A DNA stretch of 64,000 nucleotides from Octopus sinensis (lineage: Eukaryota), in contig NC_043010.1 of assembly GCF_006345805.1 (NCBI RefSeq), positions 62,744,001 to 62,808,000 on the forward strand. The letters are read 5' to 3'. The position numbers and the translations under genes were made by a program. Shown piece after piece: positions 1 to 64,000 of the stretch; the first letter of the stretch is position 1, and each line of letters starts with the position of its first letter. Under the pieces are notes generated by a model, which was not told the DNA's origin, made no database searches, and saw nothing but the letters and a program-made list of their open reading frames with translations.

Positions 1-220
1 TCAGCTCAAATTCTTTAGATGCATCACAACACTCTTTAGGCCATATTGATCCATCCTAGACAATATATAAACCCAAGACGTTAGTGATTTCAACTTGTCC
101 TTATGCCCTAATAGGGGTCATCTTTTATCACAGAATCCCTCTACTTGTTGGTCATACAAAACAATTTTCAGAGTGTGATCATCTTGATTTGAACAATATG
201 TATTATAAATATGTATATAT

Positions 221-264
<44 letters not shown>

Positions 265-361
265 AGCACATAGTTGAAATTTATAGAAAAACAAAAGACG
301 AAGACAGGTGTATGAACAACAAGCAGGTGTATTAGTCTGACACTCCGGAAAATGAAAAGTT

Positions 362-397
362 CTTTTACGTTTCGAGTCTATGCTCTTCAACAGAGAG
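362..397 (-). ncRNA. Minimal type-I hammerhead-like motif (non-canonical core) in a ~150-bp repeat (~275-430)
   Basis: Minus strand: ct CTGTTGA A GAG cataga CTC GAAA CGTA aaag. Helix II and a palindromic ACGU helix III are present. Confidence 0.45.
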
Positions 398-1059
398 GAA
401 TAAGAGAAAATAAACAGGGAGAGAATGAAAAAAAAAAAAGCTGTAGATTTAGCAGTCAAGCATGGTGAAAGATTAGAAAAAAAAGTTATGTATATACAAT
501 AAGTCTGATATCAGGAATGCCAGAGAGTCAATCCTGGTCCCTGACCATTCTTTCTGGGTGAAGAAAGAAAGTGATCCATTGTTCAATGTTTCAATAGAGA
601 GCATTGATGGGGTTGGAATCACTGACCTCCTCAGGTTATACATCTGATATATATATATATATATATATAGCATCTTGGGCAAGTGTATTCTACTATAACC
701 TCAGGCTGACCAAAGCCTTGTGAGTGGATTTGGTAGATGGAAACTGAAAGAAACCCATCATATATGTATATACATTTGTGTGCCTGTGTTTGTCCCCCCA
801 ACATCGCTTGACAACCGATTCTGGTGTGTTCATGTCCCCGTAACCTAGCGGTTCGGCAAAAGAGTCTGATAGAACAAGTGCTAGGCTTACAAAGAATAAG
901 TTCTGGGGTGTACTTGCTTGACTATAGGCAGTGCTCCAGCATGGCCGCAGTCAAATGCCTGAAACAAGTCAAAGAATATAAGGATATAATGCAAAAACGC
1001 CCTCCAGACTGTGGAGAGTGAATAAAATAGAAATTAAATTAAAAAAATATATTGTTTCT

Positions 1060-1476
1060 TATTTCTTTATTTGCCCACAAGGGGCTAAACATAGATGGGA
1101 CAATCAAGGACAGACAAACGGATTAAGTCGCTTACATTGACCCCAGTGCGTAACTGATACTTAATTTATTGACCCTGAAAAGATGAAAACAAAGTCGACC
1201 TCGGCGGAATTTGAACTCAGAACATAACGGCAGACGAAATACCTATTTCTTAACTACCCACAAGGGGCTAAACACAGAGGGGACAAACAAGGACAGACAA
1301 AGGGATTAAGTCTATTATATCGACCCCAGTGTGTAACTGGTACTTAATTTATCGACCCCGAAAGGATGAAAGGCAAAGTCAACCTCGGCGGAATTTGAAC
1401 TCAGAACGTAGCGGCAGAAGAAATACGGCAAAGAATTCCGTCAGGCATGCTAATGTTTCTGCGAGCTCTCTGCCTT
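1060..1476 (-). mobile_element. SINE family A dimer (head-body-tail-body-tail) with 18-bp TSD
   Basis: AAAAAATATATTGTTTCT at 1042-1059 and 1477-1494. Confidence 0.85.
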
Positions 1477-2201
1477 AAAAAATATATTGTTTCTGTGTGG
1501 CCCAGTGGTTGCGGGTTCCTGCTATGAAGCATCATCCTAGCTGTGAGCAGAATTATAATTAAAGACGAAAAATATGTAGGGCTAAAAGTATTCCTCTGGT
1601 CCTTAAAGGGTCCATTGCGGTTCACTTGATATTCCAACAGATCCACAGGTCAGCCACACACTCTTTGCTCTTCAGCAGTGCTTTCTTCCTTTTCTTACAA
1701 ATCCTTCTTCACATTATACAACCACATCTCACTTCTTACATGCACATATATACACTCACCTGCTTATACACACACATACCCTCACATAATATACACACTT
1801 ACACATCTCATACAGTTTGTGCCAAGAATCCCCTCATTCTCTGTTGTTCTTTACCACTTCCATTCTCCCCCTCAATACCACCACCACCACCACCACCTAC
1901 CTACTCTCTCCTTTTCTCTTATCTGTCTGTCTCTGCTCACTCCCCCTCTTTCTTTCTCTATACTCTCTCTTTCTCTCTATAGTCTCTCTCTCTCTCGTTC
2001 TCTCTCACCTTGTTATTGGAAAATTTCAGGCCAAGTCTTCCTACCTATAATTATATTATTGTGTGTATGTGTATACCTATGTGTATGTGTGTGTGTGAGG
2101 TGAGTGTATGTATGTGTGTATATATGGATGTATTTGTGTGTATATACATATATGTGTGTATGTATGCCTGTATATATATACATATCTGAAGCATGAATGT
2201 A

Positions 2202-2232
<31 letters not shown>

Positions 2233-2277
2233 TTATGTGTGTATATATTTATATTTATATGTATATGTATGTGTATG

Positions 2278-2324
<47 letters not shown>

Positions 2325-2435
2325 TACTGTGCATATGGTGTACATGATTGCTGTTGTATTATGTGTATATACATATATGTGTGTATGGCTGTATATATAC
2401 ATATATATATTTATGTGTGTATGTATGTATATATG

Positions 2436-2474
<39 letters not shown>

Positions 2475-3691
2475 CTGTGCATATGGTGTACATGTCTGCT
2501 GTTGTATTATATGCACATGTAATCTCCCCCCCCCCCAACCACCCATTGTTGCTACTACTATTACATATCACCGCCACCGCCACCACCACTAATACTTCTA
2601 ATTCTATTGCAGCTTCTGTCTGTCTGTCCGTCCCTCTGTTTTGTCCTAGGAAAGACACAAGAGGGAGAAAAAGAACCCTCCACACCCACCCGCTCACTCA
2701 CATGGATGCGCGCTCGCGCATACCACACACACATGCACATACACCCGCCTGCACGCACACACACACATGCAAATATCTGTCTGTGTTCCCCCTCCCCCCC
2801 TTCTTTCCGACCATCCCTGCCTGGAGGCCAGTTTGGACTGGAGTGAAGTGGTGGGGAGGAGAGGGAGGTGTTGTTGTTGTTTGGAGAGAAGGAAGAGGGT
2901 GAGGTAGGCGAAGGTGGTGGTGGTCATGTGGGGAAGGAGGAAAAAAAGTAATATGGTATTAGTGGTGGTGGTGGGAAAGAAGGGAGATGGTGGGCGGTGG
3001 TGGAAGGTTGGTGGTGGTGGTGGTAAAGCTGGTAGGAGCTGGTGATGGTGGTGGTGGTGGCCATATTTAAGGTAAGACAAAATTAACAGTAACTGTTTTA
3101 GTTTGAAAGAAAAATATGATTTTTTTTTTTGTATAAAGACCCAGGGTGGAAAAAGGGTGGATAGGTAGGTGGGTGGTGTAGTGAGGGTGGGTGGTAGTAG
3201 TGATGCTGACACAATCTATATATTTGCTTGTCTCCTCTGTCACCAACCCTCCTCCACCCCACCCCACACCACTGCCATCTGTCTGGCTAGCGTTCTCCAT
3301 CCCCACCCCATACCGCACATCTTCCTTCCCTGTCTGCATCTGCCCCCCGCCCTCCACCCACTTTCTCTCATCTCCATGTAACCCAGCCATCCATACACTT
3401 CCTTCCTCAATGCATCATCATCATCATCATCAGCGGCAGTGGAAGGATGGGAGGTGGAGGTGCACCATCCACTGCCAACCTGATCACAATGTGGCCCAGC
3501 ATAACCACCACCATCATCATTATCACCACCACCATCATCACCACATTCCCAGTGACACATGACCATCATCATCACCACTGCCATTACCATGTGACTACCA
3601 CTAGTTACCATGCCACTCCAAGACCACCATCATGCCTCCACCACTTTACTCAATGTCACTAATACCACCACCCACCAGTTAGCATCCTGCT

Positions 3692-3692
<1 letters not shown>

Positions 3693-3732
<40 letters not shown>

Positions 3733-3885
3733 TATTATTATTATTATTGTTGTTATTATCATTATCATCATCATCATTTTTATTAATCATTATTATTATT
3801 ATTATTATTATTATTGTTATTGTTATTATTATTGTCATTATTATTGTTATTATCATTATTATTTGTTGTTATTAATATTATTATT
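3693..3885. repeat. Compound (ATC)n/(ATT)n microsatellite
   Basis: Direct reading. Confidence 0.95.
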
Positions 3886-4706
3886 AAGACTGTAAGCTGG
3901 CAGAATTGTTAGAGTGCTTAGCAGCATTTCATCCGTCTTTATGTTCTGAGTTCAAATTCCGCCAAGGTCGACTTTACTTTTCATGCTTTGAGGTCGATAA
4001 AATAAGTACCAGTTGAACACTGGGATTGGTGTAATCAACTCATCCCCTCCCTCAAAATTGCTGCCCTTGTGGCAAAATTTGAAAACATTATTATTATTAT
4101 TATTACAACTTGGCCTTTCATCTCTCTTGGGGGTTGATAAAATTCATACCAGTTGAACACCAAGGTTGAAGTCATTAATTTATTCCTCACCCGGAATTGC
4201 TGGCCTTGTGCCAAAATTTGAAATCATTACTATTATTATTGTTGTTGTTGTTGTTGTTATTGAGTGAGAGAGCAGTGCCTGCCATCAAAGTGACACTTGG
4301 GTAAAATATACAAAGCCCAGTATACCCATCATGACTACCCGTTTGATAAGGGTACACCAGGCACATTGCATCACAACCATATGTGTGTGACATGGTGATC
4401 TCATATCAAGATAAACAACGCATGACCTTGTCGGTGGGGACCCAGTTAGAATTTTCTTCTGGTCGAGTAGCCCATCCTGCCCAAAAGGTCCCTGAATAAG
4501 GGTTGTTTAAGGATGTTGAACGAAACTCCCATGTTTCCAGAGGTGAATTATCCAAACCCCAAAGAATTCCTCTCAACACATGGCTATGATGCTCCCCAAC
4601 TACTTCTACTCATGATCAGGGGTGTACATATCGTCAGCTACGGAGGAACATGCTCAACTGGTTACGGTCAAACAACTGACAAGCAAATCTCTGGTATTGA
4701 GCTGAA

Positions 4707-4743
<37 letters not shown>

Positions 4744-5775
4744 TGTGGTGGTGGCAGAATTGTTACTGTGCCAGACCAAATGCTTAGTGGCGCTTTGTCT
4801 GTCTTTACATTCTGTGTTCAAATTCTGCCAAGGTCAACTTGATCTTTCATCCTTTCAGGGTCAATGAAATAAAAACCAGTTCTGGGGCGCGGTGGGGGAG
4901 GGGTCAATATAATCAACTTATTCCTTCCCCTCAAAAGCTAATGGTTCTCTGCCAAAATCTGAAAGATGTCTATTATTATTGTTATCATTATGAAGGCAGT
5001 GAACCTGCAGAACTGTTAGTACACTGGACAAAGTGCTTTGTCGCAATTTGGCCATCTGGAAGTTCTGAGTTCAAATTCCGATCAGGTCAACTTACCCTCT
5101 TCCCTGAATCTGCTGGCCTTGAGCCAAAATTTGAAACCAGCATCATCATCATCATCATCATCACCATCACCATCATCATTATTTTTTCCAAGGTAGTTGA
5201 GGGTGGAGAGAGAAGTGTTGCCTTGTAACAAGTTTGTTGAAAGGTGGGTGAATGTTGGAAGAATGGCCAATGTGAAAGGACCAATTCTGAGTGTGCACCT
5301 GTGAGAAATAAAAGAAGGGCTCTTGCCCTGTTGATCAGGCAACCATGGTTTTTCTGGGGTTTTTCAAGAAGACCTTAAAGCGCCTCCCCTATTGGGAGTT
5401 TTAATTTGTTCAATTTTTAATTGTTACTTATATTGTGTACACATGGAGAACCCATTGTATTGTCCAGGTTTTGTCTTTTATATTGTTACCTGTCCTTTAA
5501 TGTTATTTTATGTGAGCCCTTGTGGCTAATAAAAGAATTATTATTATTATTATTATTATTATTAAGGTGGCAAGCTAGTAGAGTCCTTAGCAATTTGGAT
5601 GTAATGCTTAGCAGTATTTTGCCTGTCATTAGGTTCTAGATTCAAATTTTGCCAAGGTTGACTTCGCCTTTCATCCTTTCAGGGTCACTAAATTAAGTAC
5701 CTGTGAAACACTAGGGGTCGATGTAATCAACTAACCCCCTCCCCCAAATTTCAGCCCTTGTGCCTGCAGTAGAAA
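3885..5775 (+). mobile_element. Cluster of older SINE A copies with alternative tail (~3885-4090, 4750-4970, 4995-5140, 5565-5775)
   Basis: Repeated tggcagaa..ttctgagttcaaatt..aggtcgact..catcctt body; tail aaaattgctggccttgtgcc..., each flanked by (ATT)n/(ATC)n. Confidence 0.75.
4262..4610 (-). mobile_element. Interspersed repeat family D (other copies ~57310-57563 and ~59341-59500 on +)
   Basis: Three homologous copies (..GTACCCTTATCA.ACGGGTAGTCATGATGGGTATACTGGGC..). The 3' end CTCTCTCACTC is followed by (AAT/AAC)n in two copies. Confidence 0.75.
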
Positions 5776-5917
5776 GCTTCCTTACCATCCACGTACTTCC
5801 GGGTTCAGTCCCACTGTGTGGCACCTTGGGTGAGTGTCTGCTATTATAACCTCGGTCTGACCAAAGACTTGTGAGTGGATTTGGTAGACAGAAACTGAAA
5901 GAAGCCCATCGTATATA

Positions 5918-5985
<68 letters not shown>

Positions 5986-6469
5986 ATATGTATATGTCTG
6001 TGTTTATTCCCCCACCACCATCTCTTGACAACCGATGTTGGTGTGTTTATGTCCCCGTAACTTAGCGGTTTGGCAAAACAGACTGATAGAATGAGTACTA
6101 GTCTTACAAAGAACAAGTCCTGGGGTTGATTTGCTCAACTAAAGGTGGTGCTCCAGCATGGCTGCAGTCAAATGACTGAAACAAAAGAATGAAAGAATTA
6201 TTATCATCATCATCATCATCAATAGTAGTAGTAGTAGTATATAATTGCCATTTCATTATCAGAAGTCTCTATGTGGTATTCGACATGCTAGAAATAACAG
6301 TAAAATTTTCATCATCATATTTTATGTAAGGAAAACAGATGTTGGGGTAATGTGGTACCTGCACACAATGGGAAAAAAAAAATTGTGGTGGTCATAACTG
6401 GAATGTGTTTGATCAAGGACGACTTGGGAGTAAACAACAACCATACCACCTTCACCATCCAACCATTAC

Positions 6470-7224
6470 TGAGACACCACCACCACCACCACCACCACTG
6501 CCATCTTCATCACTCATTATCAGTCATCATCATCATCATCATCATCGCCATCATCATTGCTCACATCCTCTTCACCATGACACCCATCCTCCTCATCACC
6601 ATTAACACCACATGACCATCATCACATCCCATCTGTCTGGCTCTCCTTACTCCTCAACACTGTCACTCCCCCCCCCCGACCCTTCCCCACACCAGTGCAT
6701 TACTTCCCACCCACCACCACTACCACCACCCCCCGCCGCCACCAAGTCCCATCCGCCTTTCTCACCTTCCCTTCCCTTACTACCACCACCACCACCATCA
6801 CTGCAGCAGAGCAGCAGGGATGCCACTTTTCCCTTCACCCCCTTCTCCCTCCCACCTACTTCACCAAACAACCAGTCCCCCCCCACCGCCCCCACCACCA
6901 CCACCACCACCATTACATCCATGTCATGCACCCCCTCCTCCCACCCCGTCCCACTCTCCACCACACCTGACCACCACCATCACCACCACTACCACCACCA
7001 AGCCTTATTCTCTCTCTCTTTCCTCTACATGCATCCACCCACCCACCCACCCGCCCCCTCCACACCACACCTGGCCCATTCTACTCAACACCCTCATCCC
7101 CCACCCCCACCCCCCGTGCTGCTTGCTGCTTAGGATCCATCAAACTCCATCCACTTCTGTTTGTTACTGCAGCCTCTCACTTTCACTCCTGCCTCCCACT
7201 ATTTCTGTCATTCCACCACCACCA

Positions 7225-7256
<32 letters not shown>

Positions 7257-7870
7257 ACCATCACCTCCATTATCTCTGCCATTGTTCCCCTCCACCTATT
7301 ATTAATACCATCTCCATGATTACTACTCCTCCCCCTTCATTATCAAATAATACCACCATCAGCCACCAACACCAATGCAACCACCGCCGCCACCACCACC
7401 ATCATCACCACTACTCCCTTGCCAATAAAGGCTGCCACCACCACCACCACCACCACTATGAACATCACTGCCTCCACCACTACCACCACTGTGAACATCA
7501 CTGCCGCCGCCGCCACCACCACCACCATCACCATCATCACCACTACTCCCTTGCCAATAAAGGCCACCACCACCAACATCACTGCCTCCACCACCATCAT
7601 CACCACTACTCTCTTGCCAATAAAGGCCACCACCACCAACATCATTGCCTCCACCACCACCACCATCATCATCACTGCTTCTCTGGCAAGTACAATCACC
7701 ACAAACACCCACCACCCCCACCACCTCACCCCCTCCTTCCTTCCTCATCAAGATCAGCTCCACCACTGGCACCACCACCACCAGAGCAGCCATCATGTCT
7801 CCCCCACCTACCACCACTCCTCCTTGCAGCAGTACCGCCCACCCACCCACCCCCTACTCTACCCATCCCA
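6470..7870. repeat. (CCA/CAT)-rich low-complexity tract with recurring CACTACTCYCTTGCCAATAAAGGC units (7410-7630)
   Basis: Strongly C/A-biased + strand; three near-identical units. Confidence 0.85.
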
Positions 7871-8371
7871 TCTGTCAGCCTCCATGAGATGTAGCCTTTG
7901 TAGCTTTCACTTAACCCCTCTTTGGACACACAGACAGCCGCATGCACACGCACACGTAAACCTACTGGCATATCTATGCTCACACACACACACACACACA
8001 CACATGTGCACGGATGCACACATATCTAAATGTATGCAAGTGTGTGTGTGTGTCTGTAATTATGTGGGTGTATATATGTGTGTACACATGTGTGATTGCA
8101 TTCATCTTTCTGCTGTATACATGTGTGTGTGTGTATACATATATATATATATTCATACATGTAATGTGTTCATGTATGTTTTTGTACTGGTTTGTGTGTA
8201 TGCCTGTGTATGACTAGATGTGTGTATACGTGGCCATAAATTATACACCATATATATATATATACACATACGCATATATGCACGCATACACATATACCCT
8301 TTTGTGATTTAAGAATAATCCACCCTGACTTTGTAATGTCTCCTCATCCATTTATTTGCCCTTGTGGCTTA

Positions 8372-8409
<38 letters not shown>

Positions 8410-8517
8410 CTAATTAGTTGTTTCTTCTGCAGGAAGGACCCCTCCCCTTCCCCTCTGTTGCCATGACACTCAACCAGTAAAGGAGGTGGAGTAGGTGAGT
8501 GTGGGTAGGTGGCGGAC

Positions 8518-8551
<34 letters not shown>

Positions 8552-10197
8552 TTGAAAACACTAATTAATTAATAAGTTAGCTAATTAGCTAATCAATGTC
8601 TCCATTAACCACAGAGCTTTGGAGTAGGGTGATGTTGGGTGGATGGGGTCCAGGTATTGAGAGGCATCTATGATTTACATAGTGTTAAATGAATTTAAAG
8701 AAAGGAAAACGAACAGAGTTCTCGTCTCCGGGATAGGCTGCAAATCATGGGATTTGTTAACTTTACTCTCCAAAACACAGTTTGGTTTTTTTTTTTTTAC
8801 TTTAATATTTTCACCTAAAGTTGTTTTATTTTTTAATTTCATTTTTATGATGTTTGAAGGAAGACCATTGATACCCATTTTGGCCCTCAATGTTCTGAGT
8901 TCAAATCCCTCTGACAAACATAGACGAAATATAAATAAAATACAGAGGTGGATTCATTTGGCTAAAACTTCGTCATCATTCTGCGAACTGGCAGAATTGT
9001 TAGCACACCGGGCAAAAACACCATTTTGTCTGTCTTCACTTTCTGAGTTCAAATTCCACAGAGGTTCACTTTATCCACTTTACCATTCATCTTTTCAGTA
9101 TGGCCAGTCTAATCACTGATACAAGTGAATGATAAAAGATACACACACACATAAATTTGTTTATGATTGTGGATCCTGTGTGCCTGTGTCTTCACATCAT
9201 ATGAGATTGTAAATGAACATCACTGCCATACACATTCCTTGTTATTCGTTTCCTGTCTTCCAAAGGTAAAAAAAAAAAAAATGCTTACCTTGCTTAGAAA
9301 CAGGTGGGGATTGGCAACAGGAAGGGCATCTGGACATTGGGAATCTGCCTCAGTAAATTCTATAGTGTGGCATGATTTAGTAGACTGCCATTTCTAGCAG
9401 GTCATGCAACCATATAGTGACTCGGTTCCAGTTTGGGTGAGCACAACAAGGGTTTCTGACCCTGAAGAGAGAAACAATTAAGACAGTGGGTCTGTTTGAA
9501 GAACTGCATCTCCTCCTTAACCCCAGCTGGGAGTACATTTATTGAGGGAGGACTGGGGTGGAGTGGTGTGGGGTCAAAGGTCACTGCATTTATATGGATG
9601 TCAGCTTGAAGGTCACTGCAGTCATTAAATTTTGGAGGTCAGGTCAAATGCTCCCACCCAGAATTGAAGTAATTATTTTTATGTTAAAAGTAGGGTGGAG
9701 CTGTTGTTGTTTAGCCCCGGGTCATCTCTGATGAAACGGGCCCCTAATCAAATAAATTCAGCCCTATGTTTATCTAGGACTACTTTATGGAATATGTTCT
9801 TGATTGACAATTTGTGTTTTGCAGTAATGATTATTATTATTATTATTATTATTATTATGTAAGGAGTTATTATTCTCTGTGTGATCCCTTTATGGGTAAA
9901 AAAATCATCATCATCATCATTCTGCAAGTTGGCAGAGTCGTTAGCACACCGGGCAAAAACAACATTTTGTCTGTCTTTACGTTCTGAGTTCAAATTCCAC
10001 CGACGTCCACTTTATCTTACATCCTTTCAGGGTCGATAAAATAAATAGCTGTCGAGTACTGGGGTTGATGTAATTGACTTAGCCCCTCTCCTGAAATTAC
10101 TGCTCTTGTGCCCACATTTCGAATTATTACTATTATTTCTTTTCTTTTCCGTCTAAATATATCAACCTTGCCCTTTCATCCTTTCTGGAGTGATTAA

Positions 10198-10418
10198 CCC
10201 TTTTTATACCAACCTGGCTGAAACCGGTTCTGGCTCTGAATACAAATGTCTTGTTTTCATAAGTTTTGAATTGAAATCTTCCACCAAACCTTAGTCACAA
10301 TTTATGTTCCTAACACTAGTTGAATGATAACTAAATTATTTTACTAAATTCTTTGTTATATTTAAAATTAATTGAAAGAAACACAGAGCATCTTAATAGA
10401 AATATGGTAACAAAAGGG
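10198..10418. mobile_element. TTAA-flanked (piggyBac-like) MITE family 1, copy 1
   Basis: TTAA-CCCTTT...AAAGGG-TTAA, 221 bp. Confidence 0.8.
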
Positions 10419-10449
10419 TTAAAATATATAATAGAGAAACAATTCTTAA

Positions 10450-10670
10450 CCCTTTCGTTACCAACCTGGCTGAAACCGGTTCTGACTCTGAATACAAATG
10501 TCTTGTTTTCATAAGTTTTGAATTGAAATCTTCCACCAAACCTTAGTCACAATTTATGTTCCTAACACTAGCTTAATGATAACCAAATTATTTGACTAAA
10601 TTCTTTGTTATATTTAAAATTAATTGAAAGAAACACAGAGCATCTCAACAGAAATATGGTAACAAAAGGG
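10450..10670. mobile_element. TTAA-flanked MITE family 1, copy 2
   Basis: TIR CCCTTTCGTTACCA / TGGTAACAAAAGGG with TTAA on both sides. Near-identical to copy 1. Confidence 0.85.
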
Positions 10671-13600
10671 TTAAATGAAGGTACCAGTGAAATACTTGGA
10701 GAGCGATATAATTGCCTTGCTAAAATTAGAAATAGTTATTATTGCTGTGTCAGCAGAATCATTAGCATGTCGAACCAAATGTCTTGCAGTGTTTCTTCCG
10801 GCTGTTTATTTTCTGAGTTCAATTCCTGCTCAGTTCAACTTTGCCTTTCATCGTCCTGGGGTCAATGAAATAAAGTATCATTCAAGTAAAGGGGCCAATA
10901 GTATCAACTGCACCATTGTCCCCTCAAAATTGCTGGCATTGTGGCCTTGGGTCAGCAATGACTGAGCAAACATATGAACAAGGGCATTCCAGTTATGGCC
11001 ATCCTGCCTTTTGCTTACTGTGTGATATAAGGGAAATTTGGCCCCAATTGACCTTATTCAGGGAGTAGAGGAAGTGGATAGGTGATATCTGTTGTGATAT
11101 TTGGGTTTTTTTTCCTTTTCCTTGTGTTTCTGTGTTCAAATCTTACCATGGTTAGTAAACTAAATATTAGTTATGTTTGTGGGGTTAATAATTTTGCTTC
11201 TCAACCACGTCTTCCTTGATGTTTAACCTGCTTTAGATCAATATCTTCGGTATTATTTCACTATAAAACATGTCTTAGATCTGATAGTAAAAATTTACAA
11301 GGAAAAGGCTCAGAATTGAAGTGGGAGAGTGCAAAAATGTAAAAATTTCAGGTTTCTTGACAAAAAATATTCTTTCACGGAAGGAAACAACTACCTGATT
11401 CCTTACCCTTTTCTTTCTCCAAGAAATAATGTTAGCTATCAGAAATTGCATCCGAGACAGGTGTAATTCTAAAAAAATTTTCTGTGTCTTCTATTGATTC
11501 CCAGTGAGTGGAATTTGGTTGACAGAAACTGAGAAGGTGTGTGTGTGTGTAAGAATGTATATCATTGAATGAAGGATGTACAGACGAGTGAAAGTCCCAG
11601 ATAAAAAATGGTGTTTGTTGAATGAAGTCCCTTGAAATATTTATTCTACATGGAGATGCTAATATCCAACAAAAATTAAAAAATAAATATTCTAGAATTG
11701 ATTGACTCAATGAGACATCTTTTACATCCGTTCGGAAATTGAACTTTGAATTAATTAAATGTGTTATTTACCCAGCTAAACACCACAGATGAGGTTTTTT
11801 TCCAAATGACAAATCCATTCATTGCCTCCCAAAATATACCGGTCAAAATTTACCTCCTTTGTTTTTTTCGTTAATAAGAAAGCAAAATATACTCCATATT
11901 CATAAGCACATTGCTCTATCTGCTCAGTTTTTAAAATTTGTATTGTACAATTCCAGTATCCCATGAAAAATATTGCCCAACACATATCTTCATTAGGTTC
12001 CCCGTCCTAGATGTAGCTATCGCATCAGACACATCTGGTTACCTGTCCTAAATGTATGTCCATCTCTAGTAGGTCACAGTCTTAGACATGGCTAATCTAT
12101 GACACCATCTCCAGTAGTTGACCTTGCCCTAGATATGGCTGATCATCTCCAGTAGTGTTTAATTGCAATGAAGTTATATGACATTAGCTTTCACATTCAT
12201 ATGAACAGAGAACAGGTTCTGCAAAAACTGTTGGTCGTCCGTAGGAACGAAATACGTTACTGTGAAGTTTGCGAGTTTGGATAAGTTCTTATGCCACCGG
12301 AGACATTTTTGACCGAAATCTTTTTGTATTCCTAAACAACAGATTTCTTCTTCATCACGACAAATTAATCTAAACTCATTTCATTGTGATATAGGTGACT
12401 GATTGTGAAATGCTTCTTCAGTAAAGCATAGACCTCATTATAATAGTGATGGGAGAATCATTAAGTAAATGCACATGTAGGTGTAGAAAGATAGTAGAAA
12501 TGTTTAAATGATACCTAACTTTTAGATGCTTTTAAAGTCAGTCAAATTCCGCTGAGGTCAACTTTGTCTTTTATCCTTTTGGGGTCGATAAACTAAGTAC
12601 CAGTTGCATACTGGAGTGGATCTAATCGACTCCTCCGCCCCCAAATTTCTGGGCTTTGTGCCTTGAGTAGAAAAGAATATAGGTGACTGATTTCTTGGCA
12701 TTTCATTTTTTTTTGTTATCACAATAATCGCAAACAGTTGATTGATATTAAAAAAATTTGAAATTAAAAAAAATTTTTTCAGATTTAAATTATGATCTGA
12801 AAAAATTATTTTTTATAATTTTAAACTCTAAACGTAGTATTTAGGGAAAAATTTCCAAAAAGTTATAAAAACTTTTTTCTTTTTTTTTTTCTTTAAATCT
12901 GTGATTTCCATTGGATACAGGAATCCAGGAGGAAAAAAACTGGGACAAAATATTCATGTATGCCTGCTCAGGAGATTATCTGATGGTGTCAGTATTTCCA
13001 TTCTCATTTTCTGTTTATAAAACAAAAGAATACTGATTTATTGGTGTTTTTTTTTTTTGAGTCTTTATGTACCAAGATGTGGGTCTACTTGATCATAATA
13101 AGGTCAGAAGTTCAGACTTCACCTCTAACCACCATTACAGCCATTGTAACTTGACTTTGACCAAGACACCTATAGTATACCTGATACCTGGCTGAGAATA
13201 TAAAGGACTTCCACTCCTCACCTCACAGTTCAGTGAGGGGTCAGTAGGAACAGCCAGATGTGTCATAAACACTTTTCATAAACATATTACACCCAGCTTC
13301 CTGGTATAGATTTTATTGTTGTTGTTGTTGTTTATTGTTTTGTTTTTCATACCTAAATGGCTGTCCTATTGTTAACCGGTCAAGCATTAAGAGAGTGTAA
13401 CCTGTTCTCATTGAGGTGGGGCCATGTTATCTGCCTTGTTCCCTGGCACAACATTAATGGTCCTTAGGGTCAGTGCAGCCCAGTCATTTTACAGCCAATG
13501 TACCCTAACTATATTGTTGCTTAGTCCTTCTCAACAATGGTCAAAAGACATTCAGCCTTGACCACTCCCACCATTTGGGTATAAGTTTAGATCTAAAGCT

Positions 13601-13944
13601 AATATGTTTATATATATATATATAGTTCTTGAATTTATTCTTCATCTCTAATTATTCAAGAAGCTTAGTGTTTCTCTAGGAAGTTTCTAGAATGTCTAGC
13701 TTTCCATTAATAAAAACAGCTTACTAACCCTGCTCCTTGCTTCTTAGTCGATTAGACTTAGAGCCATTCACACCATTGCTATGTCCATTTATTTCTCTAT
13801 GCCACATGACTGAGAACCACCACTTAGCTGTTATTTCTATATTTTCTCTCCCCGAACTTTCTTGCATAGATTATTTCATTCAACTGGATTCTACATTTTC
13901 ATTTTATGTATCATCATCGACCAGTAAATAAAATGTATTTTTCA

Positions 13945-14290
13945 GGAGTGGCTGTGTGGTGGTAAGTAGCTTGCTTATCAACCACATGGTCCTGGGTTCA
14001 GTCCCACTATGTGGCACCTTGGGCAAGTGTCTTCTACTATAGCCTTGGTAGATAGAAACTGAAAGAAGCCTGTCGTATATATGTAAGTGTGTGTATATGT
14101 TTGTGTGTCTGTGTTTGTCCCCCTTGACAACCGATGCTGGTGTGTTCATGTCCCCGTAACCTAGCTGTTCAGCATAAGAGACCGATAGAATAAGTACTAG
14201 GCTTACAAAAAAAGTCTTGGGGTCGATTTGCTCAACTAAAGGCGGTGCTCCAGCATGGCCGCAGTCAAATGACTGAAACAAGTAAAAGAG
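13945..14290 (+). mobile_element. SINE family B (other + copies: ~670-980, 5770-6195, 20211-20568, 20735-21035, 57070-57215)
   Basis: Shared diagnostic motifs in all listed copies. Confidence 0.8.
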
Positions 14291-14300
14291 TATGCTAGAG

Positions 14301-14418
14301 CAGTGTAGTTCCCAACCTTTTCACTACCATGGACCCCTTTTTATTTAAATGAGTTTTTCCACAGACCCTAGAATATTGAAAGGTAGTACTGGGGGTCTTC
14401 TACCTTTGCAGACCACTG
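14301..14418. mobile_element. hAT MITE with 8-bp TSD
   Basis: Ends CAGTG...CACTG; identical TGCTAGAG at 14293-14300 and 14419-14426. Confidence 0.85.
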
Positions 14419-14859
14419 TGCTAGAGTTAAATATATTTTTTTTAAAAGCATTCATAGTAAATTATAGATTTGTCTCAATACGTCTGTTGGATTAAAGGGT
14501 ACAACTTGTGACTTATACTGGAAATTTGGAGACTTAACTGGGTAGAAATAGCAAGGCCACGAAGTGGTGTAACTCGCTGAAGGTCTGAATGTGATGTATT
14601 GATTGCCTTGAAAAATTTGTGCTTTTTTAATCTGTTCATAAAATTGTTTAGTTCTCAGCCATCCCTGATTGTGCAAAGCAACCCTTCTTTGGGATTACGT
14701 AGGACTGTTTTGTCTAATCTTTGAAGTAGTGATTACTGGGAAATTTGGTTGCTGTTTCTAGAAGGTCAAATAGCCATACATACCGTTTGTTCAAGTTATT
14801 ATATCTAGCAATTTTTAAGCTATTTCTCATATTTTGCCCATTTATTCTATTTTTATTTT

Positions 14860-15256
14860 ATACTAGCAGTATCGCCCGGTGTTGCCCGGGTTTGTTTCGA
14901 CCCTTTAGAATTGGAATTTTTGAAAAGTAACAATTTTGCATTATGTAGCTTGTTATTCTCTTTAAGTGAACATTTTTCTGGTTGAAATACACCAAAAAAA
15001 ATGGCGACACAGCAGTAAAAAATATCGTAAAAATAGGGATTTTCATAGAAAAAAAGCACCTTTTTTATGTAAATAATTTTTGGTGTTAACATGGTCCGTT
15101 TTGAATTTTTTCTTCTACAGAAGGAAGAGCAAGCCTTCTTCTATCATACTCTCAATTTTGGTCAACTTGCACCGCAGGGTCTCGGAGGAGATAGTGTTAG
15201 TTGAAGGCTACCAAACCTGCCATACACAGACAACTTCAGCTTTATATATAGAGAGA
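14860..15256 (+). mobile_element. Helentron/HINE (Lep1/DINE-1-like) non-autonomous rolling-circle element
   Basis: 5' TACTAGC..GCCCGG.GTTGCCCGGG and 3' ACACAGACAACTTCAGCTTTATATATAGA end architecture. Confidence 0.6.
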
Positions 15257-15619
15257 TTAGAAATGGTGAACAATACAGGTTTCTTATGAACCAATAGTTT
15301 ATTTCCTTGCATTTGGAGTGACAAGTCAGTGTCTGTCTGTTTGTAACTCAACGCAGAAACATCTCAAATGGCATGCCATTTCTAAATCACAGTACTTAAG
15401 TTTTTGTCGACAATATTTTCTCTATCCTCAACACTCACATATACATACAACAGGCGTCTGCATAATTTCTGTCTACCGAACTTTATTCCAATTGTCCAAC
15501 ATGCCATGCAATAGGATCGAACCTGCGAGGCGAAGTTCCATCTCAGCCAGTTTCCAAACCTGACCAGAGAGGCAACGGTATCAGACAAACGTGTATAAAA
15601 CGTAAAAATTTAAAGCAGT

Positions 15620-15846
15620 AAAATTTCATTGGATTTTAAAGTCCAGCCACTTCATGATATGTGGCGTGTTGCACAGATATGATAGCTAGCCAGTTGGCCG
15701 TCATCTCGACATATTTGTGGACTTAAAAGCAAGGAAGAGTCATCGAGGTCTTTTTCGTCTTCAGAGAACGACGCTGATTGGAAGCGAGGCTGCACTGGTT
15801 TGGGTGATAATTAAGGTGGTGGCGGCGGTGGTGGTGGTACGTAGGT
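15620..15846 (+). promoter_or_regulatory. Candidate promoter/first exon of the 25 kb ZNF gene
   Basis: CpG-containing non-repeat segment with two ATTGG motifs and a TAC|GTAGGT donor at 15840/15841. Acceptor-like tracts at ~24232 and ~24632 precede the CDS. Confidence 0.3.
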
Positions 15847-15924
15847 AGATAGAGAGGGGGAGGAGAGTTGGGGATGTAGTGAGGTAATAGATAGAGGGGG
15901 AGGAGACGGGGAAAAGAAAGACAT

Positions 15925-16050
15925 ACTGATAGATAGATAGATATATATATATATAGATAGACTGATAGATAGATAGATGGCTAGCTAGGTAGATAGATAG
16001 ATAAATGGATAGATAGATAGATAAGGTAGATAGATAGATAGATAGATCAA
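15925..16050. repeat. (GATA)n microsatellite
   Basis: Direct reading. Confidence 0.9.
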
Positions 16051-17460
16051 AAGTTGGCAGTCTACTCTGAAGTTTCGCCCCTGGCTGTTCACGAACTGGT
16101 GTGTATGTGTTTCTATATACATACATACACGTTTATGTATAAGGAGAGAGCGGAGAGATATATATACAGAACGAAGTGTTTGGAGGAGAGATGAAAAAAA
16201 ATTGCCTGAGTGAAATTAGAAAGAAAGAGAGAGAGAGAGAGAGAGTACGTGGGAGTATGAGGAGAGGTTGAATAGTGGCGGCGGTGGTGGTGGTGGTGAA
16301 GACTGCGGGTGTAATTAGACAGTGGAAGGTGGAGGGGGAAAAAGATGAAGTGGAGTCGGTGGGGGAGGAGGGTGGTAGCGGCGGTGGAGAAGCTTGTAAT
16401 TAGTGGAACGCGGGTGGGAGGAGGGAACGGGAGTGGTGGGAGTAATAATTATTATTAGGACGTAGTAGGGGAGGAGGAGGAGCAGGAGGAGACAGATTTT
16501 AGTCGTTGATGCGGTGGTGGTGGTGTTGGGGAGATGAAAGAGGTGGGAAGGTTGTTGTTCTCTCTGTTAAGATCTTCCTTCCACTTCGTTTAGTTTCCCC
16601 CTCACTCACTGCCAGCAACTGATTCCTCTCTTACCACTACCCTCTTTCTCTGTGAGGTGTTGGTGTATGAATGGTTGAGAGAAGGGGAGGAGGTGTACGT
16701 CTCTGTCTGTCTGGCTAATTGTTTCTCTCTCTCTCTCTCTCTCTTACTCTCCTCTACACACTCTCCCTTGCTGAGGATTCCCTTAGCTTAGTGTATGTGT
16801 GTGTGTATATACGTATATATATATATGTATGCGTGTCCTAGTTTACGTGTGTACGTTGAACACACACTACTGTAATATATGCATATGTTAACGTGTGTAT
16901 GCACAGGCTCTCACTGACACCCTCTCTCTATATCTCTATCTCTTTCACTGTCTCTTTACTTCTCTCTACTTCTATCACTCTCTAATTTTTTTCCTTTCCC
17001 CTCTACTCTCCCCCTCTCTTGTCACTTGTCAATCTTTCTCTTTCTCCTTCACGTTTTCTCTCTCTCTCACTTTCATCTCTTAATCTCTCTCTCTCTCTCT
17101 GTTTTTCTCTGTGTTGACTATGGACATGGCTGTCTGTCTATTGATTTTTCTCCTTACCAAATGGGATGGGGGGGATGTCACAGTACATCACCACCACCAC
17201 TATCATCTCTGCCATTCACACAACACCTCCACCACCGCTTCCCCCTCCACCTCCACCCCCCCATACTTTATTGATTGATCATTGATTGTGAAGCCAGATT
17301 TTTACACTACTCAAACTCACCCCCTCCTCCACCCCCATACCCCCAGCCCTCTCTCTCTCATTATCTCCCATTCTCACTCCTAGATGTTTTTATTTATTTT
17401 ATTTTTTCTTTTTCTTCTCTCTCATGACATAGCTTCACTCCATCTTGCTTGTCATCTCTT

Positions 17461-17820
17461 TCACACACACACACACACACACACTCTACCACCACCATCC
17501 ACCATCTCTTTCACACCACACTCTCTACCATCAAGTCCTCAACCATTACGCTGCACCGCCGCTACCATCACCACCACCACCACCACCAGCTACTGCCATC
17601 ATTATGCTTCATCATTCTTCACACATCCCTGTTCCCCTTCACCATCGCCACCACCACCACCACCACCACAGCTGTCATCACCGTCACCCCCCTCCTTTTC
17701 TTCCACCGCCACCATTGCCAACGCTATTCCATCACAACTCCCCCCACCCTCACCCTCCGCCGCATCAAAAGTCCTTACCCCACCCCAGTCCATTGCCTCC
17801 TGTTGCCATTGATACTACTA

Positions 17821-17851
<31 letters not shown>

Positions 17852-18204
17852 ACCACCACCATCCACCATCTCTTTCACACCACACTCTCTACCATCAAGT
17901 CCTCAACCATTACGCTGCACCGCCGCTACCATCACCACCACCACCACCACCAGCTACTGCCATCATTATGCTTCATCATTCTTCACACATCCCTGTTCCC
18001 CTTCACCATCACCACCACCACCACAGCTGTCATCACCGTCACCCCCCTCCTTTTCTTCCACCGCCACCGCCACCATTGCCAACGCTATTCCATCACAACT
18101 CCCCCCACCCTCACCCTCCGCCGCATCAAAAGTCCTTACCCCACCCCAGTCCATTGCCTCCTGTTGCCATTGATACTACTAACACACACACACACACACA
18201 CACA
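17461..18204. repeat. Tandem duplication, 2 x ~360 bp, bounded by (CA)n
   Basis: The copies differ only in trinucleotide run lengths. Confidence 0.92.
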
Positions 18205-19528
18205 TTCAGCGCTACCTCCATCCACTTCTCTGTTTGTGAAGCTGCCAGCACCCACCCACGAACCACCACCCCTACCCCCGACATCTCCGTTGCCATGGAC
18301 ACCATCAACCCCACACCACCAACCCCCGCCGCTGCCATCATCATACCGTTTGCTTGTTTTATGTTGCCAACCTTCACCGTCTACCATCTCCATCCCCCCC
18401 ACACCACAATCACTATGGCACATCCTGCCAATAGTCACCACCGCTACCATTGCCACCACTACCACCACCACCACCATCATCATATGTTCTGCCAACAACC
18501 ACCTCCATCACCACCACCACCACTACCACCAGTGCCAATAGTCTCCTCCTCTACCATCACCACCACCACCCTACATCCTGCCAATAGCTCAACCCCCACC
18601 CCACCGGCACCACCACCACCACTACCATTCAAACCACATGCCTTGCCAACAGCCATCACCACCACCCTCACCACACACACAGTAGCCACTACTAACTACC
18701 ATTGTTGTCATCACCAATCCTTCATACCATACACCTTGCCAATAGCCTCCACCTCCATCATCCTCTCTCCATCCTTTCCAATAATTTATACCCTGCTGCT
18801 AATAACTACCACCACCACTGACTACCTTCACCACCCAGAGCCCACCACTGCCATTGTCTTCACCACCCTTCTTACCTTGACAATAGCCACCACTGGCACC
18901 AGCATCCATTTACCACACATTCTGCCAACAGCTCCCAGTCTTGAGACCCAAGAATGACCACCACCACAAACAACTATCTCTTTATGTTTGTCACCCAACA
19001 ACCTGCTAGATATAGCAGCCAAATCACATTCTTGCAAAATTCAACAGAAAATAGTCATCTTGGAACAATGTAATAAAAAAAAAAAACCCTATTAAATATA
19101 CTTGACCAAGGGGCTCAAACACATCAAGGGAACATTGTCCAAGGTGATAATTTTCAGTGCCTGGTGGAAGGGTCTTCAAAAAACCGTTCCAAGATTATTT
19201 ATTTATTAATACTTTTAATACAAAAATTCTGAGACTGCCTCCTGTCTCTTTGATACAAACTTCTTGATTCAAAATCAGTGGCCCTCAATCATTTTCCCTC
19301 CCCCCTTCGATTCCTATTTTACTCTTGTGGACCCCTCATGGCCATTTGATATTTAAAAGAATTCTTGTAATTAAATATTATCAGGAAGTGTATATTAAAA
19401 TAATATTAAAATATTATTTTGTCAATTGTAGAATAATAATAATATTTTAACTAACAAAATCTTATATGGACCCCCTAAAGTTCATGTAGACCCCAGCCAT
19501 AAAATTACATTTACTGTTTTAATTTTAA

Positions 19529-20678
19529 CCATTTTGATGCAAAACTCTATGAAACTGCTACCTCTGTATCTATATTACAAATTTCTTTCCATTAAAATTT
19601 CCGTGTTAATTTATGTTCTAAATGAAGTTATGCTACTAAATTCTTCATTATTTCAAAAATTTATTGTCACAAAGACTTGAATTTCAACAGAAATATATTA
19701 AGAGGGTGACAGTGTTCTAAATCAAAAACCCTCCACCAAAATTTCATGTCAATTTATGTTGAAAACACAACTGAATTTTTGGCAAATTATATTTCGAAAT
19801 TCTTCATTATTCTCCAAATTAATTGAAAGCAAAAGCAGTTTATTTCAGCAGAAACAAGGTTAAAGTGATCTAAATTAAAAACTTCCATCAAAATTTCTTA
19901 TTAATTTGTTCCAAATACAATTAATAATGATGACAAAAAGTATTTTTTAAAAAGTTCCTTCATTATTTAAAAAATTACCTGAGACAGTGGCATTTCAAGA
20001 GAAGTATGGTAACTAAAGGGTTAAAGTGATCTAACTAACCTTCCATCAGGATTTTTTATCAATTTTGTGTTCCAAACACTGGCCTAATTTACACTAATCA
20101 TTTTACTAGACAGTTCATTATTTTCAAAATTAATTAAATCAGAGGCAGACAGTTTCAATTAACAAAAGGGTTAAAATGATTTAAATTACAAACCTCCCAT
20201 CACAATTGCATGTGGCTGTGTGGTAAGTAGCTTGCTTACGAACCACATGGTTCCGGTTTCAGTCCCATTGCGTGGCACCTTGGGCAAGTGTCTTTTACTA
20301 TAGCTTCAAGCCGACCAAAGACTTGTGAGTGGATTTGGTAGCCGGAAACTGAAAGAAGCCCGTCGTATATATATATGTGTGTGTGTGTGTGCCCCTGTTT
20401 GTCCCCCCAACATCGTTTAACAACCGATGCTGATATGTTTACATCCCTGTAACTTAGTGGTTCAGCAAAAGAGACTGATAGAATAAGTCCTGGGGTCGAT
20501 TTGCTTGACTAAATGCGGTGCTCTAGCATGGCCACGGTCAAGTGACTGAAACAAGTAAAAGAGTAAAAACATCAGCTTTTTGTGATGGATAAAGTGGTTT
20601 TGCTAAATTCTTCATAATATTCGAAATCAATTTAGACAACGGTCAGTGTCTTTCAACAGAAATATTTTGACAAAAAGG
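19529..20678. repeat. Degenerate tandem array (~5 x 150-160 bp) of the MITE-1-like right half, interrupted by a SINE (20211-20568)
   Basis: Recurring ...taaattcttcattatt...caacagaaatat..taac.aaagggttaaagtgatctaaat units; ends near 19705, 19860, 20020, 20170 and 20678. Confidence 0.65.
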
Positions 20679-20800
20679 TCAAAGCATCAGACACAAAATA
20701 TTCCACTCACCTGAACAACAAAGTTCTCTAGCCTCAGACCAATCAAAAGCCTTGCGAGTGGATTTGGTAGATGGAAACTGAAAGAAGCCTGCCATATATC

Positions 20801-20833
<33 letters not shown>

Positions 20834-21385
20834 CTATGTTCAAACCCTCCGTCTTCGCTTGACAACCAATGCTGGTGTATTTATGTCCCTGTAACTTAGC
20901 AGTTTGGTAAAAGAGACCGGCAGAATAAGTACTAGGCTTACAAAGAATAAGTCCTGGGGTCGATTTCTTCAACTAAAGCCCTTTGAGGCAGTGCTCCAGC
21001 ATGGCTGCAGTCAAATGACTGAGACAAGAAAAGAATATATATATATATTCTTTTACTTGTTTCAGTCATTTGACTGCAGCCACATATGTATATTATTTTG
21101 TATTTTTAGAGGGTCATTATGCCAATAAAAATTGTACACACACACTGGTTTAATATCACTTCTTTATTGTCAATTAGTTGGTTAAATATCTAACTAACTA
21201 ATTGACCAGTCATTTGTTTAGTGTGTTGGTTAAACAATCGATTGATTGCTTAACCAGCATGTTAAAGGACTGATATGGGAACAATGCGTGTGCTTATTGT
21301 TATTTGTGTAATAGCTGTCCCAAGAATCTTCTTGTAAACCAAATTTTAAAATGAAGTATATAAATACATATATACATATACACAT

Positions 21386-21586
21386 AAGGTGGCGAGCTGG
21401 CATAAACGTTAGCACGCTGGGCGAAATGCTTAGCGGTATTTCGTCTGTCGTTACGTTCTGAGTTCAAATTCCGCTGAGGTCGACTTTGCCTTTCATCCTT
21501 TTGGGGTTGATGTAAACGACTTAATCTCTTTGTCTGTCCTTGTTTGTCCCCTCTGTGTTTAGCCCCTTGTGGGTAATAAAGAAATA
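21386..21586 (+). mobile_element. SINE family A
   Basis: Same head, body and ...aaagaaata tail. Confidence 0.85.
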
Positions 21587-21595
21587 TATATATAT

Positions 21596-21638
<43 letters not shown>

Positions 21639-21824
21639 TACATATACTTATATATATCTATCAGATTGGAACCTTGTGCAGCCTCCCCCTCTGTTAACTT
21701 GTCCTGTTTTCCATTTTTTTCTCATTGTTTATGTATTTCACTCATTTTTTCCCCTCATTTGTTTACATATTTCATACTATTTGCACCTGTACCCATATAT
21801 GCATGTGTATATATATATATATAT

Positions 21825-22214
21825 CAGGCACGTGGCGTGAGTGAATTATTCAGGGTAGGCAGTTGGTGACGTTTATGTAGTAAAACACAAAAAAACTAAG
21901 TGAAACACAGGCTAGATTTACTTTTGCCTTTATAGCATTTAAAGAAAACGGTGTTGTAGGAGTGTACGCAGCATGTGTGCTACAGCAGTAATGTGCATAG
22001 CTTAAATACTGAGATTGAAAAGCTGGGGTGAATTATGCCTACCTAATGTACAAAACAATAAAATATTTTGCATTTTATACATAGTATTCAGAGTAACCTT
22101 CATAATTTTATTGAATTAGGTGCATATTTTGCCATGAAAGGAAAATGTTGCTATTGATCAATTTTATTCATGGTAGGCACTGCCTACCTTGCCTACCCAG
22201 GTGATACGTCCCTG
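21825..22214. mobile_element. Non-autonomous hAT-like element inserted in (AT)n
   Basis: Termini CAGGCACGT / ACGTCCCTG; subterminal GGTAGGCA motifs and a GGTAGGCACTGCCTACC palindrome. Confidence 0.6.
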
Positions 22215-22238
22215 ATATATAAATATATATATATACAT

Positions 22239-22285
<47 letters not shown>

Positions 22286-22605
22286 TATATATATACATAA
22301 ATATATATCAGATTGGAGCCTGGTATATATACATATAAATATATATCAGATTGGAGCCTGCAGCTGCTGGCTTTTTGGGTCTCAGTCAAACCATCCACCC
22401 CATGCCAGCATCAGACATTAAATGATGATAATATATATATATTTATATTTATATTTACCATGTAAAATACCATGAAAAATATGGGAAAGATATGGTATAT
22501 AATTTCTTTTGTGTTGGGTTTCCTTCAAACTTGTAATTTATTTTATGGGTTATGCAAAGGTAAAAAAGTTGAGAAACACTGCTCTAGGGGCACATAGAGA
22601 AAATT

Positions 22606-22896
22606 TTGGGGTTCTCGAAGTCTGTGGCGAAAAGGAAAAAACACTGGAATTTTGAAGGAATCACATGCAATCAACTGAAGATGACTTCTTTGTCTGGGAA
22701 ATATGTCTGGACAGCACTTTTGTTCTTTCCGTCTGTGTTTCCTTGTGTGAATAGAGGTTTCCAGGAATGTTTTATAACCAAAGACAAATTTCCTGCAAGG
22801 CTGTCAATTGAGAATGACATGTGGGTGTGTCTTTCTGAAGCTCTGTCTGTAATTGAGTTACTCGTTATAAAGAACCAACCTATTCTATCCAATTAA
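22606..22896 (+). mobile_element. hAT (Charlie/ZBED8-like) transposase C-terminal dimerisation-domain remnant
   Basis: ALLFFPSVFPCVNRGF...KDKFPARLSIENDMWVCLS...KNQ..SN* resembles FPSTYLCE.GFS...K.K.RNRL..E.D.R..LS...KQ..SH*. Confidence 0.65.
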
Positions 22897-22989
22897 AATT
22901 GTCGTCATCATCATCATCCTTTAATGGACATCAAAGGAGGAGGATGATGTAATATTAAATAAAATAAAATTCAATTCATAAATATAGGA

Positions 22990-23700
22990 ACAAGATCAGA
23001 GATTTAAGGAGAAGGGGCAGTTGATTATATTGGCCCCAGTACATGACTGGTATCTTATTTTATTGACCCTGGAAGAAATGATAGGCTTAGCTGACTAAAA
23101 ATGGGACTTTTCTTTTTATCCTTTCGGGTTCGATGAAATGGGTGTATTACGGTCACTGTAATTAACTGCCCCCCCCCTCCAATTTCAGACCTTGCACCTA
23201 TAACTGAAAAGATTATTATTGTTGTCGTAGGGTTCAGATGTCACCAGGGTCGTTTCAGGATTGATAAAATAAGTACTGGGGTCGATGTAATCGTTTTACC
23301 ATGTCCTTTGAAATTGCTGGCCTTGCACCAAATTTTGAAACAGTTGTCGTTGCGAAATGCTTAGCGGTATATCACTTGCCAATACGTTCTGAGTTCAAAT
23401 CCTGCTGATGTCGATTTTGCCTTTCATCCTTTTGGGGTCAATAAATTAAGTGCCAGTCAAGTACTGGGTTCAATGTAATCAACTATACCCCTCCCCACAA
23501 ATTCCAGGCCTTGTACCTGCAGTAGAAAGGATTATCATTATTTTTGCTAAGGGTAGAAGGGAGCTGGCAAGGGTCACTACGGTATCTGACAAATGGCTTC
23601 TTTTCTTCTGGTCATGACATTCTGAGTTCAAACACCACTGAAGTCAACATGACTTTTCATCATTTCAGGGTTTATAAAATAAATCAGTTAACACCGGTGG
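22990..23700. mobile_element. Stack of partial SINE A copies
   Basis: Body and tail motifs at ~22990-23120 (-), 23260-23345, 23350-23535 and 23540-23700 (+). Confidence 0.65.
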
Positions 23701-23933
23701 GGGAGGGGTTGTTTTACAAGTTGCAAGGTATTCTCAACAGTGCTGTCTCCCACCCCACATCACCCCATGCTCCGTTAAAGTGATTGGTAAATTAGCAAGG
23801 GAATCCAACCATGGCAAATCTGCCGAAGACGACATTTGAACTTGATTTGTCAGACATCTTCAAACTGGAAAGCAAACATCAAATAATGATGAAAATGTTA
23901 TGTGTGTGTGTGTGTGTAATATAATTGTAATAT

Positions 23934-24169
23934 TTTAAGGCGGTGAGCTGGCAGAAACGTTAGCACGTCGGGCGAAATGCTTAGCCGTATTTCGTCTGCC
24001 GTTACGTTCTGAGTTCAAATTCCGCCGAGGTCAACTTTGCCTTTCATCCTTTCGGGGTCGATTAAATAAGTACCAGTTACGCACTGGGGGCGATATAATC
24101 GACTTAATCCGTTTGTCTGTCCTTGTTTGTTCTCTCTGTGTTTAGCCCCTTGTGGGTAGTAAAGAAATA
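23934..24169 (+). mobile_element. tRNA-derived SINE family A, full length, 16-bp TSD
   Basis: A-box TGGCAGAAACGTTAG, B-box GAGTTCAAATTCC; AATATAATTGTAATAT at 23918-23933 and 24170-24185. Confidence 0.9.
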
Positions 24170-25044
24170 AATATAATTGTAATATAATTTATTTTTCAGT
24201 TTATTTAATAATATTTTTTCTATTTTTATTTCAGGTTCTCCAGACTGGACTTGAACTCCTGGACATTTGATCAGTTCCACACACACAAACACGTATACAT
24301 ATATGTACAGCAATCTGCTTGTGTACCTGTTGGCCCAGCTGTCTAATTAATTGACTCTTCTTCGTTTCTTTATAACATAAACGAGTAAACTCAACAAGAC
24401 TCAAACAGGGAGCTCTTCACTCATACTCATACTCCACTCATTTCTCATCCATACTCATCTCATGTACATGTTGATAATGGATCCCTGTTTCTCAAAGACA
24501 TGTACTTCCTTGTAAATAACACTGCATGCCTCTCCATTTTGTTTTTAATCAATTTAAATTGCAGAGTTCTCTCCCTTGCCTGTCATGACAAGAACTGTCA
24601 CTAATGCTAATAACTCTTCTTATCATCACAGGTGTAGTTTCAATTGATTAGAAGAGAAAAAAAAATCACTTTTCTGACCCAGAACATTTAAATTAATATG
24701 TTGGCTTCTGCTACTTAACTAACAATGATTTATAGTTGTATGTTGACCTGAGGTCAGTAGAGATCGCTAAAACTGGAGAATCATTGGCCAAACTGACTTA
24801 GATATGGACGTTTCAGACTTTACATAAGAGAAAGAAGAAAGACTGATTTTTTTTTTCAAAAAACCCAAACAAAACCCAACTCTCTCTTTCCCCTTCCTCT
24901 CTCTCTCCCTTACCAAAATACTTGATGTTGTTGTTATTGTTGTGTTTGTGAGGTAAAAAAAGGACCAGGAGACACATATATATATATATTAAGGGTTGGG
25001 TGAAAGGCTGAGGAAGGAAGACACCTTAAGTTTGCAAAACAAAG

Positions 25045-27372
25045 ATGGAGAAGACTTCATCTGATAAATCCGGTAAAAACCTGGTCTCCAACACCAGCGA
25101 GCGGAATCACCCTCATAGCATTTGTTCGGCAAGCAGCAGCAATGGTACCAGCTGTGCGAATAGTCCGAGCCATGTCACAGCCGCCATCAACATGCACTCA
25201 AAGCAGTTCATGCAACATTATCCATGGCAGGCTCAACGCTTCCCTCACGTCCCCGACAAGTCGTGGTGCAGTGAGATATACAGCAACCAGTTTGCTCAGC
25301 GTTGTTACTTACAGTCTCATGGTATTTTCCCAGCGGCTGGCACCGCTGCTGCGGGCAGCTGCTCCGACAAGGCTTTCCACTGCGCCGCCAGCTACATGAA
25401 CCAGTTCACGCAGCGGTGTTTCCTGCAGACGCACGACCGGCTGCAGAACTTTGATAAACAGGCGATAGACGTTAACGACTACATGAAGCACTTGCATGGG
25501 GGTGCATACCAGCCGAAGCATTGCCAGGCTGCTAACAACAATAGCATAGTGAGTAGTGGTTGTAGTGGTGGGGGTAGTTGTAGTGTCGGGGGTGGCGGCA
25601 GCTGTAGCATTGGGGGTGGTGGGGGTGGGGGTGGAGGTAGTTGTGGTGTTGGTAGTGGTAGTAGTAGCTGCAGTGTTAACCTGACCAGTAACAACAGCAG
25701 CTGCGGCAACACCAACCATCGCAATAGCATATCCACCACCAGCAACAACAACAACAACAACAACAACACTAACAGCAACAATAACAATAACAACAACAAC
25801 AATAACAACACCAGCAATAACAGCAACACGTCTGTTTATCCTAAGCAAGTAGCACAGGTGCAGCACGCTGTGAAGACCCAGCCCCCCTCTTCGCCAAACA
25901 CAAAGGTGCCCCTTCAGCAGCCCCACCACATGCTCCTTCTGCAGCCCCCTCCACCCATCGAGAAGCCCTTCCACTGTGACCTTTGTCCAAAGCAGTTTGC
26001 ACGTAGGAATACTTTGCAGATGCACAAACGCATTCACACAGGTGAGAAGCTGTTCCACTGCAGCTACTGCGACAAGCGATTCGTGCACCGAGATAAACTT
26101 CAGATACATGAGCGGACTCACACGGGGGAGAAACCGTTTCACTGCACTTACTGCACGAAACAGTTTTCTCGTAAGGACAAATTAAAGATTCACGAGTGCT
26201 CTCACACGGGATTAAAACCTTATCACTGCAGCTACTGCGACAAACGGTTTGTCCAAAGAGAAAAACTAAAGATCCACACGAGAATCCATACGGGGGAACG
26301 TCCGTATTCGTGTGACATTTGTTTCAAGCAATTTGCGCGCGGTGATAAGCTTCAAATTCATCGTAGAACTCACACAGGAGAGAAACCATTCCACTGTGAA
26401 TACTGTCCGAAGAACTTTGTCCAGCGTGATAACCTGGTTATACACAGACGGACCCATACTGGGGAGAAACCATTCTCTTGCGAAGTATGTTCCAAGCGAT
26501 TTGCTCGCGGTGATAAGTTGCAAATCCATCGCAGAACACATACGGGTGAGAAACCGTTCCATTGTGAATACTGTCCGAAGACTTTTGCTCAAAGAGATAA
26601 TTTAGTCATACATAGACGTACCCATACGGGGGAGAAGCCCTTCTCCTGTGAATTCTGTCCCAAGCAGTTCTCTCGGAGCGACAAGCTCCAGTTGCATCGT
26701 AGGACCCACACGGGGGAGAAATTGTTCCATTGTAAGTATTGTTCAAAGCAGTTTGTCCAAAGGGACAAACTTCAGATCCATGAACGAACTCACACGGGCG
26801 AGAAGCCGTTCCACTGTGAGATTTGTTCAAAGAAGTTTGCTCGTAAAGACAGGCTGCAGATCCACAAGAAGACGCACACGGGTGAAAAGCCGTTCCACTG
26901 CGACCTTTGCCCGAAGCAGTTTGCGCAGCGAGACAACCTGAAGATTCACCGGAGGATTCACACGGGCGAGAAGCCGTTCCACTGCGAAATCTGTTCGCGG
27001 CAGTTTGCCAGGAAGGACAAACTGCAGATCCACCGGAAGACTCACATGATCGAGAAGGTTGCGTTCAACTGCGACATATGCCACAAACAGTTCGAATCGA
27101 AGGAGATGCTGATGAGTCACCAGCAATTAAACCATGCTCCGCCACCGCCTCCGCCGCCGCCACCACCACCTCCGCCGCCCCTCACCAATAACGACACCTC
27201 ACATTTATGCTGCCAGGTTTGCAACCGGGAATTTGCAACTGTCGAGAAGTTACAAAATCACGAAAAGACACATAAACCAGTGAGGAATAATTTCCTGAAA
27301 CCCACATCGTGTAAGAATATCAAGGAATACACCCCAATGAGTACATTGCTGTGGCAATCTATCTACCCTTAA
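25045..27372 (+). CDS. C2H2 zinc-finger protein, 775 aa, 15 fingers (13 in a TGEKP-linked tandem array), single coding exon
   Basis: Uninterrupted ATG-to-TAA ORF. It has 15 C-x2-C...H-x3/4-H motifs with TGEKP-type linkers, an N-terminal Gly/Ser and poly-Asn tract, and a poly-Pro tract before the last finger. Confidence 0.95.
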
Positions 27373-28494
27373 TTTTGAGAATACATTGGGTTTGTTACAG
27401 ATTAATTTAGTACCTTAACACCGGGCATTGTTCTACTTGCCTGCTTCATGGAAAAAAGAAAAGAAAAAATATGTATTGGCTACGATTCTAACGAGTAATT
27501 AGGATCCAGCTGTTAAATGTATGCTTGAAAAAAAAAATACTTGCAGATGTCTGCATTTACAGAACTATCCAACCCATGCTAGCTAGTATGGATAATCAAG
27601 AGGATGAAATCATGTGGAATGTCTAAAAATAATGGTCAAACATCCACAACATAAATCAAGAGATTAATTATAAATTTACAGTGGAGCAAGTACATCGTTA
27701 ATTAATTGATAAGGGAGATCCAACTGCTTAATTAATCACTTGCTCTGAAAATGTTGAGAAAAATTTGAATCTGCCCTACCTGTCTAATAGGGTACATCTA
27801 TGCAGTTCATCAGCCTGTTAAAATAACAGCCAAATTCCCTCACATACACTTTAAAAAAAAAAGGGACACAATGGGTAGTGTGATCCTTAAATACACAAAA
27901 GAATGGGGTTGCACCAGCTGGAACTCCTTTGATCATATGTCTGCTGGATCAGAATTGATTTGGGGCTAATGAATAAGTGAAATAATAATAATAATAGCCA
28001 CATCATATCTGCTGGACAGAAAAGACATAAATATGAAATAAGTGTTTAGCAAATATGCAAAGAGCTCAACACAGAAAGAGGAAAAGTTTTAACATGGCAA
28101 GTGAGTGAAGCGGAAGAGAATCTTCATGATAAATGGTCGATGAGAGGAAAGAGAAGACAGTTGCTATGGTATGTCGATGGCAGAGACACTGAAAATAAAG
28201 ATGGTCAAAAGAACAGAATCAAATGATGACAATCAAAAGTGTTTCAGGTGTCGGACTATTTTAGAGTTGAAGTAATGAATAGGCATTTTTGGTGGTGTGA
28301 ACTGTTAAAACAATTAAGCTGTTTACTGACCATTGAATATATTATGCAGAAGCAAAGAGTCGAACACTTGTATATCTCCAGGTGAAGTTTTTGTAGACAT
28401 CTGTGAGAATATTTCAGTAGAACAAGGTCTTAGCTTCTTACTCGTCGGAGTGACTCATGTGGATGTTTTAAACAATAACTGAAGAAAACACAAA

Positions 28495-28960
28495 CAATGG
28501 CACAAGACCAGGCTTTTGCCCAAAGATTCATTATAAATAAAGAAAATACAAGGAAGAAATGCCACGAGATCTGGCCTTACCTACAAGATTCATTATGATC
28601 CATTATGAAAAAAGAACAATTTTTAAAATTAAAACCACCAAAAGCACAAAGTGCAGGCTGTGTTCTGAGGGTGAAACAGTTAACAATATCATTGCTGAAT
28701 GTCCGGTCTTGACATTAATGGTATTCAAGCCGACCGAGGATGTTTATTGGACAACATGCAAGAGAAATTCATGGGAAATGTTTCTGCCACATCCTGACAG
28801 CAGAGAACACCTTCAGCCAAAGATCTTGTAAGGTCTTATTAACATTGGTGGAGATATTAATGACAACAGACCAGACATTGTTATTATCTATGATTGGAAC
28901 TAATTAAATCTATCAATTAATAATTGATATTGGAACCTTAAAACGAAGTAGACATTTTGG
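28495..28960 (+). mobile_element. Decayed R4/Dong-like (RLE-type) non-LTR 3' fragment
   Basis: AQDQA (28499), CCHC knuckle KCRLC..ETVNNIIAEC, then DNRPDIVII (28862) and IDIG, across frameshifts. Confidence 0.65.
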
Positions 28961-29165
28961 GGAGTTCAAGGACTTGCTACAGGGATTTTGAAAATGTGAA
29001 GAACAAATCTGAAATAATTTCATACATTTTAAAAGTTGCAAGTGTAAAGAATCTACTTGAAAAGTGTACAACTTGGAAATTTTTCTACCAGGCATGGCTC
29101 ATACGACATGTGAAGTATTGGATGTAACCAAGATGGTGATGAGTAGTTGAAAAAAGTTTTGTTAC

Positions 29166-29575
29166 ACCTTTTTTGGTAGCAACCTGCCTGAGATCAGACC
29201 TGGTTCTATGATACAAACTTTCTCATTTAAAGTGATCTAAATTGGAATCTTCCATCAAAATTCCTCGTTAATTTGTTCCAAACACCAACTGAATAACGAC
29301 AGTCGTTTTACTAAATTCTTCGTTATTTTCATAATTAATTGACACAAACAGTGTATTTCAACAGAAATATGGCAACAAAAGGGTCAAACCTTCAGCGTTT
29401 AAACCAGCCATGCCAGGTCTGACCTCTCATACCTATTCTACAGTGTCGTTCTAAAAATAAGGAATTACAGCATCAAAATCTCAAAGCAACAACATAATGC
29501 ATCACTGATTCAAAACAATGTGAATAAATAAGCATCGCATGTGACGGAAGAACCTGGATGCTACAGGGCTAGACT
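29166..29575. mobile_element. MITE-1-like copy joined head-to-tail to a MITE family 2 copy
   Basis: ...ggcaacaaaaggg tcaa accttcagcgtttaaacc...; the second part is homologous to 31566-32087. Confidence 0.6.
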
Positions 29576-30129
29576 TGGTGTCTAACCCCAAAACCTGTCT
29601 AGGGTTAATGCTATGTATATTATTGGTAAACTGCAAAAGAAGGAAGAAGTAAAAAAAAAAAAAAAACAGTAATAACCTGATGCTGGAAACCTGCATAAGA
29701 TTGAAGTGGGAACTACTGAAATTCCACTAAAGTTTAACAAAGATTTTGTCTGATATTTCTTGGTTCATCACGGCCGTCAATTAAGACAACAACAATAATA
29801 ACAATGATATCATCACAGATTATGGAACACAGAAATATCCAGGCCCAGGGAAACATCTTCAAATATTCATCCTTAAAAAACAAAACTTGAACCTTCAGTT
29901 GTTTCTTGAATGTCCTTCTTAAGGACGAAAATCCTCCCAAATATAAAATGAACCGAAAATCTTCTGGTTTCCTTCTGAGACGACCCAAAACACATATTTC
30001 TAACTCAGGACTTTGTGTATGTCAATCTTTTCTTCTCGAGCTTTCAGTCATTCAAGTCCATCTCAATTTTTACATTTTTTTCCCCTAATGTGTATTTTAA
30101 ATAAAAGCAGGGCGCCGTTAAATAAAACG

Positions 30130-30362
30130 CCCATGTGTATAAGCCTAGCAGATGTATGCGTGTGTATGTGTATATATCACGTGATCACGTGACCGACCAG
30201 ACCATCAGATGTTGTTACACATCGCTGGTCACAATGCGTTTGCATTGTTTTAGCCTTCGAATGACGCCACCCCACTGGCTAAGCGAGCAGGCCAATGTGT
30301 ATATATATATATATATACGGCGGTGCATCAGCATGGCCGCAGCTCTGAGCTGAAACTAGAAA
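30130..30362. repeat. Probable interspersed repeat with tandem CACGTG palindromes and a family-B-like tail
   Basis: ATCACGTGATCACGTGAC; GGCGGTGCATCAGCATGGCCGCAG resembles the family B 3' end. Confidence 0.45.
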
Positions 30363-31734
30363 AAAAAAAACAAAAAACATACACACACATATATATATAT
30401 GTATATATAGACACACACACGTACATATATACACACACATAAATATATATATATATATATACAATCATAAAAGAGTCGAAGTAGTGGAATGGATATGACC
30501 ACCACTTTGGCTAACGAGTCCCGATTCTCATGTCTCATCCTTAGTGCTGCTTTTGATTCCCTGCCCTCCACCTGGACAAGGCACTGGCCCCGACCCCTTC
30601 CCCTGTCACATTCACCTTGTTATAGACCAGAGCAGGTAACAAAATCGGGAGAGAGAGAGAGTGAAAGAGGGAGAGAGAGAGAGAGAGAAAGTGAAATAAA
30701 GAGTGGGAGTGATGAAGATGAGGGCTGCCACCATCCAACATGGAAAAACTGACAAAGGAGTTTGGTGATGGCCAAACTTATACAGAATAAATAAATATCT
30801 TTATATATCGAACTGGGTGACATCTTAAAACTGATTAAGAAACATTTTATTATTGTAGATATTGTCAAAATGTCTGTGAGAAATTTTCTGGAACTTACAG
30901 TAACAAAATATATATAAAAATATAACTGATCAAAAAATCTTTTTTTGTTTTTTGTTTTATCTTTTTATTTTACATGTTTTTAAGCCACTGGACTGTGGCC
31001 AACCTGGAGCAACATCTGAACGTGTGTTTTTTTTTTTTTTGTTGTTGTTGATCTTTTTTTTTTTTGTAAAAACAGGTTGACCCCATTTTTTAAAGTCTGG
31101 TACTTTTATTCAATTGGGGTCTTTTGCTGGACTGCTCAGTTACAGGAATTTTGGCAAATCAGTGCTGGGGAGGGGGCATAAACACACGCACATATATATA
31201 CAATGGTATTCTGCATAGTTTCCATCTGCCAAATTCACCGACAAGGCATTGGTTAGCCCAGAGCTATTGTACAAGACATTTGCCCAAGTTGCTCCACAGT
31301 GGGTTTGAACCTGAGACCATGTTCTTACAAAGCAAGCTTCTTAACCACTCACCCAGGGACTTTTTTTTTCCTTTCTATTTTGTTTTTTATTCATCATATT
31401 TCAGTTGTTCTTTTGTTCACTGCAGCTGTGAACAAGGAGAGGAAACAGGAGTGGGGACTAAAAGGGGTCACAATCCAATGAAAAAGCCTGTGTGTGGTCA
31501 TGCATGTAAGCTGCTAGAAACAACTGCCAAATCTCCTTTCAAATTACATCCTGTTGTAAGTTTAACCTTTTAACATTTAAACTGGCCATATCCAGCCAAA
31601 ATATTCTGTTTTAGGCTTAAACCAGCCAGATCCTGGCTCTCACACTTACCCAGCAATGTCAGTATTAAAATATACAGTCTCAGATCATTGAAATCTTGAA
31701 GCTACAACATAATGCATGATTAATTCAAAACAAT

Positions 31735-32038
31735 CATCATCATCGTTTAACATCCGTTTTCCGCGCTAGCATGGGTTGGACGGTTCGACCGGGGGCTGCA
31801 CTAGGCTCCAGTCTGATCTGGCAATGTTTCTACAGCTGGATGCCCTTCCTAACGCCAACCACTCCGCGAGTGTAGTGGGTGCTTTTTACGTGTGCCACCT
31901 GCACAGTAACAATGTGCTTTGCTTACTGCACCTAGGTTTCCCAAGCGGTCACCCATTTAAGTACTGACTAGGCTCGACGTTGCTTAACTTCGGTGATCAG
32001 ACAAGAACCGGTGCTTTCAACGTGATATGGCCGTAAAT
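31735..32038 (-). mobile_element. 5S-headed chimeric retroposon (5S + family-C body + (GAT)n tail)
   Basis: The 5S is fused directly to GGTTGGCGTTAGGAAGGGCATCCAGCTGTAG...GTTAAACGATGATGATG; single insertion point in the MITE host. Confidence 0.8.
31920..32038 (-). pseudogene. Full-length 5S rRNA-derived sequence (SINE head or retro-pseudogene)
   Basis: Minus strand: TACGGCCATATCACGTTGAAAGCACCGGTTCTTGTCTGATCACCGAAGTTAAGCAACGTCGAGCC..GTACTTAAATGGGTGACCGCTTGGGAA..GGTGCAGTAAGC. About 119 nt; C-box GG changed to AA. Confidence 0.9.
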
Positions 32039-33519
32039 GTGAATAGATAAGCCTTACATTGACGGAGTAATCTTGAGTAGTGAAGGGTTAAAAGCAGCCA
32101 TCACCTGCAAACAAGAACATCTTGGTAACATATACCCTTGTGGTCGTCATCATTTAGCATCCATTTTCTCTGCTGACATGAGTTAGATGGTTTGACTGGC
32201 AGCGAGTGGTATGCCAAAGAGCTGTACATGACTCCAGCTGGATTTGGCTTGGTTTCTGAGGCTGGATGCCCTTTCTAAAGCCAACGACTGTAGGAATGTA
32301 GTGGGTGCCTTCTACGTGTCACCTCACCTGCACCGACCATGACTACTATTTCACTCAGCTTCACATGTCATCATCATCATCATCATCCTTTAATGTCCGC
32401 TTTCCACACAGGCATGGGTTGGACGATTTGACTGAGGACTGGTGAGCCAGCGGCTGCACCAGGCTCAATCTGATCTGGCAAGTTTCAACAGCTGGATGCC
32501 CTTCCTGACACCTACCACTCTGAGAGTGTAGTGGGTGCTTTTTAACGAGGGCCAGTTAGGTGATTCTGGTAGCGACCACATTCAAAAGGTGTTTTTACAT
32601 GCTGCCTGTGTTGGAGCCAATCTAGTGGCACTGGTAACAACCACAATCTCGAATGTTGGTTTTTACTTGCCACTGGAACATGTGCCAGTAAGGCAACGAT
32701 CACTCTCAAATGCTTTTCAGGTGTCACCGGCATGGGAGCCAATCTGACCCTGACAACAATCACGCTCGGATATGCTATTAACACTCCACTGGCATGAGTG
32801 CCAATCAGGTGGTACTGTCATCAGCCACATCAGCGATTTTGATTTTACACTTGCCTCAATAGGTCTTTGCAAGCAAAGTTCATTGTCCAATGAATGAGGG
32901 GTACTCATAAGGGGGCCAGTTACACACGTCTTCTTACGTTTTCATTAACTGTTTTAAGGTGTTCCTGTTGCTGAAAGTAGACATAGGCATCCTCTCGACT
33001 GATTTTTCCCATTCTTTGGCCCAGCATCACATCCAGTATATGACAGCCGAGAAGGGGAGGACTGGAAAGGGAAGTGCACCAGGATACTGGAGGGGACACC
33101 GTTTGCAACCGAGTAGACTGGCATAATGTGAAGTGGGGTGCCTGGTCCAGAAATTGAACTTTTGACATTGTGATTGTGAACTGAACATGTTAACTACAAA
33201 GCTATACATTGTCATTAGTGAGAACAATATACTGGACAATGGTGATGGTCATGGGTGGAATGCTTTTGATCACACATCGTCTACTGGATCATCAGGAAGA
33301 GAAAATTTACAGTTTAAAGATTTTGTTCCTTATTACTTATCAAATACATATCCCTACCCATCCAAAATTTCTAGGAATGATAAATTACCAGCTGTGTACT
33401 GGGGACAGTGGTGACAATTGACTCCTTGCTCCTTCAACATTTTAGCTTTTTGGTTATGTAAGAAGTCAATATTAAGGATGTGGGATGCCTATGTTGTCAA
33501 AAGTTGATATAAACCCTTA

Positions 33520-33895
33520 CTCTTTTACTTGTTTCAATCATTTGATTGCGGCCATGCTGGAGCACCACCATTAGTCGAGCAAATCGACCCCAGGACTTAC
33601 TCTTTGTAAACCTAGTACATATTCTATCCGTCTCTTTCGCTGAACCGCTAAGTTACGGGGACACAAACACACCAGCATTGGTTGTCAAGCGATGTTGGGG
33701 GGGGGACAAACAGACACAAACATACATATATACACATATATACAACTGGCTTCTTTCAGTTTCCGTCTACCAAATCCATTCACAAGGCTTTGGTTGGCCT
33801 GAGGCTATAGTAGAAGACACTTGCACTAGGTGCCATGCAGTGGTACTGAACCCAGAACCATGTGGTTGATAAGCAGGCTACTTACCACACAGCCA
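33520..33895 (-). mobile_element. SINE family B (other - copies: ~31100-31350, 43765-44365, 47455-47690, 55715-55855)
   Basis: Reverse complement of the family B consensus. Confidence 0.8.
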
Positions 33896-34059
33896 ATACA
33901 AATTATATAATATTATATTAAATATCAAATGATTCATAGTATATATAAATTAGTAAAATATAAAATATTTATCTATACATAAAAATGAGGGAATTATGTG
34001 GCGCTGAGGGGAGCACGGTGGCCCAAAATGTTTGAGAAGCGCTGGTGTATATGAAAGGC

Positions 34060-35140
34060 TTTTGAGAGTTGATCAAGCATGTACAGGGGTGCTAACAGTA
34101 AAGAGGAAGCTAGAAATGAGGTCTATAAAGGGAGTTCAGTTCTCAGTCCCCTGTCATTTGATGTAGTTCTTCAAGTCATGACAGAGAACTTCAAGACTGG
34201 CTGTCTTTGAGAATTCTTATATATCAACGCCTGGTAGTTGTAGCTGAGTTGGTCAAAGATGTAGAGATGAAGTCCTTTAAGAAATGGAAGCAGGGTCTAC
34301 AATAAAAGTCCAACAGTAAATCTAGGAAAGAAAAGACAAGATTTAACAAGGACAATAAAAAACTTCATGGCTCTCTGGGAATCGGTCATGTTCAATCTAC
34401 AGAAACAATTTCAGTGGGACTTTTATACCCGAGTGCTTAATGGAAACTGTAGGAATCACAGGTAAATCTAACAGAGAAGCGGGACTTTGTATGCAGCAGA
34501 TGTACAGGGGTAGATGTCAGTAGGAGCACCCGTATTTTAAATTACTTCATCTGTTGGGAGATCGTAACGTAGTTTCCGTTCGACGCCGTGGTGATCTCAT
34601 TCTTGCTCACAACATCATAAGCGGAAAGTGTAGCCTCTCGAAAGAGCTGTTCTCCACTCCTGCTCCAGAGCGTCGGCTGCGGGGTCACTCCGAAAAGCAC
34701 TATCTGCAACGATTTCATCTCAATCGAAGGAGAGGGGCTTTCTCCGTCCGGATTGCGGCTCCGTGGAATAAGCTGCCGGACGAGATGGTGAAGATGCCGA
34801 CGATCGCTTGGTTCAAAGTCTCCCTTGACCACAAGTGGCCTGAACTCTTTACATGAACACCACCCTGTACATAATTCCATGTCCCCCTACATGGTCTTGC
34901 TTTTTGCTTTTTGAGCCAAAAAATTAACTAACTAACTAACCTTGGTAACCTCAAAAAAGCAGAGTAGAAGATGGGTTTCAGAAAGTTCAGGCAGTTATTT
35001 AGTTCTGCTGGTAACAAGGGAAATCCTTTCTTAAAATGAAGAACAGATCGTATGATGCGTGATGCTGTATTAAGACAAAGTTTGGACATTAAGATACAGA
35101 AGATGAAGAAGGTTGCTCAGGTGGATGAATGATGGAAGAC
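34060..35140 (+). mobile_element. Old RTE-type RT remnant interrupted by the CR1 fragment
   Basis: SVLSPLSFDVVLQVMTENFKTGCL*EFLY at 34136-34220 (cf. QGSVLSPLLF..TGCPWELLYAD). Degenerate RTE-like sequence resumes after 34940. Confidence 0.6.
34560..34940 (+). mobile_element. CR1-type LINE 3' fragment with (TAAC)n tail
   Basis: RRRGDLI..LRGH..RRRGAFSVR...WNKLP C-terminal CR1 signature, followed by 3'UTR and taactaactaactaac. Confidence 0.85.
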
Positions 35141-35424
35141 AAATAAGAAAGAAAAACAAGCTTGGTACGAAAGAAATCAGATATAATACCATACATGAGA
35201 GAAGATTGTGTTGGTATGGTTCAACAAGTTTTTTTTTTTTTTTTTTTTTTGCAATGTCCATTCCCCATGCTGGCATGGTTTGGAGAGTCTGACAGGAGCT
35301 GGTAAGGATGAGAGCCACTCTAGGGTCTATTGTTTTGGCGAGGTTCCTACAGCAGGATGCCCTTTCTAATGCCAACCACTTTAGAGTGTACTGGGTGCTT
35401 TCTATGTGGCCCCAGCACCACCAC

Positions 35425-35625
35425 TTTTTATGCGGCACCATCACCAGTGATTTTTATGAGGTACCATCACCAATAGCTTTTATGTGGTACCATCACCAGC
35501 GGTTTTTAGATGGTACCATCACTAGTACTTTTTAGGTGGTACCACTACCAGTGGTTTTTATGAGGTACCATCACTAGAGTTTTTTTAGGTGGTACCATCA
35601 CTAGTGCTTTTCATGTGGCACCAAC
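35425..35625. repeat. Minisatellite, ~26-27 bp (GGTACCATCACYAGTGGTTTTTA...), inside family C
   Basis: About 7-8 degenerate units, each with GGTACC or GGCACC. Confidence 0.85.
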
Positions 35626-36395
35626 AAGGTCCAAGTACCTTGCAAGACAAGACATCTGAATGGGAATGTAAGATGAATATGAAAGGGGACAGTTAGGGTA
35701 AAGAAGTGGAGAAGGTTGGACAGCATTAAGAAGCTGATGAAGGCCTGTAACGTGGTACGATGTGGTCAAGATGGCTTCTCTAAGACATGCAAGGATAGAA
35801 AAATAAGCAAAAGGAAGAAGAGGAGGAGACATATATAAAATATATACAACAGGAAATTCAGGTACAAACAGCAAATGGGTATTTTTTTTCTCTTTTTCAA
35901 ATTATTTATTTTTGCCATTAAAAAATAAAATAAAATAAAACCTAGCAGTCATTTCATATTGTCCAGTATCTAACCCCGACCCGACTCATGTCCATTGGCT
36001 CCACACACCCTTGCATTATCCATTGACTGCCCCCTTCACCCGAAATAATGGCGAGAAAGAGAAGAAGAAAAAAAAAAGACCCCCCCATCCTTATGTATAC
36101 ATAGTAATAATATAAAACTAGAGAAACAAAAGCCTGGTTGATTAAAAAAGAAAAAATAACAAAATCCAGTCTTTGTCATTCACAGCCCATCTGTGACCAG
36201 GCTAGAGCAGGTTTTTTTTAAGAGTGTGCAAGGACTGACCCCAGAAGTTGAGTTACATCCACGAGAAAGAGAGAGGGGGGGAAGGAAGGAGGGGATAGCA
36301 TTTAGCAGGGGGGGGGAATGAGAAGACTGTTTGCAATATGTTAATTAGTTTTTAGCGGATCAACACACCCTGGCCTTTTTATCCTCCTACACTGC

Positions 36396-36480
<85 letters not shown>

Positions 36481-36501
36481 ATAATATATATATATATATA
36501 C

Positions 36502-36532
<31 letters not shown>

Positions 36533-36850
36533 GATATATATATATATATATAATTGTATCCATTACTTATTTCAGTCAATAGACGTGGCCATGCAGGGGC
36601 ACCGCCTTAAACTATATCTGTCTCTGTATGTTTAGCAGAAGTGGTGAATTTTAGAACAGAACTTTTGTTTTCTCACAAAAGACATATTGACAAAATTAGC
36701 AAAGTTTTGTGAACCATGGAACTACCATTAGCCGCCCCCCCCCTCTTTCCCTCTCTCTCTCTCATCTCTCCTCCCCCAACATCTGATACCAAACCAACAT
36801 CAACAGAATTGACTGATGTAACAATGTTTTGGAAGCAGACACCTATTGCG

Positions 36851-37352
36851 GAGTCACACTGTATAAGAGTGGTGTATGAGAGTCACACTGTCAGAGTCAA
36901 GTATGAGAATCAAATTGTTGGAGTTGAATATGAGTCACACTGTTGGAGTGGAGTATGAGTCACTGTTGGAGTGGAGCATGAGAGTCACACTGTTGGAGTG
37001 GTGTATGAGCCACACTGTTGGAGTGGAGTATGAGCCACATTGTTGGAGTGGAGTATGAGAGTCACACTGTTGGAGTGGGGTATGAGAGTCACACAGTTGG
37101 AGTGGAGTATGAGAATCAGACTGTCGGAGTGGAGTATGTGAGTCATACTGTCAGAGTGGAGCATGAATCACACTGTCGGAGTGGAGTATGAGAGTCACAC
37201 TGTTGGAGTGGAGTATGAGTCACACTTGGAGTGGAGTATAAGAGTCACTCTGTTGGAGTGGAGTATGAGAGTCACATTGTCGGACTAGAGTATGAGAGTC
37301 ACACTGTCGGACTCGAGTATGAGGGTCACACTGTCAGAGTCACATTGTCAGA
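36851..37352. repeat. Minisatellite, ~25-29-bp unit GAGTCACACTGTTGGAGTGGAGTAT(GA), ~18 copies
   Basis: Direct reading of tandem units with +/-AG variants. Confidence 0.92.
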
Positions 37353-37813
37353 AAGGAATATGAGAGTCTAGTTTGTTGAGGTTGTAAATTCATAGCCTAT
37401 TGAAATGGTGCAAATCCATTTCAACATCTACAGTTTGCAGACAATGGGAACAGTTCAGAGAGTGTGCGTGCCGAGTAGGGGTGTGAGTGTGTGTGTAGAG
37501 GGCTGTTTATTTAAAGGGTTTGTGACAAAACCTTGTCACATTTCAATAATTAGGGTCTTATCGATTTTCTTTTTAATTCAACACAACGAACCATATTTAA
37601 TTTCTCCATTTTCCGTTTAAAATTGGAAAATTTTTATTCAATTTTTTTTTGTTTTTCAAATTTCATTTCCAAGTTTGTTGTTTTATATTTCAGTTTTTTA
37701 CAATTTTTCGTTTCTTTTTTTTTTTGTTTTGTTTATTTTTTTTGAAAATTTCCTCGGGTTTAAAATTTCATTGTTTTCTCTGTCTGTCTGTTTTTGTTTT
37801 TTTTTTTTAAATT

Positions 37814-38983
37814 TTATTTCGTCTGATAAAGCTGTGCTGCCGCTGGGGCAGAGACGGTGACGGCTCCTTGGTACATTTGAATGGTAGGGAAGATCTGCGT
37901 GGTCGCCGGCGATATCTGTATCGTGCTCGGAAAGATATGTGTGACAGGATTCATCTGGGTGTAGAGCGGGTAGACCTGGGTGCCGGCCGGGTAGGAGGCG
38001 GCTTGAGTGCTCGCTACCACGTTCGAGTTGAGGTGGTGACTAACGTTCACCCCTGAGTGCTGTGGTTGGCTCGAGATGTCGACAACCGAGGCACTTGCTT
38101 GTTGGCTAGCAACCACTGCATGCTGTGATGTATTGACACTGACAGCACAACTGGTATTCACCCCAGAGCTGTTAGCGGCAACGGTAGTGGGGCTAGTCTG
38201 TTTATCTTTGTTAGGTTTATTATTGGTATTTGAAGAACTACTACTACTACTACTACTGCTACTACTATTACTACTACTACTACCACCACCACCACCACCA
38301 CCAGTACTACTGCTGTTGATGTTACTGCTGCTGATTGGTGTTGGGGAGGCTTCTGTTGTGATTGATGTTGTTGTTGCCAGGGTAACATTATTACTTCCGT
38401 TGTTGTTGTTGTTGTTGTTGTTGCTGTTGTTGCGTAGCGGCACGCAGCTTATTTTGATGCCGTTCTTGTTCGGCCGATTGTGTTTGACGAGGTGGTCTTT
38501 CCGGGAGAAGGCGAACCCGCAGATCTGGCACCGGAACGGCCGCTCGCCCGTGTGGATCCTCTGGTGCACCTTCAGGTACGACCGGTGCACGAACGTCTTG
38601 CGGCAGATCTCGCAGCTGAACCGCTTCTCCAGCTGATGCGTGCCTCGGTGCCGTGCCAGGTGGTCGCTGCGATAGAAAGCGCAGCCGCAGATCTGACACT
38701 TGAAAGGGCGCTCACCGGTGTGGATCCGCTTGTGGAGCTTCAAGTGGTCCCTTCGCGACAGACACTTGCCGCAGATGTCGCACTTGTACTGCTTGTCGGA
38801 CGTCGCACCCCCCGGTGCCACCGACAGCGCCATGTTACCGTCCCCTGCTAAATTAGCCGCAGCCAGCACGACAGCTTGTTGATTACTGCTGCTGCTGTTG
38901 TGAAGAGTGTGACCATGGTGATGGTTGTGGTGATGGTGATTGTGGTGATGGTGGCCAATATGATTGCAACTGTTTCCCTCCAT
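37814..38983 (-). CDS. C2H2 zinc-finger protein, ~389 aa, 4 fingers, with poly-His, poly-Asn, poly-Gly/Ser tracts
   Basis: Fingers CDIC..H..H, CQIC, CEIC and CQIC (the last lacks the second His), with TGERP linkers. The track ORF starts at TTG 39022 inside a pyrimidine tract/AG acceptor (ttgtctttcctgtatgcgttag). The first ATG (MEGNSC) is at 38983. Confidence 0.92.
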
Positions 38984-40329
38984 CTCAACTCCTGATCTAT
39001 CTAACGCATACAGGAAAGACAACAGATGTAGTTGAGTCTAACGGCTGCACACAGCCATGTCAAGGTGTAATTCAAGAACAGACCCAGTTGTAATTAGTTA
39101 ACGATTCTTGGGAAACGACATCTTGTAAACATGGATGATGTCTTTTTTTACTTTAGTTTTGTCTTTAAACAACGAAGAACAAGAAAATGGTAGACAATAA
39201 TAAGACAATTTCCAATTCCTCTTCCCTTGTTGTTCGGATTTTAACATCCGAAATCCAACTCAAGAATTTTCACTGAACCAAGATATTTATAGATTATCTT
39301 AGGAAATGGCAGTTCAATGTCGGATTAAATTCTTGGAAAGTTATTTGCTTTTAATTACTGTTGTCCGTATGTTGTTGATCACCAGTATCAATAATGATGA
39401 TGATGTTAATGATAATCTGATAATTTAGTGATCTGTGATTAATGATTGAAGAATCGGGGTTTCTTAATCACTGTGGAGCATCTATAAATCGTCACGTGCC
39501 TCGGCGACACCAGAACACTCGTGGAATAAAAGTTGAACCACTTCAGACAATTCTGAATTCTTCAAGTATTGGAAAAAAATCAGTCAGTACAGTATCACCA
39601 TTCACAATATATATACATGTGTGTGTGTGTAGATTCAAGGGCAATACCTATGATAATCAAGTGAGTTGGACAAACCTGTATCTGATGGCACTATGTGAGA
39701 ATTCTTGGGGTCACAGAGTGAGACTGTCTTTCATGTAAAAATGTATGTATAGATGTGTATATATATGTCTGCATATAACATCTATAATTGTCTATATATA
39801 TATAGACACACAACACAATATGTCCTATAAATCAATATGTATATATGTATGTATAAAGATGTATGTGTCAGGAAGCAGGTGTAGATTCACAGTTTCTCTT
39901 CCTGAAGGGTCTCAACTAATCTGTAAGGAGGCTTTCCAACAGAAAAATCCTGAGGGAGGAAAAAAAAAACTCCTTTTCTCTCAAAGGGTAAAATGTAGGA
40001 TGTATATGTATATATATATATATACACATATAAAAACACCTTAATCCAAAGAGTCTATGCAGGGTGTATATGCGAATACAAAAATCTGTTTGGTTGTGAA
40101 GGAGCTCGGTGAAGTTTAAATATAAGTTTAGCTGTTTTCAATCTGAAATAGAAGAAAAGATGTTTGTAAAATCAAAATAAAGGAAAATAATTTTTTTTTA
40201 ATGTGGTTAACAAACACATCATCATCATCTAACATCTGCTCTCCATGCTGGCATGGGTTAGAGAATTTGACCAAAACTGTTGAGCTGGAGGGTCATACCA
40301 TGTTCCAGTCTGATTTGGTATGGTTTCTA

Positions 40330-40562
40330 AAGGCGGCGAGCTAGCAGAAGCGTTAGCACACTGGGCGAAATGCTTTGCGGTACTTCGTAGGCCGTTACGT
40401 TGTGAGTTCAAATTCCGCCGAGGTCGACTTTGCCTTTCATCCTTTCGGGGTCGATAAATTAAGTACCAGTTACGCACTGGGGTCGATGTAATCGACATAA
40501 TACCTATGTCTGTCCTTGTTTGTCCCCTCTATGTTTAGCCCCTTATGGGTAATAAAGAAATA
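40330..40562 (+). mobile_element. SINE family A, 13-bp TSD, nested in family C
   Basis: GGTATGGTTTCTA at 40317-40329 and 40563-40575. Confidence 0.9.
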
Positions 40563-41256
40563 GGTATGGTTTCTACAGCTGGATGCCCTTCCTAACACCA
40601 ACCACTCTGAGAGTGTAATGGGTGCTTTTACGTGTCACCGGCACAGGTGCCAGTTATGTGACAGTGGCATCGAATAATAAATGGAAAGCAGACTTTAAAT
40701 GATGATGATAATATTAATATATATATATTATTCATATACAGGGATGTTGTTGACAGTGACTCTGAAGTTTCAGCCAGCTAAGCCATTAGCGGACTGCGAT
40801 GCATTGGAGTTAGATAGGACTTTATATACAGTCTCTGTTCAGCTAACAACCATCTTTGGGTGTGACGGTCTGGGTGGGTGGTAATTTGGTTTTTATGGAG
40901 AGGGTGTTTTGGAAACACTTTTTTATTGATTAAATATGTGGTTTATTGCTTAGGATTTATTGATGCATGGAGAACTTTGTAAACAAGCCTGTAGGTGTTT
41001 CTCGCTCATTAGTTAGACACAAGCTGTGACATTATTTTTGTTGCTTTTGCTGGTATGGGATTTAATCATTTTTGCTTTGACAATATACAGGTCAACCTTA
41101 CAAGTGAAAACACGAAATACCTTAAATAACAACAACATACAAAAACAGGACCAACCTAAACTCACCACCTACCTTCATTCTTTTGTGAAAAAAAAAGTTA
41201 ACACACCCAATTACTAAGGGCTTAGATGCTGGACTTTGTACTTTTAGCCTGTATAT

Positions 41257-41449
41257 GTTAGTTAGTTAATTTTTTGGCTCAAACAGCAAAAAGCAAGGCC
41301 ATGTAGGGGGACATGGAGTTATGTACAGGGTAGTGTTCATGTAAAGAGTTCAGGCCACTTGTGGTCAAGGGAGACTTTGAACCGAGCGGTCGTCGGCATC
41401 TCCACTATCTCGTCCAGCAGCTTATTCCACGGATCCGCAACCCGGACGG
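41257..41449 (-). mobile_element. Second copy of the same CR1 3' end, opposite strand
   Basis: Reverse-complement match to ~34745-34940 (cttgaccacaagtggcctgaactcttt...ccccctacatgg...gagccaaaaaattaactaac). Confidence 0.85.
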
Positions 41450-41975
41450 TGTCAAATGCTGGATTCTGGTGATAAACATCTGTGGAAGGAGTACCACTCT
41501 TTGGGTCTCCATAATTAGTACATAAAACAGGGCCTTAAGTGTTGCAGGTTTCCCTTCCCATTTCATGCCAGTGGGGCTAAACCGAGGGGATGGTAGAATG
41601 CCAGACAATATGACAATTTTCCCATCCTGTGGCAGCAGAGCCCTCATCTGGGATGCCACGTGCTGTGTGACACGTTCTCCAGTGGAAACTTGTTGTCAGC
41701 TACGGGCCCAGGCTCTGCTGCTCATCAGGTTGAGAAAAACAAACTGTCATGATATCGGTTGCTCTCCAACAGGTTTATAGTTGAGCCTGTGGCAGTTGAG
41801 ACCTCTAGCATTCTTGGCCCTTGGACCATATTTCTGTCACTGCTATCAGGGCAGGGATTGCTGTCCACAAATGCCATCCCTGTGTGTCGGAGTGGCTGTT
41901 CCAGCACATCTCCTCTGCTATCCTCCTTTTCCATTTTATCTGCTGATGCCATGAGAAATGTTTTGATATTCTTTT
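41450..41975 (+). mobile_element. Decayed CRE-like non-LTR element, restriction-like endonuclease domain
   Basis: GLNRGDGRMPDNMTIFP..G.RALIWDATC, then PVAVETSSILGP in a shifted frame. This matches the RLE domain motif order (GL.RGDG.RPD..T..PW..G..L.WD.T; F.P.A.ET.G..G). Confidence 0.7.
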
Positions 41976-42592
41976 CCACTTTAGGCACAAGGCCTGAAAT
42001 TTTTTTTTGGGGGGGGGCGAAGTTGATTAGTACCAGTACGCAAGTGGTACTTAATTTACTGACCTTGAAAGGATAAAAGGCAGAGTCGACCTCACCGTAA
42101 TTTGAACTCAGAACATAAAGACACAAAATACCTATTTCTTTACTACCCACAAGGGGCTAAACACAGAGGACAAACAAGGACAGACAAATGGATTAAGTCG
42201 ATTATATCGACCCCAGTGCATAACTGGTACTTATTTAATCGACCCTGAAAGGAAGAAAGGCAACGTCGACCTCGACGGAATTTGAACTCAGAACGTAGCG
42301 GCAGACGAAATACTGCTAAGCATTTCGCCCGGTGTGCTAATGTTTCTGCCGGCTTGCTGCCCTTGAAGAAAAAAATATTCGTTTCTACTGTAGGCACAAG
42401 GTCTGAATTTTGTGGGAGGTGGCCAGTCAATTAGATCGACCTCAGTACATAACTGGTACTTAATTCATTGACCCCGAAAGGACAAAAGGCAAAGTCGACC
42501 TTGGCGGAATTTGAACTCAGAACGTAAAGACAGATGAAATACCACTAAGCATTTTGTACAGTGTGCTAATGTTTCTGCCAGCTTGCTACCTT
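41975..42592 (-). mobile_element. SINE family A cluster (dimer ~41975-42362 plus monomer ~42385-42592)
   Basis: Three bodies containing GGAATTTGAACTCAGAAC-type B-box reverse complements; two tail types. Confidence 0.8.
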
Positions 42593-43188
42593 AGAAATAA
42601 TTTGATATTGTGAGAGACAAGATTCTCCAAATTTACATAGATATACTGTCAATCCACTAATACAATTAAATGTGAATTTAGTAAATTACATAATTAGTAC
42701 TTAGCAACAGACAGAAGCAAGATGCCCAGTAATCACACAAAAACCCTAGTTGACATTAGAGTACCTCACTTATAGAAGGAAGCTGTGATAACAGTTAGCA
42801 CCTCACTCCCAGTGGTTCTATGTACTCTGGCACCAATCGGGGATATTTCTGTGTCCCTCTACTCACAGGGATTGTCATCACATGTTATTTAACCCATAGC
42901 TTAGACCCAGACAGATGTTACTCTTCAGAGTCAAAGTAGAGCTTTCAGAGGTGGTTCCATGCTCCTGAAAAGCGTAGAAATCATGATCCAGAGCTACACA
43001 CATGACAGGCTTCAACACAGTTTCCGTCTACGAAATCCGCTCACAAGGCTTCAGATAGTAAAGGGCAAGGTGCTCTGGAGTGGGGTTGAACCAGGAACTA
43101 CATGTACTGATGTGAAATTCTTAACCATACAGCCACGCCTAAACACACAGACACACACACACATATATATGTATGTATGTATATATAA

Positions 43189-43505
43189 AGGCACATGGCT
43201 TAGTGGTTAGGGTATGTGGCTCACAACTGGAAGGTCATGAGTTCAATTCCCAGCAGCTAGTTGTATCCTTGAGCAAGACGATTTATTTCACATTGCTCTA
43301 GTCCACTCAACTGGCAAAGACGAGTAGTACCTGTGTTTCAAAGGGGGCAGCCTTGTCACACTCTATGTCACACTGAATCTCCCCGAGAACTACGTTAAGG
43401 GTACATGTGTCTATGGAGTACTCAGTCACTTCCACATTAATTTCGCAAGCAAGCTGTCCCATTGATTGTATCAACTGGAATCCTCATCATCGTAACTGAT
43501 GGAAA
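43189..43505 (+). mobile_element. tRNA-derived SINE family E
   Basis: A-box TGGCTTAGTGGT, B-box GAGTTCAATTCC, then a TCCTTGAGCAAGAC CORE/Meta-like domain. A related 3' piece lies at ~58470-58600. Confidence 0.75.
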
Positions 43506-44379
43506 ACCAGGCCATGTAAAAAAATATATAAATCTGTGGATCTCCCAACTGTTTGACTAACCATCTTTACTAGAAAGAGCAACTGGATCAGGGTTGGCCT
43601 GGGGTTAAACAACAACAATAATGCTGGATAATGTTGGCCTATGCACATTGCACCTTAATAGATGTGATGGTCATAGCTAGAACACCTTGAGTCACAGTCT
43701 GCTGGGTCAGGGACAGCATAGGGGTCAACAACACTAGCATTAACACTGGACAATTTTCTGTCTTTTACTGGTTTCAGATACGAGATAGTGGCCATGCTGG
43801 AGCACTGCACTGAAAGGCTTGGCTGTACAAATCAACTCCAGTACATAGGTATATCTTTTTCTTTGAAGTCTGGTATTTATTCTATCAGTCCCCTCTTTGC
43901 TGAGCTGCTAAGTTATGGGGACCATAAAGAAACCAACACTGGCTGTCAAGCAGTGGTAGGAACAAACACAAAGACACACACACACACATATTCTTTGACT
44001 TGTTTCAGTCATTTGACTGCAGCCATGCTGGAGCACTGCCTCGAAGTGTTTTAGTCAAACAAATCAACCCAAGGACTTATTCTTTTTAAGTCTATGACAT
44101 ATTCTATTGATCTCTTTTGCCAAACTGCTAAGTTACGGGGGATGTAAACACACCAACACAGGTTGCCAAGCGGTGATGGGGGCAGGGAGGCAAAGACATA
44201 AAGCCACGCACACACAATAGGCTTGTTTGAGTTTCCGTCAACCAAAATCCACTCACAAAGCTTTGGTTGACTATAGTAACAGACACTTGCTTAAGGTGCC
44301 ATGCAGTGGGACAGAACCCAGAATACTGTGGTTGGGAAGCAAGCTTCTTACCACACAGCCATACCTATACATATATATA

Positions 44380-44416
<37 letters not shown>

Positions 44417-45501
44417 AACAGGCTTCCACATAATTTCTGGTTACCAAACTTACTCAAGGCATTGGTCAGCTCTGATCAAGAGCAGAGAATAATGAATCAA
44501 CTCTACTACATAGTGGTATTGTTACTGTTTAACCCCAGGCCAGCCTTGACTGAGCAATTCCTAAAACCAATAGGGTTCCAGTCATGACCAACCTGTCAGT
44601 TTATATATTAAGAACTGCACTGTCTAAATGTGTTTAAACTTCCTTTTCTTTTCTCTTTCCTTCTTTTTTTTTTCTTTTTCTAGATAGCAGGGTTTGATGG
44701 GAGAAAGATTTTGGCTGCTATTTCTAGCAGAGTGAATGATTAGGTGACACCAGGGAACGCACACGCACCAAGTGACTCTGTGGATCAGGATTGACCCAGG
44801 TGTTACTGACCATCCCCAAATGTAAGAAGAAGATCTGTTCCACATCAGGAATCTAGCAAAACAAATTCATAAACAATTGGGCTATGCAACAACAACAGCA
44901 ACAACAACAACAACCTGTGTGTCCTAGGACAGCTGGACCAGGACTGACCTAGGGTTATAAAACTTCAGTGAGTATTAAGGACATGGTGGGGGTGTGTGAA
45001 TCAGTTACTAAATAGTGGAAAGAGAGAGGGAGAGAGAGAAAGGATTGATAGAGAGAGTGACAGAGAGGTGCACTGAGTGACACATTAATTACCGCTGCCG
45101 CCACCACCACCACCGTCTTCTTACAAAGTGACAATCTAGAGAAGTTTGTTGATCACCAAACTGACCACTCTGACACAAATAAATACTGTTGGACCACTGG
45201 ACAGACAGAGAGAGAGGAGTGGCAATGGTGGAGAGGCTCTCCACATGGTTATTAATCGGGTAGAAATAACAACCAAGTCTTCCTCAAATCACAGCCTGCT
45301 ATTTTAGCCATTTTGGGGGAGAGGATAAGTCAATTACATCAACCCCCCCTCCCACCGTGCCCCCAGTGTTTCTACAGCTGGATGTCCTTCTTAACACCAA
45401 TCACTCCAAGAATGTAGTGGGTGCTCCTTACGTGCCACCAGCATGGATGCCATGGACGTGACAACAGCATCGTCCATCACTATAATCTCACTTGGCTTCA
45501 C

Positions 45502-45594
45502 AGGTCTACACAAGCAGGGTGTATCGCCAAAGGTCTACACGAGCAGGGTGTATCGCCAAAGGTCTACACGAGCAGGGTGTATCGCCAAAGGTCT
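45502..45594. repeat. Tandem repeat, ~3.2 x 29 bp (AGGTCTACACGAGCAGGGTGTATCGCCAA)
   Basis: One substitution in unit 1; otherwise identical. Confidence 0.95.
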
Positions 45595-46879
45595 CCGCAT
45601 TTATATTGTCTGCATTTTCCTTTCTGTTGTGTCTTTTTCCTTCACCAACAACAGACCTTAAAATGCAGGGTGAGGTGGACAAAGCCTAACTTAGCAATAT
45701 CATCATCATCGTTATTGCTTAACATCTGCTTTCCATGCTGGCATGGGTTGGATGGTTTGACCGAGGGCTGGCGAACCTGATGGCTGCATCAGGCTCCAAT
45801 CTGATCTAGTAATGTTTCTACAACTGGATGCCCTTCCTAATGCCAACCAGTCCGAGAGTGTAGTGGGTGCATTTTACGTTCCACTGGCGCAAGGGCCAAT
45901 CAGGGGGAGTAATGGCATTGGCCACATTTGTATAGTGCTTTTTGTGTGCCACTGGCACAGGGGGTACTGGCATTGGCCACATTTGGATAGTGCTTTTTAC
46001 ATGCCACTAGCACAGGGGCCAGTGAGGGAGTACTAGATTTGATCACGTTCGGATAGTGCTTTTTATGTATCGCTGGTACGGAGGTCAGTCAGGTGGACCT
46101 GGCACCGACCACGCTTGGTTGGTGCTTTTTACATGCCACTGGCATAGGAGCCAGTCAGATAGTACTGGCATCAGCCATGTTCTGATGGTGCTTTTTATAT
46201 TTTACATGCCACCGAATGAAGCTCTTATACAGTTTCACTAAATATATGAATGTAAAAAAAACCATTATCAAAGTAAGAAAAATAGATAAGTTTGGTCTGC
46301 CACCAATTTTTAAAAAAGTAAGACTACAAGGGTCCACCACAAAACTCCACTTGCCTACAACACCACTGGCTGAGTAGCCTTAAGTGGTAGCGAACACTTG
46401 CTATTAGATGAGGCTACAGGATTCAGTGGATTCCATTGTTTGTCCAAACTCATCAAGTGTATTGTTAGGAAGCCTTGTGAGAGAAACCAAACGGATGGAA
46501 ATTGTGTGTACTTCAAAGTTCCAGCCTTGTCCCACACTGTGATCGTACAAGCATATGTGGGATACTCAACCATTTCACACAAATTCAATAAGCAATTAGC
46601 TTACTTAAAAATAAAAATGTATTTATATAAACTCCCTGTCAACTGAACTGCATTCCAAGCTGGCTGCAAATCCCTTACCTCTTATTTTTTTTTCTCTCTC
46701 CCAAATTTTTTCTTCCTTAATCCGTTTAATATTCTCTCTTCTTATGATGGAGGACTAATGTCCGAAATATTAAGATCCCCCTCCCTGCCATTTAAGCATT
46801 AAGCCAATACAGTGTTTTATTTAATTTGTCCATCCTGTGGTGTCTTTCACCTTTCTTTTATTGCTCACTGCATCCACTA

Positions 46880-47285
46880 CATATATACATACATGGAGAT
46901 TGTCTACTCCTTATGCAGAGTTTGACCACCTCCTGACCTCCTGTACCTACACCTTAGCACCATCATGGCATCTGATGTGGCTTTTTACACTTGACAATAT
47001 TTTGAAAAGATACCCACATAGATTGCACCTTCGATTTGGACTACCAAGAGCTGCAGATAAGTCCTGATCTTTGTGGATCTTAAAATATCTTTTCAGGCCT
47101 CCGTTAGAGTTGCAAACTTTCTGTGCACACCTTTGAATGCAATCATTCAAAGGTGTGCACAGGCAAATAGGCAGAATAGTTGGTGAAGGTTCGTTTTCCA
47201 TGGGTTCAGAAATGAGATTTGAGCCCAGCAAAAGAAAGGCATGGTCTGTCACAGACTGCGCACACAAAAAGGTCATTGTCATTCA
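46880..47285 (-). mobile_element. Probable RTE ORF2 C-terminal zinc-finger remnant (or ZNF pseudogene fragment)
   Basis: CAQKVCNSNGGLKRYFKIH and CNLCGYLFKILSSVKSHIRCH. The S..GL..H.. pattern is typical of RTE C-termini, and there is no TGEKP linker. Confidence 0.45.
47121..47162. repeat. Perfect 19-bp inverted repeat with a 4-nt loop
   Basis: CTGTGCACACCTTTGAATG-caat-CATTCAAAGGTGTGCACAG. Confidence 0.95.
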
Positions 47286-47788
47286 CCTTCTCAATTATAA
47301 CGGACAAACAGACAGATATGTTAATATTTGTTTTTATATTCCATTGTAAAAAAAACAATTTTACATTAATCTGATGGGTCTCTCACATTATTTTATATAT
47401 ATATATATATCATCAGTGTTTAACATCCGTTTTTCCATGCTAGCATGGGTTGGATGGTTCTTTTACTTGTTTCAGTCATTTGACTGCAGCCATGCTAGAG
47501 ATATATTTTATTCGTTTACTCATTTCAGTAATGTGATTGTGGCCATGCTGGAGCACCACCTTATGGGGCTTTCAGTTGAAGAAATTGACCCCAGGATCTA
47601 TTCTTTGTAAGCCTAGGACTTATTCAGTCAGCCTCTTTTGTTAAACTGCTAGGTTATGGGAACATAAACACACCAAAATCGGTTGCCAACTATAAATATA
47701 TAGTTAAGATGTACAGAAAACAAAAGACAAAGGCAGGTGAGGGAACAAGCAGGTGTATTAGTTCGACACTCAAGAAGAATGGAAAAGT

Positions 47789-47824
47789 CTTCGACATTTT
47801 GAGCCTATGCTCTTTGACAGAAAG
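47789..47824 (-). ncRNA. Second, CpG-decayed copy of the hammerhead-like motif (repeat ~47710-47860)
   Basis: Minus strand: CTTT CTGTCAA A GAG catagg CTC AAAA TGTC GAAG; flanks homologous to 275-430. Confidence 0.4.
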
Positions 47825-47884
47825 GATAAAGAGGAGAACATGGAGAGAGAAAGAAAAAAAGAAATATATATATATATATATACA

Positions 47885-48245
47885 TAGGCACAGGAGTGAC
47901 TGTGTGGTAAGAAGCTTGCTTCCCAACCACGTGGTTCAAGGATCAGTCCCACTGCATGGTACCTTGGGCAAGTGTCTTCTACTATAGCCTTGAGTAGCTT
48001 TGGTAGACGGAAACTGAAAGAAGCCCGTCGTGTATGTATATGTATACATGCTTATGTGTGTTTGTTCCCCCACCATCACTTGATGTTGTTGTGTTTATGA
48101 CCCCGTAACTTAGCGGTTCGGCAAAAGAAACCGATAGAATAAGTACTAGGCTTACAAAGAATAAGTCCTGGGATAGATTTGTTCGACTAAAGGCGGTGCT
48201 CCAGCATGGCTGTAGTCAAATGACTGAAACAAGTAAAAGAATTAA
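47885..48245 (+). mobile_element. SINE family B
   Basis: Same head, CORE-like domain and tail. Confidence 0.85.
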
Positions 48246-49527
48246 AAAAAAATACAGACATACATCTATATCTATACATAGATACAAAAACAAAAAAACA
48301 AAACAAAAACATTCAAATATTCTGCGAGAACATGTCTAGCCATGGAGAAATATTACCTTGGTTCGAAAACAGGTGAGGGTCGCCGACCGAAAGTGCACCC
48401 GCTTACAGAAACTCAACCTGAATAAACTTCGTCTGGTCCATGCAGGCATGGAAAAGTGGACGTTAAAGCTATGATGATGATAATGATTGTATACATATAT
48501 TTAAGTATATAGGTTCAGGTACAGATATATATATACACACCGTAATCGATCGTTGAATAATATTCGCGTCGTCTTGAGTTAATTTGAAAAATTTGTTAAG
48601 AAGCTGAACATTATTAATCACAGAAAACTTGACTAATTAATATCGATGTCCTAGTGTGTTGTGGATCAAGGACTAATGAGGTTGAGGGGAATGTACCGCC
48701 TCGATAGACGAACAAAATAGACACAAAAGAAGAAAAAAAAAAAGAGGGAAATAGATATCAAACTATTTTTGAACTAAGGAAATGCCTTCATCAAAATCGA
48801 TATCCGTACCTGAAGTCAATATTTAAATCAGCGGGTTAGCCACGGTACACAAAGATATATAATACATCAGTACTTTACAATATATGTATATATGTGTGTA
48901 TATATGTATATATGTGTGTGTATGTAATTGTAGTTGGACAAGTTTTATTAATAGCGGAGCGAAACGTATTAAAAATAACCACTGAAAACTTATTATGGCC
49001 TGAATATTTATATTTCTTTCCATGACATGTAAACTCTCTGAAAGTACAAACTATAGGGTTATACCCGTACATATAAAATATATAACATATAAATACATAT
49101 AGAATCACTTTATATATAGATATATATAGAGTACCTTACAGGAAAGATGGTGATGGTGTTGGTGGTTGTGGGGAAGAAAAAGGAAACGTGGTTGTGAATG
49201 ATTTTTAGGAAAAATAATGTCTGGAGTTCACAGACGAAGTTGTAAAATGGAGGAGTGGGGAGAAGAGAGCGGCTCGTCTGGTCGATATTTCTAGGGCAAG
49301 AAGCGAAACCTGATCACTATCTTTATTGCATTTGGCCTATATACGTCTCTCTCTCTTTCTCTTTATATATATATGTGTATATATGTGTGTATGTGTCGGG
49401 TGTTTGTTGTGTAAAGAGGAAGTCTTACTGGATATATTTGAAAGGGAAGTCGATGTGTAGAGAATCTAATAAGCTAGATGTAATGTGATCACCGACTTTA
49501 GAATTGCTTTAAGAACACAAAACTCAC

Positions 49528-49700
49528 CTCAGCCGAGAACAACATCGATCGAACCCTCGTCCAATCTGTCCGAATATCTCAGCTACGGCAGGCGTCAGTT
49601 GGCGGGCGGCGCCACTGGACATTCCGGCATTGGTGAATCAATGAAACGGCACACATATTCGGCAGATAGGGGTCCGATTTGGGCAGACAATGTGACCGGG
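49528..49700 (-). promoter_or_regulatory. Candidate CpG-rich promoter and non-coding first exon, probably of the 37.8-39.0 kb ZNF gene
   Basis: Local CpG/GC enrichment, CCAAT (ATTGG at 49629-49633), GC-box-like GGCGGGCGGCG, and a perfect GAG|GTGAGT donor at 49528/49527 on the minus strand. Confidence 0.5.
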
Positions 49701-50212
49701 AGAGAAGAAGCAAGAGTTTTTTTACACAACCATCGAAGTAAACAAAGGGGGAGATAATAACAATGAAGAAAAAACGTTAGAAAGACGACACACAGACAGA
49801 CGGCCGGATTAAATATTCCAAACCTTATATCTCACACAAACCAACCACATTTGCATATTTTCCTTCATGAAAATGCATATTATCAAATAAAACAATACCA
49901 TACATTATATCAATCGGAACTACTAATTAGAACAGTCTGAGGTAGTACGTATTTCATACGGAGTGTTTTTTCAATGAAAGGACTTCTGTTACTGACACCG
50001 TTTGTCTTGCATGGGTTTTTTTTTTTTGTCCCTCTGACTTCTCTTTTCAGCAGACTTAGTTTGAATTCTCTTTCTACAGGTCACTATTTCGCTCCAGTTA
50101 AATCTAATCGAATTTTAAGTACTGCTACAGACAACCGTTTGCACTCAACAGGAAAATATAAGCACATCACTCGTGCACCTTGTGTGTGTGTGTGCATATA
50201 TGTACATGTATA

Positions 50213-50263
<51 letters not shown>

Positions 50264-50465
50264 GTATATATATATATAATATGTATATATATAATATATG
50301 TATATGTATCTATCTATCTATATATATATATATATATAAAATTATTTAACAATTAAGGATAATCTCTTAATAAGGAATCTTAAGAAATTATCAGGTAGAT
50401 AGCGTGAAAAACCTCATAAGAGAAAAAATTTCGAAAATAATTCTTTCTTAATGAACATATTAATT

Positions 50466-50554
50466 TATATATAGAGGGCATTATTATACATACATGGCAC
50501 ACGCTAAGAGAGACATTAGTCATTTCTACCGTATAATAATGCCCTCTATATATA
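50466..50554. repeat. 24-bp inverted repeat around a 41-nt spacer
   Basis: TATATATAGAGGGCATTATTATAC / GTATAATAATGCCCTCTATATATA. Confidence 0.9.
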
Positions 50555-50643
50555 TATATATATATATATATATCATCATCATCATCATCATCATATATAT
50601 ATATATATATGAAATATATATATATATATATATATAATATATG

Positions 50644-50729
<86 letters not shown>

Positions 50730-50744
50730 ATATATATATATATA

Positions 50745-52305
50745 TAGACTTAGACTTAGACTTAGATATGTTTCGACCAGAGATTGGTCCAGGCCATGTC
50801 TAACTTAATAGCACCACCTGATAGGATTATTCGAATCCTGTTTAAGTCAAGTTTTGTTCAAGTAGTGAGTTCTTGTTGGGTGAGTTGTATCCAATTATGG
50901 GTGGCTTATCTGGTATTCTTTGAAGGAATCTATCCAGACTCTGTTTGAAGTTGATGGGATCCTTTTCCTCTTTGATCTCCCTCGGGACAATGTTAAATAG
51001 GGCAGGGCCTGTCGAGGAAAAGAAATTATGTTGCAGTGTACGTGTATGTTGTGATCTTGAATTTGGCAGGGGACGTATAGCCCGTGGTCCAAGTCTTGGA
51101 TGAACCTTGAAGCTAATGTTTAGGTCGTTTGGGCAAAGTTGGCGGTATATTTTCCACATCGTACAAATGATGTACCGCTCACGGCGACGCTGGAGGGAGT
51201 AAAATTTCAAGGCTTTGAGGCGATCCCAATAATCGAGAGCAGCCATGCCTTCAATTTGTTTAGTGAGAGCCCTCTGGGGTGACTCAATTCTGGAGATGTT
51301 TTGTCTTGTGTGAGGAGACCACAGTGGGCAGCAGTATTCAAGGTGTGGCCGTACAAAGGAGGAAAAAAGTGGTATGATGACACCTTGTTCTCTGGACTGG
51401 AAAGTTCTTAAGATCCAGGAACTCATCCTACGAGCTATATCGACCTTCTTATTGATGTGTGCACTCCAACTGAGATCGTCATCAACAATTACACCCAGGT
51501 CTCTGATATTGTTAGAGGCTGTGAGCGTTTCCCCTGAAGGAAGAGAGTATGGTTGTTTTAGTGAGGAATTTCTTCCAAAATGCATCAGCTCAAATTTTCC
51601 CTCATTCAGTTGCATTTTGTTTCTGTCTGCCCATTGACTCACAGCATATAGATCAGACTGGAGTTGAGTTCGGTCTGCTTCTTCATTGACGATTTGCTGG
51701 AGCTTAGTGTCATCAGCGAATATTTTCACTTTGCAGTGATGTACGACACTGGAAAGGTCGTTTACGTAAATTATGAAGAGTAGCGGATCCAAAACAGATC
51801 CCCGGGGAACACCGCTGGTGACTTTTGCTGGGTTTGAGTGGACTCCATCAACTACAACATGTTGTGTTCTATTCGCCAGGAAATACTGAATCCAGCGTAG
51901 AACTTTTCCACGGATTCCAACATTTGCCAATTTTGAGAGTAGGATGTTATGGTCTACCCTGTCGAACGCTTTACTGAAGTCAAGATATATGACGTCAGAG
52001 TTCGAACCTGTTCCCAAGGCTTTGAGTACATCTTCAATGTGGTGTAAGAGCTGTGTTAGACAGTCCCTGCCACAGCGAAAGCCATGCTGATTTGCATTTA
52101 GGAGTTTGTGGGTCTCCAGGAAGTCAGCTATCCTTGATCTTAACACTCTTTCAAACACTTTAATGATGTGGGAGGTGAGTGAGATTGGGCGATAGTTGAC
52201 TGCGAGGGATCTGTTTCCCTGTTTGAAAACCGGGATGACCGACTGAGATAGAAACTGTTTCGGTATATAACCTGCGTCTAACGAGTTTCTCCAGAGGTTG
52301 GTCAT
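50745..52305 (-). mobile_element. 5'-truncated CR1/L2-group LINE with open reverse-transcriptase ORF (50842-52305), 3'UTR stem-loop and (TCTAAG)n tail
   Basis: RT motifs NYRPISLTS, NQHGFR, YLDFSKAFDRVDH, SGVPRGSVL, FADDTKL, RPHLEYCCPLWSP, RRRERY. No endonuclease domain. AGGATT-cgaat-AATCCT hairpin after the stop; + strand (TAGACT)3 at 50745-50766. Confidence 0.93.
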
Positions 52306-52353
52306 ATATAATATATGTATCTATCTATCTATCTATATATATATATATATAAA

Positions 52354-52586
52354 TATATTAGAAGAAATCAGGTACTCAGAAATGTGGATGGTTGTACATT
52401 TACAGATTTTTATTAATATGTCACATGTTTTTATGAATCATATATTAGCGCTTGCATCTACTCTCGTAGACTCTTCAGAGTGATGCAAGCCTTAATATAT
52501 GATTCATAAAAACATGTGACATATTAATAAAAATCAGTAAATGTAAAACCATCCAGATTTCTGAGTACCTTATTTTTTTAATATAT
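52354..52586. repeat. Foldback element: ~105-bp inverted arms with a 23-nt spacer
   Basis: Arms 52354-52458 and 52482-52586 are reverse complements with few mismatches, including a 43-bp perfect stretch. Confidence 0.9.
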
Positions 52587-53256
52587 AATACCTGTACATC
52601 ACCTCCAAACCTTCTAATATATAAATATATATATATATGTCTTGACATACCTTGGTACCTGTAAATGAATTTCACTATCATACAAGCAATGTGATTTGTT
52701 TCCAGTATTCTGTGAAAGCATGTCTGGCAAAACAGGTGAAGTTTGGGGACGAGGAGGTACCTGGCCATAGAAAATCTGCCTCCAACAAACTCCATTCGAC
52801 CCCTGCAAGTATGGAGAAGCACTGACGATAATGATGAAATATGTGTACACAAAAGATACAGTTAATAGATCTGTCAACACCAAGAAATCTCAAAAGATGT
52901 GAATAAACAATGGTTGCCCAGCATCCCTTGCCAGGCAGTTGTGTCATATAAGCCTAAAAGAAGTTTCAAATCTTAAACTATAGTTCTGTTATTTAAATGT
53001 TATAATTTATTGCTAAAACAAACTGCTGCAATCCATGAAGTTGTCCATAGAAAAGGACTGGATATACACTGCTGGCATACACTGGACCTCCTTTGAAAAG
53101 GTCTGGGAGTCAACATTGTGACATAGAAACATTGTAGCACCGTTTTGGTGTTAGCCAACAGCGTCAACAACAGGCTTATGTAGTGTACCAAATGATTTGT
53201 AATAAATCTGATAGATCTTACATCAGTGACACCCTTTATAAACTGTACATCCACAT

Positions 53257-53420
53257 TAATCCTTCAGCATTTAAAATGACCATTTCTGGCTGAAATATTC
53301 TATGTATTTTATGTCCAAATTGGCCAGACCCCACATCACCCATCAACCCTACAATGTCATTCCAAAAATAAACAGTTGCATTATCATTATCAAAATGATA
53401 AAAATATGAGATAATGAAGT
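53257..53420. mobile_element. Truncated MITE family 2 copy
   Basis: ttaatccttcagcatttaaa..ggctgaaatattct..ggccag..acaatgtcatt matches the start of 31566. Confidence 0.55.
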
Positions 53421-53569
53421 TGAGAAGTTCTGGGAGTTCCTGTCCTGACTTGAGAAGTTCTGGGAGTTCCTGTCCTGACTTGAGAAGTTCTGGGAGTTCC
53501 TGTCCTGACTTGAGAAGTTCTGGGAGTTCCTGTCCTGACTTGAGAAGTTCTGGGAGTTCCTGTCCTGAC
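53421..53569. repeat. Perfect tandem repeat, 5 x 30 bp (TGAGAAGTTCTGGGAGTTCCTGTCCTGACT)
   Basis: Identical units; the last is 29 of 30 nt. Confidence 0.97.
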
Positions 53570-53689
53570 AGCTTTCGAACAGTCAATGGGAATTCTTCAA
53601 AACTTGCAAATTTCTAATTCCACGTTTAAGCTGTTATTAATAGTGCTAAATATTATCTTTCTTCTCACTTTGTAGGTTTTTTTTTTTTT

Positions 53690-53960
53690 TAATGTTGGTT
53701 ATGTTGGTGAGAAGTATGTTGTCATCAAATTCAGCACCTGATATCTTTTTAGCCTTGACCCTCCTGCCCTGAGCCAGCGCTACAGGAAAGCCAGAGTCAT
53801 AGTATTTCTCCAGCGCAAGGCACATACAATGGTCCACTGCAATGATACAAAGTTAAGGAGCCAATGTATCTCCCTGAATCACTCCAGCCAGTATCTCAAA
53901 GAACTCCATCGTCCTGACAGGTGTAATGACTTGGACTCTGGTGTAGAAACTCAGATGGTG
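53690..53960 (-). mobile_element. RTE-group RT remnant
   Basis: VITP..TMEFFEILAGVIQGDTLAP*LCIIAVD...AEFDDNILL (motif B' through the degenerate FADD). Confidence 0.7.
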
Positions 53961-54009
53961 GATGGGTGCACAGCTTTATTTCAGCAATAACATTTTATTG
54001 CATAGACAC

Positions 54010-54465
54010 TTAAAAGGCACCATTCGAGTGTGATCATTACCAGCATCGCCTTATTGGCATTCGAGTCCCATGCTAGTAGGGTGCCAAGAGCACCATCCGA
54101 GCATGATCGTTGCCAGAGCGGCTATTTGGCTTCCGTGCCAGTGGCAGGTAAAAGGGCACCATTCGAGCGTGACCGTTACCAGCATCGCCTTACTGGCACC
54201 TGTGCCGGTGCCATGTGTAAAAAGATTTGAGCGATGTCATTGCCAGTACCGCCTGACTGATCCCCGTGCTGGTGGCACGTAAAAGCACCCACTACACTCT
54301 CAGAGTGGTTAACGTTAGGAAGGGCATCCAGCCGTAGAAACTCTGCCGTATCAAGATTGAAACCTGGTGCAGCCATCTGGTTCGCCAGCCCTCAGTCAAA
54401 ATCGTCCAACCCATGCTAGCATTGAAAGCAGACGTTAAATGATGACGATTATGATGATGATGCAG
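54010..54465 (+). mobile_element. Family C retroposon with variable 5' tandem module and (GAT)n tail (other copies on -: ~32140-32340, 32375-32850, 35225-35625, 40220-40670, 45365-45440, 45705-46210)
   Basis: Core AAGCACCCACTACACTCT..GTTAGGAAGGGCATCCAGC.GTAGAAACT..AACCCATGCTAGCA..GACGTTAAA.GATGA. Confidence 0.8.
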
Positions 54466-55176
54466 TGATTCCACAATTCTAATTTGAGTCATCACAATTT
54501 TTGATAAAATAGCACACACACATATGTATTCTATGTAACTGCCTCTGAGTCCTTCATAGCAGTTTTATAGAACCATCATGTTACATTTCCTCAATTATCA
54601 TTATCAATAAATTGTTCTCACCATCTTAAATGATTCTGTTTCTAAGAAAGACAACTTAATTTCAAATACGACTCATTCAATTATGCTACAAATTTGATAA
54701 AACTATTAAGACTATCACACAAGACATATTGTTTATGCTGGCCATTTCTCCTTTTAAATCGGTCGCCGAGGGAGACAAACACCTCTAAACACTTGCTAAC
54801 AATTAAAGAACCAATATGTTACAATTATTCACTTATTATTATCAATGAATTGCTCACACTCTTTTCAATAATTCTGTGTTTCTAAGAAGGACAATTTAAT
54901 TAGAAATATGAGCCATTTAATTATATTACTTCACACACAACACAGCAACAATTAGTCATTGTCAGCCTCCCCCCCCACCCCCTTCCGCCATATTGACAAC
55001 CTTGATTGAACTGCCATTAGCTTACACTGTCTCTTGCCCTATTATCTCCTTTGTAGACACAGAAAGACCATTCGTCCTCTTCGCGCCCCTCTGGACTCTG
55101 CTAAAACGGAAGAAGTAAATATCGACAACAGAGGTGGGATTCTTGTGTTCTCCCTCAGGGGACTAACAACCTAATG

Positions 55177-55710
55177 CAGTGTTTTTCAAATCAATTTTTA
55201 CCTATGGACCCTTTTCATTTCTATTTCAATCTACCGGGCCCTCATAACTATTCATCATCATCATCATCGATTAACATCCGCTTTCCATGCTGGCATGGGT
55301 TGGACGATTTTGACTGAGGACTGGTAAACCAGATGGCTGCACCAGGCTCCAATGTTGATCTGGCAGAGTTTCTACAGCTGGATGCCCTTCCTATCGCCAA
55401 CCACTCCAAGAGTGTAGTGGGTGCTTTTAAGTGCCACCGGCACAAGGGCCAGTCAGGCGGTACTGGCAACTGCCACACTCATATGGTGCTTTTTATGTGC
55501 CACCTGTGCAGGAGCCAGTTTAGTGGCACTGGCAAAAAAATCCTATTATATTTTTCAAATTGAATATTATTAGGAATTATACAAAAAAAAATTGTTAAAA
55601 TATTTTGTGTATTCTAGAAGTAAAACTGATTTATCGCACATAAATTTTAACAAAATCTTACATGGACCCTACCTCCCCAGAGTCATATGAACCCCGGTTG
55701 AGAACCACTA
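55177..55710. mobile_element. hAT MITE with 8-bp TSD, carrying a nested family-C SINE (~55250-55535)
   Basis: CAGTGTTTTTCAAA...TTGAGAACCACTA; ACCTAATG at 55169-55176 and 55711-55718. Confidence 0.85.
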
Positions 55711-55854
55711 ACCTAATGGGCTTCTTTCAGTTTCCATGTACTCAGATCCATTCACAAGGCTTTGGTTGGCCTGAGGCTATAGTAGAGGACACTTGCCCAA
55801 GGTTCCACTCAGTGGGACTGAACCTGGAACCATGTGGTTGGGAAGCAAGTTTCT

Positions 55855-56270
55855 TATTTCTGTATTGCCCACAAAGGGCTAAACATAGAGGGGACAAACA
55901 AGGACAGACAAAGGGATTAAGTCAATTACATCGACCCCAGTGCGTAAATGGTACTTAATTTATCGACCCTGAAAGGATGAAAGGCAAAGTCAACCTCAGC
56001 GGAATTTGAACTCAGAACGTAACAGTAGACGCATTACCTATTTCGTTACTACCCACAAGGGGCTGAACACAGAGAGGACAAACAAGGACAGGCAAACAGA
56101 TTAAGTCAATTATATCGACCCCAGTGCGTAACTGGTACCTATTTAATTGACCCTGAAAGGATGAAAGGCTAAGTCGACCTCGGCGGAATTTGAACTCAGA
56201 ACGTAACGGCAGACGAAATACAGCTACGCATTTCGCCCTGCGTGCTAACGATTCTGCCAGCTCGCCACCT
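55855..56270 (-). mobile_element. SINE family A dimer
   Basis: Two bodies, one head; junction ..cattacctatttc at ~56031-56044. Confidence 0.8.
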
Positions 56271-57689
56271 TCCATGTGGTAAGGCATGGCTGAGTGGTAA
56301 GAAGCTTGCCTTTTAAATTTGAATTGTTTTTTCTTTGTTTGTCTTTCACAACAATTTAATCCTTTCAGACAAGGAAGGAATTGACTGAAGGAATTACTGC
56401 AAAGGGATGTTATAAGATAACAGCCCCCACCGTTTACCATTACAACCAGTTTGAGTAAATCAATAATCCCCTATGACCCTGTTTTCAATATTTAAATTAG
56501 AAAAAATTAAAAAAAACAATACTCACATTTGATAATTTTTGAGGAAGAAATATTCCTCAATAGCAATACCACAGTAAATGCTGTGTTGTGGCTTTTATGC
56601 CTGTACTTTATTGTATAACATACTCCTGAAGGTTTTAATCATTTTATCTAACATTCAGAAGTAAATTCCCCCAAATTCCCAGATCCATGATTTGGAAAAG
56701 AGCCACTTGACATCTGAGAAACTTGTTTGAGTGTGTGAACATATGTGTGTGTATGTGCGTGTGTGTGAATGTGTATGAGTGTGTGTGTGTGAGTGTGTGT
56801 GTGTGTGTGTAAATGTGTGTGTGTGTGTGTGTGTGTGTGTATGGTTTGCTTATAATATTTAACAGCTATTTAAATAAGCAGCAAATTAAAAGCTTCGTTA
56901 TTCAGATGACACTAATTAGTGAAGACAAAATTGACAGACTCACTGCAGATAGCGAAAGAGAATAATAAGTTTTCCGAAAGTGAAATTTTCACTAACTTCC
57001 CAGCATGATAAACACCAGCCATTGCCATTCTTCTCCTGTATATATTCTATGATCTTCTTTTTAAGTGCAGATGTGGCTGTGTGGTAAGAAGTTTGCTTTC
57101 CAGTCACATGAGTCCAGGTTCAGTCCCACTGCTTGGCACCGTGTACAAGTGTCTTCTACTCTAAGCCCAGACCAACCAAAGCTATGGGAGTGGATTTGCT
57201 AAAACTGAAAATGAAACACACCTGTTATATATCATCGTATCATGGGCCTGTCACATTACTGTACCTGGGATCTTTCCAGTCCTTTCTATGGATATTGGCA
57301 ATGTTACATGTCACTCATAACTCTAGTTATTCACCTCTGGAAACCTGGGTGTTTCGTTCATCATCCTTAAACAACCCTTATTCAGGGACCTTTTGAGTGG
57401 GACGGCTACTCCACCTGAAGAAAATTCTAACTGGGTTGCACCTACAAGGTCCATATGCTGTTTATCTTGAAAATGAAATCACCATGTTGTGCACATATGG
57501 TTGTGATGCATGTGCCTGATGTACCCTTATCACACGAGTAGTCATGATGGGTATATTGGGCGTCATAAGTCTGTCACACCTGCCTGCTCTTATATTTAAC
57601 ATATACCAGTCACACCCCCTCCAGTTCCATTCAGTTTTACACCCCCATACACCTCTTCCAGCTACCCAATATTACACCTCATGACGTCT

Positions 57690-58130
57690 CCTGTTACATA
57701 TCAGTCACACCTCCAGCTTTCCTATGTTACATGTCAGTAACACATCAGTCATACTTCCAGCTGCCCTATGTTACATGGCAGACAGACTACATTGTATTAC
57801 CTGTTACACAACAGTCATGCTTCTAGAAGTCCCGTGTTACACTCGAGACACAGATCCAGTAATCCAATGTTTATATCCCAGGCACATGTCCTACTGTTCC
57901 AAGTTACATGGGACGGGTGGAGCTGTCACATGCTTCATACCAGTCACACCTCCAGTTATCACATTACATGTTAATCACATCTCCAGCCAGTTATACCTCC
58001 AGGTGTCAGGTGTCACATGTTACATGTCAATCATACCTCCACCTGCCACATGTTACATATCAGTCACATCTCCAGCTGCCCAATATTACATATTTGTCAC
58101 ACATCCATTTGTTGCATGTCAGTCACACTC
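57690..58130. repeat. Degenerate ~30-bp minisatellite (ATGTTACATATCAGTCACACCTCCAGCTGCC)
   Basis: Recurring TGTTACA and AGTCACAC.TCCAG motifs. Confidence 0.65.
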
Positions 58131-58875
58131 CTCCTGTACATCTTTCTTTCATAACAACAAATGGTAAGTATGTCACAGGACCCCTAACACTGGTAGCAGG
58201 GAGGGGGGTAGTGTCTCCCTTAAACTGGAGACCTGGTTGAAATTCATGCAACAGAATCAACTCTTCTAAAACCACCCAGTGTAACAGGGGTGGGTATGTG
58301 TTAAAACTGGGTGAGGGATTGAGTCTATCTGTCATATATATACCCACAGCAGGATTTGAACTCAGAATGCAAAGAACTGGAACAAATATTGCAGGGGGAA
58401 TCTTGGTCGAATGTTCTTACAGTTCAAGCAATAAAGAAACTGTAGAGAAGCCTGTAAGATGGTTGACACCTGTAATTCGAAGGGTACAGCCATGTCACAC
58501 AATGTCATGTTGATTCTGCCAGAGAATTCCGTTCAGAGTATGTGGAATACTCAGCCAGTTACATGTCAGTTCAACTGATCAAGAAACTGTATCTTCAGAT
58601 TCCTCCTCTTCATCTGCCCCCCCCCAATATACACATAACCCATTAAATATAGATTCTACATTAAGTGATGCTTGTGAATAAAACATGCTTTCTGGTCCTG
58701 TATTGGGAGCCAACAACAGGGTGGGTGGGCCTGGTTTTCTGTTTGTGAATCACAAACAGGAATATATCATGGTTGATAGACCATGACTTTATTTCATTGG
58801 TCCAGGAAATACTGACCTTGATGGGATTTGAACCCAGAACTGAAAGTGGGTTCTGTCTGATGCTTTCACGATTTC

Positions 58876-58908
<33 letters not shown>

Positions 58909-58909
58909 T

Positions 58910-59118
58910 TCTACTGGAGGCACACGGCTTCATATTTGAGGGGAGGGGAATAGTCGATTACATTGACCTCTGTGTTTCGCTGGTACTTATTTTACTGACC
59001 CCAAACGAATGAAAAGCAGAGTTGACCTTGGTGGAATTTGAACTCAGAACGTAGCAGCAGATGAAATACTGCTGAATATTTTGTCCAGTGCGCAAACGAT
59101 TCTGCCAGCCCGCCGCCT
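58910..59118 (-). mobile_element. SINE family A
   Basis: Reverse complement of head, body and tail 2. Confidence 0.75.
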
Positions 59119-59899
59119 TAATAACAACAACAACAATAATAATAAGAGCACAAACTCAGCTAAGGCAACACCAATGTCCTCTCAATGATTAGCCGGGGGT
59201 GATTTTAAAAATGAGAATATCTGAAATAAACTCCACTGCTCTCACAAACAAGAATACTAAAAACAAACCTGACTGCTCTCAAAAATTAAGTAAAAGAACG
59301 GGAAAAATTCAGAATCCTTGTCTTGTACCAGATTGATTCCAATGAAATCACCATGTTGTGCACATATGGTTATGACGCATGTGCCTGGTGTACCCTTATC
59401 ACACGGGTAGTCATGATGGGTATACTGGGCTTCATACATTTGTACTACCGGCATCACTTTGAAGTTGTGTGCTGCTCTCTCACTCAATAATAATAATAAT
59501 GGGTCTGAAATTTAAATGATTTGTTCATAAAAGGAAAACCACTATACAATTAAATGTGAAAAACTTCTACAAGGATTTAATAAGTCTTTGTGTTGGTAAA
59601 GATTTCCTCATTTCATGTGCATGTATGCACATATGTACATTCATACATACATACATACATATATATTCATTAAGTGAAAGGCTCCAATTTCCTGTAGAGT
59701 TACTTGTTTTTGATCATCAGTGAGTAAACCAAGCCTGATTTTGTTTTGAAATATTCACTGTTTGTAAATTATTTGAATATTTTAAAGCATGCATTGGAGT
59801 AACAGAACTCCCATTCAAAAACTGTTATTACAAACACAAACATTCATTTGTCAGTTCCGACAGTAAATGTGTTGCTTCTTCATTGAAATTTAAATTTAT

Positions 59900-60135
59900 A
59901 TGGTTCTTGCAGAAGACAAGTACTCACACTTTCAAAATAACCTGGTCTGTTGTAGATAGTGTGTAGCCATACAAGAATGGGACCTTCAAATTAAAGATGC
60001 AGTGTGACCTATGTTTGAGTGAAAGATTGAGAATTTTGAATCAAGGTAGTAATAGTTTCAACAGAAGAACTGAACTCTTAGTGCCTTGTATGCACATGGC
60101 TAAATATCTTTTACGTAAACACAGGCCTTCTTGAA
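59900..60135 (+). mobile_element. Penelope-like element GIY-YIG endonuclease C-terminal remnant
   Basis: In one frame: FKITWSVVDSV*PY...CDLCLSERLRIL...FNRRTELLVPCMHMAKYLL, matching I.W.I....PY..C.LCL.EK..I..LN.R.EL...C.H..K.LL. Confidence 0.75.
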
Positions 60136-60567
60136 CTTCATTTTGGTTAAGAAAAAATTATTTTGAAAAGATTAATAAATTTACCTGATATATCTTTAAT
60201 ATGAGTATGTGTGTGTGTCTATGTGTACACAGGAATATATAATTCTGTATATATATGACAGTGTATGAGTGTGCATGTGTGTATGCATCTGCACAGGTGC
60301 ATACAAAATGAGCACCCACATACGCATGGTTTTTATAACCATTTATCAAGAGTATTATTTTGTAACTTTGCTTAAACAGTAATGCAACTTCATGACTTTG
60401 CTTGGATGGAGTTTCAGATGATTATAGGGATCTTGTCACAAGAATCAGAAAAGAAATCAAAAGAGTGGGCCTGGAGTTGCCATTTTTGCATTTGTTGTCC
60501 CAAAAGGTTTGTGTTTTGTTCAAACTTTCATTTCATATTACAAAAAAAATTTTTTTTTTAATCAAAC

Positions 60568-60990
60568 AGGCGCAGGAGTGGCTGTATGGTAAGTAGCTTG
60601 GTTACCAACCACATGGTTCTGGGTTCAGTCAAACTGCATGGCACCTTGGGCAAATGTCTTCTACTATAGGAGAGTTTACGAAAAAAATGTGTGTAGTGGC
60701 TAACGATCTATCATGTCTTCTACTATAGCCTTGGGTCTATCAAAGCTTTGGGAGTAGATTAGGTAGATGGAAATTGAAAGAAGCTTGTCAAATATATATA
60801 TATATATATATATGTATGTGTCCCCCCACCCAAACATCATTTGACAACTGATGCTGGTTTGGCAAAAGCGACTGATAAAATAAGTACTAGGATTACAAAG
60901 AATAAGTCCTGGGGTCAATTTGCTCGACTAAAGGCAGTGCTCCAGCATGGCCGCAGTCAAAATGACCGAAACAAATAAAAGAATAAAAGA
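60568..60990 (+). mobile_element. tRNA-derived SINE family B (CORE-like central domain), full length
   Basis: GGCGCAGGAGTGGCTG..GGTTCAGTC head; GGCACCTTGGGCAA.TGTCTTCTACTATAGCC domain; tail GCTCCAGCATGGCCGCAGTCAAATGAC.GAAACAA.TAAAAGA. Confidence 0.85.
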
Positions 60991-61584
60991 AATACCAGTT
61001 TCTTTCGGTGTATTTTATTTAATTGCTAAAATGACTCTTTTTATGATGTAATTATTTCAGCTTTTAATGCACAATCTCAGATCAAGTCACTTACCAAAAC
61101 AAATATATAAAACGGGGGTGGGGCAAAATAATTTTAACAATGAGAACTGAGAACTCACGAGAGAAATGGAGAATGTTTTTATTCAGTTGCTGGATTATTC
61201 TCTAGTCACACTACAACTAATAGTTTCACCCTGATCCCTTCATCAGGTTCTAAACCATTTTTATGGTTTGCTCATAATAAAGTAGAAAGGTGGATTAGAA
61301 AAGATTGTGGTGAAACTATTAGTTGTAATACGAACTTGTTACCAGTTCAAATATGCCTGGGGAATATTTGAACCCCAAAGATAGCCATTCACTGCATTTT
61401 GTTATGGAGAAAATTTCTTGATGGAGATGAATAGGCATAAATACATGGTGGGGTCAGATTGCAGCATCCCCTAACCAGACTGTTGGATGCATGGATTTTG
61501 GAGTGGTTGTAATGTGACTGAAAGATAATCGAGTCTTGTGAACAAAACGTGTGTGTGTGTGTGTAGTTGTTCTCTTTATTGTTT

Positions 61585-62808
61585 TTACATCAATGATTGG
61601 ATGTTATTGTCAGATGATCCTTGATTGTCACCTTTTCTCTGACCAACTGTGTAGGAGGGAATGGTCAAGGTACTGGGGCAGCCATTCCATGTCCACGAAG
61701 ACGCCGGCGAAGTGTTCCGTTTCCAGTCGTAGTGAGCTTGCGAGGGCATCTGCTGCTGCTGCTGTTGTTGTTGATGTTGTTGTTGTGGAGGCTGTTGGTG
61801 TGCAGCTGTTGCTATAGAAACCGTGGTGTTTGTAGACCTCTGGGGCTGTGAGATACTTTTCTGATGGGAACAGAGGGACGATGCAAGGTTGTCGAGGTTC
61901 AGGGTTGAGAGAACCGGCTGTTTTAGAAGGGTTGTCGTCTTGGATGTGGAAGAGGCTGATGTTGGTTGGTGAGGAGACGAAGACACTGATGCAACTTGAT
62001 AAGAATGATGCTGTGCTGAGCTGACACCTGTAGTATTCATTAAAACAGGTGTGTTCAGACCACTAATTGGAATCGTTTTACATAGTTCGTCAGCAGAAAC
62101 CGGGGTCAAATGGCGTGAAATGTCATGTCTGTCTCCATGCAGAAATTCCTTCTTTAAAAGATTGCCACACTTTGCATTCGAGAGTACCGAAGTCATATTG
62201 GTTTTGTCGTGAGGGTGAATAGTCTGAGAGCAACTGTAATGGTTGGTATGAGTACGTTCGTGCTTGTTTAGGTGGTCTTTCCGAGAGAAAGCTTTCGTAC
62301 AAATCTGACAACAAAACGGCTTCTCCCCAGAATGGGTTCGTTGATGGATTTTCAATTTGTCATTTCGAGAAAAAGCTTTTGGGCAAATATGGCAGACAAA
62401 TGGTTTTTCTCCTGAGTGAGTTCTGGCATGGTTTTTTAGCTTGTCTTTACGAGCAAAAGCCATCGGGCAGATATCACATGCAAATGGGCGTTCCCCTGTG
62501 TGGGTCCGTTCGTGGATCTTTAGCTTGTCCCTTTCTGGGAACGCTTTACAGCAGAAGACACAGATGAAATGCTTCCCTAGTTCGGGAGCCAATTCGTGTT
62601 TCTTCAGATATGCACGGAGGGTGAACCGCTTACGGCAGACATTGCATTTGTAGGGTTTCTTGTCGATGTACGACTGCCGGTAGCTGACATAGGTGTACGG
62701 ATTGGACAAGGGCGGTGTTGATGGGCTTGGGGTCGTGAACGGACCGAAGCCGTAGGAGTGATTGTTTCCAACAACGGGTGAGAATTGAACCTCTTGGTTT
62801 GCGTACAT
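61585..62808 (-). CDS. C2H2 zinc-finger protein, 407 aa, 5 fingers, C-terminal Ser/Thr- and poly-Gln-rich region
   Basis: ATG-to-stop ORF. Fingers CNVC (second His missing), CVFC, CDIC, CHIC and CQIC, with TGERP/SGEKP linkers. Confidence 0.93.
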   Translation of the reverse strand: MYANQEVQFSPVVGNNHSYGFGPFTTPSPSTPPLSNPYTYVSYRQSYIDKKPYKCNVCRKRFTLRAYLKKHELAPELGKHFICVFCCKAFPERDKLKIHERTHTGERPFACDICPMAFARKDKLKNHARTHSGEKPFVCHICPKAFSRNDKLKIHQRTHSGEKPFCCQICTKAFSRKDHLNKHERTHTNHYSCSQTIHPHDKTNMTSVLSNAKCGNLLKKEFLHGDRHDISRHLTPVSADELCKTIPISGLNTPVLMNTTGVSSAQHHSYQVASVSSSPHQPTSASSTSKTTTLLKQPVLSTLNLDNLASSLCSHQKSISQPQRSTNTTVSIATAAHQQPPQQQHQQQQQQQQMPSQAHYDWKRNTSPASSWTWNGCPSTLTIPSYTVGQRKGDNQGSSDNNIQSLM

Positions 62809-64000
62809 GCTGATTGTTCTATTTAGGAGTCTGAGGCGTAATTGCTATGAAAGTATGCTGATGACGATCTTGATGATGATATTGATAACACTGATGAAGA
62901 TGATGATATGACGATGACTAGCAGTTTGGTGAGGGACTTACATATAAACTTACCAAAATGTAACGTAATTAACTAGATAATTAACTAGACATCTTAACAT
63001 ACATAGAGTAACTATATTTCATCAACAACTACATGTGACTGTATATGGTTATAATATATATATATAATCGTATATAGTTATATAATTACTACACTATGAC
63101 TGAAAATAGAGGAGCACTAGACTAGAAACATCCACAGTTTCAGTTTAATCACAGCCTAGACAGACCTTATAACTGTCTATGGTCTACGGAGAAGGAACTA
63201 TGTATAAACTATACCAGTTATATACTGGGGTGACAGACACGAATGACAGTTATTCAAGTAGACTGGAGCAGTTTACTTTTATGAAGACCAACTCTTGAAC
63301 GATTTTGTGTTTGAGGTTTAATTAGGGGCTGATCAACTGCAGTCAGCCCAAACTTAAACACAGAGAAAGGGCACTGACTACGGACCATGGTGAGGGAAGG
63401 GGTCAACTAAAAGGTGGGTAAGCGGTAGGGTTAATGCAGTATTAAAAGATATGGAGATTAGTCCATTTAGGGAACACACAAAATAGGGGTTCCACAGAGT
63501 AACTAACCCCTAAACTATCCCTTACATGTACAATCATCTTTATGCCCTTAACAAAAGTCTGTAAGGAATCACTTGACTTGCAAAAAGTAACAGCCAGCTA
63601 TCCCTCAAACCACAGCCTACTGTCTTAAACAAGGAAAGGAAGCATTAAAAAATATGGTCCTAGATATCCCCTAAAAAGACAGGATGGTCATGGCTGGAGC
63701 ACCTTTGATCATGGGTCTGCTTGTTAGACAACAACTCTTAACAAAACAGAGTGATGATACAGGAGAGAAGGAGTGATCAAATTCTATGAAAGGGGTCAGT
63801 TTTATTTTGGAATGGCAAAAAGTGTAATATTGTGAAATAGCAGGGGTTAATTTTTTTCCTCCTTTATTAAAGCATGTTAGTTATAGACCCTTGTCAAACG
63901 TCCCCCACTAAAATGGTAGCGTATATATTCTTATATTTCTGTATATAGTTCACAGATGAGATCCAGATATTTCTGTACAAAACATGAAATCATGGTATAT

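What the first reader, a model, noticed from the sequence alone, without database searches (positions are those of the whole stretch)
25960..27130. Strictly alternating two-finger recognition code predicts a hexamer-periodic target
Seen: helix -1 residues of fingers 1-13 are R,H,R,Q,R,Q,R,Q,R,Q,R,Q,R. Position 2 is almost always D, position 3 is K/R in most R-fingers (T in finger 1) and N/K in the Q-fingers, and position 6 is mostly I. Fingers 5-6 and 7-8 are near-identical in protein but heavily diverged at synonymous sites, indicating an old 168-bp duplication under purifying selection. Known code: R-1/D2/K3 reads NGG; Q-1/N3 reads NAA; Q-1/K3 reads NGA; D2 favours G/T at the next base. Inference: a ~35-bp site like (KGG KRA)n, e.g. 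TGGTGA/TGGTAA repeats. That would make this a microsatellite-reading factor rather than a conventional TF.
Basis: partly seen in the sequence, partly recalled or inferred. Interest (0 to 1): 0.7.

Follow-up and report, generated by a model that had tools for sequence, protein, structure and literature searches.

The report
Octopus zinc-finger gene with alternating fingers
An intact octopus gene encodes a 13-finger DNA-binding protein whose fingers strictly alternate between two types; a small, old gene family shares and conserves this pattern, which suggests but does not prove that the protein reads DNA with a six-base rhythm.

Summary
Window 25045-27372 (+) is one intact 775-codon ORF. It has 13 canonical TGEKP-linked C2H2 fingers whose helix -1 residues are R,H,R,Q,R,Q,R,Q,R,Q,R,Q,R, with D at +2, K/N/R at +3 and I at +6. 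Fingers 5-6 and 7-8 are an old 168-bp duplication: 49/56 aa identical, synonymous sites saturated.

The genome is an octopod (2.7 Gb, 30 large contigs). The gene belongs to a subfamily of at least 8 genes in a ZNF cluster on contig C14 (61.0-63.7 Mb). All members share the R-H-R-Q-R-Q-R... pattern, two Cys-less relic fingers at the N-terminus and a near-invariant C-terminal tail. Between these old paralogs the base-contacting residues are more conserved than the rest of the finger. The sister gene keeps all 11 helices identical in three octopod species. The alternation is therefore inherited from two-finger-unit duplication and kept by purifying selection.

The predicted target (NGG-NRA)n follows published finger modules. 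(TGGTGA)n is a common dispersed microsatellite in this genome. However, there is no binding evidence, the gene-specific site order is not enriched, and purely canonical linkers argue against all 13 fingers reading 39 bp. "Microsatellite reader" remains a reasonable, untested hypothesis. It is a new member of the known cephalopod C2H2 expansion.

The parts
25045..27372 (+). Complete single-ORF coding sequence (775 codons plus stop) of the poly-C2H2 zinc-finger protein
   Evidence: Open frame. The start 'M-E-K' aligns with the M-[ED]-K starts of the paralogs. Pfam zf-C2H2 and zf-H2C2_2.
25261..25332 (+). Relic finger 1 ([24 protein letters not shown]): finger-like helix, second Cys replaced by Tyr
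   Evidence: Read from the translation. The same motif (Y.NQF.Q..YLQ.HG) is present in all subfamily members and in Argonauta P0042.
25372..25449 (+). Relic finger 2 ([26 protein letters not shown]), not zinc-competent
   Evidence: Paralog L012 has FHPDVYGKQFAQNCYVQSHERMHNIEKP at the same place.
25534..25827 (+). Low-complexity linker (poly-Gly/Ser/Cys, then poly-Asn); its composition differs in every paralog
   Evidence: polyQ in L013 and L016, polyA in L014, polyP/S in L015.
25969..27060 (+). Array of 13 canonical C2H2 fingers (84 nt each) with -1 = R,H,R,Q,R,Q,R,Q,R,Q,R,Q,R. Linkers: TGEKP x8, TGEKL x2, TGLKP, TGERP.
26305..26640 (+). Fingers 5-8: two copies of a two-finger unit (RGDKLQI + QRDNLVI). 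This is the old 168-bp duplication. It is an insert relative to the 9-finger core of paralogs L012, L013 and L015. The unit occurs once in sister gene L006 (f6-f7).
27064..27135 (+). Finger 14, atypical (CX2CX12HX4H; helix SKEMLMS), joined by a non-canonical linker MIEKVA
27139..27180 (+). Poly-proline spacer (14 P)
27205..27273 (+). Finger 15, isolated (helix TVEKLQN)
   Evidence: Conserved as TMEEMQN in L012 and L014.
27286..27354 (+). Conserved C-terminal tail [23 protein letters not shown], a candidate effector or cofactor motif
   Evidence: 22/22 aa identical to L012, L014 and L015 while synonymous sites are saturated. A tail-based search finds 11 hits, all on C14 between 61.0 and 63.7 Mb. 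No Pfam family.

Best explanation
This is an intact, selectively maintained gene for a sequence-specific double-stranded-DNA-binding protein of the Krueppel-type poly-C2H2 class. It is one of about 8-11 members of an old subfamily inside the octopod C2H2-ZNF cluster on contig C14. The array was built by duplicating two-finger (168-bp) units, so two finger classes alternate. The R-type has helix R-x-D-K-L-Q-I and is preceded by A/S. The Q-type has helix Q-R-D-[K/N]-L-x-I and is preceded by V/A. Purifying selection has since held the base-contacting residues nearly constant across paralogs. By the canonical recognition code, an R-type finger should read NGG and a Q-type finger NGA or NAA. Any run of neighbouring fingers should therefore prefer a G/A-rich strand with 6-bp periodicity, (NGG NRA)n. 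The most likely mode is binding by subsets of about 4-6 adjacent fingers, which can engage in several equivalent registers on periodic DNA, rather than all 13 fingers at once. The conserved C-terminal tail, and perhaps the Cys-less relic fingers, would recruit partners. What is shown: gene integrity, finger classes, origin by duplication, and conservation. What is inferred: DNA binding, the triplet assignments, the periodic site and the effector role of the tail.
For: The ORF is intact and Pfam finds C2H2 domains. The closest solved structures are DNA-bound poly-ZF arrays: ZFP568, Aart, CTCF and PRDM9. The alternation is non-random (p about 6e-4) and unusually long compared with 138 other arrays. 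The subfamily shares the pattern: WIN RHRQRQRQRQRQR, L012/L013/L015 RHRQRQRQR, L014 RHRQRHRERQRQR, L016 RHRQRQR, L006 RHRRQRQRQRR. Fingers correspond by position: WIN F1-4 and F9-13 match f1-9 of L012, L013 and L015, and F5-8 match L006 f6-7 duplicated. The paralogs are old (pS 0.86-0.96), yet contact residues are 31-33/36 identical with pN 0.045-0.079, against 0.12-0.16 for non-helix positions. The sister gene L006 has dN/dS 0.029 against another octopod, and its 11 helices are identical in G000, P0047 and Argonauta. R-type and Q-type fingers also differ at framework positions. Code support: R-1 to G, N3 to A and Y3 to A (PMC3668361); RSDKLVR = GGG and QSSNLVR = GAA (PMC5260015). Y3 to A makes the paralogs' QRCYLKI finger equivalent to WIN F12 QRDNLKI. 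Matching periodic DNA exists: (TGGTGA)5 at 1809 or more positions, and a 9.3-kb (CATCAC)n array.
Against: There are no binding data of any kind. The PWM I used is hand-set. K at +3 in a Q-type finger and I at +6 have no verified rule. Natural long arrays usually use only part of their fingers, and their motifs often deviate from the simple code. The genome counts do not show enrichment of the gene-specific site. My controls were not independent, because the reversed pattern is a rotation of, or overlaps, the same repeat class. No orthologue of this gene itself was found to test conservation directly.
Confidence: 0.5

Rival explanations
1. The protein is a dedicated microsatellite reader that lays most of its 13 fingers along about 35 bp of (TGGTGA)n/(TGGTAA)n-type repeats, and it acts on simple repeats rather than at unique regulatory sites.
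For: The array uses only two finger 'letters' and has the longest alternating run seen. (TGGTGA)n is dispersed over all large contigs and is about 7 times more frequent than (AGTGGT)n. A 9.3-kb (CATCAC)n(CAT)n array lies at C1:209.37 Mb. Paralogs differ mainly in the number of R/Q units, as expected for readers of repeats of different lengths. There is natural precedent in Zscan4 on (CA)n (PMC7083622). There is engineered precedent in GGAA- and CAG-repeat arrays (PMC9374162; PMC5013590).
Against: All 12 linkers are canonical, whereas engineered long arrays needed extended spacers after every second finger. This gene's own order mixes NAA and NGA triplets and fingers 1-2 are different, so a pure microsatellite is not its best predicted site. 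(TGGTAA)n is rare and the exact mixed order is not enriched. The best match in the window reaches only 28 of 52.9 bits.
Confidence: 0.2
2. The alternation is only a historical by-product of two-finger-unit duplication. The protein binds an ordinary short, non-periodic motif with a few fingers (for example the distinctive F1-F4), while the remaining fingers serve affinity, spacing, or protein or RNA contacts.
For: Unit duplication is common and ongoing in this genome. L011 has a Q/E alternation with 99-100% nt identity between fingers i and i+2. L018 and L008 also alternate. F1-F3 (RRNTLQx, HRDKLQI, RKDKLKI) are the most invariant part of every paralog. It is general knowledge that many long ZNFs use a core of 3-6 fingers.
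Against: Contact residues of the repeated fingers are conserved at saturated synonymous divergence, and more so than framework positions. This would not be expected for fingers that do not read bases. Non-DNA roles would not obviously require R/Q at -1 with D at +2.
Confidence: 0.25
3. It is a KZFP-like transposon-targeting repressor evolving in an arms race with octopus repeats.
For: The gene lies in a large tandem ZNF cluster in a repeat-rich genome. Predicted octopus ZNF motifs as a class match TE consensus sequences (PMC10547256). An RT fragment lies 24 kb away.
Against: There is no KRAB or other known repressor domain. The specificity residues are conserved rather than diversified among old paralogs and across species for the sister gene. 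This is the opposite of an arms-race signature.
Confidence: 0.05

Closest known systems
Cephalopod/octopus C2H2 zinc-finger gene expansions (Albertin et al. 2015, from memory; Holzinger et al. 2025, PMC12513265)
   Same: A poly-C2H2 protein encoded in one ORF, lying in a tandem cluster of related genes on one chromosome of an octopod genome. It has no known effector domain. Binding sites are unknown for the whole class.
   Different: This subfamily is small (about 8-11 genes) and old (saturated dS). Its specificity residues are conserved and it keeps a strict two-class finger alternation. The published work describes counts, trees and expression, not finger codes.
KRAB-ZFPs / FiNZ-type TE-targeting poly-ZNFs (PMC10547256)
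   Same: Long TGEKP-linked arrays, clustered genes, and growth by tandem duplication of fingers and genes.
   Different: No KRAB, SCAN or FiNZ domain. Contact residues are under purifying rather than diversifying selection.
Natural simple-repeat-binding zinc-finger proteins: Zscan4 on (CA)n (PMC7083622). From memory only: CLAMP and GAGA factor on GA repeats, ZBTB48/TZAP on TTAGGG, ZNF24 on TCAT repeats.
   Same: If the prediction holds, the target is a short tandem repeat read by C2H2 fingers.
   Different: Those proteins use 1-6 fingers and carry SCAN or BTB domains. None is known to have a 13-finger array with a two-finger periodic code. Binding is not demonstrated here.
Engineered repeat-reading arrays (ZF11xHunt for CAG repeats, PMC5013590; GGAA-repeat arrays, PMC9374162)
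   Same: The same design logic: a small set of finger helices repeated periodically to track a periodic DNA sequence.
   Different: The engineered arrays needed longer linkers after every two fingers. This natural array has only canonical 5-residue linkers.
Xfin, mkr and other early 'finger-pair' ZNFs (from memory, not checked here)
   Same: Alternate fingers are more alike than neighbours, which reflects duplication of two-finger units.
   Different: As far as I recall, no strict two-letter code at the base-contact positions was reported for them.

Membership tests
Krueppel-type C2H2 poly-zinc-finger proteins | Tandem CX2-4CX12HX3-5H units with conserved F and L core residues | tested here: met
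   13 canonical and 2 atypical units. F at position 10 and L at +4 are invariant. Pfam PF00096 scores 192.9 bits and PF13465 scores 300.4 bits, both far above their cut-offs.
Krueppel-type C2H2 poly-zinc-finger proteins | Conserved TGEKP-type inter-finger linkers (the hallmark of DNA-binding arrays) | tested here: met
   All 12 of 12 junctions have 5 residues: TGEKP x8, TGEKL x2, TGLKP, TGERP (sequences).
Krueppel-type C2H2 poly-zinc-finger proteins | Sequence-specific DNA binding | not testable with these tools
   Only inferred, from similarity to DNA-bound arrays (ZFP568, Aart, CTCF) and from the recognition code.
Octopod/cephalopod C2H2 expansion | Membership of a tandem cluster of paralogous ZNF genes in a cephalopod genome | tested here: met
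   Dozens of related ORFs lie on C14 between 60.9 and 63.7 Mb and on C27, C28 and C30. The subfamily tail is found only on C14 between 61.0 and 63.7 Mb. The best named relatives are from Argonauta and Octopus.
Octopod/cephalopod C2H2 expansion | Lineage restriction (no orthologue outside cephalopods or octopods) | tested here: inconclusive
   No relative above 57% identity appears in 5.8 billion or 1.84 billion protein libraries. However, records of the window's own and near species are withheld, and long arrays dominate the rankings.
KRAB-ZFP-like TE repressors | N-terminal KRAB (or analogous repressor) domain | tested here: not met
   No PF01352 or other effector family in the Pfam scan.
KRAB-ZFP-like TE repressors | Diversifying evolution of contact residues -1, 2, 3 and 6 between paralogs | tested here: not met
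   Contact residues are 31-33/36 identical, with pN 0.045-0.079, below the non-helix pN of 0.12-0.16, at saturated pS.
Simple-repeat / microsatellite-binding ZNFs | Demonstrated preferential binding to a tandem repeat | not testable with these tools
   Only code-based prediction, plus the presence of (TGGTGA)n in the genome.
Simple-repeat / microsatellite-binding ZNFs | Predicted site matches an abundant genomic repeat better than controls do | tested here: inconclusive
   (TGGTGA)5 gives 1809 hits against 257 for (AGTGGT)5. But the gene-specific order gives 1141 against 1030, (TGGTAA)4 gives only about 70-100 hits, and the controls are not independent.

The most novel reading that the evidence does not exclude
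An old octopod ZNF subfamily is a set of 'repeat rulers'. The proteins have a selectively frozen two-letter finger code that reads (NGG NRA)n hexanucleotide repeats such as (TGGTGA)n. The paralogs differ chiefly in the number of two-finger modules (3 to 5 or more) and in a few +3 residues. This would let them discriminate repeat length and variant, and would give dispersed microsatellites a regulatory role in the cephalopod genome.
Probability: 0.15. Interest if true: 0.65.

Novelty: new member of a known kind. Interest (0 to 1): 0.35.

Why it matters
The targets of the roughly 1,400-1,800 cephalopod C2H2 ZNFs are essentially unknown, and this is explicitly stated as an open question (PMC12513265). 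This subfamily is an unusually tractable entry point. Its code is simple, conserved and gives a concrete, falsifiable prediction: 6-bp periodic NGG-NRA sites, with (TGGTGA)n as the most frequent genomic match found here. Its paralogs form a natural series of module numbers. It also shows that part of the octopus expansion evolves under purifying selection on specificity residues, unlike the KZFP arms-race model. If the prediction fails, the gene is simply one more clustered ZNF.

Tried and rejected
(1) Orthologue hunting found nothing closer than 56-57% identity.
- The finger-region search and the all-against-all representative search are dominated by long unrelated arrays. The best identity in both is Argonauta P0042.
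- P0042 proved to be the orthologue of the neighbouring gene L006, not of this gene.
- Searches with the N-terminal region and the C-terminal region gave no significant hits.
- The exact-protein look-up found nothing. Records of the own and near species are withheld.

(2) The control is invalid. The reversed TGGTAA repeat is a rotation of the same repeat. The reversed IUPAC patterns overlap the same repeat class. I therefore draw no enrichment conclusions from them. Only one search has an independent same-composition control.

(3) A hand-set PWM scan of the window picks only TGG-rich low-complexity tracts (6.4-7.9 kb and 17.2-18.5 kb on the minus strand; poly-His coding at 38.9 kb), at no more than 28 of 52.9 bits. 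There is no convincing site near the gene.

(4) A telomere-repeat target was considered. TTAGGG = GGG-TTA needs T at the middle of the Q-triplet, which N3 and K3 are not expected to favour. Variant TGAGGG/TAAGGG arrays do match (C25) but are rare. I did not pursue this.

(5) Pseudogene or artefact is rejected: the ORF is intact and dN is far below dS.

(6) The PDB search gives only generic poly-ZF relatives.

Full report
**What is there**

The window is G000:C14:62744001-62808000 of a 2.72-Gb genome with 30 large contigs. The only named relatives of its proteins come from Argonauta hians and Octopus vulgaris, so the organism is an octopod. Records of the same or very near species are withheld from the protein tools.

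Window 25030-27372 (+) is a single open frame. Its Met at 25045 aligns with the M-[ED]-K start of all paralogs, giving a 775-aa protein. Pfam sees only C2H2 families.

A regex parse gives 13 canonical fingers, each exactly 84 nt, from 25969 to 27060. Their linkers are TGEKP x8, TGEKL x2, TGLKP and TGERP. After them come an atypical finger (27064-27135), a poly-Pro spacer, an isolated finger (27205-27273) and a C-terminal tail.

**Checking the observation**

- Position -1 is R,H,R,Q,R,Q,R,Q,R,Q,R,Q,R.
- Position +2 is D in 11 of 13 fingers.
- Position +3 is K or R in the R-fingers (T in F1) and K or N in the Q-fingers.
- Position +6 is I in 11 of 13 fingers.

Fingers 5-6 and 7-8 share 49/56 residues but only 132/168 nucleotides. 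Synonymous sites are saturated (pS 0.78) and pN is 0.068. TRF reports the 168-bp period independently.

Given the composition, an alternating run of 11 occurs in about 6 of 10,000 permutations. In 138 other arrays of at least 8 fingers, taken from the 120 best database hits, the longest such run has a median of 3 and a maximum of 7. Two of those runs of 7 belong to orthologues of this gene's sister gene.

**Where the pattern comes from**

Searching the genome with the best-matching named protein (Argonauta P0042) shows that its true orthologue is not this gene. It is a paralog 88 kb away (L006, 85% identity over the full length).

Fetching the related ORFs on C14 revealed a subfamily whose members share four features:
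- Two Cys-less relic fingers at the N-terminus.
- A low-complexity linker with a different composition in each gene.
- An array that always begins RRNTLQx / HRDKLQI / RKDKLKI / Q-type and then alternates R and Q.
- A C-terminal tail, [23 protein letters not shown].

The -1 strings are:
- This gene: RHRQRQRQRQRQR.
- L012, L013, L015: RHRQRQRQR.
- L014: RHRQRHRERQRQR.
- L016: RHRQRQR.
- L021: RHRLRQR.
- L006 and its Argonauta and Logan orthologues: RHRRQRQRQRR.

A search with the tail finds 11 places, all on C14 between 61.0 and 63.7 Mb.

By position, this gene's F1-4 and F9-13 correspond to f1-9 of L012, L013 and L015. Its F5-8 are two copies of the RGDKLQ[IV] + Q[RK]DNLVI unit, which is present once in L006. 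A tree of seven matched fingers plus the tail places this gene as sister to the L012-L015 group, apart from the L006/Argonauta pair.

Two-finger-unit duplication is common and still active in this genome. L011 on C27 alternates Q and E with 99-100% nucleotide identity between fingers i and i+2. Duplication therefore explains the origin of the alternation.

**Why the pattern is more than history**

The paralogs are old: pS is 0.86-0.96 over nine matched fingers. Yet the four base-contacting positions are 31-33/36 identical, with pN 0.045-0.079. The non-helix positions, which include the invariant Cys, His, Phe and Leu, have pN 0.12-0.16.

The two finger classes also differ at framework positions.

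The sister gene has dN/dS 0.029 against another octopod at dS 0.51. All 11 of its helices are identical in three octopod species.

The tail is 22/22 identical among four paralogs at saturated synonymous divergence.

This is the opposite of the diversifying pattern of KRAB-ZFPs. It argues that the two-letter code is functional.

**The target inference**

- Arg at -1 pairs with G and Asn at +3 pairs with A (PMC3668361).
- The module RSDKLVR is used for GGG and QSSNLVR for GAA (PMC5260015).
- Tyr at +3 prefers A. This makes the paralogs' QRCYLKI finger equivalent to this gene's QRDNLKI.

Reading F13 to F1, the predicted site is NGG NAA NGG NGA NGG NAA NGG NAA NGG NGA NGG NG(R) NTG. Asp at +2 weakly favours G or T at each N. 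Ile at +6 has no rule that I could verify.

The genome does contain matching periodic DNA:
- The exact pattern (NGGNRA)5 is dominated by (TGGTGA)n.
- (TGGTGA)5 with at most 1 mismatch occurs at 1809 or more positions on all large contigs, against 257 for the same-composition (AGTGGT)5.
- A 9.3-kb (CATCAC)n(CAT)n array lies at C1:209.37 Mb.

Several results weaken the specific prediction:
- (TGGTAA)n is rare.
- The gene-specific mixed order is not enriched (1141 against 1030).
- The best match in the window reaches 28 of 52.9 bits, in TGG-rich low-complexity tracts.
- The controls are not independent of the query pattern.
- Engineered long arrays aimed at repeats required extended linkers after every second finger (PMC5013590). 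This protein has only canonical linkers, so contiguous reading of 35-39 bp is doubtful.

**Conclusion on mechanism**

The best-supported reading is a DNA-binding protein whose neighbouring fingers prefer a 6-bp periodic NGG-NRA strand and engage it in subsets and in multiple registers (confidence about 0.5).

Its main rival is that only a few fingers read an ordinary motif (about 0.25). A KZFP-like arms-race role is unlikely (about 0.05).

**Comparison with what is known, and novelty**

The gene is a member of the known cephalopod C2H2 expansion (PMC12513265), whose binding sites are an acknowledged open question. It has no KRAB, SCAN or BTB domain.

Natural repeat-binding ZNFs such as Zscan4 on (CA)n (PMC7083622) and engineered repeat-reading arrays (PMC9374162, PMC5013590) work in the proposed way. 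However, this gene cannot be filed with them without binding data.

Novelty is therefore 'new member of a known kind'. It comes with a testable hypothesis and two side findings: the conserved C-terminal tail and the Cys-less relic fingers.

Noticed in passing
window 27286-27354; also L012, L014, L015, L016, L013, L006, L021: The C-terminal tail [23 protein letters not shown] is 22/22 aa identical in four paralogs although synonymous sites are saturated. A related ending (..EFPxMSxYLW) closes more distant octopus ZNFs (P0004, P0008, L022, L023). It has no Pfam family. It is a candidate effector or cofactor motif of octopus ZNFs.
   Followed up: partly
window 25261-25332 and 25372-25449: There are two finger-like segments that have lost their zinc-binding cysteines ('relic fingers'). 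They are conserved in all subfamily members and in Argonauta. The related ZNF45-like family (P0004, P0073, L022) carries long N-terminal series of such Y-S-K-x-F-x-Q-R relics.
   Followed up: partly
L011 (G000:C27:20793363-20797277): A 17-finger ORF with Q/E alternation at -1, in which fingers i and i+2 are 99-100% identical in nucleotides. This is a very recent amplification of a 168-bp two-finger unit, or an assembly collapse or expansion.
   Followed up: partly
L024 (G000:C1:209366500-209376400): A 9.3-kb satellite-like array with the 27-bp consensus CATCACCATCACCATCACCATCATCAT. On the other strand this reads (TGGTGA)3(TGA)3.
   Followed up: partly
G000:C25:27147519-27149242 and 28873921-28873952; G000:C15:42305404-42306252: On C25 there are telomere-variant arrays mixing TTAGGG, TGAGGG and TAAGGG. 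On C15 there is a 63-bp-period minisatellite. Both match the predicted NGG-NRA order at 2 mismatches.
   Followed up: no
window 37814-39037 (-) and 61585-62844 (-): Two further small C2H2 ORFs, of 4 and 5 fingers. Their helices include RRDHLKL, RSDHLAR and RKDHLVK in the first, and ERDKLKI, RKDKLKN and RNDKLKI in the second. Both have long poly-N/S/Q tracts. The first has a poly-His tract whose antisense strand reads TGGTGA-like repeats.
   Followed up: partly
window 50842-52320 (-): A 492-aa open frame with a reverse-transcriptase domain (RVT_1, E = 1e-29). It is probably a LINE fragment.
   Followed up: partly
window 6400-7900 and 17230-18960: Strongly C-rich (plus strand) low-complexity tracts (GC skew down to -0.59) made of CCA/CAC/CAT-type repeats. 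They include a 364-bp unit present twice (17462-18204) and a 63-bp repeat (7382-7689).
   Followed up: no
window 1074-1426 and 55868-56215: The same ~183-bp element (CCCACAAGGGGCTAAACACAGAGGGGACAAACAAGG...) occurs as a tandem pair at both places. It is probably an octopus SINE-like repeat.
   Followed up: no
window 25534-25827 and the homologous position in paralogs: The linker between the relic fingers and the array is a different homopolymer-rich tract in each paralog: N/G here, Q in L013 and L016, A in L014, P/S in L015. This part turns over rapidly while the fingers stay frozen.
   Followed up: no
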